Source: Escherichia coli | GTDB lineage: Bacteria > Pseudomonadota > Gammaproteobacteria > Enterobacterales > Enterobacteriaceae | Reading direction: 5' to 3' (one strand) | Assembly (NCBI RefSeq): GCF_041886205.1 | Contig: NZ_CP169029.1 | Length of the DNA stretch: 64,000 bases | Shown here: one piece after another, positions 1-64,000 of the stretch | Position numbering within the stretch: the stretch's first letter is position 1 | How the letters are laid out: every line of letters starts with the position of its first letter | Translations under genes and position numbers: made by a program | The notes under the pieces: generated by a model | Database searches by the model: none | What the model saw: only the letters and a program-made list of their open reading frames with translations | What the model was told of the DNA's origin: nothing

Positions 1-1428
1 GATCAGTGAGAAAGCCAGTTGTCCTGTGGTTAAAGCGGAGTGCGCGGAGTATGTCGGTAAGATGTCCTGTATCGCCCACGGCTGACGACCAAACTCGGTC
101 ATAAACCACCCGGCTTCAATCGCAATCCACGGCAACGGCAAACTCCAGAGCGCCATTTTCAGCACCCAGCGATGCTGGTCGATTTTGCCACGCAGCGTCT
201 GGACAAGCGCAATCAGCATCACCAGTAGCAGCAGGGAACCACAGCCCACCATGATGCGGAAACTCCAGAATACCGGCGCAACCTGAGGTATCGCGCCACG
301 CATCGCCGCCTGGTACTGTGCGGCTGTGACATGATTCATATCCGGCGCATAGCGGGAGAGCAACATGCCGTAACCAAGGTCGCCTTCCAGCTCCCGGAAT
401 GCCTGCAACACATGCGGCTCACGATTGCCTTGCGATATTTCCTGCATTAACAGCCAGGCCATACGTCCGCGTTGCAAGCGTGGGTAGGTTTCAGCCATCA
501 AATTCTTCAGACCCGGCACGGGTTTATCTAATGAGTGAGTGGCGAGGATCCCTAGCAGCGCGGGAATTTTGATGGCAAAGGCGTTACGCTCTTGATCCTG
601 TTCCGGCCAGGCAACCACATGGAACGGTGCAGGAGCAGGTTCCGTTTGCCACTCCCCTTCCATCGCCGCCAGTTTTACCGGTTGTACTTGCGCGACTTCA
701 TACGCAGAACTGTCTCCGAGTTGCAGGGTACCGATAATCGCCAGAGTACCGAAGACGGAACCGATGGCAAACGAGCGTAATGCGACATCGCGCTCCCGTC
801 CGCGCAGTAAATACCAGGCGCTGATCGCCATAATAAACATGGCCCCGGTCACGTAGCCCGCCATTACGGTGTGCACAAATTTCACCTGGCTGACCGGGTT
901 AAAGACCAACTCGCTGAAACTGGTCATCTCCATACGCAGGGTGTCGATATCAAAATGCGCACCGGTCGGGTATTGCATCCAACCGTTGGCATTCAATATC
1001 CACAACGCAGAGAGATTTGAACCGAACGCCACCAGCCACGTCACCAGCAGGTGCTGGTATTTATTCAGCCGTTGCCAGCCGAAGAAGAACAGCCCGACAA
1101 AGGTGGATTCGAGGAAGAAGGCCATTAATGCTTCCATCGCCAGTGGTGCGCCAAAAATATCGCCCACATAGTTGGAATAGAATGACCAGTTAGTACCAAA
1201 CTGAAACTCCATGGTCAGGCCGGTAGCCACGCCAAGAGCAAAGTTGATACCGAAGAGCTTACCCCAGAAGCGCGTCATATCGCGGTAGATTGTTTTGCCG
1301 GTGACCACGTAAATGGTTTCCATGATAGCCAGCAAAAAAATCAGCCCCAGGGTAAGGGGTACAAATAAAAAGTGATACAGCGCGGTCAGAGCAAACTGCC
1401 AGCGCGATAAATCAATGACATCCCACAT
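1..1428 (-). CDS. appC: Cytochrome bd-II ubiquinol oxidase subunit I (AppC/CbdA), N-terminal ~476 codons; 3' end runs off the window start
   Basis: Reverse-strand translation from ATG (complement of 1426..1428) reads MWDVIDLSRWQFALTALYHFLFVPLTLG..., recognisable as AppC. The ORF continues past position 1, so it is absent from the ORF track. Confidence 0.9.
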   Translation of the reverse strand, partial: MWDVIDLSRWQFALTALYHFLFVPLTLGLIFLLAIMETIYVVTGKTIYRDMTRFWGKLFGINFALGVATGLTMEFQFGTNWSFYSNYVGDIFGAPLAMEALMAFFLESTFVGLFFFGWQRLNKYQHLLVTWLVAFGSNLSALWILNANGWMQYPTGAHFDIDTLRMEMTSFSELVFNPVSQVKFVHTVMAGYVTGAMFIMAISAWYLLRGRERDVALRSFAIGSVFGTLAIIGTLQLGDSSAYEVAQVQPVKLAAMEGEWQTEPAPAPFHVVAWPEQDQERNAFAIKIPALLGILATHSLDKPVPGLKNLMAETYPRLQRGRMAWLLMQEISQGNREPHVLQAFRELEGDLGYGMLLSRYAPDMNHVTAAQYQAAMRGAIPQVAPVFWSFRIMVGCGSLLLLVMLIALVQTLRGKIDQHRWVLKMALWSLPLPWIAIEAGWFMTEFGRQPWAIQDILPTYSAHSALTTGQLAFSLI

Positions 1429-1561
1429 GCGCACTCCTGTAGGCGAAGAGAGAAAAATAACCCGATAATGGTAGATCTCCCTCTTTATCCTGAAACTCTA
1501 CGACCAGAGGTATTCGCCGATTGCGATATTCATAAGACTGAAAGCGATACTTACCGTCTTT

Positions 1562-2419
1562 TTACGTCGGTACACCTTCCGCCAGCCACTGACATACCTC
1601 GCTAAGCCGCTGCGCAGAGTCGACCAAATCTTCTGGCGCTGCCAGCACCACTTCCGGTATTGGGCAGATTTCATAACTTTCCAGTAACGGGCCTTTTAAG
1701 GTGTCCGTACAGCGTAAATGCCAGACATGGCGTAACCCCGTGGCGTTGATATAGCTCTCGCCATAGCCAATGGTACGAATCTGAATATTTCCCGGCCCAC
1801 AGAGACGTGAGAGAAAAAGCCGATCAGCCTCGCTGATGGGTAATTGCGTCAGATTAATGCTGTGCGGCTGCGCGTCGGGGTTACGTACATGCGCCAGTAA
1901 CTCATGCGCCAACGGTAGGCCATTCATCAGGCCATCAATGGGCGGCGGTAACAGCGAATCTGTCGGCAAGAGATTTTGCGTTGCCGCCTGCCACAACGCC
2001 AGCGGCGCGCAGCCAGCCTCCAGTTTGTCCTCCAGCAACTTTTCGCCGCGACGTCTGCGCACCCGCCATAATCCGCAGAAGATCGCCTCCTGTATTTCAC
2101 TTTCACTGTCGTCAGCCTGCTGAATGCGCACTGACACTTCCCCTTCCCCGAGAAGCGTATTGATAAAGTGACGATCGTCGGCGTTGAGATTTAACAGATC
2201 GACTGCCAGCACCTCGCCCAACGGCGGCTGGCGTTCGCTTAGTTGATGTTGTAACTCGTTTAACAGCGCAATCACCTGCGGGCTGTGAGCACATTGCTCC
2301 AGGGCCGCCATACTCGGTTCATCATTCACCTGACAGGTGATCGGCAGTGGATTCATGCTGAAACTGTCATCGTTCGGTTGCGTTCCTGGCCCCAGCAGAT
2401 GGAAAAAAGTTTCGCTCAT
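1562..2419 (-). CDS. hyaF: Hydrogenase-1 operon protein HyaF (285 aa)
   Basis: Track ORF 1562..2479; the known product starts at [12 protein letters not shown] (ATG at 2419). Overlaps hyaE stop by 4 nt. Confidence 0.93.
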
Positions 2420-2814
2420 GAGGCACGCTCCTGCTGCGGTTCGACAAGCCCGCGCATCAGGTTTATCAGTTCCGCCCACGGGTGAATACCATTCAGCACA
2501 CCGCGATAGTTTCCGCCGGTAAACACTAATGTGGCGGGAAAACGAAAGACGCCAAAGCGATCGCCGATGGCTTCGCTCTGCTCAAGGTCAGCAATCGCCA
2601 CCTGCCATGTATAGTCGGGAAACTCGCGCAGTAATTCGCCAATCATTACCGGATTATCGCTGACCTCTGGCGTGCGTTTCGGGTCACTGCTTAATAACAC
2701 CACGCCGTCTGGCGCTTGCGTAAGCCAGTCGTCAAGACGGGATTCACTGACCGGCGTCCAGCCGCGCGCCAGCATTCGTTGCCACAACGCATCAAATGGC
2801 GTGTCGTTGCTCAT
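2416..2814 (-). CDS. hyaE: Hydrogenase-1 operon protein HyaE (132 aa)
   Basis: Track [22 protein letters not shown]... matches HyaE; 4-nt overlaps with both neighbours. Confidence 0.93.
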
Positions 2815-3398
2815 CCCTGCTCCTCCTGTGTCATCCGGTACTGGCGCAAGCGAACGCCTTCGTAATTTTCCATCGACAGACAGTCATAATTGAGACAACG
2901 CGATTCATTAGCCGGTTGCGGCACAATTCCCCATGCAGCCAGCTGCGCCAGCGCCGCCTGTTCCGCTGCGGGCAGTTGCTCCCGTGCCAGTTCGCTCAGG
3001 CTGCCGCCGTAGTCGTCGAGCATTGCGGGTTGCAGACCGACGAGGGCAATATGTGCTGGCAGATGTCCGCGGATATCTGCCAGCGCCAGCACTTCGGAGA
3101 AACTGTTCTGGTGCAGGCTCATTTTCTTCGCGCTGAGATAAGCCGGAATGCGTTCTCCGGCATAGGTTCGCAGCGTTCCAGGTTCCAGCCCGTAGTCAAT
3201 GGCATCGAGAATCAACAGATGGCTGGCGCTTTCGACATAGCCCAGCAAGTTCAGCCCCTGAGTGCCGCCATCAACAATCTCGACTTCATCGGGCCAGTGG
3301 TAATGGGCATACAGCCGTTCCGCCACCCGCACGCCGAAGCCTTCATCGGCCCACAGCAGGTTGCCCAGCCCCATGACCACCACGCGTTGCTCGCTCAT
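2811..3398 (-). CDS. hyaD: Hydrogenase-1 maturation protease HyaD (195 aa)
   Basis: Track [25 protein letters not shown]... matches HyaD. Confidence 0.93.
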
Positions 3399-4102
3399 GA
3401 ACGCTCCTTGTTACTTATTTTGCCAAATTTGTGGCTACGGTAGCCGTTGACCATGGTGGAGATCACCGTGTCGTCGGACATGATGTCTTCACGCAGCGCC
3501 ATATAGACATGACCGATCACAAACGCGCCAATCAGCCACATCCCCAGCCGATGCCAGCTGTGAATGTCCATTGAGTTGCCTCCCGTCCAGTAGAAAAATT
3601 CCACCACATAACGGAACGGCGCAAAAATAGCGTACTGGCTGTGTTCGCTGTACAGCGCAAAGCCGGAGATGATCATAAAGACCGACATCAGGAAATAGCC
3701 GAACATCGCCGCCTGGGCGATGGGATTATGGCCTATATCGGCACTCGGACGTTTTGCCAGAAACAGATACCAGCGGATTTCATACCACACGCCCTGCCAC
3801 CAGCTTTTACGCCATACCGGCACGATAAACAGCTCGCGGGAGTAACGATTGCCAACAAAAGCCCAGTAGATCCGCATCAGCAAGACCACGGTAAAAACCA
3901 TCCCGGCGCTGAAGTGAATTAACCTGATGTAGCCCATATAAAACAGATACGTCGCCTCGCCGCTGACGGAAGGTAGCGGCTTGCCGATAAAGTAACCGGT
4001 GACCATCAACACCGCCATGCATAACACCGTCAGCCAGTGCCAGATGCGGACTGGCGCTTCAAAGACATAGTGGCTGACAACGTTGTCGCTTTTCTGTTGC
4101 AT
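3395..4102 (-). CDS. hyaC: Hydrogenase-1 cytochrome b subunit HyaC (235 aa)
   Basis: Track [26 protein letters not shown]..., hydrophobic membrane protein, matches HyaC. Confidence 0.93.
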
Positions 4103-4120
4103 GATGATTCTCCTTCGCTG

Positions 4121-5914
4121 TTAACGCACCTGCACGGAGATCAGCTCGCTACCGTCGTCGCCCAGCACGTGTGTTGAACAGGCGAGGCACGGGTCAAAGC
4201 TGTGCAGAGTACGCAGGATCTCCAGCGGTTGCTCGGGGATCGCCATTTTGGTGTTCATCAGCGCCGCTTCATAAGCGCCAATCTGCCCTTTGGGATCGCG
4301 CGGGCTGGCGTTCCAGGTGGTCGGCACCACGCACTGGTAGAGATCAATCTTGCCATCGCGAATGGCGGCCCAGTGGCCTAACGCCCCGCGCGGCGCTTCG
4401 GTAAAACCGACACCACGGCACTCTGTCGGCCAGGTTGTGGGTTCCCATTTTTCCGTGGAGGCGGTGGCAAGATTGCCGTTTTTCAGGTTAGTCATCAGCT
4501 TGTCGAAGAAATACTGTAACTTACCTGCGGCCCACTGCGCTTCGTGCGCGCGGCACAAAATGCGGCCTAACGTTGACTGGATACCGGAAAGCGGCAGGTT
4601 CAACGCCGACATCATGCGATCGACCGACTCAACGGTCGCAGCATCGCCTTTGTGATAAGCGATTAACGTGCGTGCCAGCGGCCCCACTTCCATCGCGTTA
4701 CCGCGCCAGCGCGGCGCTTTGATCCACGAGTAGCGTTCCTGTTCATTCAGCTGCTGAATGTTGGTATCGCTGCCTTTGACATCGCCGGGGTTGTACCACG
4801 GGTCGGTAATGCCATCGAATGGATGACGCCCGACCTGATCGTTGGGATAACGATACCAGGCGTGATCGACAAACTCCTGCACCTGCTGCGGATCAACCAA
4901 ATCCACTGGCAGCACATTGTTGAAGTCGCCGTTAATCACCGCGCCGCCAGGCATCAGCAGACTTTTCTCTCCAAAGTCGTTGGCAATATCCGGGAATGCG
5001 CCGTAGCTGAGAACGCATTTATCAGAAAGACCAGTGCCGATTTCGCTCCACGGTTTGTTGAACTGACCGATGGCTAAGGCGTCGGGGATCATCACGTTGT
5101 TAATGAAATCCGCCGTGCGGGTAATGATCGACTGCACCAGGTTCAGGCGTTCCATATTGACCGCCCCGACCGCGCCGCTTTCGTCAATGTTAATGGCGCA
5201 AGGCATCCCGCCGACAATCCAGTTTGGATGTGGGTTTTTACCGCCAAAGACCGCGTGGATTTTCACAATTTCACGCTGGAAATCGAGAGCTTCGAGGTAG
5301 TGGGCAAAGCCCATCAGGTTGGCTTCTGGCGGCAACTTGTACTGCGGGTGCCCCCAGTAGCCATTGCGGAAGATCCCCAACTGCCCGCCTTCAACGAATT
5401 TCTTCAGGCGATTTTGTACGTCGAAGAAATAGCCAGGGGATGATTTCGGCCAAGAGGAGAGACTTTGCGCCAGTTCGGAGGTTTTTCGCGGGTCGGCTTT
5501 CAGCGCATCTAACACATCGATCCAGTCCATCCCGGCGAGCTGATAGAAGTGCACCAGGTGATCGTGGCACCAGAGCGTTGCCAGCATAATGTTGCGGATG
5601 ATATTGGCGTTGTCCGGCACTTTAATACCGATGGCATCTTCGATGGCGTAAACCGAAGCCAGGGCGTGTACGCCAGTACAGACGCCGCAGATACGTTCAA
5701 CGAACGCCCACGCATCGCGCGGGTCGCGCCCTTGCAGGATGATCTCCAGCCCGCGAAACATGGTGCCGCAGGAGACGGCATTGGTGATCACATTCTGATC
5801 GTTAATATTCACTTCGCAGCGCATGTGGCCTTCGATGCGCGTAATCGGGTCAACCACCAGGCGGCGTCCGGCATTATTGATGGTGTATCCCTGAGTTTCG
5901 TACTGAGTGCTCAT
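4121..5914 (-). CDS. hyaB: Hydrogenase-1 large subunit HyaB (597 aa, NiFe)
   Basis: Track [33 protein letters not shown]... with the RxCGxC N-terminal and DPCxxC C-terminal NiFe-binding motifs. Confidence 0.95.
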
Positions 5915-7029
5915 GCCTGTTTATCCTCATTGCCTGGCTGATGTTCGGTTTCTGTAGGTTGCTGGTTATGACGTCTGCGCTGGTCAACGGCGCTGGCGAC
6001 TGCGTGCACACCAACAGCCGCTGCCACCACGCCAAGCGCGGTTAAACCGACGGTGTCGGCGGTGGAATGAGTACCCATTTGCGGAATATCGACCACGCGG
6101 CTGTAGAACGAACCGCGATCCCAGAAACCATTTTCCGCACAACCCAGGCAGCCGTGACCAGACTGGATTGGGAAAGAAACGCCATCATTCCAGCGTGTGG
6201 AGGAACAGGCGTTATAGGTGGTAGGCCCTTTGCAGCCCATTTTGTACAGGCAGTAACCTTTGCGGGCAGCGTCATCATCCCAACTCTGGACGAACTCTCC
6301 GGCGTCGAAGTGGGCGCGGCGATAGCATTTATCGTGGATTCGCTGACCATAGAACATCAATGGACGGCCCATTCTGTCGACATCTGGCAAGCGATCAAAG
6401 GTCACCATGTAAGTAATGATGGCGCTCATCACATCCGGGATCGGCGGGCAGCCAGGTACTTTGATAATGGGTTTGTCGGTGATGACTTTGTCGATAGGCG
6501 TTGCCTGCGTCGGATTAGGTCGCGCGGCCTGCACGCAGCCCCAGGACGCGCAGGTTCCCCAGGCGATAATCGCGCTGGCTCCGGCAGCGGCACGTTTGAG
6601 TTTCTCAATAAACGGTCGACCGCTGCTGATACAGAACATCCCCTGCTCGCCCAGCGGCGGATTACCTTCTACTGCGAGGATATATTTGCCATTGTATTGC
6701 GCGATGATGTCTTCAAAGACTTCTTCCGCCTGGGTTCCGGCGGCAGCCATCAAAGTATCGTCGTAATCGAGGGAAATCAGGGAAAGGATGACGTCCTTTG
6801 CCAGTGGGTGAGCGGAGCGGATAAAAGATTCGGTACAGCAGGTGCATTCCAGACCGTGGATCCATACCACCGGAATGCGCGGTTTGTTCTCCAGCGCCCA
6901 GGCAATCTTTGGTGCCATTCCCGCGCCTAATCCCAGCGACGTGGCAGCCAGACTGCAATATTTGAGAAAGCTGCGTCGGGTAACGCCCTGACGCCGCATG
7001 GCCTGGTAAAATGTTTCCTCGTTATTCAT
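5911..7029 (-). CDS. hyaA: Hydrogenase-1 small subunit HyaA (372 aa) with twin-arginine signal peptide
   Basis: Track ORF 5911..7056; the known product starts at [24 protein letters not shown] (ATG at 7029), which carries a Tat motif RRSFLK. Confidence 0.93.
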
Positions 7030-7414
7030 ATCGCACGTCTCTTCTCCTTGCGACACCGGCAGGACACCGGGCGCTTATGGTCGGCAAGCGACGTCCCTGT
7101 AGCAAGGCAAACCATCGCTTCACGTGAGATGCTGAAAACGAAAGCTCATCCTTCTGCACTGGCGCACGTCGCCAGAAAGTGTTGTTAATAAAGAGTAGTG
7201 AAACTTTTGCACAAAACAATACAAACTGTGTGGATTTATCTTTTAGCGATAAAAATGGACCTATTTTTCTTTTTGCCGGGCGGTGGGGATGTTTAGCCAG
7301 TTGCTAAACGAGTAAAAGAGAAGGAATTCATGGTGATGAAATGATCAATCTGCTGTTATTTCACGCTATCAATGCACTTTTGGCTGTTTTTCAGGCAAAC
7401 AAACAAATTAGGGG

Positions 7415-7443
7415 TTTACACGCCGCATCGGGATGTTTATAGT
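7415..7443 (+). promoter_or_regulatory. serT promoter: TTTACA (7415..7420), 17-nt spacer, TATAGT (7438..7443), GC-rich discriminator
   Basis: Near-consensus sigma70 hexamers with ideal spacing, 12 nt upstream of the mature tRNA 5' end; the GC-rich discriminator GCGCGTC is typical of stringently controlled stable-RNA promoters. Confidence 0.75.
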
Positions 7444-7455
7444 GCGCGTCATTCC

Positions 7456-7543
7456 GGAAGTGTGGCCGAGCGGTTGAAGGCACCGGTCTTGAAAACCGGC
7501 GACCCGAAAGGGTTCCAGAGTTCGAATCTCTGCGCTTCCGCCA
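7456..7543 (+). tRNA. serT: tRNA-Ser (anticodon UGA), 88 nt, with encoded CCA end
   Basis: Sequence GGAAGTGTGGCCGAGCGGTTGAAGGCACCGGTCTTGAAAACCGGCGACCCGAAAGGGTTCCAGAGTTCGAATCTCTGCGCTTCCGCCA read directly; long variable arm typical of a class II tRNA. Confidence 0.95.
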
Positions 7544-7551
7544 AATAAGAT

Positions 7552-7584
7552 AAGGGGTTAGCTAAATGCTAACCCCTTTTTCTT
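7552..7584 (+). terminator. Intrinsic terminator after serT
   Basis: Hairpin AAGGGGTTAGC-TAAAT-GCTAACCCCTT followed by a T-rich tract. Confidence 0.8.
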
Positions 7585-7749
7585 TTGCCTGTCGAAATTC
7601 TCAGGGCGTTATATTTGCTTAATGACCTGATAATCCGCTGTTAAACCTGTTCCAGATCAAATGCGTAAAGATGGGTAAAACTTCTGGGTGCCCTTACGCA
7701 TTATCATTATGCTGCTTAATTAATTACATCTGTCATAGAGAGTGACTCA

Positions 7750-8409
7750 ATGGATCGTATTGTTAGTTCTTCACATGACCGTACATCACTGCTTAGCACC
7801 CATAAGGTGCTGCGTAATACCTATTTTCTGCTGAGCCTGACGCTGGCCTTTTCGGCGATTACCGCAACTGCCAGTACGGTGCTGATGCTGCCATCTCCGG
7901 GTCTGATTCTGACGCTGGTGGGTATGTATGGTTTGATGTTCCTGACCTATAAAACGGCGAATAAGCCGACCGGGATTATCTCCGCATTCGCCTTTACCGG
8001 TTTTCTGGGTTATATCCTCGGACCAATTCTGAACACCTATCTGTCTGCCGGAATGGGTGACGTAATCGCTATGGCACTGGGCGGAACGGCGTTAGTGTTC
8101 TTCTGCTGCTCTGCATATGTGCTGACCACCCGCAAAGATATGTCGTTCCTCGGCGGTATGCTGATGGCGGGTATTGTGGTGGTGCTGATTGGTATGGTTG
8201 CTAATATCTTCCTGCAACTGCCTGCTCTGCATCTGGCGATCAGCGCGGTCTTCATTCTGATCTCCTCTGGCGCTATTTTGTTTGAAACCAGCAACATAAT
8301 TCATGGCGGTGAAACGAACTATATTCGTGCCACGGTTAGCCTGTATGTTTCGCTGTACAACATCTTCGTCAGCCTGCTGAGCATTCTGGGCTTCGCCAGC
8401 CGCGATTAA
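7750..8409 (+). CDS. yccA: Inner membrane protein YccA (BAX inhibitor-1 family, FtsH modulator), 219 aa
   Basis: Track [37 protein letters not shown]... matches YccA. Confidence 0.93.
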
Positions 8410-8431
8410 TCTCACCCGCTAACACTTTCAT

Positions 8432-8462
8432 AGCCTCGCTTTATGCGGGGCTTTGTTTTTTG
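8432..8462 (+). terminator. Probable intrinsic terminator after yccA
   Basis: Hairpin AGCCTCGC-TTTAT-GCGGGGCT (one G-U pair) followed by TTGTTTTTTGTT. Confidence 0.6.
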
Positions 8463-8499
8463 TTACACTGCCGCCAGTCTGATTAAGGTAGTAATAATT

Positions 8500-8829
8500 A
8501 TGCTGATCTTCGAAGGTAAAGAGATAGAAACGGATACCGAAGGCTATCTCAAAGAAAGCAGCCAGTGGAGTGAACCGCTGGCAGTGGTGATTGCAAAGAA
8601 CGAAGGGATTTCGCTGTCGCCAGAACACTGGGAAGTGGTGCGTTTTGTGCGTGATTTCTATCTGGAATTTAATACGTCTCCGGCGATTCGTATGCTGGTA
8701 AAAGCGATGGCGAATAAATTTGGTGAAGAAAAAGGTAACAGCCGCTATTTATACCGACTGTTCCCGAAAGGCCCGGCAAAGCAAGCCACCAAAATTGCTG
8801 GCCTGCCAAAACCGGTAAAATGTATTTAA
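8500..8829 (+). CDS. tusE: Sulfurtransferase TusE (109 aa)
   Basis: Track ORF 8443..8829; the known product starts at [19 protein letters not shown] (ATG at 8500). Confidence 0.9.
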
Positions 8830-9104
8830 CGGATACGAAAATCGGTTAATTCACCCGAGGGATGATGCGGCTCGCTGAGCACCCGTTCTACACGCGCAGA
8901 ACGCGGGCCGCCACTCTTTAACCACTGCATTAATTTTTCTACCTGCCCTTCTTCACCGCAAGCAACCACTTCCACGCTGCCATCGTCAAGATTTTTGGCG
9001 TACCCGGTTAAACCCAGTCTTTTCGCTTCGTACTGTGTGGTGTAGCGAAATCCTACGCCCTGAACTCGCCCGTAAACCCAGGCAATTATGCAGACTTTCG
9101 ACAT
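8826..9104 (-). CDS. yccX: Acylphosphatase (YccX/AcyP), 92 aa
   Basis: Track ORF 8826..9317 contains [38 protein letters not shown]..., the acylphosphatase signature; start taken at that Met (9104). Confidence 0.88.
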
Positions 9105-9198
9105 TGCTGCTCTCCTTATCCTTAATGGACGCGTTGCAAATCCATGGAAAACTCCGGACAATGACGCCCATTTCTTTGCATCGACAGAAAAGTAAATT

Positions 9199-10389
9199 AT
9201 GAGTGTACGTTTAGTGTTAGCCAAAGGGCGCGAAAAATCATTACTTCGTCGCCATCCGTGGGTCTTTTCCGGGGCCGTTGCCCGCATGGAAGGTAAAGCC
9301 AGCCTCGGTGAAACCATCGATATTGTTGATCATCAGGGAAAATGGTTAGCACGCGGCGCTTATTCGCCAGCTTCGCAAATCCGGGCGCGCGTCTGGACGT
9401 TTGACCCGTCTGAGTCTATCGACATTGCTTTTTTTTCCCGCCGTTTGCAACAGGCACAAAAATGGCGTGACTGGCTGGCGCAAAAAGATGGCCTCGACAG
9501 CTATCGTTTAATCGCCGGAGAATCTGATGGCCTGCCGGGTATTACTATCGATCGTTTCGGTAATTTTCTGGTGCTGCAACTGCTGAGTGCTGGCGCAGAG
9601 TATCAGCGCGCGGCATTAATTAGCGCCCTGCAAACGCTTTACCCGGAATGTGCGATTTACGATCGCAGCGATGTTGCGGTACGTAAAAAAGAAGGGATGG
9701 AGCTGACCCAGGGCCTCGTCACCGGCGAGTTGCCACCTGCCCTGCTGCCGATTGAAGAACACGGCATGAAGCTGCTGGTGGATATTCAGCACGGACACAA
9801 AACGGGCTACTACCTGGACCAGCGAGACAGCCGCCTGGCTACCCGCCGCTACGTTGAAAATAAACGTGTGCTGAACTGTTTCTCCTATACCGGTGGTTTC
9901 TCCGTATCGGCACTGATGGGCGGTTGCAGCCAGGTTGTCAGCGTTGATACCTCCCAGGAAGCGCTGGATATTGCACGGCAGAACGTTGAGCTGAACAAAC
10001 TGGATCTGAGCAAGGCTGAGTTTGTCCGTGATGATGTCTTTAAATTGCTGCGTACTTATCGCGATCGCGGTGAAAAATTTGACGTTATCGTGATGGACCC
10101 GCCGAAGTTTGTTGAGAATAAAAGCCAGTTGATGGGCGCGTGTCGTGGCTATAAAGACATCAACATGCTGGCGATTCAGCTGCTGAATGAAGGCGGTATT
10201 CTCCTGACTTTCTCCTGTTCCGGTCTGATGACCAGCGATTTATTTCAGAAAATCATCGCGGATGCCGCAATTGATGCCGGTCGTGATGTACAATTTATAG
10301 AGCAGTTCCGTCAGGCAGCCGATCATCCGGTGATCGCTACCTACCCGGAAGGGCTATATCTGAAAGGGTTTGCCTGTCGCGTCATGTAA
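9199..10389 (+). CDS. rlmI: 23S rRNA m5C1962 methyltransferase RlmI (396 aa)
   Basis: Track [30 protein letters not shown]... matches RlmI (YccW). Confidence 0.93.
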
Positions 10390-10764
<375 letters not shown>

Positions 10765-10774
10765 TCCCTGAACA

Positions 10775-10812
10775 AATCCCCGGAAGGTTTTTGCCTTCCG
10801 GGGATTTTTTAT
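10775..10812. terminator. Bidirectional intrinsic terminator between convergent hspQ and yccU
   Basis: 10-bp GC-rich stem CCCCGGAAGG / CCTTCCGGGG with a 6-nt loop, flanked by an A-tract upstream and a T-tract downstream. Confidence 0.8.
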
Positions 10813-11222
10813 TTAGCCAGGCCCAGGCGAGGGATCTCAATAGCTGGGCAGCGATCCATCACCACATTCAACCCGGCATCCCGTGCCAGTACTGCCGCTT
10901 GCTCATTAATCACCCCCAGTTGCATCCAGAGGGTTTTCGCGCCAATGGCAATAGCTTCCTGTGCCACGCCCCACGCCGCTTCTGAATTACGGAAAACATC
11001 GACCATATCGACTTTTTCCGGAACGTCTGCCAGCGTGCCATACCCCTTCTGGCCCAGCAGCGTTTTGCCGGCAACTTTTGGCGAAACCGGAATGACGTGA
11101 TACCCCTGGTCGAGTAGATATTTCATCACGCGATAGCTGGGACGATCGGGTTTGTCGCTTGCCCCCACCAGCGCAATGGTGTGAGTGGACGTTAAAATGC
11201 CTGCAATATCGGTTTCTTTCAT
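10809..11222 (-). CDS. yccU: CoA-binding domain protein YccU (137 aa)
   Basis: Track ORF 10809..11303; the known product starts at [30 protein letters not shown] (ATG at 11222). Confidence 0.88.
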
Positions 11223-11394
11223 TATTTCCTCCAGACTGTTTAACAAAGTGTACGACAAAGCCGACATGCCAACCATGCAGCTAATACGAATGAATGAGAG
11301 CAAAAGCGGGAAATATGTCTATATGTTAGTAAGTATGATTAAAGAAAAATTTTGACACATTATTATTCGGGCGGTCTTTTGACAGGAGCTACCT

Positions 11395-12057
11395 ATGAAA
11401 ACCGGCATCGTGACCACCTTGATTGCATTATGTTTGCCGGTATCCGTTTTTGCCACCACGCTGCGGCTTTCAACCGATGTCGATCTTCTGGTACTCGACG
11501 GCAAGAAGGTTTCCAGCTCTCTGCTGCGCGGTGCGGACAGCATTGAACTGGATAATGGACCACATCAGTTAGTGTTTCGCGTTGAGAAGACGATTCATCT
11601 TTCCAATAGTGAAGAGCGGCTGTATATCTCCCCACCGCTGGTGGTCAGTTTTAATACCCAGCTCATCAACCAGGTCAATTTTCGCCTGCCTCGCCTGGAG
11701 AATGAGCGGGAAGCTAACCATTTTGATGCCGCGCCGCGCCTTGAATTGTTGGATGGCGATGCGACGCCGATTCCGGTAAAGCTGGATATTCTCGCCATTA
11801 CCTCAACGGCAAAAACGATTGATTATGAGGTCGAGGTTGAACGCTATAACAAATCCGCGAAACGCGCTTCACTACCGCAATTTGCCACGATGATGGCAGA
11901 TGACAGTACGCTGCTTTCGGGTGTTTCCGAGCTGGATGCTATTCCACCGCAGTCTCAGGTGCTCACAGAACAACGGCTGAAGTATTGGTTTAAACTGGCT
12001 GACCCACAAACGCGCAATACTTTCCTGCAGTGGGCGGAAAAACAACCATCTTCCTGA
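11395..12057 (+). CDS. yccT: Periplasmic protein YccT (220 aa, signal peptide), reported as curli inhibitor CsgI
   Basis: Track [33 protein letters not shown]... with a clear N-terminal signal peptide. Confidence 0.9.
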
Positions 12058-12152
12058 GATTTTTGTGCCTGTGCGCAGGCTTTTTCGGTCTTTATCTTGC
12101 AGCGATAAGTGCTTACAGTAATCTGTAGGAAAGTTAACTACGGATGTACATT

Positions 12153-12611
12153 ATGGAACTGACGACTCGCACTTTACCTGCGCGGAAACATATTGCGCTG
12201 GTGGCACACGATCACTGCAAACAAATGCTGATGAGCTGGGTGGAACGGCATCAACCGTTACTGGAACAACACGTACTGTATGCAACAGGCACTACCGGTA
12301 ACTTGATTTCCCGTGCAACCGGCATGAACGTCAACGCGATGTTGAGTGGCCCAATGGGGGGTGACCAGCAGGTTGGCGCATTGATCTCAGAAGGGAAAAT
12401 TGATGTATTGATTTTCTTCTGGGACCCACTAAATGCCGTGCCGCACGATCCTGACGTGAAAGCCTTGCTGCGTCTGGCGACGGTATGGAACATTCCGGTC
12501 GCCACCAACGTGGCAACGGCAGACTTCATTATCCAGTCGCCGCATTTCAACGACGCGGTCGATATTCTGATCCCCGATTATCAGCGTTATCTCGCGGACC
12601 GTCTGAAGTAA
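12153..12611 (+). CDS. mgsA: Methylglyoxal synthase (152 aa)
   Basis: Track ORF 12144..12611; the known product starts at [23 protein letters not shown] (ATG at 12153). Confidence 0.93.
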
Positions 12612-12616
12612 TATTG

Positions 12617-12640
12617 CACAGGTGGCAAACGCCACCTGTT
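12617..12640. terminator. Bidirectional terminator hairpin between convergent mgsA and helD
   Basis: Stem CAGGTGGC-AAAC-GCCACCTG followed by TTTCTT; abuts the helD stop codon. Confidence 0.65.
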
Positions 12641-12642
12641 TC

Positions 12643-14697
12643 TTACGGTTTTCTCGCCACCGGTACATCCAGATTTTTCAGTATTGCCACAAAGGGAGAG
12701 GGATTCTCTTTGTTAAACAGTGCCCATACCCGATGACGTGCCCGGGTCAGCGCCACGTACATTAACCGCCGTTCTTCAGCGTCCGGGAAATCCTCAACCG
12801 GTGGCAGTAGCGCCTCTTCCATAATCGACTCCCGCGCCGCAGCCGGAAAACCATCACTTCCCTCCTGCAAGCCAACGATGATGACGTAATCCGCCTGTTG
12901 CCCTTTGCTGGCATGAATGGTCATAAAGTCGATTTGCAACTTCGGCCAGCGTGTTGCCGCTTTTTCCAGGCTGGCAGGCCTCATGTGATGGTAACGCGCC
13001 AGGATCAGAATGCGCTCTTCCGGTTTGGCATAACCAGAGAGCTTATCCAGCAAAGCGTCAAGTTGACTCTCATCCAATAACGTGACGGCTTTTTTGTCTC
13101 CATTGGTTAAGCTGTTTAGCGGCTTTTTCAGCTGGCCTGGGTTCTGCTGAATAAACCGGTTTGCCACCTCACCGATACGACTGTTAAAACGGTAAGTCGT
13201 GTCTAAATCACAACGTTCGCCTTCACCAAAGTTTTCATGGAAAGCGGTGGTGAGCGACATTTGCGCACCGCTGAATCGGTAAATCGCCTGCCAGTCATCA
13301 CCAACGGCGAACAACGTCGTCTGACTGTTTTGCTTGCGTAATGCCGCTAACAACGCTGCCCGCTGCGGCGAGATATCCTGAAATTCATCAACCAGAATAT
13401 GCTTCCACGGGCTGATAAAGCGACCTTTCTCCAGAATCACAATCGCCTGATGAATAAGGCCCGAAAAATCGACAGCCTTTTCTGCCTTCAGCGCACCTTT
13501 CCAGGCTTTTAATAACGGGGCCATCAACTTGATACGTTTACTGAACAGATCGCGAATCTCTTCGGGTGCACTGGCAATCATTTCTGCCTGTGCACCACCG
13601 TGCATCCGCATCAGACTTACCCAGCGATCGAGGCGAGAGGCAAGGCGACGCTGTAATTTTTCATCATCCCAGAAGTTACCTTCTGGCACTGACCACTGCA
13701 TTTCTTCCGTCAGCCATTGCCGCCAGCCCTTCTCCTGCGCTTTCTTTTCGCTGCATTGCTTGCGCCACTCAGCAATAAAGAGTTCATGACGGGCAGCGGT
13801 ATCATTTTCCAGTTTGCTGACTATCGGAACTTTTTTGCTGCCCTGCTGAATAATATGCAGCGCCAGCGCATGAAACGTGCGTGCGGTAATGTCTTCGGTA
13901 TGTAGCCGTTCGCGAATACGCTCGTCCATCTCTTCAGCGGCTTTGCGACCAAACGCCAGCAATAAAATTTGCTCAGGAGACGCTTCACCACGCGCCAGCA
14001 ACCAGCCTGCACGGGCCACCAGCACCGACGTTTTTCCGCTTCCTGCACCTGCCAGCACTAACAGAGAATGCTCGCCATTAACGACTGCCCGGGCCTGCGC
14101 CGGATTCAGCGGTGAAGACTCGACCTGGCGGAAAAAATCCGCATACTCGGTAAGCATGGCTTCGGTATACGCCTGGTTATGCTGCAACCGAGCGCTTTCA
14201 ATATCTTTCAACCAGGCCTGACATTTACGCCACGCCTCACGGCAGTTATCGAATTCTTCCAGTCGGTTAACCGGCAACGGCAACGCCGACAAAGCCTGGC
14301 GGATTTGTTGCTGAACGCCAGAGGTTTGCTCACGCGTCAGCCATTTATTTTCTCCAGTGCGCGTGGCAATCAAATCCAGTTGCTGTCGTAAAACACCAGA
14401 CGCAATTTCGCTCATCTCGCCACTCCACCGCCGCCAGTGAGCATCAAGATGATGGTAAAAACGCTGCGTCTCGCCCCATTCGGTGCCGTGCAGACGCACC
14501 ACTTTTTCGTCCGGCAGTACAAATTCCAGCTCGCCCCATACCAGACCGCGCTTACAGTGAATCGCCAGTAATTGATTGAAAGGAATAAGGTATTCGTGGC
14601 GATCGCCGGAGACTTTAATCCCGGCATTGAGGATCACCGCCCGATCGTAAGGGTGCTGTGCCAGACGTTTTCCAAGCGTTGTCGCTTTCAGTTCCAT
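12643..14697 (-). CDS. helD: DNA helicase IV (HelD), 684 aa
   Basis: Track ORF 12643..14790; the known product starts at MELKATTLGKRLAQHPYDRAV (ATG at 14697); UvrD-type Walker A GAGSGKTS is present. Confidence 0.93.
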   Translation of the reverse strand: MELKATTLGKRLAQHPYDRAVILNAGIKVSGDRHEYLIPFNQLLAIHCKRGLVWGELEFVLPDEKVVRLHGTEWGETQRFYHHLDAHWRRWSGEMSEIASGVLRQQLDLIATRTGENKWLTREQTSGVQQQIRQALSALPLPVNRLEEFDNCREAWRKCQAWLKDIESARLQHNQAYTEAMLTEYADFFRQVESSPLNPAQARAVVNGEHSLLVLAGAGSGKTSVLVARAGWLLARGEASPEQILLLAFGRKAAEEMDERIRERLHTEDITARTFHALALHIIQQGSKKVPIVSKLENDTAARHELFIAEWRKQCSEKKAQEKGWRQWLTEEMQWSVPEGNFWDDEKLQRRLASRLDRWVSLMRMHGGAQAEMIASAPEEIRDLFSKRIKLMAPLLKAWKGALKAEKAVDFSGLIHQAIVILEKGRFISPWKHILVDEFQDISPQRAALLAALRKQNSQTTLFAVGDDWQAIYRFSGAQMSLTTAFHENFGEGERCDLDTTYRFNSRIGEVANRFIQQNPGQLKKPLNSLTNGDKKAVTLLDESQLDALLDKLSGYAKPEERILILARYHHMRPASLEKAATRWPKLQIDFMTIHASKGQQADYVIIVGLQEGSDGFPAAARESIMEEALLPPVEDFPDAEERRLMYVALTRARHRVWALFNKENPSPFVAILKNLDVPVARKP

Positions 14698-14819
14698 GAC
14701 TCTGTAGATCCACACGAAATTATTTCTTATCAGTGTAACCGTCAGAGAAAACGTGCTCCAGCCCAAAAAAACGTTACAATTGCCGCCCATTACTGAAAAC
14801 CACAGTAAAGCGAGGTTTT

Positions 14820-15266
14820 ATGCGTACCGTTTTGAACATTCTGAACTTTGTGCTTGGCGGATTTGCCACCACTCTGGGCTGGCTGTTGGCGACTCTGGTC
14901 AGTATTGTGCTGATTTTTACCTTACCGCTGACACGATCCTGCTGGGAGATCACTAAACTGTCTCTGGTACCTTATGGCAATGAAGCTATTCATGTCGATG
15001 AACTGAACCCGGCTGGCAAAAATGTACTGCTGAATACTGGCGGTACGGTATTGAATATTTTCTGGCTGATTTTCTTTGGCTGGTGGTTATGCCTGATGCA
15101 CATTGCAACGGGCATCGCACAATGTATTTCCATCATTGGCATTCCTGTCGGTATTGCGAACTTTAAAATTGCAGCTATTGCACTATGGCCGGTCGGTCGT
15201 CGCGTGGTATCGGTAGAAACAGCGCAAGCTGCGCGTGAAGCCAATGCACGTCGTCGTTTTGAATAA
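14820..15266 (+). CDS. yccF: Inner membrane protein YccF (148 aa, DUF307)
   Basis: Track ORF MRTVLNILNFVLGGFATTLGWLLATLVSIVLIF..., hydrophobic. Confidence 0.9.
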   Translation: MRTVLNILNFVLGGFATTLGWLLATLVSIVLIFTLPLTRSCWEITKLSLVPYGNEAIHVDELNPAGKNVLLNTGGTVLNIFWLIFFGWWLCLMHIATGIAQCISIIGIPVGIANFKIAAIALWPVGRRVVSVETAQAAREANARRRFE

Positions 15267-15275
15267 TCCACTAAT

Positions 15276-17438
15276 ATGGCCTTTATGCTAAGTCCTTTGC
15301 TCAAACGCTATACCTGGAACAGCGCCTGGCTGTATTACGCGCGTATTTTTATTGCGCTTTGTGGAACCACAGCGTTTCCGTGGTGGCTGGGTGATGTAAA
15401 ACTGACGATTCCGCTAACGCTGGGGATGGTGGCAGCGGCGCTGACCGATCTCGATGACCGACTGGCGGGACGTTTGCGTAACCTCATCATTACGCTGTTC
15501 TGCTTTTTTATCGCCTCGGCCTCAGTAGAATTGCTGTTTCCCTGGCCCTGGCTATTTGCGATTGGCTTAACGCTCTCTACCAGCGGCTTCATTTTGCTCG
15601 GCGGTCTGGGTCAACGCTATGCAACAATTGCCTTCGGTGCATTGCTGATCGCCATTTACACTATGTTGGGAACATCACTTTATGAGCACTGGTATCAGCA
15701 GCCGATGTATCTGCTGGCCGGTGCCGTCTGGTACAACGTCCTGACACTTATTGGTCATCTGCTGTTCCCGGTCCGCCCGCTGCAGGACAACCTGGCGCGT
15801 TGCTATGAACAACTGGCGCGTTATCTTGAGCTCAAGTCGCGCATGTTTGATCCTGATATTGAAGATGAAAGCCAGGCACCGCTGTACGATTTGGCTCTCG
15901 CCAACGGACAGCTGATGGCGACATTGAATCAGACGAAACTCTCGCTGCTGACCCGCTTACGTGGCGATCGTGGTCAACGGGGAACGCGTCGCACGCTGCA
16001 TTATTACTTTGTCGCGCAGGATATTCACGAGCGTGCCAGCTCTTCTCATATTCAGTATCAAACATTGCGTGAACATTTTCGCCACAGCGACGTGCTGTTC
16101 CGTTTTCAGCGGCTGATGTCGATGCAGGGCCAGGCGTGCCAGCAACTGTCACGCTGTATTTTGCTGCGTCAGCCTTATCAACATGATCCGCATTTTGAGC
16201 GCGCTTTTACGCATATTGATGCTGCCCTGGAGCGGATGCGCGATAACGGCGCGCCTGCCGATTTACTCAAAACACTAGGATTTTTGCTGAACAATTTACG
16301 CGCCATTGATGCCCAACTGGCAACAATTGAATCAGAACAGGCCCAGGCACTACCCCATAATAATGACGAAAATGAGCTCGCTGATGACAGCCCGCACGGA
16401 TTGAGTGATATCTGGCTGCGTCTTAGCCGTCACTTCACGCCGGAGTCCGCCCTCTTCCGTCATGCGGTTAGAATGTCGCTGGTGTTGTGTTTCGGCTACG
16501 CCATCATTCAGATAACCGGAATGCATCACGGGTATTGGATCTTGCTGACAAGTTTGTTTGTCTGCCAGCCAAACTATAACGCCACGCGCCACCGCCTGAA
16601 GTTAAGGATTATTGGTACGCTGGTAGGTATCGCCATTGGCATTCCTGTGCTGTGGTTTGTACCGTCACTGGAAGGGCAGCTGGTGCTACTGGTTATTACC
16701 GGCGTGCTCTTTTTTGCCTTCCGTAACGTGCAATATGCCCATGCAACGATGTTCATCACACTTTTGGTGCTACTGTGTTTTAACTTGCTGGGTGAAGGTT
16801 TTGAAGTAGCGTTACCTCGCGTAATCGATACGCTGATTGGTTGTGCCATTGCGTGGGCGGCAGTGAGCTACATCTGGCCTGACTGGCGGTTTCGCAATCT
16901 GCCGCGCATGCTCGAACGCGCCACCGAGGCCAACTGTCGGTATCTCGATGCCATACTGGAGCAATACCATCAGGGGCGTGATAACCGTCTGGCGTATCGT
17001 ATTGCCCGCCGCGATGCACACAACCGTGATGCTGAGCTGGCGTCGGTGGTATCAAACATGTCCAGCGAACCGAACGTTACCCCGCAAATTCGAGAGGCCG
17101 CGTTTCGGTTACTGTGCCTTAACCATACGTTTACCAGCTATATCTCAGCCCTCGGTGCTCACCGGGAGCAGTTAACTAATCCTGAAATTCTGGCGTTTCT
17201 TGATGACGCAGTTTGCTATGTTGATGACGCGTTACATCATCAACCTGCTGATGAAAAACGCGTCAATCAGGCATTAGCTGGCCTGAAACAGCGGATGCAG
17301 CAACTTGAACCACGGGCAGACAGCAAAGAACCTCTGGTCGTACAACAAGTTGGGTTATTGATTGCATTACTGCCTGAGATTGGTCGTCTGCAACGCCAGA
17401 TTACTCAAGTTCCGCAGGAAACTCCTGTTTCGGCGTAA
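15276..17438 (+). CDS. yccS: Inner membrane protein YccS (FUSC-like, about 717-720 aa); alternative start at 15285
   Basis: Track ORF MAFMLSPLLKRYTWNSAWLYYARIF...; I recall the reference product starting MLSPLL (ATG 15285). Begins 10 nt after the yccF stop, so likely co-transcribed. Confidence 0.88.
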   Translation: MAFMLSPLLKRYTWNSAWLYYARIFIALCGTTAFPWWLGDVKLTIPLTLGMVAAALTDLDDRLAGRLRNLIITLFCFFIASASVELLFPWPWLFAIGLTLSTSGFILLGGLGQRYATIAFGALLIAIYTMLGTSLYEHWYQQPMYLLAGAVWYNVLTLIGHLLFPVRPLQDNLARCYEQLARYLELKSRMFDPDIEDESQAPLYDLALANGQLMATLNQTKLSLLTRLRGDRGQRGTRRTLHYYFVAQDIHERASSSHIQYQTLREHFRHSDVLFRFQRLMSMQGQACQQLSRCILLRQPYQHDPHFERAFTHIDAALERMRDNGAPADLLKTLGFLLNNLRAIDAQLATIESEQAQALPHNNDENELADDSPHGLSDIWLRLSRHFTPESALFRHAVRMSLVLCFGYAIIQITGMHHGYWILLTSLFVCQPNYNATRHRLKLRIIGTLVGIAIGIPVLWFVPSLEGQLVLLVITGVLFFAFRNVQYAHATMFITLLVLLCFNLLGEGFEVALPRVIDTLIGCAIAWAAVSYIWPDWRFRNLPRMLERATEANCRYLDAILEQYHQGRDNRLAYRIARRDAHNRDAELASVVSNMSSEPNVTPQIREAAFRLLCLNHTFTSYISALGAHREQLTNPEILAFLDDAVCYVDDALHHQPADEKRVNQALAGLKQRMQQLEPRADSKEPLVVQQVGLLIALLPEIGRLQRQITQVPQETPVSA

Positions 17439-18030
17439 GAGAGTCAGCCCATTCTGCTAGCTCCTGGCGGCGTGCCACCGGGAGCGCAGCTTCATGAATC
17501 CCGATAATGGCACCTTCAAGCATAAACAGAATCTTTTCTGTCACCAGACTGTTTTGCTGCCGCAGTCGCAACCAACACATTTTTGCCCCAAGTATACGTA
17601 ACGCCCGTACATCCTTAATCCCCACCTCCCCGAGAATCGCTTCCAGATGAAAAGACATATTGGGCAAATCTTTCAGTCTTTCCCGGGTATTGCGCGTGCT
17701 TTTCTCTTTCAGCGCTGCATCGAGAGAATATTTCGACAGACGCACCAGCTTCAGTTGATTTCGCCATAGACTTTCATCAACCCGATAGTAATTGAGGGTA
17801 ACGGATCGGCCACACTTTTTATATGTCAGCCAGACAGGCGGATGTTTTACACAGTACTGTGCACTTTGCTCACAAGCCCGAAGATACAACTCACCATCAG
17901 AAACCATCGCAAACACCGTGTCGTCAACGGTCAGGCTGTAACTACCAAACAATGATCGGTATTCAATTGTGCCCAACGTTGCCAGGTATTCTTGTGATTT
18001 ATAGATCCGCTTATAGGAGAGGTTTTTCAT
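17401..18030 (-). CDS. sxy: Competence regulator Sxy/TfoX (209 aa)
   Basis: Track ORF MKNLSYKRIYKSQEYLATLGTIEYRSLFGSYSLTVDD... matches Sxy; 3' end overlaps the yccS 3' end by 38 nt. Confidence 0.92.
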   Translation of the reverse strand: MKNLSYKRIYKSQEYLATLGTIEYRSLFGSYSLTVDDTVFAMVSDGELYLRACEQSAQYCVKHPPVWLTYKKCGRSVTLNYYRVDESLWRNQLKLVRLSKYSLDAALKEKSTRNTRERLKDLPNMSFHLEAILGEVGIKDVRALRILGAKMCWLRLRQQNSLVTEKILFMLEGAIIGIHEAALPVARRQELAEWADSLTPKQEFPAELE

Positions 18031-18206
18031 AAAATTCCTTTTAAAATCATAATATAAAAGAATGATTCACATTAACGGATCCGTTAAATACGAAAATAGG
18101 CAACTTCTTCTTTAGGGGCAAGATTAATTTATGTTTTCCCGTCACCAACGACAAAATTTGCGAGGCTCTTTCCGAAAATAGGGTTGATCTTTGTCGTCAC
18201 TGGATG

Positions 18207-18226
18207 TACTGTACATCCATACAGTA
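18207..18226 (+). promoter_or_regulatory. LexA operator (SOS box) of sulA: TACTGTACATCCATACAGTA
   Basis: CTGT-N8-ACAG palindrome immediately upstream of sulA; matches the well-known sulA SOS box. Confidence 0.9.
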
Positions 18227-18248
18227 ACTCACAGGGGCTGGATTGATT

Positions 18249-18758
18249 ATGTACACTTCAGGCTATGCACATCGTTCTTCGTCGTTCTCATCCGCAGCAA
18301 GTAAAATTGCGCGTGTCTCTACGGAAAACACTACAGCCGGGCTTATCAGTGAAGTTGTCTATCGCGAAGATCAGCCCATGATGACGCAACTTCTACTGTT
18401 GCCATTGTTACAGCAACTCGGTCAGCAATCGCGCTGGCAACTCTGGTTAACACCGCAACAAAAACTGAGTCGGGAATGGGTTCAGGCATCTGGGCTACCC
18501 TTAACGAAAGTAATGCAGATTAGCCAGCTCTCCCCTTGCCACACCGTGGAGTCAATGGTTCGCGCTTTACGCACGGGCAATTACAGTGTGGTGATCGGTT
18601 GGTTGGCAGATGATTTGACTGAAGAAGAGCATGCTGAACTTGTTGATGCGGCAAATGAAGGTAACGCTATGGGGTTTATTATGCGTCCGGTAAGCGCATC
18701 CTCTCACGCCACGAGACAACTTTCCGGGCTAAAAATTCACTCTAATTTGTATCATTAA
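18249..18758 (+). CDS. sulA: SOS cell-division inhibitor SulA (169 aa)
   Basis: Track ORF 18243..18758; the known product starts at [23 protein letters not shown] (ATG at 18249). Confidence 0.93.
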
Positions 18759-18981
18759 GTAAATTTAGGATTAATCCTGGAACTTTTTTTGTCGCCCAGC
18801 CAATGCTTTCAGTCGTGACTAATTTTCCTTGCGGAGGCTTGTCTGAAGCGGTTTCCGCGATTTTCTTCTGTAAATTGTCGCTGACAAAAAAGATTAAACA
18901 TACCTTATACAAGACTTTTTTTTCATATGCCTGACGGAGTTCACACTTGTAAGTTTTCAACTACGTTGTAGACTTTACATC

Positions 18982-19114
18982 GCCAGGGGTGCTCGGCATA
19001 AGCCGAAGATATCGGTAGAGTTAATATTGAGCAGATCCCCCGGTGAAGGATTTAACCGTGTTATCTCGTTGGAGATATTCATGGCGTATTTTGGATGATA
19101 ACGAGGCGCAAAAA
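18982..19114 (+). promoter_or_regulatory. ompA 133-nt 5' untranslated leader (target of sRNA MicA and Hfq)
   Basis: Sequence GCCAGGGGTGCTCGGCATAAGCCGAAGATATCGG... to the ATG matches the known long ompA leader. The track ORF starting at 19043 is an in-frame upstream extension inside this leader, not a coding start. Confidence 0.8.
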
Positions 19115-20167
19115 ATGAAAAAGACAGCTATCGCGATTGCAGTGGCACTGGCTGGTTTCGCTACCGTAGCGCAGGCCGCTCCGAAAGATAACACCTGGTA
19201 CACTGGTGCTAAACTGGGCTGGTCCCAGTACCATGACACTGGTTTTATTCCTAACAATGGTCCGACCCACGAAAACCAACTGGGTGCAGGTGCTTTTGGT
19301 GGTTACCAGGTTAACCCGTATGTTGGTTTTGAAATGGGTTACGACTGGTTAGGTCGTATGCCGTACAAAGGCGACAACATCAACGGTGCATACAAAGCTC
19401 AGGGCGTTCAACTGACCGCTAAACTGGGTTACCCAATCACTGACGATCTGGACGTATACACTCGTCTGGGTGGTATGGTATGGCGTGCAGACACCAAGGC
19501 TAACGTACCTGGTGGCGCATCCTTTAAAGACCACGACACTGGCGTTTCTCCGGTTTTCGCAGGTGGTGTTGAGTACGCGATCACTCCTGAAATCGCTACC
19601 CGTCTGGAATACCAGTGGACCAACAACATCGGTGACGCAAACACCATCGGTACTCGTCCGGACAACGGTCTGCTGAGCCTGGGTGTTTCCTACCGTTTCG
19701 GTCAGGGCGAAGCAGCTCCGGTAGTTGCTCCGGCTCCAGCTCCGGCACCGGAAGTACAGACCAAGCACTTCACTCTGAAGTCTGACGTTCTGTTCAACTT
19801 CAACAAAGCAACCCTGAAACCGGAAGGTCAGGCTGCTCTGGATCAGCTGTACAGCCAGCTGAGCAACCTGGATCCGAAAGACGGTTCCGTAGTTGTTCTG
19901 GGTTACACTGACCGCATCGGTTCTGACGCTTACAACCAGGGTCTGTCCGAGCGCCGTGCTCAGTCTGTTGTTGATTACCTGATCTCCAAAGGTATCCCGG
20001 CAGACAAGATCTCCGCACGTGGTATGGGCGAATCCAACCCGGTTACTGGCAACACCTGTGACAACGTGAAACAGCGTGCTGCACTGATAGACTGCCTGGC
20101 TCCGGATCGTCGCGTAGAGATCGAAGTTAAAGGCATCAAAGACGTTGTAACTCAGCCGCAGGCTTAA
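19115..20167 (+). CDS. ompA: Outer membrane protein A precursor (350 aa here; non-K-12 loop allele)
   Basis: Starts at [30 protein letters not shown]-terminal OmpA domain present. Loop segments read [10 protein letters not shown] and [15 protein letters not shown], unlike the K-12 form I recall. Confidence 0.95.
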
Positions 20168-20182
20168 GTTCTCGTCTGGTAG

Positions 20183-20211
20183 AAAAACCCCGCAGCTGCG
20201 GGGTTTTTTTT
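20183..20211. terminator. Bidirectional intrinsic terminator between convergent ompA and matP
   Basis: A-tract, stem CCCCGCAG / CTGCGGGG, then T8. Confidence 0.85.
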
Positions 20212-20242
20212 CGCCTTTAGTAAATTGAACTGACTTCGTCAG

Positions 20243-20695
20243 TTATTCCTTACCCAGCAATGCCTGCAGATCATGCTTCAAAGAAGACATTTTATTCGCG
20301 TATTTCTCTTTGTTTTCCGCATCTTCAATCAGCTGAACAATCGTTTCAGAAAGCGTTTTACCGCGACGCTGCGCAAGACCAGCCAGACGTTGCCAGACAA
20401 TAAATTCCAGATCGATCGATTTTTTGCGCGTATGCTGGTGTTCCGCATTAAAATGGCGCTTCCGTCTGGCCCGAATGGTTTGCTTCATGCGATTGACCAG
20501 TTCCGGATTCATATGCTTGTCAATCCAGCCATTTACCAGCACGGGTTCATTTTCCAGCGAGAGCAACACATCGACGGCTTCCTGGGCGGCACTGGCTTCT
20601 ATGTAACGGGTGATTAACTCCCCTTCGCGATGCTTCTTCACCAGATACTTCCATTTCCAACCGCTTTCAAGATTTTCAAGTTGTTGATATTTCAT
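20243..20695 (-). CDS. matP: Ter macrodomain organiser MatP (150 aa)
   Basis: Track [38 protein letters not shown]... matches MatP. Confidence 0.93.
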
Positions 20696-20880
20696 AGCGA
20701 TCTCAATGTTACCGTGTAACTCTTTACAGAATATCAGCTTTTTAGGCCAGTGAAGAAAAGAATCTCCATCCTGTGAGCTTTAACGCCCATGCCAGGAGTA
20801 TTGTCGGTGCTTTCTACGTGTGCTGTAGTGCCGGTTACGGTATAATCGCGGCTTTGACAACAGACTAAAAAACATCAACT

Positions 20881-22641
20881 TTGACCATTACGAAACTTGC
20901 ATGGCGTGACCTGGTTCCTGATACCGATAGCTATCAGGAAATATTTGCTCAGCCACATTTGATTGACGAAAACGATCCTTTATTCAGTGATACTCAACCG
21001 CGGCTGCAATTCGCACTGGAGCAGTTGCTGCATACGCGAGCATCCTCCTCTTTTATGCTGGCGAAGGCCCCGGAAGAGTCTGAGTATCTGAATCTTATTG
21101 CCGATGCCGCGCGTACGCTACAAAGCGATGCAGGCCAACTCGTGGGCGGTCACTATGAGGTTTCCGGCCACTCCATCCGCTTACGTCACGCAGTGAGTGC
21201 AGATGATAATTTTGCGACTTTAACGCAAGTTGTCGCTGCCGACTGGGTAGAAGCGGAGCAACTCTTTGGCTGCCTGCGCCAGTTTAATGGCGACATTACC
21301 CTGCAGCCTGGTCTGGTGCATCAGGCAAATGGCGGTATTCTCATCATCTCTTTGCGTACACTGCTGGCGCAACCTCTGCTGTGGATGCGGCTGAAAAATA
21401 TCGTTAACCGCGAGCGTTTTGACTGGGTTGCGTTTGATGAGTCGCGCCCTCTCCCCGTCTCTGTGCCTTCGATGCCATTGAAGCTGAAAGTCATTCTGGT
21501 AGGCGAACGCGAATCATTGGCTGATTTCCAGGAGATGGAGCCAGAGCTTTCAGAGCAGGCTATTTATAGCGAATTTGAAGATACTCTGCAGATTGTCGAT
21601 GCGGAGTCAGTAAGCCAGTGGTGTCGCTGGGTGACATTTACCGCCAGACATAATCACTTACCTGCACCGGGAGCGGATGCCTGGCCGGTACTTATCCGCG
21701 AAGCAGTACGCTACACCGGTGAACAAGAAACACTTCCGCTTAGCCCGCAGTGGATCCTCCGCCAGTGTAAAGAGGTCGCCTCCCTGTGTGATGGCGACAC
21801 CTTCTCCGGCGAGCAGCTAAACTTAATGCTGCAGCAGCGTGAATGGCGCGAAGGTTTCCTCGCTGAACGTATGCAGGATGAGATCCTTCAGGAGCAAATC
21901 CTGATTGAAACCGAAGGCGAACGCATCGGGCAAATTAACGCCCTTTCGGTCATTGAATTTCCGGGTCATCCACGCGCTTTTGGCGAACCTTCTCGCATTA
22001 GCTGCGTTGTGCATATTGGCGATGGTGAATTCACCGACATCGAACGCAAAGCGGAGCTTGGCGGCAATATCCATGCGAAAGGGATGATGATCATGCAGGC
22101 GTTCCTGATGTCGGAACTACAGCTTGAGCAACAGATCCCCTTCTCAGCATCGCTGACATTTGAGCAGTCATACAGTGAAGTGGATGGCGATAGTGCCTCG
22201 ATGGCTGAACTCTGCGCCCTGATAAGCGCCCTCGCCGATGTGCCGGTGAATCAGAGTATCGCTATCACAGGTTCAGTCGATCAGTTCGGTCGTGCCCAGC
22301 CGGTCGGTGGTTTAAATGAGAAAATCGAAGGCTTCTTTGCTATTTGCCAGCAACGTGAGTTAACCGGGAAACAAGGTGTCATTATCCCCACTGCTAACGT
22401 TCGCCATTTAAGTCTTCACAGTGAACTGGTGAAAGCGGTAGAAGAAGGCAAATTCACCATCTGGGCAGTAGACGATGTGACTGACGCACTGCCGTTATTA
22501 TTAAATCTGGTGTGGGATGGCGAAGGCCAAACGACGCTGATGCAAACCATCCAGGAACGTATCGCGCAAGCATCGCAACAGGAAGGACGTCACCGTTTTC
22601 CATGGCCATTACGTTGGCTGAACTGGTTTATTCCGAACTGA
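20881..22641 (+). CDS. ycbZ: Lon-like protease YcbZ (586 aa, lacks AAA+ module), TTG start
   Basis: Track [27 protein letters not shown]...; the first codon is TTG; a TATAAT-like hexamer lies about 35 nt upstream. Confidence 0.88.
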
Positions 22642-22671
22642 TCGGACTTGTTCAGCGTACACGTGTTAGCT
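22636..22671 (+). promoter_or_regulatory. fabA promoter operators: FadR site AACTGATCGGACTTGTT (22636..22652) and FabR palindrome AGCGTACACGTGTTAGCT (22654..22671)
   Basis: Sequences match the fabA -40 FadR activator site and adjacent FabR repressor site as I recall them; located about 40-75 nt upstream of the fabA ATG. Confidence 0.75.
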
Positions 22672-22709
22672 ATCCTGCGTGCTTCAATAAAATAAGGCTT
22701 ACAGAGAAC

Positions 22710-23228
22710 ATGGTAGATAAACGCGAATCCTATACAAAAGAAGACCTTCTTGCCTCTGGTCGCGGTGAACTGTTTGGCGCTAAAGGCCCGCAATTGCCAG
22801 CACCGAATATGCTGATGATGGACCGTGTGGTCAAAATGACCGAAACGGGTGGTAACTTCGACAAAGGGTATGTTGAAGCAGAACTGGATATCAATCCGGA
22901 TCTGTGGTTCTTCGGATGCCACTTCATTGGCGATCCGGTTATGCCGGGATGCCTGGGCCTGGACGCAATGTGGCAGCTGGTAGGGTTCTACCTCGGCTGG
23001 CTGGGCGGCGAAGGTAAAGGCCGCGCGCTGGGCGTTGGCGAAGTGAAATTCACTGGTCAGGTACTGCCGACAGCGAAAAAAGTGACCTACCGTATTCACT
23101 TTAAACGCATTGTTAATCGTCGTCTGATTATGGGTCTGGCAGATGGCGAAGTGCTGGTTGATGGTCGTCTGATCTATACCGCCAGCGACCTGAAAGTCGG
23201 TCTGTTCCAGGATACGTCTGCCTTCTGA
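22710..23228 (+). CDS. fabA: 3-hydroxydecanoyl-ACP dehydratase/isomerase FabA (172 aa)
   Basis: Track ORF 22512..23228; the known product starts at [30 protein letters not shown] (ATG at 22710). Confidence 0.95.
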
Positions 23229-23249
23229 TTATAATCAGACAGAGTATCA

Positions 23250-23286
23250 AAAGGCGAAACCTCCGCAATGCGGAGGTTTCTTTTTA
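23250..23286. terminator. Bidirectional intrinsic terminator between convergent fabA and rmf
   Basis: Stem AAACCTCCG-CAATG-CGGAGGTTT with T-tract downstream and A-tract upstream. Confidence 0.85.
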
Positions 23287-23297
23287 AAGAGACAGAA

Positions 23298-23465
23298 TCA
23301 GGCCATTACTACCCTGTCCGCCATGGCTTCTCGCCAGCCTCCCAGCCATTGTGACCTTTGATTCAGCGTCTGATAGGGACACATTTCTTTTGAGCGTCCG
23401 GCGATGCCGGCCTGATAACCACGTTGATGTGCCCGTTCCAGGCGATCTCGTTTTTGTCTCTTCAT
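23298..23465 (-). CDS. rmf: Ribosome modulation factor Rmf (55 aa)
   Basis: Reverse translation from ATG at 23465 gives MKRQKRDRLERAHQRGYQAGIAG...; below the 60-aa track cutoff. The track ORF 23284..23481 is in a different frame. Confidence 0.9.
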   Translation of the reverse strand: MKRQKRDRLERAHQRGYQAGIAGRSKEMCPYQTLNQRSQWLGGWREAMADRVVMA

Positions 23466-23720
23466 GCCTCGTTTCCCTCATACTGGTTTCTGGTGGAAAA
23501 GAAAACAGTGATTACTAAATGTGCAATCACAGTTAAGCAATACCCCGAATCATAACTGCCGTCAATGCGCAAAATTCACGCCACTGTCATATTTGTGAGC
23601 TACACGGGCATGTCAGTTGTACAAAAAATGTGAAGAGGAACAACTTTTTCCGCACGTTAGAAACAAAAAAACCGCCTCAGGCAACATACCGGAGACGGTT
23701 ATATTTACAAATCTTTATAA

Positions 23721-24284
23721 TTAAGGTAGACGCTTTATCTCTTGTGCAATGGAAGCGGCTTCCTGACTCCAGACACTGGCCAGCACTTTGACCATCTCAT
23801 CGTAACCATCCTGCGTTTGCACCCCTTCCAGACGGAACGGACGTTTGATCAGTTGTCCCTGGTGGTTCAACAGCCACTCCCCACTGACAATGACCTTGCC
23901 ATCATAGCGACCGTTAAACTCCGTTACGGTAACATTGAGCGTGTCCTGGGCGCTTCCCAGAGGCTGGGAGGCAACCACCCAGCCGGGCAGTTGCGTGCTC
24001 AGGTTGGCAACCAGGGTGTTGCGCAACTGTTGATCCAATGGGCTGGCCCACAAGTTGTTGTTGGCAATCACATACTTCACATCACTGGTTTGATAAACCA
24101 CACCATTCCCCGCCAGATAGTCAGGAACAGTGACCTGCTCTACCCATAACAGGCGATTACCCTGGCTGGCGGTACTTTGTGTACCGCTCTGCACCACAGG
24201 TAACTGGTAATAGTTTTTATTAATTTCGCCGGAGCTGCATCCGGCCAGCCACAGTGCTGCAATCGTCACTAGCCACTTTTTCAT
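23721..24284 (-). CDS. pqiC: Paraquat-inducible lipoprotein PqiC (YmbA), 187 aa
   Basis: Track ORF MKKWLVTIAALWLAGCSSGEINKNYYQ... with a lipobox LAGC. Confidence 0.9.
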   Translation of the reverse strand: MKKWLVTIAALWLAGCSSGEINKNYYQLPVVQSGTQSTASQGNRLLWVEQVTVPDYLAGNGVVYQTSDVKYVIANNNLWASPLDQQLRNTLVANLSTQLPGWVVASQPLGSAQDTLNVTVTEFNGRYDGKVIVSGEWLLNHQGQLIKRPFRLEGVQTQDGYDEMVKVLASVWSQEAASIAQEIKRLP

Positions 24285-25921
24285 TGTTTCGCCCTCTTCG
24301 GCTCTGGATCTTTTTTGTCCTTCGCTTCAAATACCAGCGCGTTACTCTTCTCATTGAGCGTTTTAAGCACCGGTTGCAGTTCTCGCAACACCTGATCAAG
24401 GCGCTGCATATCCGCCACCATCTTGTTGTAGGCTGCGGAGCCAGGCTGGAAGCCCTGCATGCTGCGATTCAATTCACGCAACGTTGACTGCATATCCGTC
24501 GGCAACTGCTGCATCGACTGGCTGGCGAGGATCTTGTTCATGCTATCCAGCGTCGTTTGCAGGTTTTTCATTGTGCGCTGACTTTCAGAAAGCGTACTGG
24601 TTGCCTGTTCAATCATCGGATTCAATGGCAGTTTGTTGATCTTATCCAACGCTTCCATCAGTCGTTGCTGGATTTGCGCCAGGCCGCCGCTCACGGTCGG
24701 GATAATCTGATAACCATTAAATTCACGAATACCGGTTATTGCAGGCGTATTTGGATAGAAATCGAGATCAACATACAGTGCGCCAGTGACCAGGTTTCCG
24801 GTTTTCAGCGATCCGCGTAAACCACGTTTCAACAATTCGCCAAGGTGCTCAACAACATCCGCATTTTCGCCAAGCTGCATTTTCAGCCGCTCTGGCTCGA
24901 TACGAATCAGTACCGGAATACGGTAATCATCGTTAAATGTCTGACGCATATTCGGCGCAAAGAATGGCACTTTGCTTACGGTACCCAGGCGAATACCCCG
25001 GAATTCTACCGGAGCTCCCGGTTGCAGACCGCGTACGGAATCTTTAAAGAACATCAGATAATCAATGTGATCGGTGTACAACGAATCCTGAATGCTCTTC
25101 TGATCATCATACAAAACGAAAGCTGTTTTCGGTGCCACTGGCTGCCCTAAATCCAGACCTTCCGGCACATCAAAGCTGACACCGCCACTCAGCAGCGTTG
25201 TCAATGAGCCCATCTCCACACGCATTCCCGCTGACGTCAGATCAACCGCAATGCCACTATCTTTCCAGAAGCGAACATTGCTGGTCACCAGTCGGTCATA
25301 AGGTGCATTGATGAACAGTTGATAACTGATATTGCGTTTTTGCGTATCGAAGGTGCTGGTTTCAACCGAACCTACCCGATAGCCACGGAACAGCACCGGA
25401 TCTCCTGGCGAGAGCTGCCCGGCTTTTTTGCTATCGAGAATCACACGGATACCTTTCGCATCAGGCGGGGCCAACGGTGGCGAGTCCAGCAAATCGTATT
25501 TATCCATTTTGCTGCCTTTCGCGCCTGGCTGCAGTTCGATATAAACCCCAGACAGCAGGGTTCCCAGACCGCTAATCCCTTCTCGACCAATCTGCGGTTT
25601 CACCACCCAAAAGACGGTATCTTTATGCAGCAATTTTTCCATACCGGAATTCAGCCGCGCTTTGATTTCAACGTGTGTCAAATCATCAGCCAGTGTGGCG
25701 CTTTCAACCACGCCGACGTCAACGCTACGGCTTTTAATGGTGGTTTTGCCACCTTCAATTCCTTCCGCATTCGCGGTGATCAGGGTCACTTCCGGTCCCT
25801 GATGGCTGTAATGATAAAAAAGAACCCAGGCCCCAATGAGCGCCGTGACGATAGGAAATATCCACACGGGAGACCAGTTCTTCACTTTCTGGATTTTGGC
25901 TTCCCCATTATTAGATTCCAT
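24281..25921 (-). CDS. pqiB: MCE-domain intermembrane transport protein PqiB (546 aa)
   Basis: Track ORF 24281..25981; the known product starts at MESNNGEAKIQKVKNWSPVWIF (ATG at 25921). Confidence 0.92.
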   Translation of the reverse strand: MESNNGEAKIQKVKNWSPVWIFPIVTALIGAWVLFYHYSHQGPEVTLITANAEGIEGGKTTIKSRSVDVGVVESATLADDLTHVEIKARLNSGMEKLLHKDTVFWVVKPQIGREGISGLGTLLSGVYIELQPGAKGSKMDKYDLLDSPPLAPPDAKGIRVILDSKKAGQLSPGDPVLFRGYRVGSVETSTFDTQKRNISYQLFINAPYDRLVTSNVRFWKDSGIAVDLTSAGMRVEMGSLTTLLSGGVSFDVPEGLDLGQPVAPKTAFVLYDDQKSIQDSLYTDHIDYLMFFKDSVRGLQPGAPVEFRGIRLGTVSKVPFFAPNMRQTFNDDYRIPVLIRIEPERLKMQLGENADVVEHLGELLKRGLRGSLKTGNLVTGALYVDLDFYPNTPAITGIREFNGYQIIPTVSGGLAQIQQRLMEALDKINKLPLNPMIEQATSTLSESQRTMKNLQTTLDSMNKILASQSMQQLPTDMQSTLRELNRSMQGFQPGSAAYNKMVADMQRLDQVLRELQPVLKTLNEKSNALVFEAKDKKDPEPKRAKQ

Positions 25922-25925
25922 ACTG

Positions 25926-27179
25926 TCAGGACTCCTCATGCTCTGATTCAGGTTGACGATCCCACGACAAACGCGGGTCAAACGTCATAGCAGAAAACAT
26001 TGTCATTATGACGACTAAAGCAAACATTAATGCACCCATTGCCGGATAAATACTCATTAAACCTCCCATACGCACCAGCGCCGAGAGCACCGCGATAACG
26101 AAAACGTCAATCATCGACCAGCGGCCTACAAACTCAACAACTTCATAAATCAAATGCATTCTTTCACTGTCGCGCTTGCCATGCCCTTTGGCATCCCAAC
26201 ACAGCCACGCGATGGCGATCATCTTTAACGTTGGCACCATAATACTGGCCAGAAAGATCACCGCAGCGACGGGATAAGAGCCTTCGCTCCATAACAGGAT
26301 GACCCCAGCGAGAATCGTCGATGGCATCTTCGAGCCTAATAAATCCGTCACCATGATGGGCAAAATATTAGCCGGAAGATACAGCATGATGGACGTAACA
26401 AGCAGCGCGAGTGTCCATTGCAGGCTGTTTCTACGTCGAACGTACCCTTTAGTACCACAGCGCGGGCACACGGGTTCATCAGCAGGAAGGATTGCCGTAC
26501 AACAGGAGCACGAACGCAGCCCCTGACGTATCCCCGTGACGCCTGGTTTTAGCGGCTGGCGCAGTTCTGGCATCGGGGCGATATCGTCCCATAACCAGCG
26601 ACGATCAACGCACTGAAAAGCACGCAGTTGCAGGACACAAAATAAACACCAGGGGAGAAAGCTGCTGCCTACGCCAATGCTGCCGTAAGCCATCAGTTTA
26701 ACGAAACTGACCAGCACACCCGCGAGGAAAATCTCCGCCATTCCCCAGGTTTTGAGTTGAAAAAGCACCCGTGCCAGTTGCTCTTTTAAACGGACCGGTA
26801 ATTCCGCGCGATTCACCAGTAACAGAATAGTTATCAGACAAAACGCGGGAACCAGTTGCACAAACAACAGGAAAAAGGTGCCGAGACTGGCGTAATCCTC
26901 AGAAAAAAGCACGCCGGGAATTTCCAGTAATGTAATTTCACTGGTAACTCCTGCAACGTTCATATTCACAAAAGGAAACAAGTTGGACAGCAACAGCATG
27001 AACAGTGCAGCCAACGCATAGGCGGTAGGACGCTGCCGGGGGGCATCCCACGCCACGGTTAACGTTGTGCCACACCGGGGACATGCCGCTTTCTGACCAT
27101 GCTCAAGGCGCGGTAACGCCACCAGCATGTCACACTGCGAGCACAGGATATGCTTCGCGGCATGATGATGTTCGCACAT
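25926..27179 (-). CDS. pqiA: Paraquat-inducible membrane protein PqiA (417 aa)
   Basis: Track ORF MCEHHHAAKHILCSQCDMLVALPRLEHGQKAACPRCG... matches PqiA. Confidence 0.92.
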   Translation of the reverse strand: MCEHHHAAKHILCSQCDMLVALPRLEHGQKAACPRCGTTLTVAWDAPRQRPTAYALAALFMLLLSNLFPFVNMNVAGVTSEITLLEIPGVLFSEDYASLGTFFLLFVQLVPAFCLITILLLVNRAELPVRLKEQLARVLFQLKTWGMAEIFLAGVLVSFVKLMAYGSIGVGSSFLPWCLFCVLQLRAFQCVDRRWLWDDIAPMPELRQPLKPGVTGIRQGLRSCSCCTAILPADEPVCPRCGTKGYVRRRNSLQWTLALLVTSIMLYLPANILPIMVTDLLGSKMPSTILAGVILLWSEGSYPVAAVIFLASIMVPTLKMIAIAWLCWDAKGHGKRDSERMHLIYEVVEFVGRWSMIDVFVIAVLSALVRMGGLMSIYPAMGALMFALVVIMTMFSAMTFDPRLSWDRQPESEHEES

Positions 27180-27308
27180 TGGTACTCCTTAATGATGCGC
27201 TATTTTACAGATGACTAACAAAGTGTTGGTTTTCATGCCCGATAAACCCAGTTCATCAGGCAATTTTACCGTTGTCAGCTGTCTCTGTTTAAATCGACTA
27301 TTTTGCGA

Positions 27309-29216
27309 TCAGCCACCATTTTTTAACGCTTCAAGATACTCCCAGCGTTCAAAGGCTTGCTCCAGCTCCTGCTCTGCAGCAGCCATATTAGCGAGCACTT
27401 TTTGTGTCTGCTCATGCGGCTGACTGAAGAAGGAAGCATCCGCCACCTGCGTCTGTAGGGCTTCCAGCTTCGCTTCCAAATCTTCAAGCAATTGCGGTAG
27501 CTGCTCCAGTTCGCGCTGCAATTTATAGCTTAGTTTGCTACTGCTGCGTTTTACAGTTTCTGCTTTTGGCACGGCGGCTTCTTCGCTTTTTTTCACCGCA
27601 GGCTGTTTGAGCGCCACATACTGTTCTTGCTGACCACGGGCATCATGATAACCGCCAACATAACGACCAATTTTACCGCCGCCTTCGAAGATCCAGCATT
27701 CTGTAACGGTGTTATCAACAAACTGACGATCGTGGCTTACCAGCAATACCGTGCCCTGGTAGCTGTCGATCAGTTCTTCCAGCAGTTCCAGCGTTTCGAC
27801 ATCAAGATCGTTGGTCGGTTCGTCAAGAATCAATAAGTTGCTTGGTTTGAGGAACAAACGCGCCAACAACAAGCGGTTACGCTCACCGCCAGAAAGCGCA
27901 CGTACCGGCGTCATCGCCCGTTTCGGATGGAACAGAAAGTCCTGCAAATAGCCCAATACGTGGCGTGGCTTGCCGTTAACCATCACCTCTTGCTTACCTT
28001 CGGCAAGGTTATCCATCACCGTTTTATCGGGATCCAGTTCCGCACGGTGCTGATCGAAATAAGCCACTTCCAGTTTGGTGCCAACGTGAATACGCCCGCT
28101 GTCCGCTTGAAGCTGACCGAGCATCAGTTTCAGCAGCGTGGTTTTGCCGCACCCATTCGGACCAATCAGGGCAATTTTGTCGCCACGTAGAACCTGGGCC
28201 GAAAAATCTTTCACCAGTTGCTTACCGTCAACCTGGTAGCAAACGTCTTCCATTTCGAAAACGATCTTACCGGAGCGGCTGGCCTCTTCCACCTGCATCT
28301 TTGCGGTACCCATCACTTCGCGACGTTCACCACGCTCGCGACGCATTGCTTTCAGGGCGCGTACGCGGCCTTCATTACGGGTACGGCGTGCTTTGATCCC
28401 CTGGCGGATCCACACCTCTTCCTGCGCCAGTTTGCGATCGAACTCGGCATTTTGTAGTTCTTCCACGCGCAGGGCTTCTTCTTTTTCCTGCAGGTACTGG
28501 TCGTAATTCCCCGGATAAGTCACCAGCTTGCCGCGATCGAGATCAACAATGCGCGTCGCCATATTGCGGATAAACGAACGGTCGTGGGAGATGAAAATAA
28601 TCGTCCCATTGAAGGTTTTAAGGAACCCTTCCAGCCAGTCGATGGTTTCGATATCCAGATGGTTAGTCGGTTCGTCCAGCAGCAATACGCGCGGATTGCT
28701 CACCAGCGCGCGTCCTAATGCCGCTTTACGCAACCAGCCGCCGGAAAGCGACGACAGCGCAACGTTAGGATCTAACCCCAGTTGCGCCAGCACTTCGTTG
28801 ATGCGGTTTTCCAGCTGCCACAGGTTGTGGTGATCCAGCTGTTCCTGAACCTTCGCCAGTTCGTTGAGATTTTTCTCGCTCGGGTCGTTCATCACCAGGC
28901 GCGAAATATCGTGATAGCGTTTCAGATATTCCGCTTGTTCTTCAATGCCTTCGGCAACGAAATCATAAACGCTACCCTCAACGTTACGCGGCGGATCCTG
29001 TTGCAGACGAGCTACAATCAAATCTTGCTCGTAAATAATGCGACCGTCATCCAGCCCTTGTTCACGGTTGAGGATTTTCATTAACGTCGATTTGCCTGCG
29101 CCGTTGCGGCCCACCAGACAAACACGTTCGTTATCTTCGATATGCAGTTCTGCGTTATCGAGAAGCGGCGCGTCGCTGAACGACAGCCATGCGCCATGCA
29201 TACTGATTAATGACAT
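27309..29216 (-). CDS. uup: ABC-F ATPase Uup (635 aa)
   Basis: Track ORF MSLISMHGAWLSFSDAPLLDNAELHIEDNERVCLVGRNGAGKST...; two ABC cassettes (Walker A GRNGAGKST and GPNGCGKTT). Confidence 0.95.
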   Translation of the reverse strand: MSLISMHGAWLSFSDAPLLDNAELHIEDNERVCLVGRNGAGKSTLMKILNREQGLDDGRIIYEQDLIVARLQQDPPRNVEGSVYDFVAEGIEEQAEYLKRYHDISRLVMNDPSEKNLNELAKVQEQLDHHNLWQLENRINEVLAQLGLDPNVALSSLSGGWLRKAALGRALVSNPRVLLLDEPTNHLDIETIDWLEGFLKTFNGTIIFISHDRSFIRNMATRIVDLDRGKLVTYPGNYDQYLQEKEEALRVEELQNAEFDRKLAQEEVWIRQGIKARRTRNEGRVRALKAMRRERGERREVMGTAKMQVEEASRSGKIVFEMEDVCYQVDGKQLVKDFSAQVLRGDKIALIGPNGCGKTTLLKLMLGQLQADSGRIHVGTKLEVAYFDQHRAELDPDKTVMDNLAEGKQEVMVNGKPRHVLGYLQDFLFHPKRAMTPVRALSGGERNRLLLARLFLKPSNLLILDEPTNDLDVETLELLEELIDSYQGTVLLVSHDRQFVDNTVTECWIFEGGGKIGRYVGGYHDARGQQEQYVALKQPAVKKSEEAAVPKAETVKRSSSKLSYKLQRELEQLPQLLEDLEAKLEALQTQVADASFFSQPHEQTQKVLANMAAAEQELEQAFERWEYLEALKNGG

Positions 29217-29227
29217 TACTATTCCTT

Positions 29228-31336
29228 TCAGGCTGCGGTAATCAGCCAGCAGTTGTGGATCTGGCGGTTACGGGCGAAATCCTGGGAGAGCGTTTTTTGC
29301 GTAATTTCTTGTGCTTTCAGTCCCAGTTTTGCCAGCCCGTCGAGATCCATACGGAAGCCACGTTTATTGTTCGAGAACATGATCGTCCCACCTGCACGCA
29401 GCAGACGTTTCAAATCTTTCATCAGCGCCAGATGATCGCGCTGAACATCAAACGCATCTTCCATTCGTTTTGAGTTAGAGAAGGTTGGCGGATCGATAAA
29501 GATCAGATCGAACTGTTCATTTGCCTCACGCAGCCACGCCAGGCAGTCGGCCTGAATCAGGCGATGCGCACGCCCGGTCAGGCCATTCAGACGCAGGTTG
29601 CGTTCTGCCCACTCCAGATAAGTACGCGACATATCCACGGTGGTGGTGCTGCGTGCACCGCCTAATCCCGCATGCACGGTGGCGCTGCCGGTATAAGAAA
29701 ACAGGTTGAGGAAATCTTTGCCTTTGCTCATCTGACCGAGCATACGGCGGGCGATACGGTGATCGAGGAACAGACCAGTATCGAGATAATCCGTCAGGTT
29801 CACCCACAAGTGAGCGTTATATTCGGTAACTTCAAGAAACTCGCCCTTCTCGCCCAGTTTCTGGTACTGGTTTTTGCCCTTCTGGCGTTCGCGGGTTTTC
29901 AGTACCAGTTTGTTTGGCGCAATCCCCAGTACCGAAATGGTTGCAGCGATAATATCGAACAGACGCTGACGCGCTTTGTGAGCATCAATAGTTTTTGGCG
30001 GTGCATACTCCTGCACCACCACCCAGTCGGCATAACGGTCAACGGCAACGTTATATTCCGGCAGATCGGCGTCATACAGGCGGTAACATTCAATCCCTTC
30101 CTGGCGAGCCCACTTCTCGAATTTTTTGAGGTTCTTACGCAGGCGGTTGGCGTAGTCTTCCGCTACCATCGCCGGTTTGCTGTCTGGAGTGCTTTCGGCA
30201 ACGTGGTAATTTTTCTGTACGCAGTCCAGCGGGCCGTTTTTCGCCTTGTACTGTTTGTCTGCACGCAGCTGCAAGCAGCTTAGCAGATCCGGCGAGGCAC
30301 TAAACAAAGAGAGATTCCAGCCACCAAACTGGTTTTTCATGATCCGACCCAGCAGGCTATGCAGCGCAATCAGCGCCGGTTCGCTGTCCAGACGTTCCCC
30401 GTATGGCGGGTTGCTCAACACTGTGCCGTACGGCCCTTTCGGCAGCGGATTGGTCAGTTGCGCGACATCTTTCACCTCAAAGGTGATCAGTTCACCAATC
30501 CCCGCAAGACGGGCGTTAGTGCGTGCACGTTGAATCACCCGTGCGTCGCTGTCCGAACCGTAAAAATGAGAGCTATACTCAGCCAGGCCTTTACGGGCGC
30601 GAGTTTGCGCTTCCGCTTTCACTTCCTGCCAGATAGCTTCATCATGCTGCGCCCAGCCGCTAAAGCCCCAACGCCCACGGTGCAAGCCTGGTGCGCGATC
30701 GGTCGCCAGCATCGCCGCTTCAATCAGCAACGTACCGGAACCACACATCGGATCGAGCAGCGGTGTTCCTGGCTGCCAGCCGGATCGCATCACAATAGCG
30801 GCTGCCAGGGTTTCTTTAATCGGCGCAATACCAGCACGATCGCGATAGCCACGCAGATGTAAACCATCACCACTGAGATCAAGGGCGATATTGGCGGTTT
30901 CTTTATGCAGCCAGACGTTAACGCGGATATCCGGCGCATCGCGATCAACATTTGGGCGCGGCAGATTTTTCCGCGTGAAAGCATCGACGATCGCGTCTTT
31001 CACTTTCATCGCGCCGTACTGACTGTTGCGGATGGTGTCATTCAAACCACTGAAGTGGACAGCGAAGGTCGCGCCAGGATTAAACATCTCTGTCCAGTTG
31101 ATCGCCTGAACACCGAGATAGAGGTCTAAATCGCTGTAAACCTTACACTCGCCCAGCGGCAACATAATACGCGAGGCCAGGCGGCTCCACATCAGGCTCT
31201 GGTAAACAAGCCGTGTGTCGCCCTTGAAATGGACCCCACCCTGAACCACCTGGCATTCAACGGCCCCCAGGTTTTCCAGTTCAGTTTTTAACAGCTCTTC
31301 CAGCCCACGGGCCGTACTGGCAAACAGAGAATTCAT
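29228..31336 (-). CDS. rlmL: Bifunctional 23S rRNA methyltransferase RlmKL (RlmL/YcbY), 702 aa
   Basis: Track [28 protein letters not shown]... matches RlmL; stop lies 11 nt upstream of the uup start, consistent with an rlmL-uup operon. Confidence 0.93.
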
Positions 31337-31579
31337 ATCGTCACTTTTACTCTAAGAGCCTACCGCAGTAGGCGTAATTGTTGCAGTCAGTCTGGACATG
31401 GACAGCGCGGAGAAACCGGAGCGTACACAAGTACGTGAGGATTTCGAGCACTTCCCTGGGCCAAACTGACAAATAAAATAGCCTAATGGGACAGGCGCTA
31501 AGAAAATTGTTGCGCATTATAGCTAATAAGCGCGTCATGTCATAAAGTTGAGGGCTTATTTTCATTTGAGGACCGCACC

Positions 31580-32689
31580 GTGGTGACATTAACCCGGCTT
31601 TTTATTCATCCTGTTAAATCGATGCGCGGCATTGGTCTTACACATGCTCTGGCTGATGTCAGTGGTCTGGCCTTCGATCGCATCTTTATGATCACGGAAC
31701 CTGACGGTACGTTTATTACCGCTCGCCAGTTTCCCCAGATGGTACGGTTTACTCCTTCACCTGTGCATGATGGCTTGCATCTCACCGCACCAGATGGCAG
31801 TAGTGCATATGTTCGTTTTGCTGATTTCGCCACACAAGACGCACCAACCGAAGTTTGGGGCACACATTTTACCGCGCGAATTGCGCCAGACGCGATCAAC
31901 AAATGGTTAAGTGGGTTTTTCTCCCGCGAAGTGCAATTGCGCTGGGTGGGGCCACAAATGACGCGGCGCGTGAAACGCCACAACACTGTACCCCTGTCAT
32001 TTGCTGATGGCTATCCTTACCTTCTTGCTAACGAAGCCTCGTTACGTGATCTCCAACAACGTTGTCCGGCCAGTGTAAAAATGGAGCAATTCCGCCCCAA
32101 TCTGGTGGTTTCCGGCGCGTCAGCCTGGGAAGAAGATAGCTGGAAAGTGATTCGCATTGGTGATGTGGTGTTTGATGTGGTTAAACCTTGTAGCCGCTGT
32201 ATTTTCACCACCGTCAGCCCAGAAAAAGGGCAAAAACATCCGGCAGGCGAACCATTAAAAACGCTGCAATCTTTCCGCACTGCCCAGGATAACGGCGATG
32301 TCGATTTTGGTCAGAATTTAATTGCCCGTAATAGCGGCGTGATTCGCGTTGGCGATGAGGTGGAAATTCTGGCAACGGCACCGGCTAAAATTTACGGCGC
32401 AGCTGCCGCTGATGATACCGTCAACATCACGCAACAACCGGACGCCAATGTAGATATTGACTGGCAGGGTCAGGCATTTCGTGGAAATAACCAACAGGTG
32501 CTGCTGGAGCAATTAGAAAATCAGGGAATTCGTATCCCTTATTCTTGCCGCGCGGGCATTTGTGGAAGTTGCCGTGTTCAGCTTTTAGAAGGCGAAGTCA
32601 CGCCGCTGAAAAAATCAGCAATGGGCGATGATGGCACCATTCTTTGCTGTAGCTGTGTACCGAAGACTGCCCTTAAGCTGACGCGTTAG
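31580..32689 (+). CDS. ycbX: MOSC-domain plus 2Fe-2S ferredoxin protein YcbX (369 aa), GTG start
   Basis: Track [30 protein letters not shown]...; C-terminal CxxxxCxxC ferredoxin motif ([11 protein letters not shown]). Confidence 0.9.
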
Positions 32690-33228
32690 ACTGCCTGTTC
32701 GAGGCTGAAGCTGTCAACATTCACCTGCGGTTTCAGCCTGTCGTTCATGATTTTAATGGCGTCGCCCAACTGCATCGCGCGACCCGCAATAACAACGCAG
32801 GGTTGCGCCAGCAGACATAGCGCGGCATTCTCGCCAGATTCAACGACCAGTAAATTCACTTGCTCGTTAGTGTCGCTCAACCAAACGCAGGCCGCATCGC
32901 CCGGCATTGGTGCCCACATTTCGCCATGGGAAACAAAATGCCAGCTTTTCGGCATTTGCGGTTTGAGATAACGAATTGCTACCAGTGCATTCAGCACCAG
33001 TTCGGCTTTTTGTTCTTTAGATAAATAAAAATCGCGGCACTTTTCTTCAAACGAGAAATAGAGCGCGGCATCGTCAACGCAAAAGCCTGCGGGAGAAAAG
33101 GCATCTGGAGTCAACATTTTGCGCGCAAAACGTGAGCGAAATAGCATACCATTGGCTAAATCGAGCATCATTCGATCGTGCTCTTCATCGTAATACCAAC
33201 GCCAGTTATCGTCTGGTTTAATTCGCAT
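32686..33228 (-). CDS. zapC: Cell-division protein ZapC (180 aa)
   Basis: Track ORF 32686..33264; the known product starts at [24 protein letters not shown] (ATG at 33228). Confidence 0.9.
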
Positions 33229-33401
33229 CTGCCTCTCCCCTACCCTATAAAACCGCAGCAACACAATCCATTGTCGCTTCGCTTAATAACCTCAACAATA
33301 AAAGTACAAAATGTCTAAATAAGCAACAGCGATGAATATAAAACAACCAGGGCTGAAAATAAAGCCCTGATTATCTTATAAAGAGGAATTCGAAGAAATA
33401 A

Positions 33402-34412
33402 TTAGATATGGGTAACGATTTCTTTAATCAGCGGCGGACCTTTAAAAATAAAACCAGAATAAATTTGCACCAGTGAGGCACCCGCAGCAATCTTTTCACG
33501 CGCAGCGATAACCGAGTCGATGCCGCCAACCCCGATGATCGGTAAGCGACCGTTTAATTCCAGTGACAAGCGGCGAATAATTTCGGTGCTTTTTAACTGA
33601 AGCGGACGACCACTTAAGCCACCGGTTTGATCGCAATTTTTCATTCCCTGAACCAGAGAACGATCGAGTGTGGTATTGGTTGCAATAACGCCATCAATAT
33701 TATGGCGAACTAAACTATCGGCAACCTGGATCAATTCGTCTTCAGAAAGATCCGGCGCGATCTTCACTGCGATCGGCACATATTTATGGTGCATCGCTTG
33801 CAAATCATTTTGCTTATTTTTAATCGCGGTTAAGAGATCATCCAGCGCTTCACCATATTGCAGCGTGCGTAATCCTGGGGTATTCGGCGATGAAATATTG
33901 ATGGCGATATATCCCGCATAGGCATAGATTTTTTCCATACAAATCAGATAGTCATCTTTTCCCTGCTCCACTGGCGTATCTTTATTTTTGCCGATATTAA
34001 TACCCAGGACGCCGTCATAATGGGCCTTTTTTACGTTCTCTACGAGGTTATCAACGCCAAGATTATTAAAGCCCATACGGTTGATCAAACCTTCGGCATC
34101 TACCAGACGAAAGAGACGCGGCTTGTCATTACCTGGCTGTGGACGTGGCGTGACGGTACCGATCTCGATCGATCCAAATCCCATCGCGCCTAACGCATCA
34201 ATGCACTCCCCGTCTTTATCAAGACCGGCTGCCAGACCAAGCGGATTTTTAAACGTCAGGCCCATGCAGTTAACAGGTTTCGCAGGCACTTTCTGCCGCA
34301 CCAGTGCTTCAAACGGCGTTCCAGTAATGCGGCGTAATTGCTGAAAAGTAAACTCATGAGCGCGCTCTGGATCGAGCTGGAAAAGGGCTTTACGAACGAA
34401 GGGGTAGTACAT
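33402..34412 (-). CDS. pyrD: Dihydroorotate dehydrogenase (quinone), PyrD (336 aa)
   Basis: Track ORF 33402..34439; the known product starts at [28 protein letters not shown] (ATG at 34412). Confidence 0.95.
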
Positions 34413-34498
34413 GAACTCTCCTGGATTCCCGGTGTGCAAACCGGGGGCGTATTATGTGCGAGTTCGGACCAAAAGGGAATTGACCTGCGGCAAAAAAA

Positions 34499-34514
34499 AC
34501 GCAAACGTTTTCCG
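34499..34514. promoter_or_regulatory. Putative PurR operator in the pyrD promoter (ACGCAAACGTTTTCCG)
   Basis: Matches the PurR box consensus ACGCAAACGTTTGCGT at 12-13 of 16 positions, about 90 nt upstream of the pyrD ATG; pyrD is a known PurR target. Confidence 0.7.
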
Positions 34515-34522
34515 AACCTGTT

Positions 34523-35232
34523 TCAGGGCAGATTTTGCTCCTTCTTTGCACTCAACCCGCCGTAATCATTTATCGCCCGCCAGGCGACATGACACGGTGC
34601 TATTGCCTGACACCAGCTTGTCTGACGCTGGCTTTTAGGTGGCACAACTCCCGCATTACTTAACGCTTTACCATTTACGCTCACCTGAATCAGATTAATG
34701 TAGTAAGGCGTTGGGTTAGTGAGTTGCACACCCTGCGAATTCCGTGTCCAGCGTAATTGTTGATAAGCTTCCAGCGGGTCACCCGGCAAACCTTCGGGTC
34801 GCCAGAACAGTTTAAATACCGAGCGCATCGCCACTTTTACGCTCTGATTTTCGACTTTGCCGGATGGCACGCTGGCAATGCTTAACTCAAATAGCGTTTC
34901 GCGATCCACAGGCAAGATGTTGCTTTCCGTTCTCAGTAAGCGCAACGTGCCTGTAGTACCGGGCTTCAGGAGAATAAGTGGCGGAGCGGCCAGTAATGGT
35001 GCTGGCACTGTCGACGCTTCCCCCCGGCCCAACGCGTTGGGCGATTGATTTTACTGTTAATAAGCCAGGATTCCTGACTGGTATTAGTCAGTAAAATAGA
35101 TATCGATTCGCTGTCTGCCGGAAAGATAAATCGCGTTCCGCCGACCACCACTCCTGCCTGCAATTCACCCGCCACCAGCAGCGATAAAACGGCAAAAATC
35201 AAGAGCGCCAATCTGTTCCACGTATTAGTCAT
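34523..35232 (-). pseudogene. ycbF: Fimbrial periplasmic chaperone YcbF, disrupted by a frameshift in a 6-nt homopolymer (C6 on + strand, 35020..35025)
   Basis: The N-terminal part (MTNTWNRLALLIFAVLSLLVAGELQA..., track ORF 34966..35259) and the C-terminal part (track ORF 34523..35032) are in different frames. Adding one G to the minus-strand G6 run gives a continuous 236-aa PapD-like chaperone. Confidence 0.7.
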
Positions 35233-35740
35233 AATGAAGTACAAATGTCGCGCTGGCATTCACTTTACCCGACTGCACATCGCTATTAACAGGTCGCAAT
35301 TGCGCATAAAAAGTTAATGGCACCTTACCGCTATGTAGGCTGTAGTCTTTACTCGCCTGGTTAAGCGGAATCAACATCTTCGCATCATCCAGAATCGCAA
35401 TTGCCAGCCCGCTGGCTGCATCCGTACCACTTTCAATGGACAGCATTTCGCTCTGCACTCCGTCGGGGGTTCCTGAAAAGGTGACGTCAACCGTGCTGAC
35501 ATCTGTTCCGCAATCCTGCAAATTAATGATGAAAGATTTCTCCGGGCCATAATTCCCATGAGAAAAACGTGTCAGCGAGACATCGCCTAACTGCACATTG
35601 ATTTGCGTGCTATCCTGTGCTAGCACGCATGTATTACGGCGAAACGATCCGCTAATGTTGACCGTACCATCATGGGCAAATAGCTCACAGCCCCCCGTTA
35701 ATCCCAGTAAGCACAGAATCCAGATTATCCTTTTCAACAT
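35225..35740 (-). CDS. ycbV: Fimbrial-like subunit YcbV (171 aa)
   Basis: Track ORF 35225..35788; start taken at MLKRIIWILCLLGLTGG (35740), 5 nt after the ycbU stop. Confidence 0.85.
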   Translation of the reverse strand: MLKRIIWILCLLGLTGGCELFAHDGTVNISGSFRRNTCVLAQDSTQINVQLGDVSLTRFSHGNYGPEKSFIINLQDCGTDVSTVDVTFSGTPDGVQSEMLSIESGTDAASGLAIAILDDAKMLIPLNQASKDYSLHSGKVPLTFYAQLRPVNSDVQSGKVNASATFVLHYD

Positions 35741-35747
35741 CACTCCT

Positions 35748-36290
35748 TCACTGGTAAACCAGATCAAAATAGAGAACCGCCGTCGCATTACCGCCCGTTG
35801 CTCCCGCCTTTGTGGACTTATAACGAAGTTGATATTTGAGTGTGTTATCCCCGGCTTTTAAGGGCGTAAGAGGCTGGACCTGATTGAGCGGGATTTCTTG
35901 CTGAGTTTGCGCATCAAGAATTTGTACGGCAATCCCCGTTGCCATACCACCGCTTCCGCCTGTGTCAGTTAGTTTGAGCAGTGTCGGCGCAAGGGTGTCA
36001 GCCTCGCCGCTAAAAAGGACGTCCGCGCCAGTAATACCAGCGGCACAACCGGTAATATCGATATTCAAATCAGCAGCAGTGCTTACGGTATTCGCGGCCT
36101 GAAAATCACTGATATTAAAATCACCAATATGAATATTTTGTAATGCACTTTTGGTGGCGACATCACAGCCCTGATCGACCACATTACCATAAATATGCAT
36201 ACTCACTTGTTCAGGCCCAGCCATCCCGATATGGATGTTAAGAAGGCTAAAGAACAAAATAACGCACTGATATATCATTTTTTTCTTCAT
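35748..36290 (-). CDS. ycbU: Fimbrial-like subunit YcbU (180 aa)
   Basis: Track ORF MKKKMIYQCVILFFSLLNIHIGMAGPEQV..., signal peptide plus pilin-like C-terminus. Confidence 0.88.
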   Translation of the reverse strand: MKKKMIYQCVILFFSLLNIHIGMAGPEQVSMHIYGNVVDQGCDVATKSALQNIHIGDFNISDFQAANTVSTAADLNIDITGCAAGITGADVLFSGEADTLAPTLLKLTDTGGSGGMATGIAVQILDAQTQQEIPLNQVQPLTPLKAGDNTLKYQLRYKSTKAGATGGNATAVLYFDLVYQ

Positions 36291-36301
36291 ACGTTCACGC
36301 G

Positions 36302-39963
<3,662 letters not shown>

Positions 39964-39987
39964 CTCGCTCTCTTAACTGAAGACGGC

Positions 39988-40689
39988 TTACGATTTACAG
40001 TTGAGTTGCGGCGTTTCCGCCCCGTAGTCATTGATGGTTCGGTACGTCAGGCTGCTGTTTTTGGCACCCTTTGGCAGAGAGAATTGGTATTTATCAAAAG
40101 GGGAAATCATTTGATTTTTAACTACTTTCCCACCAATTTTCAGACCTGTCAGGGTAATGAAATAAGGTGTTGGGTTACTGACCGAAACCATGTCAGCTGA
40201 CGAAGTGCAACGTAGTTTTTCCGGAGCTTCATCTGGAGAATACGGCAAACCTTTTGGTCGCCAGAAAAGTTTAATGACGCTTTGCGTAGCAATCTTCAGG
40301 GTATTGCCCTCTTCCCGCTTCGTTGTTGAAGGGACCGCCCGTACGCTGGTGAAGAAAAGGGTTTCCCTGTCTTTCGCCAACGGCGCGCCAATATACATAA
40401 TGCGTAACAGATTCTCATTTGCTGGATTCAGCACAAATAGCGGCGGTGTAATAATAAAGTCCGCTGACTTTTTATTATCTGGTGTCATCACCCATGACTG
40501 AATAAGATAAGGAACATCCGGACTGGTGTTACGCACACCCAGTGAAATTTGCTCTTCACCTTCCGAATAAACAAGGCGCGTTGCAGCAAGTCCAACCCCA
40601 CCGTTGCCTGCCGCCCATGCGGACGAACAGCTTAGCAATATTGCCGTTAAACTTACGGTCACAATTCCCTTTGTTATGCAAGTTCTCAT
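39988..40689 (-). CDS. elfD: Fimbrial periplasmic chaperone ElfD (YcbR), 233 aa
   Basis: Track ORF MRTCITKGIVTVSLTAILLSCSSAWAAGNGGVGLAATRLVYSEGEEQISLGVRN..., PapD-like chaperone. Confidence 0.9.
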   Translation of the reverse strand: MRTCITKGIVTVSLTAILLSCSSAWAAGNGGVGLAATRLVYSEGEEQISLGVRNTSPDVPYLIQSWVMTPDNKKSADFIITPPLFVLNPANENLLRIMYIGAPLAKDRETLFFTSVRAVPSTTKREEGNTLKIATQSVIKLFWRPKGLPYSPDEAPEKLRCTSSADMVSVSNPTPYFITLTGLKIGGKVVKNQMISPFDKYQFSLPKGAKNSSLTYRTINDYGAETPQLNCKS

Positions 40690-40772
40690 AAAAAATTACT
40701 CTTAGATAAATATAAACATCCCCTCTAATAAGTTTATTAAAGGGGGGATTAATGAATCGTTAAAAAATTTTA

Positions 40773-41315
40773 TCAATAATAGTTAATATGAAAATCTGTT
40801 ACTGCATTGACATTACCTGCTGTCGCTTTACCGGTAGCAATATAATCAACTTTAAAGGTCACTGTTTGCTCAGCAGAATCTGCTAACTGAATATTCGTGG
40901 TTTCAGTTCCAGGAGTCACCGTTGTTGACCCATCTGGCATATACAATTGTAGAGCAACATTCGTCGCTGCATCGGTGGAAGCTTGATTAGCAAATGCTGT
41001 AGGTTGCACACCATCAGCCGTACCACTGAAAGTAAAAGCAGCATTTTTAGTTACAGTAACATCACAATCTTCTAAAGCAATTGGTACATCAGTTTTAACG
41101 CCAGAGACTGCTCCATTACTTTGCAACTTCGTTGCACTGACATTTGGCAGTGTGACTACTGAATCTTTTGTCGCAGCAACTAACGTACAGGCTGGAGCAA
41201 TGACTTTACCATTAAACGTAACGGAGCCGTCCGTGATGGCATTATCATCGGCCGCCATAACGCTGGACGTTACACACACCACAGTGATAAAAGCCGTCAA
41301 TACACTTTTTTTCAT
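40773..41315 (-). CDS. elfA: Major fimbrial subunit ElfA (YcbQ), about 180 aa
   Basis: Track ORF 40773..41324; start taken at MKKSVLTAFITVVCVTSSVMAADD (41315). Confidence 0.88.
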   Translation of the reverse strand: MKKSVLTAFITVVCVTSSVMAADDNAITDGSVTFNGKVIAPACTLVAATKDSVVTLPNVSATKLQSNGAVSGVKTDVPIALEDCDVTVTKNAAFTFSGTADGVQPTAFANQASTDAATNVALQLYMPDGSTTVTPGTETTNIQLADSAEQTVTFKVDYIATGKATAGNVNAVTDFHINYY

Positions 41316-41670
41316 CGTTATCATCCTGATTTGTTCGTAAATATGATAATGTCTTCAAATGACATTGGACTTAATAATAGCAATAATTATCCGCCATTTA
41401 AATGAAGCATACGCAATCCAATAGGTTACAAATCTTTAAATTATTTATTTCATGAATATATATTTATTACCTGAACGAGTAATACATTGATTAAACATGA
41501 ATTGAACAGCAAATAAATAAATCCACGTGATATATATGTCTCAATCCTTAGTTCATTTTTAGAAAAAGATACACAAAATTTATATTTGGCATTTTCTTGT
41601 CTCTCCGACAGACTAACCGAATTGTTATCGATGTTAACAAAATAAGAACAATTGGTTATAAGGAGAGAAT

Positions 41671-42246
41671 ATGCGTGTCATCACCCTAGCGGGTAGTCCT
41701 CGCTTTCCTTCTCGCTCCAGCTCCTTGCTGGAATATGCGCGGGAAAAACTGAATGGCCTGGATGTAGAGGTTTATCACTGGAATCTGCAAAACTTTGCCC
41801 CGGAAGATCTGCTCTATGCCCGTTTCGATAGTCCGGCGCTAAAAACTTTCACCGAACAGCTGCAAGAGGCTGATGGACTGATAGTCGCTACGCCTGTGTA
41901 TAAAGCCGCCTATTCCGGGGCGCTTAAAACCCTGCTCGACCTGCTGCCGGAACGCGCTTTGCAAGGCAAAGTGGTGCTGCCGCTGGCGACGGGCGGCACG
42001 GTGGCTCATCTGCTGGCGGTTGATTACGCACTTAAACCGGTGTTAAGCGCCCTGAAAGCCCAGGAGATCCTGCACGGCGTATTTGCCGATAACTCACAAG
42101 TCATTGATTACCATCACAGACCCCAGTTCACGCCAAATCTGCAAACCCGTCTTGATGCTGCGCTCGACACCTTCTGGCAAGCGCTGCACCGCCGTGATGT
42201 TCAGGTTCCTGACCTTTTTTCTCTGCGAGGTAATGTCCATGCGTAA
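41671..42246 (+). CDS. ssuE: NADPH-dependent FMN reductase SsuE (191 aa)
   Basis: Track ORF MRVITLAGSPRFPSRSSSLLEYAREKLNGL...; AAGGAGAG Shine-Dalgarno 4 nt upstream. Confidence 0.93.
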   Translation: MRVITLAGSPRFPSRSSSLLEYAREKLNGLDVEVYHWNLQNFAPEDLLYARFDSPALKTFTEQLQEADGLIVATPVYKAAYSGALKTLLDLLPERALQGKVVLPLATGGTVAHLLAVDYALKPVLSALKAQEILHGVFADNSQVIDYHHRPQFTPNLQTRLDAALDTFWQALHRRDVQVPDLFSLRGNVHA

Positions 42247-43198
42247 CATCATTAAACTGGCGCTGGCGGGATTACTTAGCGTCTCTACACTCGCGGTTGC
42301 CGCAGAGTCTTCGCCAGAGGCGTTAAGGATTGGCTATCAGAAAAGCAACATCAGTTCAGTACTGGCGAAAAATTACCAAATGCTGGAAAAACGTTATCCG
42401 CAAACAAAAATCTCCTGGGTGGAGTTTCCCGCTGGCCCGCAGATGCTGGAGGCGTTAAACGTTGGCAGTATTGATCTCGGCAGTACCGGGGATATTCCGC
42501 CAATCTTTGCCCAGGCTGCCGGGGCTGATTTGGTATACGTGGGCGTCGAGCCGCCGAAGCCAAAAGCCGAAGTGATTCTGGTAGCAGAAAACAGCCCGAT
42601 CAAAACCGTAGCCGATCTTAAAGGCCACAAAGTTGCCTTTCAGAAAGGTTCCAGTTCACACAACCTTTTACTGCGTGCACTGCGTCAGGCCGGACTTAAG
42701 TTTACCGATATACAACCCACTTACCTGACACCCGCTGATGCCCGCGCCGCGTTCCAGCAAGGTAACGTTGACGCCTGGGCTATCTGGGATCCCTACTACT
42801 CCGCTGCATTATTACAGGGCGGCGTGCGGGTGTTGAAAGACGGCACCGATCTCAATCAAACCGGATCGTTTTATCTGGCAACTCGCCCCTATGCAGAAAA
42901 AAACGGCGCTTTTATTCAGGGCGTACTGGCAACCTTTAGTGAGGCCGATGCGTTAACCCGCAGCCAGCGCGAGCAAAGCATCGCTTTACTGGCAAAAACG
43001 ATGGGCTTACCGGCACCGGTGATTGCCTCTTACTTAGATCATCGCCCTCCTACCACCATCAAACCGGTTAACGCCGAGGTTGCCGCCTTACAGCAGCAAA
43101 CGGCAGATCTGTTTTATGAAAACCGACTGGTGCCGAAAAAAGTCGATATCCGCCAGCGCATCTGGCAGCCCACTCAACTGGAAGGAAAACAATCATGA
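42239..43198 (+). CDS. ssuA: Aliphatic sulfonate periplasmic binding protein SsuA (319 aa)
   Basis: Track ORF 42083..43198; the known product starts at [25 protein letters not shown] (ATG at 42239), overlapping the ssuE stop by 8 nt. Confidence 0.92.
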
Positions 43199-44340
43199 GT
43201 CTGAATATGTTCTGGTTTTTACCGACCCACGGTGACGGACATTATCTGGGAACGGAAGAAGGTTCACGCCCGGTTGATCACGGTTATCTGCAACAAATTG
43301 CGCAAGCGGCGGATCGTCTGGGCTATACCGGTGTGCTGATCCCAACGGGGCGATCGTGTGAAGATGCGTGGTTGGTTGCCGCATCGATGATCCCGGTGAC
43401 GCAGCGGCTGAAGTTTCTTGTCGCCCTGCGCCCCAGCGTAACCTCACCTACCGTTGCCGCTCGCCAGGCCGCCACGCTTGACCGTCTCTCGAATGGTCGT
43501 GCGTTGTTTAATCTGGTCACAGGCAGCGATCCACAAGAGCTGGCAGGCGACGGCGTATTCCTTGATCATAGCGAGCGCTACGAAGCCTCGGCGGAATTTA
43601 CCCAGGTCTGGCGACGTTTATTGCAGGGAGAAACCGTCGATTTCAACGGTAAACATATTCATGTGCGCGGAGCAAAACTGCTCTTCCCGGCGATTCAACA
43701 GCCGTATCCGCCACTTTACTTTGGCGGATCGTCAGATGTCGCCCAGGAGTTGGCGGCAGAACAGGTTGATCTCTACCTCACCTGGGGCGAACCTCCGGAA
43801 CTGGTTAAAGAGAAAATCGAACAAGTGCGGGCAAAAGCTGCCGCGCATGGACGCAAAATTCGTTTCGGTATTCGTCTGCATGTGATTGTTCGTGAAACTA
43901 ACGACGAAGCGTGGCTGGCCGCCGAGCGGTTAATCTCGCATCTTGATGATGAAACTATCGCCAAAGCACAGGCCGCATTCGCCCGGACGGATTCCGTAGG
44001 ACAACAGCGGATGGCGGCGTTACATAACGGCAAGCGCGACAATCTGGAGATCAGCCCCAATTTATGGGCGGGCGTTGGCTTAGTGCGCGGCGGTGCCGGG
44101 ACGGCGCTGGTGGGCGATGGTCCTACGATCGCCTCGCGAATCAACGAATACGCTGCACTTGGCATCGACAGTTTTGTGCTTTCGGGCTATCCGCATCTGG
44201 AAGAAGCGTATCGGGTCGGCGAGTTGCTGTTCCCACATCTGGATGTCGCCATTCCGGAAATTCCCCAGCCGCAGCCGCTGAATCCGCAAGGCGAAGCGGT
44301 GGCGAATGATTTTATCCCCCGTAAAGTCGCGCAAAGCTAA
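43195..44340 (+). CDS. ssuD: FMNH2-dependent alkanesulfonate monooxygenase SsuD (381 aa)
   Basis: Track [47 protein letters not shown]... matches SsuD. Confidence 0.95.
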
Positions 44341-44348
44341 GGAACACG

Positions 44349-45143
44349 ATGATGCCAACGCCAGTGAAGAAGTGGTTATTGCGCGTTGCCCCCTGGTTTT
44401 TACCGGTGAGCATCGTAGTGGTGTGGCAACTGGCCTCCTCGGTTGGCTGGCTGTCGACGCGTATTTTGCCTTCACCGGAAGGAGTGGTGACGGCGTTCTG
44501 GACGCTCTCCGCCAGCGGTGAACTGTGGCAGCATCTGGCGATCAGTTCCTGGCGGGCGCTGATTGGCTTTTCAATTGGCGGATCGCTGGGCTTGATTCTG
44601 GGACTGATTAGCGGGCTGTCACGCTGGGGAGAACGGCTGCTGGATACCTCAATTCAGATGTTGCGCAACGTACCGCATCTGGCGCTGATCCCGCTGGTGA
44701 TTTTGTGGTTTGGCATTGATGAATCCGCAAAAATCTTTCTGGTGGCGCTCGGCACGCTATTCCCCATTTATATCAACACCTGGCATGGCATCCGTAATAT
44801 CGATCGCGGGCTGGTGGAGATGGCGCGTAGCTATGGGTTATCCGGCATACCGCTGTTTATCCATGTGATCCTGCCTGGTGCCCTGCCCTCAATTATGGTC
44901 GGCGTGCGTTTTGCGTTGGGCCTGATGTGGCTGACGCTGATTGTTGCCGAAACCATTTCTGCCAATTCAGGCATTGGTTATCTGGCGATGAATGCGCGGG
45001 AGTTTTTGCAAACGGACGTGGTGGTGGTCGCCATTATTCTTTACGCCCTGCTCGGCAAACTTGCTGACGTCAGCGCGCAGCTGTTAGAGCGCCTCTGGTT
45101 GCGCTGGAACCCGGCTTATCATTTGAAGGAGGCCACGGTATGA
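44349..45143 (+). CDS. ssuC: Aliphatic sulfonate ABC transporter permease SsuC (about 263 aa)
   Basis: Track [30 protein letters not shown]...; AAGGAA Shine-Dalgarno 5 nt upstream. Confidence 0.92.
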
Positions 45144-45907
45144 ATACTGCTCGTCTGAACCAGGGCACACCATTGTTGCTCAATGCAGTAAGCAAACATT
45201 ACGCGGAAAATATCGTCCTGAACCAACTGGATTTACATATTCCGGCAGGTCAGTTTGTGGCGGTGGTGGGCCGCAGCGGTGGTGGCAAAAGTACCCTGCT
45301 GCGCCTGCTGGCAGGTCTGGAAACGCCAACCGCAGGCGATGTGTTAGCGGGCACCACACCGCTGGCTGAAATTCAGGAAGACACGCGAATGATGTTTCAG
45401 GATGCGCGTCTGCTACCGTGGAAATCGGTGATTGATAACGTTGGGTTAGGCCTTAAAGGCCAGTGGCGCGATGCAGCGCGTCGGGCGTTGGCTGCGGTAG
45501 GACTGGAGAATCGCGCAGGGGAATGGCCTGCCGCACTTTCAGGCGGGCAGAAACAGCGTGTGGCGCTGGCAAGAGCGTTGATTCATCGACCGGGTTTATT
45601 GTTGCTTGATGAACCGCTCGGGGCACTGGACGCCTTAACGCGACTCGAGATGCAGGATTTGATTGTGTCACTTTGGCAGGAGCACGGCTTTACCGTACTG
45701 TTGGTGACGCATGATGTGAGCGAAGCGGTAGCAATGGCTGACCGGGTGTTGTTAATTGAAGAGGGAAAAATTGGTCTGGATTTGACGGTGGATATCCCCC
45801 GTCCGCGCCGGTTAGGGTCGGTGCGATTAGCGGAGCTGGAAGCGGAAGTGTTGCAACGGGTGATGCAGCGTGGGCACTCTGAACAACCGATTCGGCGTCA
45901 TGGTTAA
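45140..45907 (+). CDS. ssuB: Aliphatic sulfonate ABC transporter ATPase SsuB (255 aa)
   Basis: Track [32 protein letters not shown]... with Walker [10 protein letters not shown] and ABC signature LSGGQKQR. Confidence 0.95.
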
Positions 45908-45909
45908 TA

Positions 45910-46100
45910 TGCCGGATGTGCCGCACAAAACCAGCAGTTTCAACGGATTGTAGGCCTGATAAGACGCGTCAAGCGTCGCATCAGGCATTTGGGCACGGCT
46001 GCCGGATGCGGCGTGAACGCCTTATCCAGCCTACAAAACCAGCATTTTCAACGGACTTGTAGGCCTGATAAGACGCGTCAAGCGTCGCATCCGGCATTTT
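45910..46100. repeat. REP/BIME cluster: two ~66-nt direct repeats (45927..45992 and 46035..46100) with an inverted REP-like copy between them
   Basis: Repeated motif TGTAGGCCTGATAAGACGCGTCAAGCGTCGCATC(A/C)GGCA and inverted GCCGGATGCGGCGTGAACGCCTTATCCAGCCTACA, the canonical E. coli REP palindrome family, between convergent ssuB and pepN. Confidence 0.9.
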
Positions 46101-46112
46101 GGCTCAAAAGTA

Positions 46113-48725
46113 TCAAGCCAGTGCTTTAGTTATCTTCTCGTACAGATCGCCAGAGAGATTTTCCAGCCCTTTCAACTGCTCCAGCGCCGCGCGCATTTTC
46201 TCCTGACGTTTGGCATCGTAACGTTTCAGGCGAATCAGCGGTTCAATCAGACGTGAAGCCACCTGCGGGTTACGGCTGTTGAGGTCGGTAAGCATTTCCA
46301 CCAGGAACTGGTAACCACTGCCATCGTCGGCATGGAACGCTGCCGGGTTGCTGCCCGCAAACGCGCCAATCAACGAACGAATACGGTTCGGGTTGCTCAT
46401 GGTAAATGAGCGATGCTGCAACAGACCACGTACCGTCTCCAGCACATTCGCCGCCGGGCTGGTGGCTTGCAGGATAAACCATTTATCCATCACCAGACCA
46501 TCCTGATGCCACTTGTCGTCGTACTCCTGCATCAGCGCGTCACGGCATGGCAGCTGTGCGGCAACCGCCGCAGAAAGCGCCGCCAGCGCATCGGTCATAT
46601 TGTTCGCTTCATGGAACTGCTTGCTCACCAGCACATCAGCCAGATGCGTTTCACCAAAAGCAAGGAAGCGCAGACAGGCATTACGCAGAGTGCGTTTTGC
46701 AATATCTTCATGCTCAACGCGGTACTCGCTCTGGTAATTCGCGTTGTAAATAGCCAGCAGCTCATCCGCCAGTTCAGTCGCCAGAGTACGAGTGAGTGCT
46801 TCGCGTACTTCGGCAATAGCAATCGGGTCGATGATATCGAACAGTTCAGCCATTTCATTGACGGATGGCAGAGTCAGAATTTCTGCCGCCAGTGCCGGGT
46901 CAATCTTCTCATCGAGCAGCACCGCGCGGAAGGCGTCGGCCACATGCACCGGCAGAGACAGCGGCTGCCCTTGCTGATGACGGGCGACGTTCAGCTTGAT
47001 GTAGGTTGCCAGCAAACTTTGCGCCGCATCCCAACGGGAGAAATCATTACGCGCATGACGCATCAGGAAGGTCAGTTGCTGATCGCTCCACTTATATTCC
47101 AGTTTCACTGGCGCAGAGAATTCGCACAGCAGCGCAGGCACCGGCTGGAAGTAGACATTATCAAAGACAAAGGTCTGTTCCGCCTGAGTGACGTTCAGCA
47201 CGGAATTCACCGGATGACCGCCTTTCTGCAACGGGATCACTTTGCCTTCGTTATCATACAGTTCGATGGCAAACGGAATATGCAGCGGCTGTTTTTCTGC
47301 CTGATCCGGCGTGGCTGGCGTGCGCTGGCTGATGGTCAGGGTGTACTGCTCGGTTTCCGGATTGTAGTCGTCTTTGACGGTCACAATCGGTGTACCGGAC
47401 TGGCTGTACCAACGGCGGAAATGGGAGAGATCGACATTCGACGCATCTTCCATCGCCTGCACAAAGTCGTCACAGGTCGCTGCACTACCATCATGACGCT
47501 CGAAATAAAGCTGCATCCCTTTCTGGAAGTTTTCTTCGCCCAATAGGGTATGGATCATGCGAATCACTTCCGCGCCCTTCTCGTAAACGGTCAGGGTGTA
47601 GAAGTTGTTCATCTCAATGACCATATCCGGGCGGATCGGGTGCGCCATCGGGCTGGCGTCTTCTGCAAACTGCAATCCGCGCATGGTGCGCACATTATTG
47701 ATGCGGTTAACTGCGCGGGAACCAAGGTCAGAGCTGAACTCCTGATCGCGGAAGACGGTTAAACCTTCTTTCAGGCTGAGCTGGAACCAGTCGCGGCAGG
47801 TCACTCGGTTACCGGTCCAGTTATGGAAATATTCATGGCCGATAACGCGTTCAATATCGAGGTAATCTTTATCGGTGGCGGTGTCGGTGCGGGCCAGCAC
47901 ATATTTGGAGTTAAAGATATTCAGACCTTTATTCTCCATTGCGCCCATATTAAAGAAGTCCACCGCGACGATCATATAGATGTCGAGGTCATACTCCAGG
48001 CCGAAGCGTTCTTCATCCCATTTCATGGAGTTTTTCAGCGAGGTCATCGCCCACGGCGCGCGGTCGAGGTTGCCGCGATCGACGTACAACTCCAGCGCCA
48101 CTTCGCGACCAGAACGCGTGGTGAAGGTGTCGCGCAGCACGTCGAAGTCGCCTGCAACCAGCGCAAACAGGTAGCACGGTTTAGGGAACGGATCCTGCCA
48201 CTGTACCCAATGGCGTCCGTTTTCCAGTTCGCCTTGCGCAACGCGGTTACCGTTGGAAAGCAGGAAGGGATATTTGGTTTTATCGGCTATAATTTTGGTG
48301 GTAAAACGCGCCAGCACGTCCGGGCGGTCGAGATAATACGTAATGTGGCGGAAACCTTCGGCTTCACACTGGGTGCAAAGCGCATCGCCTGACTGATAAA
48401 GCCCTTCCAGCGCAGTATTCGCCGCCGGGCTAATTTCATTAACGATCTTAAGCGTAAAACGCTCCGGCAAATTACTGATGACCAGTGCGCCCTCTTCTTC
48501 TTTCCAGGCGGTCCACGGCTCATCATTAATATGAACAGAAACCAGTTTAAGATCTTCGCCATCAAGACGAAGCGGAGTATCTGATGCACCATGACGGGCA
48601 GCCTGGCTGACCGCGGTAACGACCGTCTTTTGCGCGTCCAGGTCAAAGGTCAAGTCAATATCAGTAATCTGGTAATCCGGCGCACGATAATCGTGACGGT
48701 ATTTGGCTTGTGGCTGTTGAGTCAT
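46113..48725 (-). CDS. pepN: Aminopeptidase N (870 aa)
   Basis: Track ORF MTQQPQAKYRHDYRAPDYQITDIDLTFDLDAQKT... with the HEYFHNWTGNRVT zinc-binding motif. Confidence 0.96.
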   Translation of the reverse strand: MTQQPQAKYRHDYRAPDYQITDIDLTFDLDAQKTVVTAVSQAARHGASDTPLRLDGEDLKLVSVHINDEPWTAWKEEEGALVISNLPERFTLKIVNEISPAANTALEGLYQSGDALCTQCEAEGFRHITYYLDRPDVLARFTTKIIADKTKYPFLLSNGNRVAQGELENGRHWVQWQDPFPKPCYLFALVAGDFDVLRDTFTTRSGREVALELYVDRGNLDRAPWAMTSLKNSMKWDEERFGLEYDLDIYMIVAVDFFNMGAMENKGLNIFNSKYVLARTDTATDKDYLDIERVIGHEYFHNWTGNRVTCRDWFQLSLKEGLTVFRDQEFSSDLGSRAVNRINNVRTMRGLQFAEDASPMAHPIRPDMVIEMNNFYTLTVYEKGAEVIRMIHTLLGEENFQKGMQLYFERHDGSAATCDDFVQAMEDASNVDLSHFRRWYSQSGTPIVTVKDDYNPETEQYTLTISQRTPATPDQAEKQPLHIPFAIELYDNEGKVIPLQKGGHPVNSVLNVTQAEQTFVFDNVYFQPVPALLCEFSAPVKLEYKWSDQQLTFLMRHARNDFSRWDAAQSLLATYIKLNVARHQQGQPLSLPVHVADAFRAVLLDEKIDPALAAEILTLPSVNEMAELFDIIDPIAIAEVREALTRTLATELADELLAIYNANYQSEYRVEHEDIAKRTLRNACLRFLAFGETHLADVLVSKQFHEANNMTDALAALSAAVAAQLPCRDALMQEYDDKWHQDGLVMDKWFILQATSPAANVLETVRGLLQHRSFTMSNPNRIRSLIGAFAGSNPAAFHADDGSGYQFLVEMLTDLNSRNPQVASRLIEPLIRLKRYDAKRQEKMRAALEQLKGLENLSGDLYEKITKALA

Positions 48726-48943
48726 AAATAACCTTTAGCATCTTTTATAGAGTCTGGTGTTCAGTCTATTCCTGTTGCGTAAATCGCGCTATGCAGAATC
48801 TTCATCTTTTCAGGTACAAACGCCCTTATTGCTACATTTTTATAACATACACCGCGTAGTGCCATCGACCAGAAAGGTGGCATATGGTGTGATCGGGGTT
48901 CAATAAATTGCGAAACAAGGTATACTCCAGCAGTTCCTGAAGA

Positions 48944-48960
48944 TGTTTATTGTACTAAAC
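48944..48960. promoter_or_regulatory. Putative NadR operator upstream of pncB (TGTTTA-N6-TAAAC)
   Basis: Inverted half-sites TGTTTA and TAAAC separated by 6 nt, about 30-45 nt upstream of the pncB ATG; pncB is NadR-regulated in enterobacteria. Confidence 0.5.
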
Positions 48961-48990
48961 GCTCCTGTACGAGGACGCTACTGCGCACCT

Positions 48991-50193
48991 ATGACACAAT
49001 TCGCTTCTCCTGTTCTGCACTCGTTGCTGGATACAGATGCTTATAAGTTGCATATGCAGCAAGCCGTGTTTCATCACTATTACGATGTGCATGTCGCGGC
49101 GGAGTTTCGTTGCCGAGGTGACGATCTGCTGGGTATTTATGCCGATGCTATTCGTGAACAGGTTCAGGCGATGCAGCACCTGCGCCTGCAGGATGATGAA
49201 TATCAATGGCTCTCAGCCCTGCCTTTCTTTAAGGCCGACTATCTTAACTGGTTACGCGAGTTCCGCTTTAACCCGGAACAAGTCACCGTATCCAACGATA
49301 ATGGCAAGCTGGATATTCGTTTAAGCGGCCCGTGGCGTGAAGTCATCCTCTGGGAAGTTCCTTTGCTGGCGGTTATCAGTGAAATGGTACATCGCTATCG
49401 CTCACCGCAGGCCGACGTTGCGCAAGCCCTCGACACGCTGGAAAGCAAATTAGTCGACTTCTCGGCATTAACCGCCGGTCTTGATATGTCGCGCTTCCAT
49501 CTGATGGATTTTGGCACCCGCCGCCGTTTTTCTCGCGAAGTACAAGAAACCATCGTTAAGCGTCTGCAACAGGAATCCTGGTTCGTGGGCACCAGCAACT
49601 ATGATCTGGCGCGCCGGCTTTCCCTCACGCCGATGGGAACACAGGCACACGAATGGTTCCAGGCGCATCAGCAAATCAGCCCGGATCTAGCCAACAGCCA
49701 GCGAGCTGCACTTGCTGCCTGGCTGGAAGAGTATCCCGACCAACTTGGCATTGCATTAACCGACTGCATCACTATGGATGCTTTCCTGCGTGATTTCGGT
49801 GTCGAGTTCGCTAGTCGGTATCAGGGCCTGCGTCATGACTCTGGCGACCCGGTTGAATGGGGTGAAAAAGCCATTGCACATTATGAAAAGCTGGGAATTG
49901 ATCCACAGAGTAAAACGCTGGTTTTCTCTGACAATCTGGATTTACGCAAAGCGGTTGAGCTATACCGCCACTTCTCTTCCCGCGTGCAATTAAGTTTTGG
50001 TATTGGGACTCGCCTGACCTGCGATATCCCCCAGGTAAAACCCCTGAATATTGTGATTAAGTTGGTAGAGTGTAACGGTAAACCGGTGGCGAAACTTTCT
50101 GACAGCCCTGGCAAAACTATCTGCCACGATAAAGCGTTTGTTCGGGCGCTGCGCAAAGCGTTCGACCTTCCGCATATTAAAAAAGCCAGTTAA
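48991..50193 (+). CDS. pncB: Nicotinate phosphoribosyltransferase PncB (400 aa)
   Basis: Track ORF 48943..50193; the known product starts at [30 protein letters not shown] (ATG at 48991). Confidence 0.93.
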
Positions 50194-50201
50194 TATCATC
50201 A

Positions 50202-50227
50202 GGGAGCTAATCGGCTCCCTTTTTTTA
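50202..50227 (+). terminator. Intrinsic terminator after pncB
   Basis: Stem GGGAGC-TAATCG-GCTCCC followed by T8. Confidence 0.75.
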
Positions 50228-50361
50228 CCTTTAATTCCGAAATCTTTCGCTGCATTTGCGAATTCTGCTTGTCTGATTGCAGATGCCAGGTAACATAGGT
50301 ATCCCCCCATTTACGGGTGGACAAGTGTTTATTTTTTCCGACTATTAACAGAGAGAATATT

Positions 50362-51762
50362 ATGAGCGTTGTGCCTGTAGCCGACGTACTCCAGGGCCGT
50401 GTAGCCGTTGACAGCGAAGTCACCGTGCGCGGATGGGTACGTACCCGCCGAGATTCAAAAGCTGGCATCTCCTTCCTCGCCGTTTATGACGGTTCCTGCT
50501 TTGATCCTGTACAGGCTGTCATCAATAATTCTCTGCCCAATTACAATGAAGACGTCCTGCGTCTGACCACCGGCTGCTCGGTCATTGTGACGGGTAAAGT
50601 CGTGGCGTCGCCGGGCCAGGGGCAACAATTTGAAATTCAGGCCAGCAAGGTTGAAGTTGCTGGTTGGGTTGAAGATCCAGACACTTACCCGATGGCGGCA
50701 AAACGCCACAGCATTGAGTATCTGCGTGAAGTCGCTCACCTGCGTCCGCGCACAAACCTGATTGGTGCCGTCGCGCGCGTTCGCCATACGCTGGCGCAGG
50801 CGCTGCATCGCTTCTTTAACGAGCAGGGATTCTTCTGGGTTTCAACGCCACTGATTACTGCGTCTGATACCGAAGGGGCTGGCGAAATGTTCCGCGTTTC
50901 TACGCTGGATCTGGAAAATCTGCCGCGTAACGATCAGGGCAAAGTGGATTTCGACAAAGACTTCTTTGGTAAAGAGTCTTTCCTGACCGTATCTGGCCAG
51001 TTGAACGGCGAAACCTACGCTTGCGCATTATCCAAAATTTATACCTTCGGCCCGACTTTCCGTGCTGAAAACTCCAACACCAGCCGTCACCTGGCGGAGT
51101 TCTGGATGCTGGAGCCGGAAGTGGCGTTTGCTAACCTGAACGATATCGCGGGTCTGGCTGAAGCCATGCTGAAATATGTCTTCAAAGCGGTTCTCGAAGA
51201 ACGCGCAGACGACATGAAATTCTTCGCTGAACGCGTAGATAAAGATGCCGTTTCACGTCTGGAACGCTTCATTGAGGCCGATTTCGCGCAGGTGGATTAC
51301 ACCGACGCAGTGACCATTCTCGAAAACTGCGGCAGGAAGTTTGAAAACCCGGTTTACTGGGGCGTCGATCTCTCTTCTGAGCATGAGCGTTATCTGGCGG
51401 AAGAACACTTTAAAGCACCGGTAGTGGTTAAAAACTATCCGAAAGATATTAAAGCGTTCTATATGCGCCTCAACGAAGACGGTAAAACCGTTGCGGCTAT
51501 GGACGTTCTGGCTCCGGGCATCGGTGAGATCATTGGTGGCTCCCAGCGTGAAGAACGTCTGGACGTTCTGGACGAGCGTATGCTGGAAATGGGCCTGAAT
51601 AAAGAAGATTACTGGTGGTATCGCGATCTGCGTCGCTACGGTACTGTTCCGCATTCAGGTTTCGGTCTTGGTTTTGAACGCCTGATTGCTTACGTAACTG
51701 GCGTGCAAAACGTGCGTGATGTGATTCCGTTCCCACGTACTCCGCGCAACGCCAGCTTCTGA
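50362..51762 (+). CDS. asnS: Asparaginyl-tRNA synthetase AsnS (466 aa)
   Basis: Track ORF 50317..51762; the known product starts at [30 protein letters not shown] (ATG at 50362). Confidence 0.95.
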
Positions 51763-51773
51763 TTTTCTTCCTC

Positions 51774-51804
51774 AAAGAGCCAGCGCCTGCTGGCTCTTTT
51801 TTAT
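51774..51804 (+). terminator. Intrinsic terminator after asnS
   Basis: Stem AGAGCCAGC-GCCT-GCTGGCTCT followed by TTTTTT. Confidence 0.85.
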
Positions 51805-52153
51805 CCTTTCTGTCAAGTTATCTGTTTGTTAAGTCAAGCAATCTATTTGCAACCCCGCCATAACGATCATCCTGTTACGGAATATTACATTGCAACATTT
51901 ACGCACAAAAAATAACCTGGATTCTTATTGCGGATTAGTTTTTTCTTAGCTGATAGCACAATTTTCATACTATTTTTTGGCATTCTGGATGTCTGAACGA
52001 GGATTTAGTGCCAGGTCGATAAAGTTTCCATCAGAAACAAAATTTCCGTTTAGTTAATTTAAATATAAGGAAATCATATAAATAGATAAAAATTGCTGTA
52101 AATATCATCACGCTTCTATGGAAATATGACGGTGTTCACAAAGTTCCTTAAAT

Positions 52154-52218
52154 TTTACTTTTGGTTACATATTTTTTCTTTTTGAAACCAAATCTTTATC
52201 TTTGTAGCACTTTCACGG
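52154..52218 (+). promoter_or_regulatory. ompF promoter-proximal OmpR binding sites F1-F2-F3
   Basis: Sequence TTTACTTTTGGTTACATATTTTTTCTTTTTGAAACCAAATCTTTATCTTTGTAGCACTTTCACGG matches the classical ompF OmpR-box region as I recall it, about 150-210 nt upstream of the ATG. Confidence 0.8.
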
Positions 52219-52363
52219 TAGCGAAACGTTAGTTTGAATGGAAAGATGCCTGCAGACACATAAAGACACCAAACTCTCATCAATAGTTCCGTAAATTTTT
52301 ATTGACAGAACTTATTGACGGCAGTGGCAGGTGTCATAAAAAAAACCATGAGGGTAATAAATA

Positions 52364-53452
52364 ATGATGAAGCGCAATATTCTGGCAGTGATCGTCCCTG
52401 CTCTGTTAGTAGCAGGTACTGCAAACGCTGCAGAAATCTATAACAAAGATGGCAACAAAGTAGATCTGTACGGTAAAGCTGTCGGTCTGCATTATTTTTC
52501 TAAAGACAATGGTGTAAACAGTTACGGCGGAAACGGCGACAAAACTTATGCCCGTCTTGGTTTTAAAGGGGAAACACAAATCAATTCCGATCTGACCGGT
52601 TATGGTCAGTGGGAATATAACTTCCAGGGTAACAACTCTGAAGGCGCTGACGCTCAAACTGGTAACAAAACGCGTCTGGCATTCGCGGGTCTTAAATACG
52701 CTGACATTGGTTCTTTCGATTACGGCCGTAACTACGGTGTGGTTTATGATGCACTGGGTTACACCGATATGCTGCCAGAATTTGGTGGTGATACTGCATA
52801 CAGCGATGACTTCTTCGTTGGTCGTGTTGGCGGCGTTGCTACCTATCGTAACTCCAACTTCTTTGGTCTGGTTGATGGCCTGAACTTCGCTGTTCAGTAC
52901 CTGGGTAAAAACGAGCGTGACACTGCACGCCGCTCTAACGGCGACGGTGTTGGCGGTTCTATCAGCTACGAATACGAAGGCTTTGGTATCGTTGGTGCTT
53001 ATGGTGCAGCTGACCGTACCAACCTGCAAGAAGCTCAACCTCTTGGCAACGGTAAAAAAGCTGAACAGTGGGCTACTGGTCTGAAGTACGACGCGAACAA
53101 CATCTACCTGGCAGCGAACTACGGTGAAACCCGTAACGCTACGCCGATCACTAATAAATTTACAAACACCAGCGGCTTCGCCAACAAAACGCAAGACGTT
53201 CTGTTAGTTGCGCAATACCAGTTCGATTTCGGTCTGCGTCCGTCCATCGCTTACACCAAATCTAAAGCGAAAGACGTAGAAGGTATCGGTGATGTTGATC
53301 TGGTGAACTACTTTGAAGTGGGCGCAACCTACTACTTCAACAAAAACATGTCCACCTATGTTGACTACATCATCAACCAGATCGATTCTGACAACAAACT
53401 GGGCGTAGGTTCAGACGACACCGTTGCTGTGGGTATCGTTTACCAGTTCTAA
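52364..53452 (+). CDS. ompF: Outer membrane porin OmpF precursor (362 aa)
   Basis: Track [48 protein letters not shown]... ending in the C-terminal Phe; a few substitutions relative to the K-12 sequence I recall. Confidence 0.95.
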
Positions 53453-53477
53453 TAGCACACCTCTTTGTTAAATGCCG

Positions 53478-53508
53478 AAAAAACAGGACTTTGGTCCTGT
53501 TTTTTTTA
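53478..53508 (+). terminator. Intrinsic terminator after ompF
   Basis: Stem CAGGAC-TTTG-GTCCTG followed by T9. Confidence 0.85.
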
Positions 53509-53636
53509 TACCTTCCAGAGCAATCTCACGTCTTGCAAAAACAGCCTGCGTTTTCATCAGTAATAGTTGGAATTTTGTAAATCTCCCGTTACCCTGATAG
53601 CGGACTTCCCTTCTGTAACCATAATGGAACCTCGTC

Positions 53637-54827
53637 ATGTTTGAGAACATTACCGCCGCTCCTGCCGACCCGATTCTGGGCCTGGCCGATCTGTTTCGTG
53701 CCGATGAACGTCCCGGCAAAATTAACCTCGGGATTGGTGTCTATAAAGATGAGACGGGCAAAACCCCGGTACTGACCAGCGTGAAAAAGGCTGAACAGTA
53801 TCTGCTCGAAAATGAAACCACCAAAAATTACCTCGGCATTGACGGCATCCCTGAATTTGGTCGCTGCACTCAGGAACTGCTGTTTGGTAAAGGTAGCGCC
53901 CTGATCAATGACAAACGTGCTCGCACGGCACAGACTCCGGGGGGCACTGGCGCACTACGCGTGGCTGCCGATTTCCTGGCAAAAAATACCAGCGTTAAGC
54001 GTGTGTGGGTGAGCAACCCAAGCTGGCCGAACCATAAGAGCGTCTTTAACTCTGCAGGTCTGGAAGTTCGTGAATACGCTTATTATGATGCGGAAAATCA
54101 CACTCTTGACTTCGATGCACTGATTAACAGCCTGAATGAAGCTCAGGCTGGCGACGTAGTGCTGTTCCATGGCTGCTGCCATAACCCAACCGGTATCGAC
54201 CCTACGCTGGAACAATGGCAGACACTGGCACAACTCTCCGTTGAGAAAGGCTGGTTACCGCTGTTTGACTTCGCTTACCAGGGTTTTGCCCGTGGTCTGG
54301 AAGAAGATGCTGAAGGACTGCGCGCTTTCGCGGCTATGCATAAAGAGCTGATTGTTGCCAGTTCCTACTCTAAAAACTTTGGCCTGTACAACGAGCGTGT
54401 TGGCGCTTGTACTCTGGTTGCTGCCGACAGTGAAACCGTTGATCGCGCATTCAGCCAAATGAAAGCGGCGATTCGCGCTAACTACTCTAACCCACCAGCA
54501 CACGGCGCTTCTGTTGTTGCCACCATCCTGAGCAACGATGCGTTACGTGCGATTTGGGAACAAGAGCTGACTGATATGCGCCAGCGTATTCAGCGTATGC
54601 GTCAGTTGTTCGTCAATACGCTGCAGGAAAAAGGCGCAAACCGCGACTTCAGCTTTATCATCAAACAGAACGGCATGTTCTCCTTCAGTGGCCTGACAAA
54701 AGAACAAGTGCTGCGTCTGCGCGAAGAGTTTGGCGTATATGCGGTTGCTTCTGGTCGCGTAAATGTGGCCGGGATGACACCAGATAACATGGCTCCGCTG
54801 TGCGAAGCGATTGTGGCAGTGCTGTAA
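53637..54827 (+). CDS. aspC: Aspartate aminotransferase AspC (396 aa)
   Basis: Track [49 protein letters not shown]... matches AspC. Confidence 0.96.
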
Positions 54828-54837
54828 GCGTTAAAAA

Positions 54838-54869
54838 CAATGAAGCCCGCTGAAAAGCGGGCTTTTTTA
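54838..54869. terminator. Bidirectional intrinsic terminator between convergent aspC and gloC
   Basis: Stem GCCCGC-TGAAAA-GCGGGC flanked by an A-tract and T6. Confidence 0.85.
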
Positions 54870-54875
54870 TGCGAC

Positions 54876-55523
54876 TTACCAGACGGGCATTTCGTCTTGC
54901 AGGAAGGGATTGTGCAGGCGCTCATAACCAAGAGTGGATAATGGTCCGTGACCCGGAATAAATGTCACGTCATCCCCCAGTGGCAGCAATTTATCTTTGA
55001 TTGAAGAAATCAGTTGATTATGATCGCCACGCGGGAAGTCACTGCGCCCTACTCCGCCTTTGAAAATAACATCGCCAGAAATCAGCAGCTTTGCCCGATC
55101 ATCAAAAAACACGACATGACCCGGCGTATGCCCAGGGCAATGTAACACCTGTAAAGTCACATTCCCTATGCTGATGGTATCGCCTTCGTTCAGCCAACGA
55201 TCTGGCGTCAGCGGCTGGCACTCTTCCAGACCAAACATACGACTTTGCGCAGGCAAGCCTTGCAGCCAGAACTCATCTTCTTTTTCCGGGCCAAAAACCG
55301 GCACGCCGTAATGTTGCGCCAGTTCCGCCGCTGCGCCAACGTGGTCCAGATGACCATGCGTCAGCAGGATCTGCATCAGTGTCAGGCCGCTGTCATCAAC
55401 TTCCTGTTTGATTTTTTCCGCATCGCCGCCAGGATCGACCAGTGCGGCCAGGCGGGTTTGTTCACACCAGATCAATGAACAGTTCTGGGAGAATGCGGTG
55501 ACCGGAATAATACGATAGTTCAT
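54876..55523 (-). CDS. gloC: Hydroxyacylglutathione hydrolase GloC (YcbL), metallo-beta-lactamase fold, 215 aa
   Basis: Track [41 protein letters not shown]... with the THGHLDH motif. Confidence 0.9.
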
Positions 55524-55549
55524 ACTGCCCCTGTTTCGTTAAGCAATTA

Positions 55550-56098
55550 CTACCAGTGCCGTGCTGGCCCGGTATCAATATGCACAAAGTTACTACGTGG
55601 GTAATATCCTACACCACCTGCGCGCATAGATAACGCGGCTTTGCGAATATTGCTTAACGCGATACCTTCAATATGGAAATCCATCGCCTGGCCTTTAGTG
55701 TGATAGCTTTTCTTCGCTACTCCACGGCTGCGGGCGCGTAGTTCATTGTTGGTATCAATGGAACGATAACCGGAAATGAGTTGCACCGGTTTGCGGGTGC
55801 CTAACAACCCTTGCAGGCGATACAACTGGTCGAATAATCCTGGGTCGATGGACTTTATTTTGTTCGCGCGGTAATCGCGGAAAAAATGGTTAAGTTTTGC
55901 CAATTCTTCCTGAATATAGCCTCTGCCATCGAAAAACTCCGCTTTGATTGACTCTCCGGTATGAAGATTATTGAGTGTCAAAATGCGCGGGCGTGGGGTA
56001 GAGAGTGTTGCAAACGCAGGGGTCGGCAGGATGGCGGCACCGAGTGCAACGCCACCAAGCGCCAGCAATTTGCGGCGATTAGCGTCGAATTTGTCCAT
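55550..56098 (-). CDS. mepK: Murein endopeptidase MepK (YcbK), 182 aa, Tat signal
   Basis: Track ORF 55550..56107; start taken at MDKFDANRRKLLALGGVALGAAILPTPAFA (56098), which carries a twin-arginine motif. Confidence 0.88.
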   Translation of the reverse strand: MDKFDANRRKLLALGGVALGAAILPTPAFATLSTPRPRILTLNNLHTGESIKAEFFDGRGYIQEELAKLNHFFRDYRANKIKSIDPGLFDQLYRLQGLLGTRKPVQLISGYRSIDTNNELRARSRGVAKKSYHTKGQAMDFHIEGIALSNIRKAALSMRAGGVGYYPRSNFVHIDTGPARHW

Positions 56099-56278
56099 GA
56101 TAATCAAGTCTACAGGTCAATGTTATCGTTTATATGCACTTCTGGCGCACAAGAGGCACCTTAACCGCCCGTAAAGCAGACGTCAAGATGACTAAACCCC
56201 AGCAGTGACGGGGGCTGCAGAGAATCGCCCCCAATCATGCTAATTATTACGACAACTGATTTCCCCGAACTACTTCAT

Positions 56279-58126
56279 TTACCTGATTAATTGTTCCGCT
56301 TTCGATACGATTTGCGAGCTGGATCGCGCAGGCAGATCATAATTGTAAATATCTGTACGATACTGGGTACGACCATCTGCACCAACAAAGGCAGTCAGGT
56401 AGTAGAGATTCACCGGAATCGACTGCCGAATATTGACGTAACGCGTATCACCCTGCTTCAGCGCATCAGAAATACGTTTGTCATTCCAGCCTGCATCCTG
56501 CAACAGCATATTCGCCAGATCGGAAGCTTTATTCACTCGTACACAGCCTGAGCTCAATGCGCGTGTATCACGCTTGAACAGATTGTGGTTCGGCGTGTCA
56601 TGCAAATAAATGGCCTCTGAACTCGGCATATTGAATTTATAGCGCCCCAGCGAGTTCCGTGGGCCTGGAGCCTGCTGGAAGCGGAACGGTAAATTCGAGG
56701 CCGTGATTGTAGACCAGTCAACCTGCCATGGGTCAATCGCTTCTCTGCTGTTCCAGCCGCGCATCACCGTATAGCCATGGCTTTCGAGATATCCCGGATC
56801 GTTGCGCACTTTCGGCAGAATATCTTTGCGTGCCAGAGTTGGTGGTACGTTCCACGGCGGGTTTACCACTACGTTGTTAAGGGCACTGCTCATCATCGGC
56901 GTTTTGCGATCGGGGCGACCGACAATGACTCGGGAATCCAGCACCTGATTGCCGTTCTGATAATAAACCAGCGAATAGGCCGGAATGTTAACCATGATCC
57001 CGGTAGAAAGCTCTGTTGGCAGCAAGCGCAATCGCTGGATGTTGAGTGCCAACACGCCAGCACGCTGGGCGGGCGTTACGTTTAACCAGTCCCGCGTTGC
57101 CGGGCCAATAGCACCATCTGCCCCCAATCCTTGCCATGCCTGAAAACGTTTAACGGCTTCCACCAGTTCATTATCGTAGGCGGCGCGAACGGCAGGCGCA
57201 GGTTTACTACGAGACGTCGTTTGTTTGTCCATCGGCTTAGTTTCTGCTGTTTCAACAGTAACAGCGGATGGGCTGACTACCGCGTCAGTTGGCGTGTCAT
57301 CGCCAGGTAGCGTAATTTTCGGCCCCCCGTCCAACATGCCTGTGCGTTGCAATATTTCGCGCAACGCCGGTACGTCGTTACTCCACTGCCCTGGGCGCAA
57401 CGTTGCTTTGCCGGTCAGTTGGGGCCACGGTTTGGTGTCACTAAGTAAGGCCAGTAACGACTCATGCATCGCCGCATATTGCGGATGCTGCGGTGCCAGT
57501 CCTGCAACAAACGTAGGCAATTGGCCTTTATCCAGCGCCAGCTGCCATTGGTTAATCACCGAAAGCGGCGGCGTTGCAAGCGCATAAGGTTTACTGCTAT
57601 ATAGCCAGCGAGTGCCTTTGACTGGAATATTTGCAATGAAATGGAGATAGCCCATCATCGCATCAGAGAGCACCACGTCGCGTGCCATCCCGTTAACACC
57701 AGGATCGGTCAGTAACTCTACCCATTTATTAAACTGCGGCTGGAAACCGGCAATCGCCACCTCTGCCAGCTGTTGCTGGAAGGCTTTAACAGCATCACGG
57801 TTTTCCCACATGGGTTGCATATCGCGTGCGGCATACAACAATTGAAGCTGGTTAAGATAAACCGGCTTGTAACCTGCGGGTAATTGAGATTCGATTTGCG
57901 TGCGGGCTTTTTCTGCCGCACCTTCAGGCAATGGCTGGATCCCCGCCATTATTGCCGTGGCTTGCGCCTGCGGCAGTGCCTCGCCCTGTTCACTGACAGC
58001 CACCGGGCTGTCGCCAGGGATTACTTCAGGCTCATCGGCCTGCGCATTGAACAGTGGAGCGAATGTTACGGCCAGGCACAAACTGATTGCCGACAGCCGA
58101 CGACCACACATCATATTAAGCAACAT
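56279..58126 (-). CDS. ldtD: L,D-transpeptidase LdtD (YcbB), 615 aa
   Basis: Track [38 protein letters not shown]... with a C-terminal YkuD-type catalytic region (HDTPNHNLF...SSGCVRV). Confidence 0.92.
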
Positions 58127-58349
58127 CCCTTGCCCCCTGTTTTTATCATACTCTGAATAGCCAGGCTGTTATTTTACGACTTGCCTGTACAACGCCAATA
58201 CTCACGAAAGTATGACGAGCAAGCCTGTTACTCATCAGGCTTATCTTCAGTATATAAACGCCGATACGTTTTTACATAACCTAATGTAAAGAAGTTTAAA
58301 GAAAAGCGCGCCGTAATGTGCCACTTTTTTAGTGCAGAAACGGAGTTTT

Positions 58350-58382
58350 CGGAAAAAGAAAAGGCGGCATTGCTGCCGCCTT
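58350..58382 (-). terminator. Intrinsic terminator downstream of mukB
   Basis: On the minus strand: stem AAGGCGGCA-GCAA-TGCCGCCTT followed by TTCTTTTTCC, a few nt after the mukB stop. Confidence 0.8.
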
Positions 58383-58386
58383 CATT

Positions 58387-61300
58387 TTAACTCGCCTGGG
58401 AAGGCGCTTCGTCACTTCCTGGAAGCGTTTCAGGGAGTTGCGGCGCAAATCCTCGCAGGCCGACGACGTGAACATGTTCGGTATTCTGGAAGACTTTACG
58501 CACCAGTTTATAGGTGGTGCCTTTCTCCGGGCTGATATTTTCCGGCGCTGCGATGATGAGCTGCATTTGCAAACGTTCACACAATTCAAACAGCGTGGCG
58601 ATAGAACGAGCATCCAGTCGCGCTGCTTCATCGAGGAACAGCAGGCGGCAAGGAGAGATATCTTTACCGCGCAGGCGGCGAGATTCATCTTCCCAGCTTT
58701 GTACCACCATCACCAGAATCGACATACCGGTACCAATCGCCTCACCGGTCGACAGAGCACCAGACTCTGCGCGCAACCAGCCATCGGAACCACGGTTAAC
58801 CTCAACTTCCATTTCCAGATAGTTGCGGTAATCCAGCAGTTCTTCGCCAATGGTCTGCGGCGTGCGCTGCCCCATATCAATCTGCGGATTAAGACGCTGA
58901 TACAATTTCGCCAGCGCTTCCGAGAAGGTCAGACGGTTGCTGTTAAACAGATCCTGATGCTGCTCGTGCTGTTCAGAGAGCACATCCAGCAGCATGGCGT
59001 GCGTTTCACGCACGTTCACGTTCAGACGTACGCTGTTCACCTGACCAAACGATACGTTCTGCAAACCCTGGTTGAGCATACGGATACGGTTCTGTTCGCG
59101 CTGAATGGTTTTGCGAATAATGTTCGCCACGCTGCGGGAACTGATCGCCAGTTTCTGTTCACGGGAGGTTAATTCTTCGGTCAGACGGCTAAGCTCGATC
59201 TCCATCTGTTCGATAGCTTCCACCGGATCATCGGTACGAATAATATCCTGACGAATACGTTCACGCAGATGCTGATAAACCGCCACGAAGAACTGAATTT
59301 TACGTTCCGGACGTTTTGGATCTTCCGACATACGCAGCACGTCGCGCAGATGTTCGTTATCCGCCACCGCCAGACGCAGCGCACCTAACGCCTTATCCGA
59401 CATGGAACGCAAATCATCAGCGGAGAGATAAGCCAGCTCACGACGGTGTAAGCGGCGCTCAACGCCGTTATCTTTCACCATGCGCATCACCGCACACCAG
59501 CCCGCTTTGGCGGTCACTACCTGCTCGCGCATCTCAAAGTAATCCCGCTCCAGCTTGCGCAGTTTGCGGGTCAGGTTGTCCATCTCCGCTTCGCAGAAGG
59601 TAAGCGCTTTTTCCAGTTGATTGCGGCGTGAACGGTTATTGCTCAGTTGCGCATGCAGCTCGTCACGGCGAATACGCGCCCGCTCTTCTGCCCCGCTATC
59701 AGCACGCACGCCGATATCCTGCAATTCACGTTGCAGATCGTTGAGTAGCTCTTTTTTGGTGTCGTAAGAACTTTTCAGCGAAGCCAGCACCTGGTTGTAC
59801 TGACTCAACTGCGCTGCGTGACCGCGCAACGCTTCGCGAGCGCGGGTACGCTCCGCTTCCGCCTGTTCCAGACGTTCACGCAGTTTTTCGTTGAGATCGC
59901 TGTTACCGCTAAGCATTTCTGCCGAGTCAGAATAGCTAAAGTGCGCACGACGCTGCACCACTTCCGTCAGGGCAAACGCCTGCTGACGGGCATCGCGCTG
60001 CATCTGCTGAGAGTACGCGTAATCTTCTTTTAACTGTTCGAACTGTTCCGGGTCGCTCTGCAATACCGAAACGATCGGTTCCAGTTTCGCCAGTTGATTG
60101 CCAAACTGCTGAACAAAACGCGCAGCTTCCTGGGCTTCATCCAGACGTTCGCGGATTTCATCGACGCGATCCGCCAGGCTGTCATCAGCCAACAGGTTGA
60201 GACGCGGCAGAATGCGGTTCAGCGCCGTAACGCCTTCTTTCGCCTGCTCAAACTGAATACGCTGCTGCTGGTTATCATTTTCATGATTACTCAACGCCCG
60301 CTCCAGTTCGACGCGACGGCTGTTCAGTTGACGGATTTCTGCTTCCGGGTCAGACTCAAACGCAACCGCCAGATGACTGCCGATAAAGCGGCTGAACGCC
60401 TGATGCAGACGCTGAGTTTTCTGTACATCAAAGGAGAGCGTGGCGAAGCGTTCGGAAAGCACTTCACGCTCGGCATGGAGGCTTTCAATACGGCTTTCAC
60501 GCGCAGCACGACCAAACAGCGGCACTTCCGGGAAACGTGAATAACGCCACTGACGATCGGCGATTTTCACCACTACCGCTTTTTCCAGCTCATCAACGCT
60601 GAACACGCTGTCATCGAATGACTGCGGATCTCCTTCGATCAGATAGAGATCTTCCGGGCAATCGGTCAAGCCTTCCAGGTGTTCAGTTACCTGTGACAGA
60701 TCTGGCACCACGATGGCGTGGCGTGACGGGCCATACAGCGCTGAGAAGTACGGCGCATCTTCCAGGCTAACGTCGTCATAAATTTCTGACAGCAGCACAC
60801 CACCAAAACGCTCCGCCAGCGCGTTCAGACGCTGATCTTCAGAGCCGCCAGGCTGGCTTAAACGTTCGATCTCTTCATCGACGGCGTTTTTGCGCGCGCC
60901 CACTTCATCGCGTTCAACAATCGCCTCTCGCTCACGCTCCAGCAACTGTTGCAGATATTCGGTGACGTCCTGGCTGGAGGTAAACTCTTCGCCGCACTGT
61001 TCGCTCAACTGGTTGAGACTGTTTTGCGCTGCCAGCCAAACCGGCGCACGCTGCATCAAACTCTGAATGCGAGACTGCAGCTGTTCCTGCTCCTGGCGCA
61101 GTGCCATGCGCTCTTCACGGGCGTTAGACACGCTATCGGAAAGAGAGGCAATGCGTGCTTCCAGTTCCTGATGCAGGGCTTCCAGTTCGTCGATATCAAA
61201 ATTCTTGCCCTGACGTTTGCAGAAATCTGCCAGCAGACGCTCAGCTTCTTGCTGCTCGCGTAGACGCTGTTCCAGTTCGCTTAATCGCATCCGCAGCGGC

Positions 61301-62847
61301 TGAACCTGCTCTGCCAGGTGACGCTGATCGACCCCTTCGCGCAATAGTTCGCGAGCGACATCCCACGCCTCGTTACGCGCCAGTGGGCCGTTGATTGCCA
61401 CCACCAGCTGATAAGCCTGCTCAAACTGGCTGTGCGCGGTTTGCGCCATGCTCATTTTCTGCTCAAGAGAGAGCATTTTTTCAGTCGCTTCCAGCTCTTT
61501 CGCCTGGAAGGTTTCCAGCCATTCGGCGGCGCTGTCGGCGGTTAAGTCCGGCAGATGGCACAGTTCTTTGGCGCGATTAAGCGCAGCAATCGCCTGGTTA
61601 TACTGGATCGCGCGCGTTTGCTGGACGTCCAGCGCCTGCTGGTAGTCAGCAAGCTGGCTTTTCAGCTCGTCCACTTCCAGTTCGGCAGCTTCCGCACGAA
61701 CCTCGTTCTCTTCCTGGCGTTCGATGGCTTCTGCCACCACTTCGTTTTGCTCTTCCAGACGGATCTGCAGCTCATCGAGATCCGCTTCGTAGCGTTCGAT
61801 CTTCTCCTGCTGACGCAGTGCGGTTTGCACCAGGTTCAGGTGATCGCTGGCCGCCTGATAATCCGCTTCCAGATCGCCTTCGGCACCGTTGTGCTCTGCC
61901 AGCTCACGCGCCATATCGACGTGTTTGTACTGCTCAGCCGCCAGTTGCTGACGCGAAGTATGTAGCTCGCGACGAAACTCCAGGGCTTTGTCGAGATGGA
62001 CACGGCGCTCGTTGGCGTGACGCATGTAGTCCGCCGCCACGTAGTTGGTAGCTTCGCTGATCAGATGCTTAAACAGGTCACGGTCCGACTGGGTGACACG
62101 AATCGCTTCCAGCGTCATGCGGTTTTCACGCAGCGCCGCTTCCATGTCCTGGAACGCTTTACGCACGCCGCTGTTTTCCGGCAACAGGTAGTCGCGCAGA
62201 GAACGGGTAATGGCACTGGAGATCCCGCCATACAGCGAAGCTTCGATCAGACGATAGAATTTGCTACGGTCAGATGCGGAGCGCAGACGACGCGCGATGA
62301 TGCCCAGATCGAACATCATCGAGTGGTAATCGGTAATGGAGTTGAACTGTTTAAACTGCACGCCTTCCATCGCCTCGAGCTTGTCTTTCAGCTCGTTAAG
62401 CGGCAGCACGCGCGCCTGGCGTTCGTTCAGGGTTTCGGTCACCAGCTGTGTCGGCTGCACCGACATCGGCAGTCCCTGAATGGCAAATGGTTTGATATCC
62501 ACTTTACGATCGCGTCCGGCAACCTGTTGCAGACGCACACCGACCACCACGCGCTGGTGGCGCGAGTTAATGGTGTCGAGCATCGAATAACAGACACCCG
62601 CTTTCAGCTTACCGTGCAGACCTTTATCGCGCGAACCGCTGGTGGCCCCGGCTTCCGTAGTGTTACGGAAATGCAGCAGGGTCAGGTCGGGGATCAGCGC
62701 CGTAACGAACGCCGCCATCGTGGTGGATTTACCCGCCCCGTTACCGCCGGAAAGCGTCGTGACCAGCTCGTCAAGGTCAAAAGTTCGGGCAAAAAAGCCG
62801 TTCCAGTTAATCAGCGTCAGTGAGCGAAATTTACCGCGTTCAATCAT
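58387..62847 (-). CDS. mukB: Chromosome partition protein MukB (SMC-like condensin), 1486 aa
   Basis: Track [50 protein letters not shown]... with long coiled-coil and C-terminal head. Confidence 0.97.
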
Positions 62848-63551
62848 TATTCTTCCTCTCCGCTATCTGGCTGGCTCTCTTCGGTTTCATCGTTGAGTTG
62901 CAGATGATTTTCAATCGGCATTGCTTCGCCATCACGAATCAGGCGACGCTGTGCTTCACGGGGATCGTCGCCAGCACGCACATCGGCTCCGAAGCGGAAC
63001 ACCGATTCGGTAATGCGGAACTTGCTGCTGTCGTGGCCCATAAACCACACCATGCCTAAACGACGCAGACGGTTGAGCGAAGAACGTACTTTCTCCTGCA
63101 ACTTCTGACGGTCAACGTCTGAACCGGTTGAACGGTTGTTCACCAGTTTCAGCAGTTTTGCTTCATCGGCCAGGGTGAGCAGCTCGTCGTACAGTTCCTG
63201 CTGGGTGAAAATCCCCTCATTCGCCAGCCGTTCCGGGCTGAGATAGAGATAACAGAGGATTTTCCCGACCATCATATCCAGTTCCGACAAGACGGAACGA
63301 GGGATCAGCGTGGTGGAACGTGGGCGTAAATAGAAGAACCCTTCTGGTGCGCGAATAAGCTCAACGTTATAACGCGCGTAAAACTCTTCCAGATATTCCT
63401 GAAAATCCATCAGGAATGCATGATTATCCAGTTCGTCGAGGCCAATATGGCGGCCTGAACGTAAGGCGCTGTCCAGCGCCGGAAATAACGGATTCGCCAG
63501 CGCCTGCGCCAGCTTAACCGGCATCACTTGTTCAATATTTGTCGATGACAT
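62847..63551 (-). CDS. mukE: Chromosome partition protein MukE (234 aa)
   Basis: Track ORF 62847..63578; start taken at [23 protein letters not shown] (63551); stop overlaps the mukB start by 1 nt. Confidence 0.9.
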
Positions 63552-64000
63552 GCGCCTGTACCTTGGCTCCGTAATCATTAATCGGCTGCCATTTCGCTGG
63601 CAGTCCGGTGAAATCTGCTTGCGCTACGCCAAGACGTACCGCCTGATCAATAACAATGCGCGCAACGTCAAAGTGACGTGCACGCGGATACTGTGACAGA
63701 TATTCGCGTACCACCAGACCAAGATCCAGCGGCACTTGTCTGGTTTTGTACACGGCAAGTTGTTCTTCGATGATCGCCGCCAGCTGTTCGCGGATCTCGT
63801 TAAACTCTTCGTATTCTAAATCTGGCGGAAGTTCCCCAGTCACTTCTTCATCGCGCAGTGCCATCTCTTCGTCACGCATATCCAGCAGACGATCGGCATT
63901 GGCATAAGTTAGCGCCCACGGCTCATCAAAATAGGTTTGTACCGACTGACGTAACCGCTGAGCAAAGACGCGGTTTTTATCCATATCGATCGCGGTACGA
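63532..64000 (-). CDS. mukF: Chromosome partition protein MukF, C-terminal ~155 codons; 5' end beyond the window end
   Basis: Track ORF 63532..63984 ends ...[10 protein letters not shown], the MukF C-terminus; the frame stays open to the window edge. Overlaps the mukE start by 20 nt. Confidence 0.9.

Follow-up and report, generated by a model that had tools for sequence, protein, structure and literature searches.

Transcription units and an unoccupied prophage site at the hyaA–serT–yccA locus of Escherichia coli

A tRNA gene placed between a divergent hydrogenase operon and a protein-coding gene on its own strand raises two questions: whether the neighbouring units share a regulatory region, and whether the tRNA gene has served foreign DNA as a point of entry. 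Both questions apply to serT in the window analysed here, a 64,000-nt stretch of DNA from Escherichia coli (contig NZ_CP169029.1 of assembly GCF_041886205.1), for which an earlier note had proposed a regulatory region common to hya and serT and the lack of an integrated island. The stretch is almost certainly normal E. coli backbone reaching from the hydrogenase-1 operon to yccA, with three independent transcription units accommodated in 720 bp and the phage attachment site (attB) in serT left unoccupied. The locus is already known and ordinary, and the finding as given matters little: a textbook locus is intact and a tRNA gene known for phage attachment is vacant, which provides a clean empty-site reference.

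Gene order and identity of the locus

The hyaA gene begins with an ATG at position 7029 on the minus strand and is separated by a spacer of 426 bp from serT, which is followed, after a second spacer of 206 bp, by yccA (Table 1). The hyaA product matched the NCBIfam model for the hydrogenase small subunit with 674 bits and carries a Tat signal, while the coordinates of the gene coincide with the RefSeq annotation of a 99.9 % identical genome; TusE was also named by NCBIfam among the flanking proteins. When a 1-kb query over the locus was used, matches were obtained in 5425 of the 5426 complete E. coli genomes, annotated there as hyaA, tRNA-Ser and yccA. LHM10-1 was the best among the matches listed (99.9 %), and K-12 BW25113 matched the same query at 99.3 %. 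The window's first 50 kb are collinear with the LHM10-1 genome at 99.88 % identity, and hyaA, serT and yccA are annotated there at exactly equal coordinates.

Table 1. Features of the hyaA–serT–yccA locus, with positions in the window
Feature	Position	Strand	Basis
hyaA, hydrogenase-1 small subunit, first gene of the hya operon	5911..7029	-	ORF list; NCBIfam; RefSeq
hya leader (5′ UTR), ~156 nt, 58 % GC; predicted transcription start near 7185	7030..7185	-	GC content; published primer
Predicted hya core promoter: −35 TTGTTT (7219–7214) inside IscR half-site, −10 TACTCT (7197–7192)	7192..7219	-	Derived positions
IscR type II site of the hya promoter	7211..7239	-	Identity to PDB 4HF1 DNA; type II consensus
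AT-rich hya upstream control region, the ArcA/AppY region of published work; Escherichia-specific	7240..7329	-	GC content; homology limits
Conserved serT upstream block, A-rich, ~85 bp before the −35	7330..7414	+	Homology with Citrobacter, Salmonella and others
serT promoter: −35 TTTACA (7415–7420), 17-nt spacer, −10 TATAGT (7438–7443), discriminator GCGCGTC (7444–7450)	7415..7450	+	Motif scan
serT, tRNA-Ser(UGA), 88 nt, long variable arm, encoded CCA (7541–7543)	7456..7543	+	ARAGORN; Rfam
Empty putative attB identity block of serT-integrating lambdoid phages, from the anticodon stem-loop to 5 nt past CCA	7484..7548	+	Phage attP identity; lysogen junctions
serT intrinsic terminator: 11-bp stem (7552–7578), 5-nt loop, T-run	7552..7588	+	Motif scan; folding
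yccA promoter region with perfect CpxR box GTAAA-N5-GTAAA (7665–7679)	7633..7749	+	Motif search
yccA, FtsH protease modulator	7750..8409	+	NCBIfam equivalog NF007765, 456 bits; RefSeq annotation

Promoters and terminator of the three transcription units

The only tRNA gene detected by ARAGORN in the whole 64-kb window is tRNA-Ser(tga) at the position of serT. The Rfam tRNA model gave it 57.5 bits (gathering score, 29), and in both sequence and position it equals the gene that is annotated in E. coli between hyaA and yccA. The first 50 nt of serT were present in 64 loci from species-representative genomes, of which 63 had enough upstream sequence to be scored; the gene itself is unchanged in 61 of 63 loci, with more than 15 genera represented. 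The near-consensus promoter that had been described in front of serT, TTTACA-N17-TATAGT, was recovered at 7415–7443, with 10 of its 12 hexamer positions matching the consensus. The promoter scan of the surrounding kilobase returned two promoter-like matches, that of serT included, where 1.1 would be expected by chance. The function of the serT promoter appears to be better backed by its conservation across genera than by such chance statistics: the two hexamers, 17 nt apart, recur in each of the 63 enterobacterial loci, all of which have a G+C-rich discriminator. The mature 5′ end of serT lies 12 nt past the −10, and transcription would start near 7450–7451 with a leader of ~5 nt, which is 2 nt longer in 14 of the loci.

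The serT promoter is a strong sigma-70 promoter of the stable-RNA type. The tyrT and rrnB P1 promoters are textbook stable-RNA promoters under stringent control, and serT resembles them in its near-consensus hexamers, in the 17 nt that separate these, in the G+C-rich discriminator right after the −10 and in its A-rich upstream region. The discriminator and this resemblance suggest that serT may also be under stringent (ppGpp/DksA) control. The conserved upstream block, in which homology with other genera begins at 7327–7341, is probably a UP element or a Fis region.

The stem of the serT terminator includes six GC pairs, and the T-run TTTTCTTTT follows directly after it. The terminator folds with −21.6 kcal/mol (z = −5.85), and none of 200 shuffled sequences folded as well. 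A hairpin with a T-run is also found 8–10 nt past the CCA in the 63 loci and in the attP copies carried by phages, despite very different stems, as judged by eye and without statistical scoring; the phage copies differ in the stem by compensating changes. The sole tRNA-Ser(UGA) gene, serT would be transcribed rightward into a precursor of ~137 nt that ends at the terminator and is then trimmed to 88 nt. The description of serT as an independent transcription unit, with a promoter and a terminator of its own and yccA directly after it, was thereby confirmed.

The hya promoter is predicted to fire leftward from ~7185. Its positions were derived indirectly from a mutagenesis primer published in PMC8561392, which places insertions 'at −17 and −19', and hold within 1–2 nt. 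In the same work, the hya −35 sits within the right half-site of IscR's repressor site (PMC8561392), and in the window the predicted −35 would likewise be buried in the IscR site at 7211–7239. Read from 7239 down to 7211 on the minus strand, 29 of 29 nt are equal to the DNA in PDB 4HF1, the IscR–hya complex (sequence from PMC6480146). The IscR type II consensus is matched with one mismatch at 7213–7237; since matches to this consensus are not above chance (13 in the window vs 8.9 expected), the site was assigned by its exact match to the published one. The published regulators of hya are IscR (PMC8561392), ArcA and AppY. An AppY ChIP peak lies in the hya promoter region, a hya fragment from −200 to +40 was used in published work, and the published AppY 8-mer ATGSCWGM has no exact match in 7030–7455.

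The IscR site and the published regulation by IscR, ArcA and AppY bear out the complex control of hya that the earlier note had expected next to serT. Its description of the hyaA upstream region (7030–7414) as long and AT-rich was only partly correct. The region as a whole has 44.9 % GC, compared with 51.3 % for the window, and is divided into a segment of 58 % GC at 7030–7170 and one of 37 % GC at 7171–7414 (244 bp); the description thus fits the latter and fails for the GC-rich leader proximal to hyaA. The AT-rich control region would then lie upstream of the hya promoter, with the 156-nt leader downstream. Homology of this region to other genera was not found by blastn to the left of 7327–7341.

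The two units stand back to back, and hya and serT could be read as functionally coupled divergent promoters that act on each other through common regulator sites or through supercoiling; moreover, the outer ~55 bp of the published −200 hya fragment (to ~7385) overlap the serT upstream block (from 7330). However, the transcription starts of hya (~7185) and serT (~7450) are ~265 bp apart, and the serT upstream block is kept in genera in which its neighbour is yccA or another gene rather than hya, which indicates that the block works independently of hya. The juxtaposition of hya and serT is confined to Escherichia, and IscR, ArcA and AppY are not regulators of stable RNA. Functional coupling is thus very unlikely, and the proposal that hya and serT share a regulatory region was not upheld, as no evidence of common control elements was obtained. 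The preferred reading is that of two independent units placed side by side.

It is even less credible, to the point of being nearly negligible, that the AT-rich spacer hides a small gene or a small RNA. A 4-codon ORF, ATGGTGATGAAATGA at 7331–7345, has a Shine–Dalgarno-like GAAGGA 6 nt ahead of its ATG, but it spans the point at which homology with other genera stops and is not conserved in divergent Escherichia. The tRNA alone exceeds its gathering score in Rfam. The matches that appeared at a permissive threshold, to sX4 (20.6 vs 70 bits), ctRNA_p42d (20.3 vs 50) and the S4 leader, were all sub-threshold and were taken as chance. No feature is annotated in the hyaA–serT spacer of two RefSeq genomes in which the spacer is uninterrupted, and the other records listed name hyaA, tRNA-Ser and yccA only.

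The yccA promoter region would form the third unit of the 720 bp. It is conserved with Citrobacter and Salmonella, where it lies on the opposite strand relative to serT, and it carries a consensus CpxR box that is the sole exact match in the 64 kb (0.08 expected). In published work, yccA is a Cpx-activated gene and GTAAA-N5-GTAAA is the CpxR consensus. The region is therefore presented as a candidate CpxR-activated promoter, with a putative box ahead of a gene known to belong to the Cpx regulon.

The attachment site in serT

In this genome, serT is not occupied by a prophage or an island. The last 24 nt of the gene have no second copy in the 64 kb at up to 3 mismatches, and a blastn-short search with 7456–7600 returned no repeat longer than 12–14 nt elsewhere in the window. 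Six-frame tblastn searches of the 64 kb with two integrases and one excisionase of serT phages gave only noise (E > 9), and neither a partial serT copy nor an integrase pseudogene nor foreign DNA was found between serT and yccA (7544–7749). Backbone genes alone are annotated over 50 kb in the collinear LHM10-1 genome (RefSeq). With no second copy of any part of serT and no relic of an integrase or excisionase in the window, the site is empty. The earlier note, which had seen no integrase and no obvious direct repeat of the tRNA 3′ end, was right on both counts, and its suggested search for a duplicate has now been run.

The suggested comparison with pathogenic E. coli revealed that serT is truly an integration site, which is occupied in other genomes and empty in the window. 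The site is contiguous in 4661 of 5426 complete E. coli genomes (86 %). In the non-contiguous genomes the match breaks just past serT, and the DNA downstream is that of a lambdoid prophage; such prophages were found in EDL933, other O157-type strains and E2865. A prophage junction on the yccA side is present in 748 of the 5426 genomes (13.8 %, or approximately one in seven), EDL933 included, and consists of an integrase gene and a phage arm, followed by serT from exactly 7484 (CGGTCTTGAAAACCGG...), the native terminator and yccA. A second type of junction, with the integrase directly after a rebuilt serT, occurs in four genomes. One 27-kb 'plasmid' record with the yccA-side junction is a chromosomal fragment full of frameshifts and was taken as an assembly artefact. 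The prophage at serT is presumably the one named CP-933M in EDL933 and Sp4 in Sakai. According to published reports, prophages reside at serT in O121:H19 E. coli and in E. albertii, and SPI-5 does so in Salmonella, and the role of the site was thus already known; literature searches for serT together with yccA and prophage, or for Sp4 together with serT, returned nothing relevant.

The extent of the site is indicated by two phage genome records from a phage collection, in which the attP is identical to the window over 7484–7548 (phage Evi) and 7485–7544 (BUCT708). The segment 7484–7548 is accordingly the putative attB of the serT lambdoid phages, with the crossover probably taking place in the anticodon loop. 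The prophages do not displace the serT promoter or the 5′ 28 nt of the gene, and they bring the 3′ 60 nt along with a terminator. As the phages carry their own copy of this 3′ segment and a terminator, a complete serT would be restored on integration, and the terminator is seen to travel together with the 3′ half of the tRNA gene. The duplicated part is consequently not the last 15–20 nt of serT, as had been assumed, but the 3′ 60–65 nt from the anticodon stem. The exact limits of the attB block are of modest use for prophage typing and for work on integration modules, as is the occupancy of 13.8 % among complete genomes, which is almost wholly due to one type of junction.

Between the two junction types, the integrases share 58 % identity. 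The attP cassettes of Evi and BUCT708 are parallel in structure, each with one arm-type motif (TTGGTATA in Evi, TTAGAATA in BUCT708) ~110 nt before the core and three right after the terminator, the third post-terminator copy in BUCT708 being imperfect. Evi has its int gene on the P side, BUCT708 on the P′ side. The two phage groups share one attachment cassette, which is turned opposite ways with respect to int.

Another explanation of the same flank is that the DNA 3′ of serT (7544–7590, including the terminator) is the scar of an ancient integrative element, the rest of which has been lost. Homology with a Citrobacter locus that is free of an integrase and has a different terminator ends at 7547, 4 nt past the tRNA, and homology with loci or phages that have a GGGGTTAnC...GnTAACCCC terminator continues to 7585–7594. 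The E. coli serT hairpin nearly matches that of a phage in a mussel ExPEC strain, and scars of this sort exist, since an attL–attR pair ~260 bp apart is found in S. arizonae. On the other hand, the core is present once, the terminator is not followed by arm-type repeats, an integrase relic was not found, and the flank is fixed in 5423 of 5425 E. coli genomes. This type of terminator is present in about half of the sampled enterobacterial species and may be ancestral, and copying may have run from host to phage or from phage to host. An ancient scar is thus distinctly improbable, and the preferred reading is that of a native flank next to an empty attachment site.

Orientation of the serT unit and comparison with known systems

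The arrangement hyaA(−), serT(+), yccA(+) was found in four Escherichia loci, namely two of E. coli, one of E. whittamii and one of a further Escherichia species. In E. albertii, hyaA(−) and serT(+) are followed by an Evi-type prophage junction, and the sequence of the locus ends before yccA; the serT loci retrieved did not include E. fergusonii. All non-Escherichia loci that were long enough, with Citrobacter, Salmonella, Klebsiella, Enterobacter, Kosakonia and Cedecea among them, have yccA and tusE upstream of serT, encoded on the opposite strand. When compared by blastn with the same Citrobacter and Salmonella loci, positions 7330–7590 align in the plus orientation and 7633–8409 in the minus orientation, with ~40–50 unaligned bp between the serT and yccA blocks in both arrangements. 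These opposite orientations indicate that, relative to yccA, Escherichia carries a 260-bp serT unit (7330–7590) in inverted orientation, unlike all other enterobacterial genera sampled, and by parsimony the Escherichia orientation is the derived state. No convincing pair of inverted repeats was found at the edges of the unit; AAAAGAGAA at 7314–7322 and TTTTCTTTT at 7578–7586 are 89 % complementary, but this weak, low-complexity match makes an unconvincing recombination substrate.

In several Citrobacter, Salmonella and Cedecea loci, integrase homologues start ~195 nt past the start of serT. The DNA past the serT 3′ end differs genus by genus.

The serT locus lies on the clockwise replichore, and the plus strand of the window is the minus strand of K-12. 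Consequently, replication meets serT head-on in E. coli, and the late genes of the Evi-type prophages, presumably the Sp4/CP-933M group, are co-directional with replication and those of the rare second type would be reversed. These observations suggest that the flip of the phage cassette may compensate for the inversion of serT in the host. In full, an ancestor of Escherichia would have inverted the 260-bp serT unit, and the Evi-type phages, which dominate at serT in Escherichia, would have flipped the whole attP cassette, with its arm sites, relative to int in compensation; this history is doubtful and is proposed tentatively. A possible route to the inversion is that a whole integrated prophage was inverted together with its attachment sites and the prophage was then lost. 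If the proposal is true, Evi-type prophages keep the backbone and replication orientation of the serT prophages in other genera. The serT inversion and the cassette orientation are modest side leads, and the Escherichia-specific orientation of serT decides the side of the tRNA gene on which foreign DNA accumulates.

Compared with the hyaA–serT–yccA locus of E. coli K-12, the window shares all genes, their order, spacing and motifs (99.4 % identity over 1601 nt). Ten substitutions separate the two sequences, five of which are situated in the hya control region (7043, 7181, 7194, 7274 and 7299), while no difference occurs at 7300–8024, which comprises the serT promoter, the tRNA, the terminator and the yccA promoter. 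The substitution at 7194 falls within the predicted hya −10, which reads TACTCT in the window and TACGCT in K-12.

The classification of tRNA-integrating elements includes attachment sites of an anticodon-loop class. The serT block likewise begins within the anticodon stem, on its 5′ strand, and continues through the tRNA 3′ end, and its symmetric stem flanks a 7-nt loop that would be able to serve as the overlap region. As regards SPI-5 and other elements adjacent to serT, the same tRNA gene is a landmark for foreign DNA. In Salmonella and other genera, yccA is located upstream and divergent from serT, and variable DNA follows the serT 3′ end, whereas in Escherichia the serT unit points at yccA and lineage-specific hya–app DNA is found on the 5′ side of serT.

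Prophages and attachment cassettes at serT

The serT attachment site, which is empty in this chromosome, is occupied by a lambdoid prophage in 13.8 % of the complete E. coli genomes (748 of 5426), including EDL933. In the lysogens L001, L003 and L004 (O157-type and E2865), serT is retained from 7484 onward at the yccA-side junction. In the O157-type strain examined, strain 472, the prophage end adjoining serT contains tccP2 and an espV fragment.

The integrases of the phage Evi and BUCT708 groups are related (58 % identical) and share a common serT core. Their attP cassettes are parallel position for position, with one copy of the arm motif approximately 110 nt upstream of the core and three copies past the terminator. 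The int gene lies on opposite sides of the two cassettes, which implies opposite orientations of the resulting prophages, with 748 genomes of the Evi type versus 4 of the BUCT708 type.

In the mussel ExPEC strain (L002), the 3' part of serT contributed by the phage shows a compensatory change in the T-stem, with T-A replacing C-G at window positions 7516 and 7532; this change is also found in two of the 63 species-representative enterobacterial loci. Since the change resides in the phage-supplied part, such lysogens would be predicted from the sequence to express an altered version of this tRNA, which we take to be single-copy.

A fragment of serT was additionally encountered in a 27-kb record labelled as a plasmid (L009, NZ_CP098186.1), which contains a chromosome segment with the order integrase, serT fragment, yccA, tusE and rlmI. 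Nearly every gene in this record is frameshifted, and misassembly of a long-read contig is a much likelier origin for it than a mobile copy of the segment. In the window, rlmI is an intact 396-aa ORF; the annotation of LHM10-1, the closest E. coli among the matches listed (99.9 %), has an internal stop in rlmI and a frameshift in sxy.

Features of the serT region, the window and the phage cassettes
Feature	Location	Detail
Phage Evi attP	L005:2859-3140	arm motif TTGGTATA
BUCT708 attP	L006:2890-3140	arm motif TTAGAATA
serT attachment site	window 7484-7548	
serT with T-stem change	L002:6612-6699	
serT unit	window 7330-7590	promoter, tRNA, terminator
Hairpin 3' of serT	window 7552-7588	
Four-codon ORF	window 7331-7345	ATGGTGATGAAATGA, preceded by GAAGGA
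Partial second serT copy	L030, +350 to +451 from serT start	matches window 7484-7585
CpxR box	window 7665-7679	GTAAAGATGGGTAAA, perfect consensus, 71 nt upstream of yccA start
rlmI	window 9199-10389	
sxy	about window 17401-18052	
Direct repeat pair	window 45925-45994 and 46033-46103	~70 nt each, 94 % identity

Terminator variation and inversion of the serT unit

Among the 63 loci and the phage attP copies, the hairpin 3' of serT occurs in many sequence variants, yet its stem and T-run are kept at a constant distance from the CCA in all those compared. One type, GGGGTTAnC...GnTAACCCC, is common to about half of the 63 loci and is also carried by the phages; it may have been copied from host to phage or from phage to host.

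In Escherichia, the serT unit has the opposite orientation with respect to yccA-tusE from that in every other enterobacterial genus sampled (L026, L030, L067 and L073 among others); in those genera, yccA is divergent from serT and variable DNA follows the serT 3' end. The four-codon ORF is positioned exactly where homology to the other genera ends, at the left boundary of the inverted unit. Divergent Escherichia do not conserve this ORF, which is probably due to chance. In L030 (Salmonella enterica subsp. arizonae), the partial second serT copy lies only about 260 bp past the first terminator, and the pair looks like the attL-attR remnant of a nearly wholly deleted element. Elsewhere in the window, the direct repeats between ssuB and pepN are probably intergenic repeat elements.

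Control regions of hya and yccA

Five substitutions (7043, 7181, 7194, 7274 and 7299) distinguish the hya control region from that of K-12. Owing to the substitution at 7194, the inferred -10 element of hya reads TACTCT instead of the TACGCT of K-12. The serT and yccA control regions carry no substitutions relative to K-12. The CpxR box is the sole perfect match in the 64-kb window, where 0.08 would be expected, and yccA is a known gene of the Cpx regulon.

Follow-up and report, generated by a model that had tools for sequence, protein, structure and literature searches.

The 64,000-nucleotide stretch of Escherichia coli DNA that we analyzed (hereafter, the window) contains three pairs of convergent genes whose coding sequences overlap tail to tail (Table 1). 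At tusE/yccX and ycbX/zapC the two stop codons share a single tetramer, and at yccS/sxy the overlap takes in the last ~12 codons plus the stop of each gene, such that sense codons of both genes lie on the same DNA. The original prediction had described all three overlaps, and its description was borne out: the letters, the open reading frames, and the RefSeq annotation agreed on the TTAA shared by tusE and yccX and on the TTAG within which the stops of ycbX and zapC overlap; the ORF coordinates and RefSeq likewise agreed on the 38 nt common to yccS and sxy; and every coordinate, gene name, and overlap length that it had given matched the RefSeq-annotated genome.

Table 1. Genes, overlaps, transcript ends, and convergent junctions of the window. 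Distances between convergent coding sequences are signed, with negative values for overlaps.
Feature	Position (nt)	Strand	Detail	Source
tusE CDS (sulfurtransferase TusE, DsrC family)	8500..8829	+	stop TAA 8827-8829	ORF, RefSeq, Pfam
yccX CDS (acylphosphatase)	8826..9104	-	stop on 8826-8828	ORF, RefSeq, Pfam, PDB 2GV1
TTAA, 4-nt stop/stop overlap of tusE and yccX	8826..8829	.		sequence
Imperfect GC-rich hairpin, tusE 3' UTR, antisense to yccX	8867..8910	+	z -0.55	fold of 8830-8932
tusE transcript 3' end ('antisense yccX')	8925..8926	+	K-12 1030253/1030252 (-); mapped exactly	PMC7815308 file 1
yccS CDS (FUSC-like inner membrane protein)	15276..17438	+		ORF, RefSeq, Pfam
sxy (tfoX) CDS	17401..18030	-		ORF, RefSeq, Pfam
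38-nt overlap of yccS and sxy	17401..17438	.	last ~12 codons and stop of each gene	ORFs
ycbX CDS (MOSC/2Fe-2S protein)	31580..32689	+	stop TAG 32687-32689	ORF, RefSeq, Pfam
zapC CDS (cell division protein ZapC)	32686..33228	-	stop TAA on 32686-32688	ORF, RefSeq, Pfam, PDB 5FO3
TTAG, 4-nt stop/stop overlap of ycbX and zapC	32686..32689	.		sequence
zapC transcript 3' end ('antisense ycbX')	32584	-	K-12 1006586 (+); mapped	PMC7815308 file 1
Rho region antisense to ycbX	~32523	-	K-12 1006647 (+); score 7.2, p = 1e-24	PMC7815308 file 2
Rho region antisense to zapC	~33130	+	K-12 1006040 (-); score 4.3, p = 7e-8	PMC7815308 file 2
Convergent junction tusE/yccX			-4 nt
Convergent junction hspQ/yccU			+44 nt
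Convergent junction mgsA/helD			+31 nt
Convergent junction yccS/sxy			-38 nt
Convergent junction ompA/matP			+75 nt
Convergent junction fabA/rmf			+69 nt
Convergent junction ycbX/zapC			-4 nt
Convergent junction ssuB/pepN			about +205 nt
Convergent junction aspC/gloC			+48 nt

The DNA of the window is widely shared. Over positions 8000-10000 it was 100% identical to several complete genomes, one of which has a RefSeq annotation with the same coordinates and gene names, and most of the stretch was present in 5,424 of 5,426 genomes. Compared with NZ_AP027963.1, the window was collinear up to ~35017, with 27 scattered single-base differences. The window has an intact elf/ycb fimbrial operon (35018-41520), whereas the usher gene of one close relative is interrupted by an IS1 (~37628) and in another relative an IS1 replaces ~6.5 kb of the operon.

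All six products matched Pfam families above the curated cut-offs, and at tusE/yccX the matches reach, or nearly reach, the ends of the proteins. The DsrC domain spans residues 4-109 of the 109 in TusE, and alignments of solved DsrC homologues with TusE run to the final residue of those homologues. In the DsrC/TusE family, the conserved cysteine adjoining the C terminus is the active one. The acylphosphatase domain covers residues 8-91 of the 92 in YccX, and structures match YccX and ZapC over their full lengths (PDB 2GV1, residues 1-92 of 92; PDB 5FO3, residues 1-180 of 180). At the third junction the last recognizable domains stop short of the overlap, FUSC at residue 685 of 720 in YccS and TfoX_C at residue 194 of 209 in Sxy. 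Because of the Pfam matches and the full-length structures for YccX and ZapC, we regard these as six real genes with real stops.

Sharing a stop tetramer asks nothing of either protein. At tusE/yccX neither stop reaches further into the partner's final sense codon than its third base (ATT for the Ile of TusE, CGT for the Arg of YccX), and because only this wobble base is touched, the 4-nt overlap carries zero coding cost. Losing a stop, on the other hand, would lengthen TusE by 11 residues, YccX by 26, YcbX by 93, and ZapC by 35.

The length of the two minimal overlaps follows from the genetic code. Enumerating the arrangements possible with TAA, TAG, and TGA left no way for convergent genes to overlap by 1, 2, 3, or 5 nt; the minimum is 4 nt, which is feasible only at YTAR, i.e., at TTAA, CTAA, TTAG, or CTAG. 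The same four tetramers, together with a modal overlap length of 4 bp, were reported in an earlier survey of 58 genomes (Lillo and Krakauer, 2007; PMC2174442); because 1,218 of the 1,890 convergent overlaps in that survey were at least 5 nt long (its Tables 2 and 3), ~36% were of the 4-nt kind.

Three of the nine convergent junctions in the window overlap (binomial p for three or more, ~0.04 at a base rate of ~9%, a rate obtained by dividing the 58 convergent overlaps counted in E. coli in 2007 [PMC2174442] by ~650 convergent pairs, the latter number extrapolated from the density in the window). This excess is mild and was spotted post hoc, and we did not treat it as a signal. A further tail-to-tail overlap, 24 nt long, joins elyC (+) and ycbJ (-) ~2.5 kb past the window's right end (positions 33528-33551 of a relative's locus), and this pair also appears, as ycbJ-elyC, in a published list of E. 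coli excludons (PMC12288877). With this pair included, four of 10 successive convergent junctions overlap within ~67 kb (p ~0.01 at 9%, likewise post hoc). The widest convergent spacer of the window, between ssuB and pepN, holds two copies of a ~70-nt repeat (45925-46103), one of which matches the Rfam family naRNA4 (45953-46031, -); a related strain has one copy, and the length of the spacer ranges from ~96 to ~205 nt between strains.

To place the junctions in an evolutionary context, we used TusE as a query against one genome per species and collected the 80 closest species, with flanks of as much as 10 kb in either direction where the contig was long enough. All were Enterobacteriaceae with TusE identity of at least 84% (Escherichia, Salmonella, Citrobacter, Klebsiella, Raoultella, Enterobacter, Kosakonia, Buttiauxella, Cedecea, and other genera), with Yersinia, Serratia, and Vibrio lying outside the sample. 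The 4-nt overlap of tusE and yccX was present in 78 of the 80, although the species share kinship and the 78 are not independent observations. Its letters were TTAA in 44 species, TTAG in 15, CTAA in 11, and CTAG in 8, and because all four tetramers are used, the site evidently mutates, but only among the forms that preserve both stops. The two exceptions are instructive: in Entomohabitans teleogrylli the two stops are adjacent (TAATCA), and in Cedecea colo a 7-nt tandem duplication (TATTTAG TATTTAG) restores both ends with a 3-nt gap between them. In Escherichia, as seen in both E. coli and E. albertii, a 3-nt deletion drops the terminal Tyr codon of yccX (window 8829-8834), and the C terminus reads ...FRIR instead of the ...IRY of other genera; the 4-nt overlap with tusE is unaffected.

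The second minimal junction, sampled through ZapC homologues, had the 4-nt overlap in six of seven other taxa (Salmonella enterica, Klebsiella pneumoniae, Cronobacter malonaticus, Cedecea lapagei, Buttiauxella, and one further contig); in the seventh, Siccibacter colletis, zapC and ycbX are separated by a 4-nt gap. The 4-nt overlap thus recurs in orthologous pairs and is not an annotation quirk of a single genome.

The yccS/sxy junction behaved differently. Of the 55 species in which we located yccS and sxy together, ~50 have them overlapping, with an offset that took ~20 values among the 55 species and ranged from +13 to -65 nt. The commonest offset was -4 (13 species), followed by -23 and -16 (8 each); the 38-nt overlap was found only in E. 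coli, with E. albertii at -41. The C-terminal tails of the two proteins are not conserved in sequence across species. Among 82 sequences searched, 25 gave no Sxy match, and 10 of those 25 gave none for YccS either. Some sequences matched YccS and not Sxy, such as that of Salmonella enterica subsp. diarizonae, whereas subsp. arizonae matched both.

In the same genomes, then, junctions with constrained ends behave as if frozen (78/80) whereas free tails wander through ~20 offsets, which argues that coding constraint, and not selection for overlapping, sets the stability of a junction. Purifying selection on the protein ends rather than on the overlap itself would accordingly decide whether a junction stays fixed. 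YTAR, for its part, may be a natural stopping point for convergent genes that close up on each other, and the drifting yccS/sxy junction, too, is most often found in this state.

Where transcripts from these genes end can be read from published Term-seq data for strain MG1655 (Adams et al., 2021; PMC7815308), supplementary file 1 of which lists 3' ends and supplementary file 2 the Rho regions defined with bicyclomycin. When the flanking sequence was mapped onto the window, the tusE 3' end fell 96-97 nt beyond the tusE stop, within the yccX coding sequence; supplementary file 1 records it twice, in parts that we took to correspond to two of its three growth conditions, and the scores are ~1/4 to 1/3 of that of the neighboring yccA terminator. 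The zapC 3' end lies 102 nt beyond the zapC stop, within ycbX. Two Rho regions, whose window positions we inferred from the local offset between K-12 and the window, flank the ycbX/zapC junction: readthrough from zapC increases with bicyclomycin at the one antisense to ycbX, and the one on the + strand, ~441 nt past the ycbX stop, corresponds to readthrough from ycbX. Among the six genes, zapC and ycbX were the only two with bicyclomycin-sensitive readthrough in file 2, which has no Rho region for tusE, yccX, yccS, or sxy, and the Term-seq table has no 3' end for yccX, yccS, or sxy. The supplements of SMRT-Cappable-seq mention none of the six genes.

The original prediction had held that such overlaps imply overlapping antisense 3' ends, a claim that these data uphold: the Term-seq ends of tusE and zapC lie inside the partner genes, all three pairs are in the published list of convergent excludons, and the published maps (PMC7815308) record no 3' end upstream of any overlap, the observation that would have contradicted the claim. 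Its accompanying statement that the overlaps leave no room for separate terminators holds for intergenic space, of which there is none; it fails to the extent that signals or protective hairpins can sit in the coding sequence of the partner, as illustrated by the intrinsic terminators predicted in 21 of the 58 convergent overlaps of E. coli (for one gene in 19 cases and for both in 2; PMC2174442).

Two of the spaced junctions have mapped ends close to the neighboring gene as well. The Term-seq 3' end of mgsA falls at 12653 (+), 10 nt into the 3' end of the helD coding sequence (12643-14697, -), and therefore even a pair with a 31-nt spacer has overlapping 3' ends. At fabA/rmf (window 23233-23298), a + strand 3' end on the fabA side carries the label 'antisense rmf'; its mapped position, 23293, is 5 nt short of 23298, where the rmf coding sequence has its low end. 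The 3' end of rmf is labeled 'primary, antisense' to fabA in PMC7815308, which suggests that fabA and rmf share a bidirectional terminator in their 69-nt spacer.

What halts the polymerases at the overlapping junctions does not look like a canonical intrinsic terminator. Our scan of all three junctions found no canonical site shortly downstream of the six stops. The only sites nearby, weak ones on the minus strand within ycbX (32539..32523 and 32507..32491), do not coincide with the zapC end at 32584, and an intrinsic terminator within the partner gene was rejected as the explanation of the mapped ends, with which no GC-rich hairpin followed by a U-tract coincides. The stem of the hairpin in the tusE 3' UTR ends 15 nt before the tusE 3' end, with a stability no greater than that of shuffled sequence, and the RNA of this region is C-rich and G-poor (C minus G, +19 to +29%). 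Small hairpins lie just upstream of the zapC 3' end (z -2.2 to -2.6). Past the tusE stop, 79 aligned sequences gave an RNAalifold consensus of -2.5 kcal/mol with no compensatory pairs, i.e., no conserved RNA structure, a result that led us to reject a conserved terminator embedded after tusE.

At gathering thresholds, Rfam had no match at any of the three junctions. Elsewhere in the window it recognized the PyrD leader upstream of pyrD (34407-34480, -; 97.9 bits). An 11-bp perfect hairpin with a terminator score on both strands immediately follows a tRNA-Ser gene (7552-7578).

Taken together, we regard the three junctions as ordinary tail-to-tail overlaps with no dedicated function shown, two of them of the minimal kind, and assign this reading a probability of about 0.85. 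Overlaps of this sort probably originate by loss of a spacer or by 3' extension of a gene. Any TAA or TAG stop that follows a pyrimidine (YTAR) also reads as a stop on the opposite strand, one base over, and a convergent gene left without a spacer would tend to end there, sharing 4 nt with its neighbor. Once formed, such an overlap would be kept, since loss of a stop would extend the proteins by 11 to 93 residues and almost any indel would harm one C terminus or the other, and the junction would thereby appear frozen. Where the C-terminal tails are free of constraint, this process would let the length of the overlap drift between genera, as may have happened at yccS/sxy. In the absence of a spacer, each message would run on into the partner gene as C-rich antisense RNA that is not translated and would be terminated there, mostly via Rho and ~100 nt or more past the stop. 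Rho is the recorded terminator in both directions at ycbX/zapC and is probably also the one at tusE/yccX and yccS/sxy; alternatively, the tusE 3' end, positioned as it is shortly after a GC-rich stem, could reflect a weak intrinsic or a collision-type terminator.

A different reading is that the overlaps are selected excludons, in which polymerase interference and cleavage of the RNA duplex by RNase III make the partners mutually exclusive, hence their conservation. All three pairs are indeed listed among the convergent excludons of MG1655 (Table 1 of PMC12288877), and the class as a whole has shorter spacers, enrichment in p19-captured dsRNA, and near-exclusive expression in single cells, these being class-level statistics. 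The conservation of the 4-nt overlaps across Enterobacteriaceae would also fit, but it is accounted for by the coding constraint on both C termini, and where the tails are unconstrained (yccS/sxy) the length of the overlap drifts freely. The tusE 3' region, moreover, shows no conserved or covarying RNA structure, and we found no expression data specific to any of the three pairs. We therefore consider selected excludons an unlikely explanation.

We know of no functional link between tRNA thiolation and acylphosphatase activity, or between a MOSC protein and a Z-ring protein.

Somewhat less likely again is the idea that the junctions are overlapping bidirectional terminators driven by collision, at which converging polymerases pause at a shared hairpin and dislodge each other independently of Rho. 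Such terminators have been found between convergent E. coli pairs that have no canonical intrinsic terminators, which the six stops lack also, and upstream of both mapped 3' ends there is a hairpin. However, both directions at ycbX/zapC are bicyclomycin-sensitive and thus Rho-dependent, the end regions there are ~550 nt apart (32584 on the - strand versus ~33130 on the + strand) rather than at a short shared site, and at tusE/yccX an end has been mapped for one partner only.

A third possibility, which we consider more doubtful still, is that in Enterobacteriaceae the stop/stop overlap is itself under selection, with each mRNA invading the opposite gene to make tusE and yccX, and likewise zapC and ycbX, mutually exclusive. 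If true, selection on the overlap would explain its persistence through four tetramers and through the 3-nt deletion in Escherichia. The retention of the tusE/yccX overlap in nearly all species would also be expected under such selection, which counts against our preferred account; the contrast with yccS/sxy is what favors coding constraint.

The last alternative, that one gene of each pair is miscalled or ends earlier than annotated, draws on the theme that long prokaryotic overlaps are often mispredictions (PMC2478687) and on the poor conservation of the yccS and sxy tails, but we consider it ruled out for practical purposes: stops, unlike starts, are unambiguous, the Pfam matches (6/6 proteins) and full-length structures described above indicate genuine genes, and identical stop positions recur in dozens of species.

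The overlaps are thus real and ordinary, and the literature already covers them, as a class of sequence arrangement and through maps of their overlapping transcripts. As ordinary overlaps they make a textbook case of how compact bacterial genomes tolerate shared stops and of how convergent mRNAs without a spacer end inside their neighbors. On their own they are of little importance, and what our analysis contributes is a small comparative addition, the contrast between frozen and drifting junctions.

Set beside known systems, the three junctions resemble several classes to different degrees. Overlapping bidirectional terminators that act through colliding polymerases (Ju et al., 2019; Wang et al., 2022, 10.1101/2022.10.23.513370) share with them the convergent arrangement and the lack of canonical intrinsic terminators, but that class is Rho-independent and confined to a short shared region, whereas ycbX/zapC is Rho-sensitive with ends hundreds of nucleotides apart. 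Rho-terminated mRNAs have been described as ending right after stable stem-loops that lack a U-tract, with Rho-loading sites just downstream (Dar and Sorek, 2018; PMC6061677). Compared with ends of this type (PMC6061677 and PMC7815308), those studied here likewise lie ~100 nt past the stops, by hairpins without a U-tract, with bicyclomycin sensitivity on both strands at ycbX/zapC; tusE fits loosely, having C-rich, G-poor RNA but a hairpin no more stable than shuffled sequence, and for tusE/yccX and yccS/sxy the published data carry no record of Rho dependence.

Convergent excludons, for which ExcludonFinder names zapC-ycbX, sxy-yccS, and yccX-tusE (Sanmartin et al., 2025, PMC12288877; reviewed in PMC7154746), are alike in that their transcripts overlap at the 3' ends. 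On average, however, 95 nt of intergenic DNA separates the members of an E. coli excludon pair, whereas here the coding sequences themselves overlap, and any mutual repression within these three pairs is putative. The closest likeness is to the minimal 4-bp convergent overlaps cataloged by Lillo and Krakauer (PMC2174442) and in the PairWise Neighbours database (PMC2716372), with which tusE/yccX and ycbX/zapC are identical in geometry and in their tetramers. From this class they do not differ in kind, and what is added here is the stability of two specific junctions across Enterobacteriaceae through all four of the permitted tetramers.

Follow-up and report, generated by a model that had tools for sequence, protein, structure and literature searches.

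The core Escherichia coli operon yccF-yccS: a predicted tandem ALMT-like membrane protein, YccS, beside a separate and most likely non-obligatory YccF

What do YccF and YccS do in Escherichia coli, and do they act as one system? Within the 64,000-nucleotide stretch of DNA that we analysed (the window), a sequence-only reading had picked out the two genes as an under-described membrane-protein pair of the conserved E. coli core and not a novel insertion. That view was borne out: of 5426 complete E. coli genomes, 5425 contain the ~3-kb yccF-yccS stretch at a coverage of at least 80%, and its annotation is yccF and yccS throughout. Both genes are under strong purifying selection, with dN/dS values of 0.031 (yccF) and 0.026 (yccS) relative to E. 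albertii, which was chosen as the reference because dS was saturated in comparisons with Salmonella, Klebsiella, and Serratia. They are real genes, not chance open reading frames, in a locus that is already known, catalogued, annotated, ubiquitous, and ordinary, yet under-studied: we found no paper in the searchable literature that assigns a function to yccF or yccS, nor any published transport assay, phenotype, or substrate for YccS or its paralogue YhfK.

The locus is laid out as follows.

12643-14697, minus strand: helD, divergent from yccF
14820-15266, plus strand: yccF coding sequence, 148 aa, an inner-membrane protein with two tandem DUF307/YccF domains and a basic C-terminal amphipathic helix
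15267-15284, plus strand: gap between yccF and yccS, 18 nt when counted to the conserved start of yccS and 9 nt to the ATG at 15276
15285-17438, plus strand: yccS coding sequence, 717 aa, an inner-membrane protein of the TIGR01666 YccS family with two tandem FUSC/ALMT-like units
17401-18030, minus strand: sxy, convergent with yccS
17401-17438, no strand assigned: 38-bp overlap of the convergent 3′ coding ends of yccS and sxy

Both reading frames lie on the plus strand where the sequence-only reading had placed them, and ORF coordinates and the PGAP annotation agree with it that helD is divergent and sxy convergent. Its spacing of 10 nt together with a 717-aa YccS slightly mixes two gene models: NCBI PGAP starts yccS at the first ATG, 15276, which yields 720 aa (15276-17438) after a 9-nt gap, and the ATG at 15285 yields 717 aa after 18 nt. 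The latter start is conserved across Enterobacterales, while the former is found in E. coli and Citrobacter only. The overlap with sxy is not conserved, being absent, for example, from a Klebsiella locus (L079); in E. coli, sxy-yccS is among the convergent 'excludons' supported by RNA-seq (PMC12288877). No Rfam family scored above threshold between positions 12000 and 20500.

Co-transcription of the two genes, another claim of the earlier reading, agrees with published data. Strand-specific RNA-seq described a 'yccF-yccS operon' and plotted a 'yccFS' transcription unit (PMC4161252), and the two genes share one strand with a gap of 9-18 nt in which a sequence scan found neither terminator-like nor promoter-like sites. 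The following signals precede yccF.

14567-14590, no strand assigned: sequence match to the published FNR ChIP/EMSA site AGTAATTGATTGAAAGGAATAAGG, assigned to 'yccF/helD'
14775-14780, plus strand: TACAAT, candidate -10 hexamer of an inferred yccFS promoter, inside the conserved block GCTCCAG..AAAAA.CGTTACAAT
14812-14815, plus strand: GAGG, Shine-Dalgarno-like motif seen in the sequence itself, 4 nt ahead of the yccF start codon

Loci of Enterobacteriaceae and Erwiniaceae have the conserved block with the candidate hexamer in front of yccF. A strict sigma-70 scan returned no full promoter match, in accord with the low activity reported for a yccF::lacZ fusion (175-235 units, background 30-45; PMC1802558). 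The yccF-yccS transcript would start from a weak promoter, presumably placed within the 122 bp that separate helD from yccF. The FNR site, 230 bp upstream of yccF, falls within helD itself, at the 5′ end of its coding sequence; it is bound by FNR without effect on yccF or helD fusions (PMC1802558). As a published list of putative SOS genes includes yccF, although it was not induced in that study, we looked for a LexA box upstream of yccF and found none; the sole good box in the window is that of sulA. An AGGA Shine-Dalgarno-like motif stands before yccS in most other genera but is missing in E. coli, which suggests that across the 18-nt gap E. coli yccS is probably translationally coupled to yccF.

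YccS scores 1258 bits against NCBIfam TIGR01666 (cut-off 470.75; aa 8-706 of 717) and exceeds the gathering cut-offs of PF12805 (385.9 bits, E 1e-115, aa 66-345), PF13515 (100.7 bits, E 8.5e-29, aa 405-525), and PF04632 (FUSC; 36.6 bits, E 2.9e-9). These profile matches place YccS, at the family level, in the FUSC/ALMT channel superfamily. The earlier statement that neither protein has an established function holds for the literature, qualified by this clear placement of YccS. Structure prediction gave a confident AlphaFold2 monomer model (pLDDT 94.3, pTM 0.93) with an ALMT-like fold, divided into two units.

15321-16325, plus strand: modelled YccS unit 1 (diverged), six TM helices at aa 13-160 followed by a cytoplasmic helical bundle at aa 164-347
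16449-17408, plus strand: modelled YccS unit 2 (canonical), six TM helices at aa 389-529 and six cytoplasmic helices at aa 535-708

The hydrophobic blocks parted by a soluble stretch that had been noticed earlier lie at about aa 38-166 and 393-534. When the N-terminal half was aligned with the C-terminal half by hhalign, they matched over 187 columns with a probability of 93.8% and an E-value of 1.7e-7, marking YccS as internally duplicated, with two homologous halves. Pairwise BLASTP between the halves returned no match, so that the duplication is visible only by profile-profile comparison.

A profile of the YccS family matched the plant ALMT channels QUAC1 (E 3.7e-10), ALMT9 (1.5e-7), and ALMT1 (2.7e-7), in every case through unit 2; a search of the PDB with the single YccS sequence gave only a marginal QUAC1 match (E 0.19), significance being reached only with the family profile. 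The TM region of unit 2 carries the ALMT-type motifs: W418, T422, T434, R441, G444-T445, R512, and P532-x-W534 align to them and are the invariant residues of the family. Two arginines stand out.

16605-16607, plus strand: codon of R441 (unit 2, TM3), aligned with the arginine of the ALMT 'LNRG.GT' motif
16818-16820, plus strand: codon of R512 (unit 2, TM6), aligned with the ALMT TM6 arginine

Among 100 diverse family members, R441 is conserved in 100%, R512 in 99%, P532 in 94%, and W534 in 98%, the P532-x-W534 that follows R512 being the counterpart of the ALMT 'PxW' after TM6. The ALMT arginine aligned to R441 has a role in the pore (bioRxiv 10.64898/2026.03.10.710584). In unit 1, R63 alone represents the pair (Arg in 80%, Lys in 11% of the same members); the TM6 arginine has been lost, its position being held by Y142 in E. 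coli and by Leu in 58 of the 100 relatives. YccS thus combines six TM helices per unit and a helical cytosolic domain, similar in fold to the solved ALMTs, with both arginines in unit 2.

Two tandem units in one chain suggest that a single YccS chain reproduces an ALMT-type homodimer, and the retention of only the TM3 arginine in unit 1, against both in unit 2, points to an asymmetric pore. Each unit would join six TM helices to a PhoU-like six-helix cytoplasmic bundle, and one chain would mimic the homodimer that forms a central anion pore in plant ALMT and apparently also in Rv2571c of Mycobacterium tuberculosis. YccS most likely works as a "pseudo-dimer" within one chain, serving as a channel or exporter of an organic anion. 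We infer pore formation, anion selectivity, and an outward direction of transport: an organic anion, in the most plausible case a metabolic carboxylate, would leave the cell through YccS by facilitated efflux of a channel-like or uniport-like kind, with gating through its cytoplasmic bundles. The resemblance to ALMT reveals a fold and a pore motif but does not point to a substrate.

YccS might instead be an energy-coupled pump of the ArAE type for aromatic or xenobiotic acids and not a passive metabolite channel. Other members of the FUSC family, AaeB among them, have been described as efflux pumps and not as channels, and the AaeB, MdtO, and FusC systems rely on a membrane-fusion protein, in many cases together with an outer-membrane factor. 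These systems belong to the same Pfam clan as YccS, which matches PF04632 and, weakly, the NCBIfam MdtO model; older annotation calls its family a 'putative efflux (PET) family', and a yccS knockout appears, without interpretation, in a table of genes affecting the accumulation of a cationic dye (PMC6704527). The MdtO equivalog score, however, is 23 bits against a cut-off of 821, far too low for the tripartite AaeAB/MdtNOP type, and yccS has helD, yccF, and sxy as neighbours. Whereas ArAE/FUSC pumps have partner proteins, YccS has neither partner gene nearby: no membrane-fusion or outer-membrane-factor gene adjoins yccS, either in E. coli or at any of six distant loci, and no HlyD-type gene lies beside it in those six. 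Moreover, the solved relatives of YccS are channels only, and the ALMT pore arginines are the most conserved residues of its family. We accordingly regard such a pump as rather unlikely, and prefer the facilitated efflux of an organic anion.

What, then, of YccF? Its two matches to PF03733 (about aa 4-54 and 77-127; E 8.5e-28, 97.2 bits) and its score of 298 bits against the NF008739 equivalog (cut-off 213) lie above the thresholds of both families, and the residues N, G, P, P, and G recur invariantly at a spacing of 73 residues. The AlphaFold2 model (pLDDT 89.2) has helices at 2-30, 32-49, 69-103, 108-122, and 132-147, and we found no solved structural relative. YccF is accordingly predicted to be a separate small four-helix membrane protein built of two DUF307 helical hairpins.

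Of 80 Enterobacterales species, 79 have the two genes linked, mostly in the same orientation and with 9-25 nt between them, and the gap is at most 45 nt in all 53 of the 79 loci with a placeable ATG start. This arrangement, co-transcription in E. coli, the lack of a Shine-Dalgarno motif of yccS's own with the coupling that it suggests, and the similar purifying selection on both genes would suit YccF as a dedicated accessory subunit of YccS, serving gating, assembly, or stability within one two-component channel of Enterobacterales. Other FUSC-family operons likewise begin with a small membrane protein, for example aaeX in aaeXAB. Adjacency within the order nonetheless carries little information, because the whole mgsA-helD-yccF-yccS-sxy-sulA block is syntenic there. 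Proteus and Moellerella keep helD-yccS-sxy without yccF, with no YccF in two complete Proteus chromosomes at a tblastn E-value of 1 or less, and Superficieibacter electus has an intact yccS beside a 23-codon yccF remnant.

Since a locus search with an 18-sequence alignment returned Enterobacterales only, wider context was drawn from contigs encoding homologues and from whole chromosomes that PLSDB lists as 'plasmids'. YccS homologues are present but YccF is absent in Acinetobacter and Neisseria, and YccS likewise occurs without YccF in the Schmidhempelia and Corallincola loci; in Vibrio and Aeromonas both genes are present, 29 kb to 1.4 Mb apart; and none of 14 YccF loci outside Enterobacterales, from five phyla, has a FUSC-family neighbour. 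As to other neighbours, an M23 peptidase gene adjoins yccF in one Vibrio and one Parabacteroides locus, and a TfoX/Sxy-family gene does so in Enterococcus gilvus and E. raffinosus. We rejected both as conserved partners because the neighbours are unrelated in other Vibrio (including V. cholerae), Phocaeicola, E. faecium, and Latilactobacillus loci, as well as in Tsukamurella, Nonomuraea, Aeromonas, and Rhizobium.

In this small sample, then, YccF and YccS are phyletically independent, and their linkage is not kept beyond the syntenic neighbourhood. The pair described by the sequence-only reading stands as an operon of one bacterial order, but not as a conserved functional couple. YccS most likely does not need YccF as an obligatory subunit, and a role of YccF as a dedicated subunit is distinctly unlikely, even though tight linkage and co-transcription, seen in 79 of the 80 Enterobacterales species, leave room for an interaction specific to this lineage. 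Under the preferred reading, YccF would share a transcript with YccS in most Enterobacterales by happenstance. The comparative data advise against treating the two as one system, since they are separately studiable and deletable.

A bolder version, in which YccS is a single-chain asymmetric ALMT-type channel by which enterobacteria vent a central-metabolism carboxylate during overflow or stress and YccF, elsewhere free-standing, is its gating or assembly partner, recruited in most Enterobacterales, strikes us as a long shot; if true, it would give the DUF307 family and the YccS/YhfK family their first function in E. coli. Examples of such a carboxylate would be alpha-ketoglutarate, malate, succinate, and glutamate. 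That YccS is primarily a membrane sensor or regulator, its TM part sensing a ligand and its PhoU-like bundles signalling, is highly improbable, because ALMT channels normally have the same helical bundle as their cytosolic domain, the helical-bundle matches are generic, and conservation is concentrated in the TM pore motifs, not in the bundles.

Weighing the locus as a whole, we lean, with some confidence, towards a core operon that encodes YccS as a tandem ALMT-like organic-anion efflux protein and YccF as a separate, non-obligatory one. The useful outcome is not a discovery but a sharper testable hypothesis, in which YccS is an anion channel of the ALMT type, fused and asymmetric, and two of its pore arginines are named.

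Several known systems help to place the two proteins. E. coli YccF is the namesake of the DUF307 family (PF03733), of which it holds two copies, each a helical hairpin with IIGIP.G....K. E. coli YhfK shares the architecture and family of YccS, the YccS/YhfK subfamily TIGR01667 scoring 1159 bits, and we found no characterisation of it in the searchable literature. A patent reportedly identifies Pantoea YhfK as a glutamate exporter. The E. coli yhfK gene lies at a different locus from yccS, next to crp (PMC3776858), with no yccF-like gene reported there.

Rv2571c ('AKGC'), a single-unit FUSC protein, has been modelled as an ALMT-like homodimer, and its expression leads to alpha-ketoglutarate export, for which an organic-anion channel was proposed (bioRxiv 10.64898/2026.03.10.710584). 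This 2026 preprint suggests that carboxylate-export and drug-tolerance phenotypes are worth seeking for YccS. Like YccS, Rv2571c is a bacterial FUSC-family protein that is ALMT-like by structure and keeps the essential TM6 arginine; however, it has about 355 aa, one unit, a predicted homodimeric state, and no TM3 arginine, whereas in YccS two units are fused and unit 2 has both arginines. With the ALMT channels themselves (AtALMT1, AtALMT9, and GmALMT12/QUAC1; PDB 7vq3, 8hiw, and 7w6k), YccS has in common the unit fold of six TM helices and a six-helix cytosolic domain, the signatures W..T in TM2, 'R-G-T' in TM3, the TM6 arginine, and PxW after TM6, and two TM bundles side by side. YccS differs from them in being bacterial, in its diverged N-terminal unit without the ALMT TM6 arginine, and in an identity to ALMT of only 12-16%; and where ALMT is a homodimer of chains of ~400-600 aa, YccS holds both units in one chain of 717 aa.

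We found two open reading frames on the same strand exactly where the sequence-only reading had placed them, and PGAP annotation of a 100%-identical reference record agrees with its description of divergent helD and convergent sxy: helD lies upstream on the opposite strand, the yccF-yccS gap is 9 nt, and sxy overlaps the 3′ end of yccS.

Features of the yccF-yccS region
14820-15266, + strand: yccF ORF, 148 aa
15276-17438, + strand: yccS ORF, 720 aa (first ATG) or 717 aa (ATG at 15285)
17401-18030, convergent with yccS: sxy, overlapping the yccS 3′ end by 38 bp

Matches covering at least 80% of a 3-kb yccF-yccS query were present in 5425 of 5426 complete E. coli genomes, with yccF, yccS, helD and sxy annotated under the match in every record among the matches listed, which bears out the assignment of the pair to the conserved E. 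coli core. The dN/dS values relative to E. albertii are 0.031 for yccF and 0.026 for yccS; both are therefore real, constrained genes. In the helD-yccF spacer, a mechanically called helD ORF reaches 31 codons upstream of the annotated MELKATT start (14698-14790, - strand); this extension is most likely an artefact of ORF calling rather than evidence that HelD is longer.

The yccF-yccS junction, from stop codon to start codon, was compared in 79 Enterobacterales species. The conserved yccS start is the ATG equivalent to 15285, and the upstream ATG at 15276 is confined to Escherichia and some Citrobacter; for E. coli, PGAP uses the latter (720 aa), not the conserved start (717 aa). The earlier pairing of a 10-nt gap with a 717-aa YccS mixed these choices: the length holds for 15285, and the gap, at 9 nt, goes with 15276. 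Most Enterobacterales genera have a gap of 16-25 nt with an AGGA/GGAC Shine-Dalgarno-like motif, which is absent from the E. coli gap (15267-15284, TAATCCACTAATATGGCCTTTATG) as compared with loci L002-L081 from other genomes. E. coli has lost the AGGA motif and gained the in-frame ATG at 15276. Because its gap carries no Shine-Dalgarno-like motif, translation of yccS in E. coli probably leans on coupling to yccF.

Co-transcription of yccF and yccS in E. coli, as previously proposed, is real: the operon is present in published transcriptomes, and no terminator-like or promoter-like sites were found in the gap. A conserved block (GCTCCAG..AAAAA.CGTTACAAT) located 40-50 bp upstream of yccF contains TACAAT (14775-14780), a candidate -10 region of yccF. 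The FNR ChIP/EMSA site AGTAATTGATTGAAAGGAATAAGG published for the "yccF/helD" intergenic region (PMC1802558) maps to 14567-14590, which falls within the helD coding sequence (about 107-130 bp in) and not between the genes; the same study reported binding without regulation, and a weak, FNR-independent yccF promoter activity (PMC1802558). A table of putative SOS genes includes yccF, yet the gene was uninduced in that study (PMC11002266), and we found no LexA box upstream of yccF. The sole good LexA box in the 64-kb window, the near-consensus TACTGTACATCCATACAGTA at 18207-18226 upstream of sulA, corresponds to the known SOS operator of that gene. In ETEC H10407, a ChIP peak of CRP that lacks any recognisable motif has been reported somewhere inside yccS (PMC4287617). 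Since the coding sequences of yccS and sxy overlap (17401-17438), the transcript of either gene must end inside the other, and a 2025 survey of convergent overlapping transcript pairs ("excludons") includes sxy-yccS (PMC12288877). The length of this overlap differs among genera, and Klebsiella has none. Between ompA and matP (20163-20251, both strands), Rfam matches to Leu_leader, RsmY and istR scored 20-27 bits versus gathering scores of 45-57; these sub-threshold matches most likely stem from the hairpin of a bidirectional terminator rather than from any of the three RNAs.

The sequence-only reading had suggested a domain search, a structure prediction and a co-occurrence analysis, and all three were carried out. 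YccS clears the curated cut-offs of TIGR01666 (YccS) and TIGR01667 (YccS/YhfK) by a wide margin, and it satisfies the Pfam models FUSC-like, FUSC_2 and FUSC as well; scanning 1.84 billion representative proteins in full gave 5543 relatives. The hydrophobic N-terminal and central blocks noted earlier, with a soluble region between them, were recovered by a hydropathy scan at about aa 38-166 and 393-534, flanking a long polar stretch. Profile-profile comparison aligned the N-terminal half with the C-terminal half over 187 columns spanning the membrane domains (probability 93.8%, E 1.7e-7), and YccS is therefore an internal duplication. A very confident AlphaFold2 model from a 100-member alignment (pLDDT 94.3, pTM 0.93) contains two copies of a unit in which six TM helices are joined by a cytoplasmic bundle of about six helices. 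When this model was searched against the PDB with Foldseek, the best nine hits were plant ALMT anion channels (QUAC1, ALMT9, ALMT1; probability 1.0), each aligned over about 365-388 columns, or one ALMT protomer per YccS half. The YccS family profile likewise matches QUAC1 (3.7e-10), ALMT9 (1.5e-7) and ALMT1 (2.7e-7).

Conservation, taken from an alignment of 100 diverse full-length family members, places the invariant residues R396, W418, T434, R441, G444 and G448 all in the C-terminal half. The ALMT TM2-TM3 motif (W..MT...GAT...LNRG.GT) aligns with W418, T422, T434, R441 and G444-T445, the ALMT TM6 arginine with R512, and the ALMT PxW motif with P532-x-W534. Among family members, R441 is conserved in 100% and R512 in 99%. 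In the N-terminal unit, position 63 is Arg or Lys in 91% of members, and the TM6 arginine is lost (Y142 in E. coli, Leu in most relatives). Our analysis shows the fold, the motifs and the duplication of YccS.

YccF, the namesake of Pfam PF03733 (DUF307), is mostly hydrophobic in a hydropathy scan, in line with its description as small (148 aa) and hydrophobic. It contains two domain copies; in an alignment of relatives from five phyla, the same series of invariant residues (N, G, P, P, G) appears twice at a spacing of 73 residues, accompanied by H94 and K116. [Eubacterium] eligens encodes a single-domain YccF of 57 aa (L092 6001-6174), which suggests that the usual two-domain protein is a fused dimer of hairpins. 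A YccF-GFP fusion behaved as a YidC-dependent membrane protein (PMC3225971). We found no functional study of YccF in the literature, so the statement that it has no established function stands. There were no domain fusions among the 240 YccF matches listed, and no conserved gene neighbour was found.

Individual YccF loci had suggestive neighbours. An M23/DD-metalloendopeptidase gene adjoins yccF in members of two distant phyla, Vibrio sp. HDW18 (L086 5621-6873, with a bactofilin gene next) and Parabacteroides distasonis (L088 4699-5997, gap 3 nt); this association is probably coincidence because it is absent in V. cholerae, V. campbellii, Phocaeicola and nine other loci. In Enterococcus gilvus (L089 6669-6923) and E. 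raffinosus (L100 4693-4947), yccF is followed after about 300 bp by a short, convergent gene of the TfoX/Sxy family, echoing the E. coli yccF...sxy arrangement; it was seen in this one Enterococcus lineage only and is absent in E. faecium and Latilactobacillus. In Vibrio sp. HDW18, a DUF2057 gene (L086 2144-2773) lies about 2 kb from yccF. DUF2057 is the family of E. coli csgI/yccT, placed just beyond mgsA in the window, and the Vibrio gene may be left over from an older syntenic neighbourhood of yccF to which yccS does not belong.

Whether the two proteins form a functional pair was addressed by co-occurrence. Although yccF lies directly upstream of yccS in 79 of 80 Enterobacterales species, this says little because the whole mgsA-helD-yccF-yccS-sxy-sulA block is syntenic. 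Superficieibacter electus is the exception: its yccS is intact and follows a 23-codon yccF remnant, a natural internal deletion.

Locus of Superficieibacter electus (L032, NZ_PQGD01000006.1)
4925-4996, between helD and yccS: yccF remnant, MRTVLNMLTFVL... / MRTVLNMLTFVLAASLSVLVQDR, then stop

At this locus, an insertion of about 2.3 kb also separates yccS from sxy. In the Morganellaceae, Moellerella and Proteus mirabilis retain mgsA-helD-yccS-sxy without yccF, with a helD-yccS spacing of only about 100-250 bp, and two complete Proteus chromosomes gave no YccF by tblastn at E <= 1. Complete chromosomes of Acinetobacter baumannii (three) and Neisseria gonorrhoeae (two) encode YccS-family proteins and no YccF, and none lies within 4 kb of the YccS loci of Acinetobacter, Ca. 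Schmidhempelia and Corallincola. In seven Vibrio replicons and in Aeromonas caviae, yccF and yccS are both present, at a distance of 29 kb to about 1.4 Mb from each other. Around YccF, no FUSC-family ORF was found in fourteen loci outside Enterobacterales (Rhizobium, Vibrio x3, Aeromonas, Parabacteroides, Phocaeicola, Enterococcus x3, Eubacterium, Latilactobacillus, Nonomuraea and Tsukamurella), whose neighbours are otherwise unrelated. YccS without YccF, unlinked pairs and YccF without a FUSC neighbour together indicate independent histories of the two families, separable outside most Enterobacterales. That the genes share a transcript in E. coli does not argue for a common mechanism, and a lineage-specific interaction between YccF and YccS is unlikely. 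The combined reading, in which YccS is a channel that vents carboxylates and has taken on YccF as a partner, is very unlikely; were it correct, its interest would be moderate.

The sequence-only description of the locus holds up. Existing catalogues already contain the gene names, a curated HMM for each of the two proteins, Pfam's placing of FUSC together with ALMT, and the operon as seen in transcriptomes. Our analysis adds two points: yccF is evolutionarily separable from yccS, and the structure of YccS is read explicitly as that of two ALMT-like units fused into an asymmetric whole, in which putative pore arginines can be identified. AaeB and MdtO work together with membrane-fusion proteins, and aaeX is a small membrane-protein gene heading aaeXAB. 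We rejected YccS as a pump component of this type, as it scores 23 bits with the MdtO equivalog, whose cut-off is 821; genes for a membrane-fusion protein or an outer-membrane factor adjoin yccS neither in E. coli nor in six distant loci. Pantoea YhfK is reportedly described in a patent as a glutamate exporter.

ALMTs coordinate malate through conserved TM3 and TM6 arginines (bioRxiv 10.64898/2026.03.10.710584, 2026 preprint). M. tuberculosis Rv2571c, a single-unit FUSC protein, has an ALMT-like structure and is predicted to form a homodimer with a central pore; its TM6 arginine is essential, and its expression causes alpha-ketoglutarate export (bioRxiv 10.64898/2026.03.10.710584). Because the ALMT fold, the arginine motifs, the duplication and the Rv2571c precedent combine, the reading with the best support makes YccS an asymmetric "pseudo-dimer" in which two ALMT/FUSC units are covalently fused. 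Such a protein would let an organic anion cross the inner membrane, and its two PhoU-like bundles would serve as the cytoplasmic regulatory part; the pore, its selectivity, the direction of flux and gating are presumed. Rv2571c is read as ALMT-like by the same logic, but it is a single unit, whereas YccS is a double one.

Follow-up and report, generated by a model that had tools for sequence, protein, structure and literature searches.

A conserved palindrome on the sxy transcription start site of Escherichia coli and its relatives is probably an undescribed regulatory site

Escherichia coli has a complete Sxy/CRP-S competence regulon, and we know of no condition that naturally induces its sxy gene. 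The controls on sxy given in the literature consulted are autoactivation through a CRP-S site and, according to papers citing the work, degradation of the Sxy protein by Lon. For CRP-S promoters, class-I activation by CRP has been proposed (Sondberg et al., 2019; PMC6728893). In Haemophilus influenzae, sxy is limited by the structure of its own leader, where positions 14-16 of a 51-nt untranslated region (UTR) pair with codons 17-19, and mutations there lead to hypercompetence (Cameron et al., 2008; PMC2248739). The first-pass annotation of the locus studied here had taken the same to be known of E. coli, for which our literature search found no such report. RcdA (YbjK), whose box is TTGTnnACA, has a SELEX target in the sulA/sxy spacer of E. 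coli, with the footprint assigned to the sulA side (PMC3535384).

Operators that overlap a start site, such as lac O1 and the LexA box of sulA, are short, perfect or near-perfect dyads on the core promoter; orthologous promoters conserve them, and the centres of their half-sites are spaced by one helical turn. Dam-sensitive operators located downstream of a start site are represented by the agn43/OxyR type. At the RNA level, the CsrA sites that we looked for combine two GGA motifs. One should preferably occupy the loop of a hairpin, and the other should lie 10-63 nt from it and cover the Shine-Dalgarno (SD) sequence; the SELEX consensus of CsrA is RUACARGGAUGU. Here we describe a palindrome on the sxy start site that is strongly conserved and apparently undescribed. 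It is probably a regulatory site, most likely a protein operator, and a family-wide dyad locked on the sxy start provides a testable handle on how sxy is switched on in enteric bacteria.

The window, which is the whole 64-kb stretch of E. coli chromosome analysed here, carries the genes helD, yccF, yccS, sxy, sulA, ompA and matP in that order, and its sxy-sulA spacer matches that of 5,425 of 5,426 complete E. coli genomes. The features discussed below are collected in Table 1. As the first-pass annotation had noticed, the 16-bp sequence upstream of sxy is a perfect inverted repeat, identical to its own reverse complement. Relative to the sxy start it runs from -2 to +14, with the dyad axis between +6 and +7 and a GATC (a Dam site) at the centre, within GGATCC. 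The next pair outward (A at 18071 and A at 18088) lacks complementarity, so the palindrome cannot be extended. Its position upstream of the sxy ATG (18030-18028, minus strand) had also been given correctly, while the distance measures 42-57 nt rather than the 40-55 nt estimated.

Table 1. Features of the sxy locus, in coordinates of the window; positions with a sign are relative to the sxy transcription start.
Feature	Coordinates	Strand	Description	Basis
Perfect 16-bp palindrome TTAACGGATCCGTTAA	18072..18087	both		Equals its own reverse complement
Conserved 14-bp core TAACGGATCCGTTA	18073..18086		-1..+13; left arm almost invariant, right arm more variable	
sxy transcription start, A of AACGG	18085	minus		Two published 5'-triphosphate data sets, +/-1 nt
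Candidate -10, TATTTT	18093..18098	minus	-13..-8; within conserved block AAGTTGCCTATTTTC	Phylogenetic footprint and distance to mapped start
Candidate -35, TTGCCC	18116..18121	minus	-36..-31	Phylogenetic footprint
sxy 5' UTR, 55 nt	18031..18085	minus	GGA at +4..+6, inverted repeat AATCAT/ATGATT, SD AAGGA	
CRP-S site	18156..18177	minus		PMC6728893, sequence, conserved spacing
sulA-side boundary, presumed LexA box of divergent sulA promoter	18207..18226	plus		Conserved in footprint
sxy codons 8-9, CGG ATC	18004..18009	minus	Second GGAT(C)	Pairs with the 5' end in the minimum free energy (MFE) fold
sxy (tfoX) coding sequence	17401..18030	minus	209 aa, TfoX_N and TfoX_C domains	
yccS coding sequence	15276..17438	plus	720-aa open reading frame; K-12 RefSeq start 15285, 717 aa	
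sxy/yccS convergent coding overlap	17401..17438		38 nt	Same in RefSeq K-12-like genomes
GC-rich hairpin (17460-17485) followed by yccFS mRNA 3' end (about 17488)	17460..17488	plus	Inside the sxy coding sequence	

By itself, the palindrome is not beyond chance statistically. In Markov-1 simulations of the window, perfect palindromes of 16 bp or more turned up about 1.4 times per 64 kb, against four present. It is nevertheless not a chance feature, because it is invariant in E. coli lineages and its 14-bp core is kept across genera. Loss in related strains had been named at the outset as grounds for discarding the repeat; it is identical in K-12-like, O157:H7 and other E. coli lineages, in which positions nearby vary.

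The position of the sxy start relative to the palindrome, which the first-pass annotation had proposed to map, follows from two published data sets. In Cappable-seq data from strain MG1655 grown in M9-glucose, the spacer contains a single strong plus-strand start at U00096.2:1020306, with an RRS of 58.6 (threshold 1.5) and an enrichment of 5.05, along with a second, weak start at 1020352. SMRT-Cappable-seq lists a forward start for b0959 at NC_000913.3:1021082. We calibrated this table on the ompA and sulA starts: the reverse-strand entries recover the ompA 5' end as it is known (GCCAGGGG...) and place a sulA start 7 nt beyond its -10, while the forward entries look zero-based, the next base being an A in three of four cases. 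With an offset between U00096.2 and U00096.3 that we take to be 777, both data sets lead to 1021083, upstream of sxy at 1021138-1021767 in NC_000913.3, and after coordinate conversion to position 18085 of the window. The start is not downstream of the palindrome, and every option within +/-1 nt falls inside the left arm.

Conservation, used independently of the published start data, led to the same position. The footprint-derived promoter TTGCCC-17-TATTTT predicts a start at 18084-18086, and the published starts agree. Its 17-nt spacer is fixed in length and variable in sequence, the variation lying in the upstream part. A consensus scan of the window missed this promoter, because it is too weak a match to the consensus, and returned only a non-conserved site on the plus strand. 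We rejected two other layouts, a TTGTCG-17-TAAATT promoter with a start near 18119 and a class-I arrangement at -61.5 with a start near 18105, since neither region is conserved or has a capped 5' end. From the mapped start, the CRP-S core TGCGAGGCTCTTTCCG (18159-18174) is centred at 18166.5, or -81.5, in phase with class-I activation by CRP. On the far side of the spacer, the sulA -35 element TTGATC lies at 18184-18189 and the sulA start at 18219.

The palindrome, which the first-pass annotation had suggested comparing with described CRP-S sites, is not one of them. Both elements belong to the same promoter, hold a fixed register and have a 5-6-5 layout (TTAAC-N6-GTTAA in the palindrome, TGCGA-N6-TCGCA-like in the CRP-S site); they differ in sequence and place. 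Set against a CRP or CRP-S core (TGTGA-N6-TCACA or TGCGA-N6-TCGCA-like), the palindrome shares one of five bases per half-site.

To follow the element beyond E. coli, we used protein similarity to collect sxy loci in 30 additional enterobacterial genomes and aligned their upstream regions. In the spacer, conserved islands alternate with variable sequence. From sulA to sxy, the islands of the footprint are the sulA SD/start region, the LexA box, the sulA -35 TTGATC, the CRP-S site, an A-rich tract, ATCTTGCC, the 17-nt stretch, AAGTTGCCTATTTTC, the palindrome, TGATTT and the sxy SD. Among the 31 protein-anchored loci, the 14-mer has no mismatch in 12, one in 11, two in five and three in two; Pseudescherichia vulneris has five, its right arm being lost altogether. 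None of the eight Escherichia sequences, E. albertii and E. fergusonii among them, departs from the 14-mer, which is likewise perfect in Salmonella, Yokenella, Leclercia, one Enterobacter and Trabulsiella, the last having the identical 16-mer. In the Enterobacter clade the ends of the 16-mer are C...G in place of T...A. The outermost pair of the core, T(-1)/A(+13), is invariant, and the central GATC is kept in 28 of the 31 protein-anchored species.

The two arms are unequally conserved. Nearly all substitutions in the 14-mer fall in the right arm, where ten Citrobacter species, along with several other genera, differ at 1-5 positions. Column conservation averages 0.99 in the left arm and 0.87 in the right arm, compared with 0.74 in the discriminator and 0.71 in the next 13 leader positions. 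None of those 13 columns is invariant, while in the right arm conservation reaches at least 90% at five of seven positions.

A scan of metagenome contigs for the exact 14-mer, biased by construction and used only for the presence of the element in Klebsiella and Raoultella, extended this range. Among the 120 matches listed, 105 lie in long open reading frames and are chance matches, and six are at sxy loci. In four of these six, from three lineages, Sxy is only 51-53% identical to that of E. coli; an exact cluster look-up identified the lineages as Klebsiella aerogenes, the K. oxytoca group and Raoultella terrigena. These distant loci retain the whole promoter architecture. In 34 of 35 species the TCGCA half of the CRP-S site lies 76-78 nt from the 14-mer. 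The -10 precedes the 14-mer by 5-7 nt in all species, by 6 nt in most and by 5 nt in the Enterobacter clade.

The 14-bp core combines dyad symmetry, a position on the start site and conservation above that of neighbouring non-coding sequence. Tentatively, and a little short of an even chance, we propose that it is an operator for a dimeric DNA-binding protein that overlaps the sxy start; it is from the dyad, its place on the start, the fixed register and the conservation of the arms that we infer protein binding. Its TAAC and GTTA tetranucleotides are 10 bp apart, centre to centre, a spacing that, judged from the sequence, would suit a helix-turn-helix dimer and that recalls lac O1 and LexA-type operators. 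Spacing and placement together are typical of dimeric repressors, and a dozen genera preserve all positions of the core. The symmetry also extends beyond the RNA, because the T(-1)/A(+13) pair and the C...G ends in Enterobacter involve a non-transcribed base. The first-pass annotation had offered a transcription-factor operator or a stable leader hairpin as alternatives. The operator is compatible with our results and is strengthened by the position of the start and by the cross-genus core, while the hairpin gains no support from folds, pair counts, RNAalifold or Rfam.

A protein bound to the core would compete with RNA polymerase or block promoter escape at this CRP-S/Sxy-activated promoter. 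Such repression would help keep the competence regulator low, and the central GATC could render binding sensitive to Dam methylation. In this respect the site is similar to the agn43/OxyR type, with a GATC at the centre of a putative protein site just past +1; it differs in that its GATC stands alone instead of in a cluster, no protein is known to bind it and nothing points to phase variation. The narrower proposal that the core is the operator of a dedicated repressor, possibly Dam-sensitive, which keeps the enterobacterial CRP-S regulon silent, is possible and more doubtful. Were it true, finding the protein that binds there would uncover the long-sought signal for switching on Sxy in E. coli and its relatives, and lineages with a decayed right arm, for example Citrobacter, would have partly lost this control. 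Any repression is not tight in M9-glucose, because the promoter fires appreciably there. This measurable activity sets the site apart from lac O1 and LexA-type operators, as do the lack of a known cognate protein, of a match to the motifs tested and of equal halves. The much better conservation of the left half is unexpected for a strictly symmetric operator.

The search for a cognate protein covered several candidates. RcdA does not fit, as the palindrome lacks a TTGTnnACA unit, and no fit was found with the motifs of PurR, DeoR, GntR, RutR, SlyA, NarL (7-2-7), RcsB (box), FNR or PrfA (box). The PrfA box, TTAACA-N2-TGTTAA, has half-site letters in common with the palindrome and a different spacing. 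In the SELEX and ChIP-exo literature on sxy we found only RcdA, with its other motif, and a RegulonDB entry for CRP-Sxy. A full-text literature search with the 16-mer gave no match, and an earlier description of the repeat may still exist. The window contains no second 14-mer site with up to two mismatches. Among the metagenome matches listed, the only enterobacterial contexts are sxy loci; the intergenic matches away from sxy are not enterobacterial, and the two such loci inspected have no transcription factor neighbour. The palindrome can serve as bait for a factor that binds it, be it a DNA-bound protein or CsrA acting on the RNA, and it can be mutated in existing Psxy reporters.

A stable hairpin in the sxy 5' leader, the other suggestion of the first-pass annotation, is not supported. 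The transcribed part of the palindrome, AACGGAUCCGUUAA (12 of 16 nt), folds as AACG-GAUC-CGUU with a 4-bp stem at -1.6 kcal/mol, and 54 of 200 shuffled sequences do as well. The fold of the full 16-mer (-3.2 kcal/mol) is no better than that of shuffles, and the 55-nt leader folds with z = -0.07. The first 91 nt fold at -16.2 kcal/mol (MFE; z = -1.78, 5 of 200 shuffles as good), with the 5' end pairing with codons 7-9 (GCGGAUCU). RNAalifold on 21 leaders returned no consensus structure, Rfam has no match for the sxy leader, and when pairs were counted in the 5' hairpin, in the long-range helix and in the AAUCAU/AUGAUU hairpin, covariation was no higher than in shuffles.

The main rival to an operator is a binding platform for CsrA, in which a GGA hairpin at the mRNA 5' end would act together with the GGA of the SD sequence, about 44 nt downstream, to lower sxy expression. 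We consider this unlikely, though well worth weighing. ACGGA at +2..+6 and AAGGA in the SD supply both elements of a CsrA site, with the placement of the first in a loop depending on a weak stem of 3-4 bp. The GGA at +4..+6 is present in 35 of 35 species and lies in the best-conserved part of the palindrome, the left arm, whose stronger conservation this explanation accounts for. An AC...GU stem enclosing a 6-nt loop with GGAU also resembles the SELEX consensus, although the match outside GGAU is poor. In many species the platform would include a third GGA at codons 8-9: arginine codon 8 is CGG or AGG in 31 of 35 species, which creates this GGA in 29 of 35, whereas it is absent in Klebsiella aerogenes and Raoultella.

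Published data on CsrA point both ways. In Salmonella, tfoX/yccR was flagged as a predicted CsrA target by the Kulkarni 2014 algorithm, and in a csrA mutant grown in mLPM its ribosome footprints rose by 1.18 log2 and its RNA by 0.89 log2 (Potts et al., 2019; PMC6347204). The de-repression was mild, translation efficiency was unchanged, there was no effect in LB, and the CLIP-seq flag of tfoX is 0 (PMC6347204). In E. coli, b0959 belongs to a union set of CsrA-bound or CsrA-affected genes (PMC5694010), but with about 1,500 genes in the set membership is weak evidence, and the name sxy is absent from the E. coli supplement files searched. The hairpin itself is weak and lacks covariation. Binding of CsrA would also leave the invariance of A(+13), C8, G10 and the non-transcribed T(-1) unexplained, these being bases beyond the need of CsrA. 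It is possible that the palindrome has a combined role in DNA and RNA.

It is also conceivable, and somewhat less probable still, that the dyad symmetry has no function. The left arm would then be kept as the start site and initially transcribed sequence of an unusual activator-dependent promoter and the right arm for an unrelated reason, their complementarity being an ancestral accident that came to notice through palindrome scanning. The number of palindromes expected by chance in the window, the inequality of the arms and the total loss of the right arm in P. vulneris are consistent with this, as is the tolerance of right-arm changes in many lineages whose left arm and sxy open reading frame are intact. 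Conservation of the right arm above that of the next 13 positions argues against it, however. A constrained 7-mer would match the exact reverse complement of its neighbour with a probability of about 6e-5, and the perfect 14-mer persists as far as Klebsiella and Raoultella.

Very unlikely, in our view, is a long-range pairing of the 5' end GGAUCCGUU (+4..+12) with codons 7-9 AAGCGGAUC (+75..+83) that limits translation by closing the leader and start codon into one domain, as in H. influenzae sxy. The genes are orthologous, the UTRs are of similar length (51 and 55 nt), and in both the 5' end is predicted to pair with early codons (PMC2248739). Both the MFE and the centroid fold of the first 91 nt contain the helix, the GGAT of codons 8-9 is kept by way of rare arginine codons, and Citrobacter koseri shows one compensatory change, from C-G to U-A. 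Its covariation, however, is 0.117 against 0.125 in shuffles, 402 of 500 of which reach it, and the enterobacterial leaders have neither a consensus structure nor detectable sequence or Rfam similarity to the H. influenzae leader. Moreover, its pairing is disrupted in Citrobacter Awk4, NCU1 and braakii, in P. vulneris, and also in Klebsiella aerogenes and Raoultella, the last two carrying the codons CGG UUU or CGG UUC. The pairing leaves the TAAC/GTTA flanks unexplained, and the E. coli element, unlike the H. influenzae leader, straddles the start site and is partly outside the RNA.

Least probable of all is that the 5'-terminal stem-loop, beginning at +1 with no unpaired 5' nucleotides, guards the mRNA from RppH and 5'-end-dependent RNase E decay in the manner of the ompA 5' hairpin: the mapped start is the first base able to pair, the -10 and the palindrome keep a fixed register in all species and right-arm C-to-U changes keep G.U pairs in six of 21 aligned sequences, but the 4-bp stem is no stronger than in many shuffles, no compensatory change occurs, the A2-U11 pair is broken in nine of 21 sequences, and a purely structural hairpin does not predict strict sequence invariance.

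At the other end of sxy, the convergent overlap with yccS is real, documented and ordinary. The 38-nt tail-to-tail overlap recorded in the first-pass annotation agrees with the coordinates and with RefSeq annotation, and sxy and yccFS have already been described as converging operons by Conway et al. (PMC4161252). Its proposal that the transcripts are antisense at their 3' ends is supported by SMRT-Cappable-seq, which places the yccFS mRNA 3' end at NC_000913.3:1021680, inside sxy, 50 nt from the yccS stop and 3 nt downstream of a GC-rich hairpin; the antisense RNA overlap is therefore at least about 88 nt. We found no intrinsic terminator pattern and no sxy 3' end in the published end-mapping tables examined. 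Being annotated, described and variable in length, the overlap adds little to the significance of the locus. Its length is not conserved between genera: it is 38 nt in E. coli and E. fergusonii, 14 nt in Salmonella, 44 nt in Enterobacter, 4 nt in Yokenella, 20 nt in Leclercia, 16 nt in P. vulneris, 80 nt in Trabulsiella and 35 nt in Pseudenterobacter, and in Superficieibacter the two genes are separated by a 198-nt gap.

Besides the main sxy transcription start (Cappable-seq read score, RRS, 58.6; threshold 1.5), additional capped 5′ ends lie on either side of the sxy promoter, and these are collected with the other local features in the table below. The weaker end falls ∼8-9 nt 5′ of the sxy ATG, and a transcript from it would be nearly leaderless, without the SD. 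The second, fairly strong start is antisense to sulA and directed towards sxy, and an antisense unit across sulA has been described in stationary phase (Conway 2014). Transcription from this start could read into the sxy promoter or interfere with it.

Features of the sxy region and neighboring genes
Feature	Position	Strand	Support or location
GC-rich hairpin and yccFS mRNA 3′ end	17460-17488	+	mapped 3′ end
sxy codons 8-9	18004-18009		
Weak second sxy 5′ end	18039	minus	Cappable-seq U00096.2:1020352, RRS 3.4
Leader inverted repeat AATCAT...ATGATT	18044-18066	minus	just 5′ of SD
Block AAGTTGCC	18099-18106	minus	8 nt immediately 5′ of sxy -10
Start between ompA and sulA	∼18964	minus	Cappable-seq U00096.2:1019427, RRS 39
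Perfect 26-bp palindrome AAAAACCCCGCAGCTGCGGGGTTTTT	20183-20208		between convergent ompA and matP

A closer look at the sxy promoter itself shows that, in a comparison across 20 species, the block abutting the -10 is conserved to the level of the -10. The block does not form a TG-extended -10 and is not known to fit any alternative sigma consensus. Possible readings are a second protein site at this block or an unusual requirement on the spacer. The intergenic region shared by sulA and sxy was also selected in genomic SELEX with RcdA (YbjK), a TetR-type regulator, with a footprint near or in sulA, where 18180-18260 is the sulA promoter side (PMC3535384). The RcdA box, TTGTnnACA, bears no relation to the perfect 16-bp palindrome on the sxy start.

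Within the leader, C-to-T substitutions in the inverted repeat yield G.U pairs, TGATTT is unchanged in all species compared, and no compensatory covariation was found in the repeat among these species. Further downstream, sxy uses one of the rare codons CGG and AGG for Arg codon 8 in 31 of the 35 species compared, and no species has CGT or CGC there; this retains GGAT early in the coding region. In the Enterobacter clade, AACGGATC in the region of codons 8-9 is a copy of the left arm, the better-conserved half of the palindrome.

In the closest genome, E. coli LHM10-1, the intergenic region is identical to that of the window and sxy is annotated as a frameshifted pseudogene of 652 nt; the window carries an intact 209-aa ORF. 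Strain XJ34 has frameshifts in both sxy and sulA, and from these two strains sxy seems to be sporadically inactivated in E. coli.

At the opposite end of sxy, the yccFS mRNA ends 3 nt past a hairpin that lacks a U-tract and lies within the sxy coding region, such that one gene carries within its codons the other gene's terminator or protective hairpin. The palindrome between ompA and matP looks like a bidirectional intrinsic terminator.

Follow-up and report, generated by a model that had tools for sequence, protein, structure and literature searches.

The window, the whole stretch of 64,000 nucleotides of Escherichia coli DNA that was analysed, contains an ompA gene that encodes an OmpA with long surface loops. 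We consider it very probable that this is the chromosomal ompA of a strain close to LHM10-1, that it carries a common and previously described long-loop allele, and that the part encoding the loops is the haplotype of an old, recombining block. The long-loop allele itself is already known, as ompA2 (2006), as pattern II alpha (2017 and 2022) and as OmpA-long (2025). The preliminary description of the window had presented the gene as a non-K-12 surface-loop allele that marks a distinct lineage and a different receptor specificity.

OmpA is an abundant outer-membrane barrel tethered to peptidoglycan. The protein encoded in the window is an ordinary OmpA, with a signal peptide, an eight-stranded barrel, four surface loops, a linker and a peptidoglycan-binding domain. 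The gene, its segments and its borders are located as follows:

18759..19114, plus strand: sulA-ompA intergenic region.
19115..20167, plus strand: ompA coding sequence, 350 codons and a stop codon, from the open reading frame and its translation; pattern (II, alpha), the same as ompA2 and OmpA-long.
19115..19245, plus strand: 5' coding segment with the signal peptide (codons 1-21) and the first strand; invariant.
19246..19670, plus strand: divergent haplotype block of 425 nt (gene nt 132-556), which holds every amino-acid difference from K-12.
19671..20167, plus strand: last barrel strand, proline-rich linker and periplasmic peptidoglycan-binding domain; K-12 ('alpha') type.
20183..20211: bidirectional intrinsic terminator serving ompA (plus strand) and matP (minus strand), with the order A5, CCCCGCAGCTGCGGGG, T8, found by reading and folding the sequence.

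The protein has 350 residues against 346 in K-12, as had been claimed; our K-12 reference was the ompA of MG1655 (NC_000913, L001:3014-4054, minus strand, 346 aa). BLASTP aligned the two proteins with 336 identities in 350 positions and one gap of four residues. Pfam placed OmpA_membrane (PF01389) at residues 23-199 (264.8 bits, cut-off 21) and OmpA (PF00691) at residues 226-321 (85.4 bits, cut-off 27.2), with a proline-rich linker between barrel and C-terminal domain. An eight-stranded barrel domain, seen both by Pfam and in an AlphaFold (AF2) model, thus precedes the linker and a periplasmic OmpA-family domain, the arrangement of OmpA. The barrel matched PDB entries 9FZD, 1BXW and 1QJP with E-values from 1e-105 to 1e-120. 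The AF2 barrel model was made from 35 enterobacterial barrels and has a mean pLDDT of 71, with loops of low confidence, as expected; its strands span mature residues 6-18, 32-44, 49-60, 74-86, 91-104, 122-134, 139-151 and 165-174. In its signal peptide, its proline-rich linker and its entire C-terminal domain, the protein does not deviate from K-12 at any residue.

The gene lies between sulA and matP, the position of the K-12 orthologue, and the order sxy, sulA, ompA, matP, ycbZ is shared with MG1655 and 12 other genomes. The 356-nt region upstream differs from K-12 at a single nucleotide (position 18863) and from O26:H11 at none; this intergenic region we take, from what is known of K-12, to carry the ompA promoter and a long 5' UTR. 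RNA folding of the terminator at 20183-20211 gave -22.5 kcal/mol (z = -3.7). A scan for consensus promoters and terminators returned matches at chance level only and missed the ompA/matP terminator. Strain LHM10-1, isolated from pig faeces in China, carries a 100% identical gene that is annotated as 'porin OmpA' (WP_000750419.1), and the exact protein corresponds to UniRef Q49P72_ECOLX / WP_000750419.1.

Other loci of the window also showed sequence variation. At roughly 36-43 kb, the elf fimbrial operon and ssuE are present in a rare haplotype, diverged by about 9-10%. The source strain is one of a small group that share it, about 10 complete genomes (wlxctx60, CP52E, LHM10-1, 6EVA, XJ5.2 and others), and no complete genome has this region at intermediate identity; a look-up of protein clusters for a donor of the elf haplotype gave only proteins labelled E. 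coli. In ompF, three substitutions are clustered at residues 48-60.

The amino-acid differences between the window OmpA and K-12 OmpA fall at the following sites:

19232..19270, plus strand: loop 1, mature residues 19-31, a non-strand segment of the AF2 model; N25P at codon 46 (nt 19250-19252).
19358..19396, plus strand: loop 2, mature residues 61-73; codons 87-89 (nt 19373-19381) encode DNI in place of SVE66-68.
19454..19456, plus strand: I93V at codon 114 in strand beta-5, a conservative change.
19490..19540, plus strand: loop 3, mature residues 105-121; SNVYGKN replaced by an 11-residue sequence at codons 129-139 (nt 19499-19531).
19631..19669, plus strand: loop 4, mature residues 152-164; codon 176 (nt 19640-19642) has N for H, at mature residue 155, which is 151 in K-12.
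19670..19672, plus strand: codon 186, where strand beta-8 starts; M of K-12 (mature residue 161 there) is replaced by L, as seen in the codon table, the alignment and the AF2 model.

The changed residues 25, 66-68, 108-118 and 155 of the mature protein map to the four long non-strand segments of the AF2 model, and only V93 and L165 lie in strands, both as conservative changes. Liao 2017 places these changes in the same loops. In loop 2 the window reads KGDNING against KGSVENG in K-12 (K-12 stretch KGSVENGAYKAQ), and G70 is conserved. The loop 3 region differs from ADTKSNVYGKNHDTG of K-12 (longer K-12 context TKSNVYGKNHDTG), the replacement occupying mature residues 108-118 and being four residues longer than in K-12. 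In loop 4, G158 (K-12 G154) is conserved. All four loops therefore differ from the K-12 type, that is pattern I or OmpA-short, which is defined by N25, SVE66-68, SNVYGKN and H in loop 4. The preliminary description was right in this respect: the differences from K-12 in the loops are real, identity across them was not seen, both of the replacements it had quoted for loops 2 and 3 are present against the SVENG and SNVYGKN stretches of K-12, and so are FIPNNGP (N46P), DDLDVY (I114V) and DANTIG (N for H at residue 176, which is 172 in K-12). Its placing of the changes in extracellular loops agrees with the mapping to the model. Every substitution that it listed exists, but the list was incomplete, as it omitted NGLLSLG in place of NGMLSLG at residue 186.

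We compared this set of residues with the OmpA classes in the literature. According to later papers, Power et al. 2006 (Appl Environ Microbiol 72:7930) named ompA2 from the bird isolate B194. By these accounts, Power 2006 detected ompA2 by PCR in 43% of 524 isolates, in association with phylogroup and source, and the allele-specific primer was aimed at a long loop 3, ANVPGGA(S)F/Y, which replaces SNVYG. With its long loop 3 at mature residues 108-118, the window OmpA belongs to this ompA2 or OmpA-long class. The loop set that Liao 2017 gives for B194 equals that of the window, and no difference at the level of the loops was found; the exact protein of the window carries a UniProt accession of the 2005 era, Q49P72.

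A finer classification, that of Liao 2017, defines pattern II by P25, DNI66-68, an 11-residue loop 3 and N in loop 4, and reports it in 20.5% of environmental isolates; pattern III has the same features except for H in loop 4, and the C-terminal type alpha has A175, N203 and G251 in K-12 mature numbering. All four loop features of pattern II are present in the window OmpA, and A, N and G are found at its positions 179, 207 and 255, as in type alpha. The diagnostic residue of loop 4, labelled 149 by Liao, is mature residue 151 of K-12 by our count. The window agrees with pattern (II, alpha) at every classified position (P25, DNI66-68, loop 3, loop-4 N, Y129, L161, A175, N203 and G251). It differs from the cloned exemplar of pattern II, strain 57, which has I93 where the window has V93, at a position outside the classification of Liao. 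Nothing that we observed speaks against the identification as this allele.

[quoted passage not shown] That structure belongs to pattern III, with I93, M161 and an H in loop 4, whereas the window has V, L and N at these sites. K-12 OmpA (pattern I, alpha; OmpA-short; 1BXW, 1QJP and 9FZC) shares the signal peptide, strands, linker and C-terminal domain with the window protein and is distinguished from it by N25P, SVE to DNI, I93V, SNVYGKN to the longer loop 3, H151N and M161L. Sorgenfrei et al. 2025 (PMC12259851) describe two main clusters, OmpA-short and OmpA-long, in the OmpA of about 85,000 E. coli genomes, and solved both barrels in complex with isoform-specific nanobodies.

Long-loop alleles are frequent. 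A 56-mer from loop 3 (19489-19544) occurred in 2,060 of 5,426 complete E. coli genomes (38%), and since it shares no 28-mer with K-12, it matches long-type alleles only. This is near the frequencies of 43% and 41% published for the long allele. The whole gene was at least 99% identical in 952 of the 5,426 complete genomes, and the exact protein is found on at least 1,000 public contigs.

Faulty sequencing or assembly of a K-12-like gene was considered as the origin of the differences and rejected, and we give this no probability at all: the frame is intact, the 12-nt indel is in frame, the independent complete genome of LHM10-1 has a 100% identical gene and 952 genomes one of at least 99% identity, and the loop set is seen in a crystal structure.

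The idea of a distinct lineage is true of the allele only in a loose sense. In Liao 2022, 91% of the (II, alpha) isolates belong to phylogroup B1, which supports it insofar as the subtype is enriched in one phylogroup; the same paper equates (II, alpha) with pattern F2 of Nielsen et al. 2020, enriched in avian pathogenic E. coli. It is overstated insofar as the long class is present in 38% of complete genomes and both classes occur on the same flanks. The literature, as the source of this assignment, suggests phylogroup B1 for the source strain; the flanks of the gene, about 99% identical to K-12 (A), O26 (B1) and O157 (E) alike, do not discriminate between phylogroups.

The differences from K-12 are concentrated in one part of the gene. 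Of the 42 substitutions, 38 lie in the block of gene nt 132-556, together with the 12-nt indel, which amounts to a difference of 9.2%; there are none in nt 1-131 and four, all synonymous, in nt 557-1053 (0.8%). The clustering is significant (Fisher p = 3e-12). Estimates of dS, which are noisy over about 100 synonymous sites owing to the strong codon bias of ompA, were 0.28 in the block (dN/dS 0.18) and 0.033 downstream for the window against K-12, 0.19 and 0.13 against E. albertii, 0.30 and 0.27 against C. amalonaticus, and 0.39 and 0.36 against S. arizonae. Within the block, the silent-site distance between the window and K-12 is as large as that between Escherichia and Citrobacter.

The 5' segment behaves differently from the block. 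The sequence at 19115..19245 is the same in K-12, in all of the 12 other E. coli genomes and also in C. amalonaticus AUH, Salmonella arizonae and the Citrobacter HRGM MAG, and the remaining species have only 1-2 differences. Even in comparison with Salmonella, the first 131 nt of ompA have no synonymous change.

We compared the sequence around the gene (ompA and 8 kb on either side) with K-12 and 12 further complete genomes, 13 in all. Six of these strains are of the short type (K-12, D4, O157:H7, O26:H11, FDA1267 and UTME-3) and seven of the long type (LHM10-1, EC416, GF4-3, Z0117, AZ146, ST131 and N3). The flanks of all 13 genomes are 98.2-99.4% identical to the window, and those of the short-allele strains K-12, O157:H7 and O26:H11 are 98.9-99.4% identical. 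Identity in the block is bimodal, 88.5-90.8% in short-type and 95-100% in long-type strains. Both allele classes are found on B2-like and non-B2 flanks alike; ST131 (long, pattern III) and FDA1267 (short, pattern IV), for example, have near-identical B2-type flanks and C-terminal segments.

Trees of the two parts of the gene give different groupings. They were p-distance neighbour-joining (NJ) trees of 16 sequences, on which the argument about age and selection is based, and several of their deep nodes have bootstrap values below 60%. The block tree separates the E. coli alleles into two deep clades. Bootstrap support is 99% for the short one, and E. albertii is nested in the long one, where it joins E. 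coli N3 at 83%. In the tree of the 3' segment, the E. coli alleles stand together with E. albertii outside (node below 60%), and ST131 and FDA1267 pair at 100%. The discordance between the trees of the block and of the 3' segment points to an old haplotype dimorphism that has been redistributed by homologous recombination.

Related loops are found in other species. We scanned one genome per bacterial species and kept the 80 loci that came closest to the long-type query. Loops 2, 3 and 4 are identical to those of the window in Citrobacter amalonaticus AUH and C. sedlakii, loops 2 and 3 in E. albertii, and the loops of Salmonella arizonae (S. enterica subsp. arizonae) are near-identical. The OmpA proteins of E. 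albertii, C. amalonaticus, C. sedlakii and S. arizonae all have 350 residues, DNI in loop 2 and a long loop 3, and those of the Citrobacter species have N in loop 4, as in the window. Loop 1 is different, as the relatives have N or D there and not P, with the exception of S. arizonae. At the DNA level, the relatives differ from the window by 4.7-8.7% in the block and by 3-11% in the C-terminal part. Going by these 80 loci, the view of the window allele as the unusual one must be turned around: the long form is common to E. albertii, Citrobacter and Salmonella, and it is the short loops of K-12 that are odd.

The sharing of loops 2, 3 and 4 with the two Citrobacter species, the near-identity to S. 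arizonae and the confinement of the divergence to a single block with K-12-like sequence on both sides would also be expected if the source strain had recently imported the block from another genus such as Citrobacter or Salmonella, giving a one-off hybrid OmpA. We consider such a recent import extremely improbable. At the DNA level, the block shares only 91-93% identity with Citrobacter and Salmonella, compared with 95-100% with long-type E. coli and 95.3% with E. albertii, and the same loop-3 DNA is present in 2,060 of the 5,426 genomes, on differing flank backgrounds. Given how widespread the loop-3 DNA is, and given these distances, any import must have been ancient and not specific to this strain.

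Convergent adaptive substitutions in the loops, with no old haplotype in common, could in principle also explain why the loops resemble those of Salmonella and Citrobacter and depart from K-12. All amino-acid changes are in or adjoin loops, and the term 'convergent evolution' appears in the title of a paper on the OmpA of O78 (Gophna et al. 2004), which we know from the reference list of PMC5413513. Convergence is nevertheless very unlikely. Of the block's 38 substitutions, about 22 are silent and fall in strands between loops, and convergence of the protein predicts no linked synonymous divergence, whereas the block has a dS of 0.28 against 0.03 downstream with a dN/dS of 0.18. It would not nest E. 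albertii among the long alleles of E. coli either, and none of the seven long alleles examined had K-12-like synonymous sites in the block.

Our preferred explanation is that the 425-nt block encoding the loops is an old, separately evolving haplotype. In the window it is closest to the other long-type alleles of E. coli and to E. albertii, and the rest of the gene and the flanks are ordinary E. coli sequence. Such a pattern agrees with a long-standing two-allele polymorphism of the surface-exposed part of OmpA, moved between lineages by homologous recombination, and is at odds with recent mutation or recent import into the source strain. We infer that selection by phages or other ligands may have maintained the polymorphism. 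The allele would be expected to alter the binding of ligands and to leave the structural role of OmpA unchanged.

A more far-reaching version of this explanation is one that we put forward tentatively and with somewhat less than even confidence. The two barrel haplotypes would be a trans-species polymorphism that predates the split of E. coli and E. albertii and is kept at about 40:60 by frequency-dependent selection through phages, conjugative plasmids or antibodies; the long form would be ancestral to Escherichia, Citrobacter and Salmonella, and the short form of K-12 would be deep and possibly introgressed, with no sampled donor. Published work describes both isoforms and how they are distributed; in the parts consulted, it contains no such dating and no discordance between block and flanks.

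Alternatively, the long form could simply be the vertically inherited state of Escherichia, and the window allele ancestral, with the short form of K-12 coming from outside or having diverged fast before spreading by recombination. We regard this as possible, though on the doubtful side. E. albertii, Citrobacter and Salmonella are all of the long type, and SNVYGKN was found in none of the 80 loci, which were chosen, however, as those closest to a long-type query, so that a short-type donor could be missed among them. The dS between the window and E. albertii is 0.19 in the block, close to the 0.13 of the 3' segment, and the block of K-12 is 6-12% away from everything beyond its own clade. Within the short clade, the deep variants of patterns I, IV and V are as much as 6.5% apart, which argues for age and not for a recent arrival. 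An ancestral long form is compatible with the two-haplotype polymorphism that we prefer and does not exclude it.

The loops of OmpA are the contact surface for phage adhesins, colicins, TraN of the F plasmid and antibodies. On phages, Power 2006, as summarised in PMC9560509, reported a lower sensitivity of ompA2 strains to lysis. PMC12032242 describes eight natural OmpA variants cloned in MG1655 ΔompA, all of which are infected by phages with type-1 Gp38. Phages with type-2 Gp38 (FL12, FL18 and FL20) infect variants 1, 3 and 4 only, which have loop 2a together with loop 3a or 3b, and residue E89, the E of SVE, is placed in loop 2 of these three variants. From the presence of E89 in variants 1, 3 and 4 we infer that a window-like allele with DNI and the long loop 3 would be refractory to phages with type-2 Gp38. 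General resistance to phages would not follow from the allele, since phages with type-1 Gp38 infect all eight variants. Classical phage-resistance mutations affect residues 25, 70, 110 and 154 (PMC12032242). In the window, residue 25 is changed and G70, V110 and G154 are kept, each at most three residues from a change.

Other ligands also distinguish the loops. As described in PMC12259851, the nanobodies Nb01 and Nb39 separate OmpA-short from OmpA-long absolutely, and the isoform-specific nanobodies contact all four loops of OmpA. The single loop-4 substitution G154D has been reported to block mating through F TraN-gamma and infection by some phages. It is conceivable that the allele of the window affects F conjugation. 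A different receptor specificity, as had been proposed for the window allele, is thus plausible in the light of the published work on the allele classes. Attachment to corn stover was equal among the OmpA forms compared in Liao 2017, so that many phenotypes are unaffected.

As a discovery, the allele carries little weight: it has received three names since 2006, its crystal structure is known and about 40% of E. coli carry it. What our analysis adds is modest, namely a quantified depth of the block, its discordance with the flanks and its sharing with E. albertii. For a given strain, the class of the ompA allele predicts which OmpA-dependent phages and nanobodies, and possibly which F-like plasmids, engage it. 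K-12 has the short loops, and receptor work based on K-12 therefore describes the majority short class and not the long class of about 40%. With a loop block as diverged among strains of E. coli as among genera, set in flanks of about 99% identity, ompA offers a clean case of an old surface-protein polymorphism shuffled by recombination.

The first 131 nt of ompA (window 19115-19245) showed no nucleotide difference from K-12 (MG1655), which carries the short-loop OmpA, or from 12 other complete E. coli genomes. The same segment is also identical in Citrobacter amalonaticus AUH, a Citrobacter MAG, and Salmonella arizonae, and it differs at only 1-2 positions in the other species compared. The remainder of the gene has a dS of 0.27-0.39 against Citrobacter and Salmonella. 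The segment contains about 31 synonymous sites, and because we found no silent change where about nine would be expected against Salmonella, the alignment suggests that strong constraint acts on the mRNA itself. Candidate sources of such a constraint would be the translation start, mRNA stability, or control by an sRNA.

Outside the window, we observed an ompA fragment at positions 635-978 of NZ_CP097216.1, a small plasmid (4,668 bp) from E. coli BE311, where it is annotated as 'outer membrane beta-barrel protein'. It matches nt 199-554 of the gene, roughly mature residues 46-164, with 89.3% identity, and its ends resemble those of the OmpA segment in Lpp-OmpA surface-display vectors.

OmpF, another phage and colicin receptor, is encoded in the window and was compared with its K-12 counterpart.

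52364-53452: ompF

The two proteins are identical at 358 of 362 residues. Of the four changes, G48D, E51V, and M60K form a cluster at residues 48, 51, and 60, close to surface loop 1, whereas V115I lies outside it.

Among the matches listed, the closest genome at ompA was that of E. coli LHM10-1, in which two genes are annotated as defective. Its sxy is described as frameshifted, with about 22 extra bases, and its rlmI as having an internal stop, whereas both open reading frames are intact in the window. The window is thus derived from a relative of the LHM10-1 record and not from that record. The defects in LHM10-1 may be assembly errors.

9199-10389: rlmI, intact
17401-18030: sxy, intact

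Searching the window for structured RNAs gave the following Rfam matches at the gathering score, all of which are ordinary for this chromosomal region.

7456-7540, + strand: tRNA, a tRNA-Ser by the LHM10-1 annotation
34407-34480, - strand: PyrD leader, upstream of pyrD
45953-46031, - strand: naRNA4 (REP-derived nucleoid-associated RNA), between ssuB and pepN

Across the compared stretch from 23 to 64 kb, the window is 97-100% identical to K-12 except in one region, where identity falls to 86-94% per kb.

36000-43000: divergent haplotype with elfG, elfC, elfD, an elfA-like major subunit gene, ssuE, and the start of ssuA
40773-41324: the elfA-like major subunit gene, within this haplotype

When 5,426 complete E. 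coli genomes were searched with window 36300-42300, just 10 matched with at least 99% identity, none with 95-99%, and the remainder reached at most about 91%. The elf-ssuE haplotype is rare and strongly divergent. For the exact ElfD and ElfG proteins, the contigs that bear an E. coli label number about 450-490. The elf-ssuE stretch looks like an import from outside mainstream E. coli.

Follow-up and report, generated by a model that had tools for sequence, protein, structure and literature searches.

ycbZ of Escherichia coli, a LonC-type protease gene with a TTG start and a 3′ end inside the FadR operator of fabA

In ycbZ, the last sense codon and the stop (AAC TGA) are also the first six nucleotides of the FadR activator site in the promoter of fabA, the next gene downstream, and it is the operator that fixes these six bases. 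A LonC-type protease gene that is initiated at a low level from TTG, overlaps the operator, forms an operon with fabA and has its C-terminus fixed by the operator is very probably the right account of the interval as a whole. The gene itself, ycbZ of E. coli, is already known or annotated, as are its start, the LonC family, the fabA region for FadR and FabR, the operon and a ribosome pause in the gene. What is added here is a LonC assignment with structural support, along with a caution on the product name “AAA family ATPase”, and the recognition that the stop codon and the pause-site codon for Asn are operator bases. The comparison of about 80 species also adds a demonstration of nucleotide-level selection on TTG, AAC and TGA, together with an estimate, from gene order in distant genomes, of the evolutionary depth of the linkage between ycbZ and fabA.

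The window is the whole stretch of E. coli DNA that was analysed, 64,000 nucleotides in length. The local gene order is ompA(+), matP(−), ycbZ(+), fabA(+), rmf(−), pqiC(−). An ORF finder gives ycbZ as 20881..22641 on the plus strand, with 586 aa, a TTG start and a TGA stop, and the RefSeq limits are exactly the same in genomes that are 100% identical across the locus. A reading of the letters made beforehand (the sequence-only reading) had run the feature from 20881 to 22652; its start stands, whereas 22652 is the end of the operator and the gene ends at 22641. The region 20700-22800 shows 100% identity to several RefSeq genomes and is carried by 5425 of 5426 complete genomes. The features around the two ends of the gene are as follows.

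20841..20846, plus strand: TATAAT, −10-like hexamer of a putative ycbZ promoter, read from the sequence, 34 nt before TTG
20847..20880, plus strand: ycbZ leader, A-rich and without a Shine-Dalgarno sequence
20881..22641, plus strand: ycbZ coding sequence, LonC-type Lon-like protease, TTG start and TGA stop
22636..22652, plus strand: AACTGATCGGACTTGTT, activator site for FadR in the fabA promoter; AAC of Asn586 and TGA make up its first 6 nt
22648..22653, plus strand: TTGTTC, putative fabA −35
22654..22671, plus strand: FabR repressor palindrome AGCGTACACGTGTTAGCT, inside the gel-shift probe of PMC4537474 and between the putative fabA −35 and −10
22671..22676, plus strand: TATCCT, putative fabA −10
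22710..23228, plus strand: fabA coding sequence (RefSeq), 68 nt past the ycbZ stop, with no intervening terminator

The ycbZ 3′ end and the fabA promoter

With the putative −10, transcription of fabA would start near 22683, and the FadR site would then span −47 to −31, which is reportedly the numbering of this site by Henry and Cronan. The FadR consensus is ANCTGGTCNGACNTGTT, from which AACTGATCGGACTTGTT departs by 1 mismatch; a search of the window with this consensus, allowing up to 2 mismatches, returned 2 matches against 0.3 expected by chance. Moreover, 22627-22681 is identical to the fabA_ec probe, which was shifted by FadR in a gel-shift assay, and predicted FabR palindromes are marked in the table of probes of the same study (PMC4537474). 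The stop codon at 22639-41 is thus within the FadR site at 22636-52, as the sequence-only reading had placed it. The FabR palindrome is near-invariant across Enterobacteriaceae loci.

To follow conservation, we used 80 Enterobacteriaceae species loci with 70-96% protein identity to YcbZ; together with the window and a pair of nearly identical RefSeq copies from E. coli, they give a set of 83 sequences. The ORF ends AAC TGA TCGGACTTGTT in 82 of the 83 enterobacterial sequences. Residues 581-585 are freely variable, and conservation leaps to nearly 100% exactly at 22636, where AAC begins. The Asn586 codon is AAC in 81/81 and never AAT, and it is one of only three two-fold codons of ycbZ with a frozen third base. 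Because AAC is frozen and conservation jumps at this very codon, the six bases are fixed by the operator and not by the protein. By fixing AAC-TGA the operator also fixes the C-terminal Asn and the stop of YcbZ, and this constraint is the main consequence of the overlap. Similarly, TGA lies inside a FadR-like site in three distant loci (L083, L085 and L092, which show 56%, 52% and 41% protein identity; GGCTGATCGGACTTGTT, CACTGATCCGACTTGTT), and in one further distant locus a TAA stop directly abuts CTGATCCGATCAG. In the literature on FadR activation of fabA, we found no remark that the last codon and the stop of ycbZ are the first 6 nt of the site.

Published RNA-seq places the two genes in one operon, inside which fabA has a promoter of its own (PMC4161252). 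No terminator-like site is present on the plus strand between ycbZ and fabA, the first one lying at 23256-80, and RNA polymerase starting at ycbZ therefore continues into fabA. Both observations agree with the earlier claim that read-through from ycbZ is physically coupled to fabA. Among 12 distant loci, fabA is directly 3′ of ycbZ in 11, the exception being a 586-kb endosymbiont genome; the linkage is kept down to 36% identity, and the order matP(−)/ycbZ(+)/fabA(+) persists to about 40% identity. The physical and transcriptional coupling of ycbZ and fabA is ancient and well supported. The two genes are thus an operon with an internal promoter under the control of FadR and FabR, in which transcription from upstream of ycbZ would supply some FadR-independent fabA mRNA.

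The TTG start and its leader

TTG is the first possible start of the frame because an in-frame TAA is located at 20866-68, four codons 5′ of it. The sequence-only reading had seen a TATAAT-like hexamer before the TTG and no obvious Shine-Dalgarno sequence. The hexamer is TATAAT itself, at 20841-46, and no Shine-Dalgarno-like tetramer occurs within 25 nt 5′ of TTG, the best duplex with the anti-Shine-Dalgarno sequence being +0.4 kcal/mol. A good −35 is missing for ycbZ (GTGTGC sits at 20818-23), and transcription would start at about 20853. The −35 and −10 hexamers of both ycbZ and fabA were read by eye; a promoter scan of the sequence called neither promoter, because neither has a consensus −35, and we retrieved no direct mapping of the ycbZ transcription start from the literature. 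Between the predicted start of transcription and nucleotide 20 of the coding sequence, the RNA is predicted to be fully unpaired. The mean column conservation of 20841-20880, which covers the −10 hexamer and the leader, is 0.81, compared with 0.61 in the remainder of the intergenic region, and TATAAT or TATACT located 34-37 nt 5′ of TTG and followed by an A-rich leader is conserved in Enterobacteriaceae loci.

Both the TTG start and the TGA stop are invariant in 83/83 sequences. Synonymous-site saturation was measured on the 57 species that align gap-free, in which none of the 91 four-fold sites in invariant residues is invariant and only 3 of 79 two-fold codons are. Since TTG is invariant while synonymous sites are saturated, selection acts on the nucleotides of the start codon. 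The 586-aa ORF with a TTG start, as first read, is borne out by the RefSeq limits, by a codon periodicity that sets in at codon 2, by invariance of the start in 81 Enterobacteriaceae loci and by the more distant loci, 6 of 11 of which carry TTG at the homologous start at 36-56% identity (L083, L085, L086, L088, L089 and L090). The start is replaced by ATG in L087, L091, L092 and L094, and by GTG in L093. Automatic gene calls in L083, L085 and L089 that extend the gene 5′ through the promoter hexamer are probably wrong. Codon 5 of ycbZ, AAA, is invariant as well. A terminator-like hairpin at 20915-40 (codons 12-20) was considered and rejected: in many species its pairs are disrupted by third-position changes that no compensatory change restores, and the hairpin probably arises incidentally from the conserved PDTxSYQE codons.

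These features would combine into a simple route to low expression, in which a promoter with a good −10 and without a −35 yields a short, A-rich, unpaired leader lacking a Shine-Dalgarno sequence, and translation is initiated from TTG. The weak codon on this open leader may thus set a low level of the protease, which we infer to be the selective reason for its retention.

YcbZ as a LonC-type protease

The protein features discussed in this section are listed below.

21052..21090 (aa 58-70), plus strand: position equivalent to Walker A, from the homologue alignment and the secondary structure of the model; no GK[ST]
21298..21555 (aa 140-225), plus strand: Pfam AAA_32 match, containing the degenerate Walker B
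21331..21354 (aa 151-158), plus strand: degenerate Walker B GGILIISL, aligned with GGYLILDA of MtaLonC
21913..22515 (about aa 345-545), plus strand: Lon (S16) protease domain, from Pfam Lon_C and a gap-free alignment to MtaLonC
22192..22194, plus strand: catalytic Ser438 in DGDSAS; D435-G-D-S438 is invariant in 37 homologues
22321..22323, plus strand: catalytic Lys481, invariant in 37 homologues

The sequence-only reading had described a Lon-like C-terminal region without Walker A and B motifs and had proposed an HMM search for Lon_C and AAA domains. YcbZ matches Pfam Lon_C at aa 435-539 (E 2.5e-10) and AAA_32, a LonB-like AAA domain, at aa 140-225 (E 6.4e-14), and regular-expression searches of the protein with [AG]x4GK[ST], GK[ST] and hhhhD[DE] gave zero matches. 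The closest solved relative is the ATP-independent protease LonC of Meiothermus taiwanensis (MtaLonC), with E 8e-57 in a single-sequence phmmer search and E 5e-91 when a profile of 37 homologues is used. An AlphaFold model of YcbZ built on the homologue alignment (pLDDT 88.5, pTM 0.84) shows TM scores of 0.81-0.82 to MtaLonC in both directions by Foldseek, over about 610 columns (E about 1e-42), compared with 0.70 to archaeal LonB, about 0.35 to LonA and 0.27 to BrxL (8EMH).

MtaLonC K625, named as catalytic (Liao 2012), aligns with K481 of YcbZ, and the Ser of its GDSA motif (S582 according to the titles of mutant PDB entries) aligns with S438. LonC is defined by two insertions in the protease domain (Liao 2012), and through both of them YcbZ aligns to MtaLonC gap-free. 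A LonC-type insertion in YcbZ reads C489QQRELTG, where the family consensus is CxxRGLTG and E. coli has E in place of G. In the AAA module, the Walker A-equivalent of the model is a strand-loop-helix (E58-62, H67-80), the topology of which points to aa 58-70 as the probable equivalent of the P-loop. GGILIISL of YcbZ has S-L at the position of the acidic pair of Walker B, and its counterpart in MtaLonC, GGYLILDA, has been termed Walker B-like (Liao 2012). MtaLonC is without ATPase activity, yet it still binds nucleotide (Liao 2012). Because its AAA+-like module is without Walker A and B residues, YcbZ is predicted by homology to work without ATP, as MtaLonC does.

Membership in canonical LonA or LonB was rejected because scores are far under the cut-offs, Walker A and B are missing and fold similarity is weaker. 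The NCBIfam LonB model TIGR00764 covers aa 142-556 with 85 bits against a cut-off of 516.6, and the endopeptidase La models, which have cut-offs of 608 to 891, reach about 30 bits. BrxL was also rejected (TIGR02653, E 0.22, 9.8 bits against a cut-off of 628; TM as above). We conclude that YcbZ is a LonC-type protease in which an AAA+-like fold is retained and the Walker A and B residues are lost. The earlier description of the protein as lacking an ATPase is therefore right in that the Walker motifs are gone and no intact AAA+ module is present, and needs correction in that the AAA+-like fold is still there, with degenerate motifs. RefSeq gives ycbZ the product name “Lon protease family protein” in some genomes and “AAA family ATPase” in others, and the latter probably misleads, given that the protein has no Walker motifs. 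Many RefSeq copies of ycbZ are still named “AAA family ATPase”; in UniProt, YcbZ is a putative Lon protease homolog.

The ribosome pause, other readings and related systems

One more feature lies at the 3′ end.

22615..22638, plus strand: ribosome-pause motif, W579 L580 ... P585 N586 (PMC8848927)

A very strong pause takes place when the P site holds Pro585 (CCG) and the A site holds the AAC codon of Asn586, and is supported by profiling, reporter assays, tRNA-seq and cryo-EM (Fujita et al., PMC8848927). It is stronger than the secM Pro166 pause and requires W579/L580, P585 and N586, and the ycbZ 3′ UTR is not the cause of stalling; neither fabA nor FadR is mentioned in that paper. The A-site codon of the pause is positions 1-3 of the operator. 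Within the motif, W579 and N586 are conserved in 81/81 and L580 in 79/81, and P585 in only 37/81. In the predicted fold of 22560-22740, the ribosome-binding region of fabA is unpaired in both the MFE and the centroid structures, with a z of −1.38 against shuffles. A search of 20000-24000 against Rfam found no family at the gathering score and no match of any strength at the ycbZ-fabA junction. Sub-threshold Rfam matches in 20000-24000 occur only at the ompA/matP and fabA/rmf terminators.

Several other leads on ycbZ have been published. A tgt mutant, which lacks the tRNA-Asn modification queuosine, has a 2-fold higher level of YcbZ protein (PMC9508795); erythromycin repeatedly selects loss-of-function mutations in ycbZ; more stop-codon read-through in ycbZ mutants is cited in PMC8848927 and PMC9508795; and in a two-hybrid screen, a YcbZ fragment of aa 565-586 gave a score with RNase E. 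None of these four leads shows a mechanism.

The pause raises the question of whether the overlap is itself a regulatory device, in which pausing or ycbZ read-through would tune fabA in the style of SecM-secA, perhaps in response to queuosine. Its strength relative to secM Pro166, its location on the transcript shared with fabA, 71 nt 5′ of the ATG of that gene, the coincidence of AAC in the A site with the start of the operator, the doubling of YcbZ in the tgt mutant and the conservation of the linkage to 36% identity would all fit such an analogy. However, the bulk of fabA mRNA should arise from the internal promoter, 3′ of the pause; the Pro585 essential for pausing is present in fewer than half of the species; and stalling has been separated from the ycbZ 3′ UTR in a study in which fabA goes unmentioned. 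A SecM-like unmasking of the fabA ribosome-binding site was rejected because this site is predicted to be unpaired and the folding of the junction does not stand out from shuffles, and there is no evidence for SecM-like control of fabA in junction folding, Rfam or residue conservation. We therefore regard a regulatory device as quite unlikely; in our view the pause is either a side effect of the C-terminus imposed by the operator or something added to it in particular lineages. A further elaboration, which builds on dual coding of AAC-TGA, is doubtful at present: selection on the operator would fix the Asn586 codon and the stop, these would, where a lineage has Pro585 as well, produce a very strong pause that sets YcbZ output, possibly through queuosine in tRNA-Asn, and the conserved pairing could mean either that the protease is tied to unsaturated fatty acid or envelope homeostasis or that “ycbZ” mutant phenotypes, erythromycin and EDTA resistance among them, are partly cis effects on fabA.

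Two further readings are less credible still. It would be very improbable that the real start lies downstream, at the TTG of codon 27 or the ATG of codon 59, with an artefactual annotated N-terminus. The annotated TTG does lack a preceding Shine-Dalgarno sequence, and in the literature on start sites, N-terminomics and ycbZ we retrieved no direct experimental mapping of it; however, codons 2-26 show a coding pattern of conservation (0.86, 0.91 and 0.65 at positions 1, 2 and 3, respectively), and they hold a conserved segment of 11 residues in which L6, W8, L11 and P13 are the majority consensus of the homologue alignment. Moreover, residues 1-30 are modelled with pLDDT 78-93, and neither TTG27 nor ATG59 is conserved in Enterobacteriaceae loci. 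As for the notion, conveyed by the RefSeq product name, that YcbZ is a working AAA+ ATPase protease, the AAA_32 match and the AAA-like fold of the model speak for it. Against these stand the loss of the Walker A and B residues with S-L in place of the acidic pair, a LonB score of 85 bits against the 516-bit cut-off and the lack of ATPase activity in MtaLonC, the nearest characterised relative, and a working ATPase is scarcely credible. The account preferred here thus remains a LonC-type protease with a TTG start and an operator-fixed C-terminus.

The overlap has consequences for work on either gene. Any deletion, insertion or recoding at the ycbZ 3′ end touches the FadR site of fabA, an essential fatty-acid gene; transcription from any cassette inserted in ycbZ can run on into fabA; and the pause is not alterable at Asn586 without altering the fabA operator. 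Phenotypes attributed to ycbZ, including macrolide and EDTA resistance and translational fidelity, need controls for effects in cis. The TTG start and the matP-ycbZ-fabA arrangement, both kept to about 36-41% identity, provide testable hints on the function of the protease.

Compared with known systems, the ycbZ pause resembles those of SecM-secA and TnaC-tnaA in being a strong nascent-chain pause near the end of an ORF, with a gene 3′ of it on the same transcript. It differs from them in that no predicted RNA structure joins the pause to the fabA ribosome-binding site, its critical Pro is poorly conserved and fabA has its own promoter 3′ of the pause. The start is like other conserved non-ATG starts on open leaders without a Shine-Dalgarno sequence, with its TTG, an initiation region that is A-rich and predicted to be unpaired, and an AAA fifth codon that does not vary. 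Unlike the AUU of infC, which is part of an autoregulatory loop, the TTG of ycbZ has no such loop known or shown, and unlike other conserved weak starts it gives way to ATG or GTG in some distant lineages.

With LonC proteins (MtaLonC, PDB 4FWD and 7EV4, and Thermus TTC1975) YcbZ shares the Ser-Lys Lon domain, the two LonC-specific insertions and an AAA-like module without catalytic motifs, and its whole-chain TM to MtaLonC is 0.82. It departs from MtaLonC in having about 139 residues ahead of the conserved core instead of about 295 (586 aa versus 732 aa in total), in having lost two residues still present in MtaLonC, the Asp of Walker B and the Lys of Walker A, and in adding a W-rich, ribosome-pausing C-terminal tail. 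With respect to the activation of fabA and fabB by FadR, in which a FadR site in the −40 region is followed by a FabR site, the window contains that E. coli fabA region itself.

The ycbZ start and the spacer upstream

The automatic gene starts of three distant ycbZ homologues (L083, L085 and L089) lie upstream of the position homologous to the TTG start and cross the TATAAT-like hexamer, which adds N-terminal extensions of 7-21 residues. These extensions are probably misannotations that stem from the weak start. Among the two-fold degenerate codons of ycbZ, only Lys5 (AAA), Gln217 (CAG) and Asn586 (AAC, the last sense codon) have an invariant third base across 57 species, and the fixed Lys5 codon is consistent with the initiation region being under constraint. 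In the spacer between matP and ycbZ, the 50 nt adjoining the start codon of matP (on the minus strand) are near-invariant across 80 species and far more conserved there than the remainder of the spacer; it presumably represents the leader or promoter of matP.

Features of the start region and the ycbZ coding sequence (window coordinates unless a locus is named)
20696-20745, conserved block next to matP
20893-20895, Lys5 AAA, third base invariant
20915-20940, perfect 9-bp inverted repeat, TTCCTGATA ccgatagc TATCAGGAA, ycbZ codons 12-20
21529-21531, Gln217 CAG, third base invariant
L083 2501-2560, upstream-extended gene call
L085 1813-1836, upstream-extended gene call
L089 1501-1566, upstream-extended gene call

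Coding-region repeat and product names

The inverted repeat in the 5' coding region was scored as terminator-like. In the cross-species comparison its pairs are broken by third-position substitutions that are not compensated, and a conserved RNA structure is thus unsupported.

Identical or near-identical ycbZ proteins bear two RefSeq product names, 'AAA family ATPase' versus 'Lon protease family protein', in the records compared (NZ_CP037903.1 and NZ_CP074354.1; loci L001 and L002). Motif analysis of the protein does not support the former name.

The fabA side

Atlantibacter subterranea (L051) is the sole enterobacterial locus in which the end of ycbZ (AAC TGA) is not followed by the FadR/FabR/fabA sequence; here ycbZ is parted from fabA by a rearrangement or insertion. 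A second match to the FadR consensus is no more than chance would give. The hairpin between the convergent fabA and rmf looks like a bidirectional terminator, and published RNA-seq data indicate that rmf transcripts sometimes pass it, giving antisense RNA over fabA-ycbZ.

Features on the fabA side and beyond
23256-23280, strong 11-bp GC-rich hairpin, T-runs on both strands
31083-31099, minus strand, second FadR-consensus match, AACTGGACAGAGATGTT, 2 mismatches
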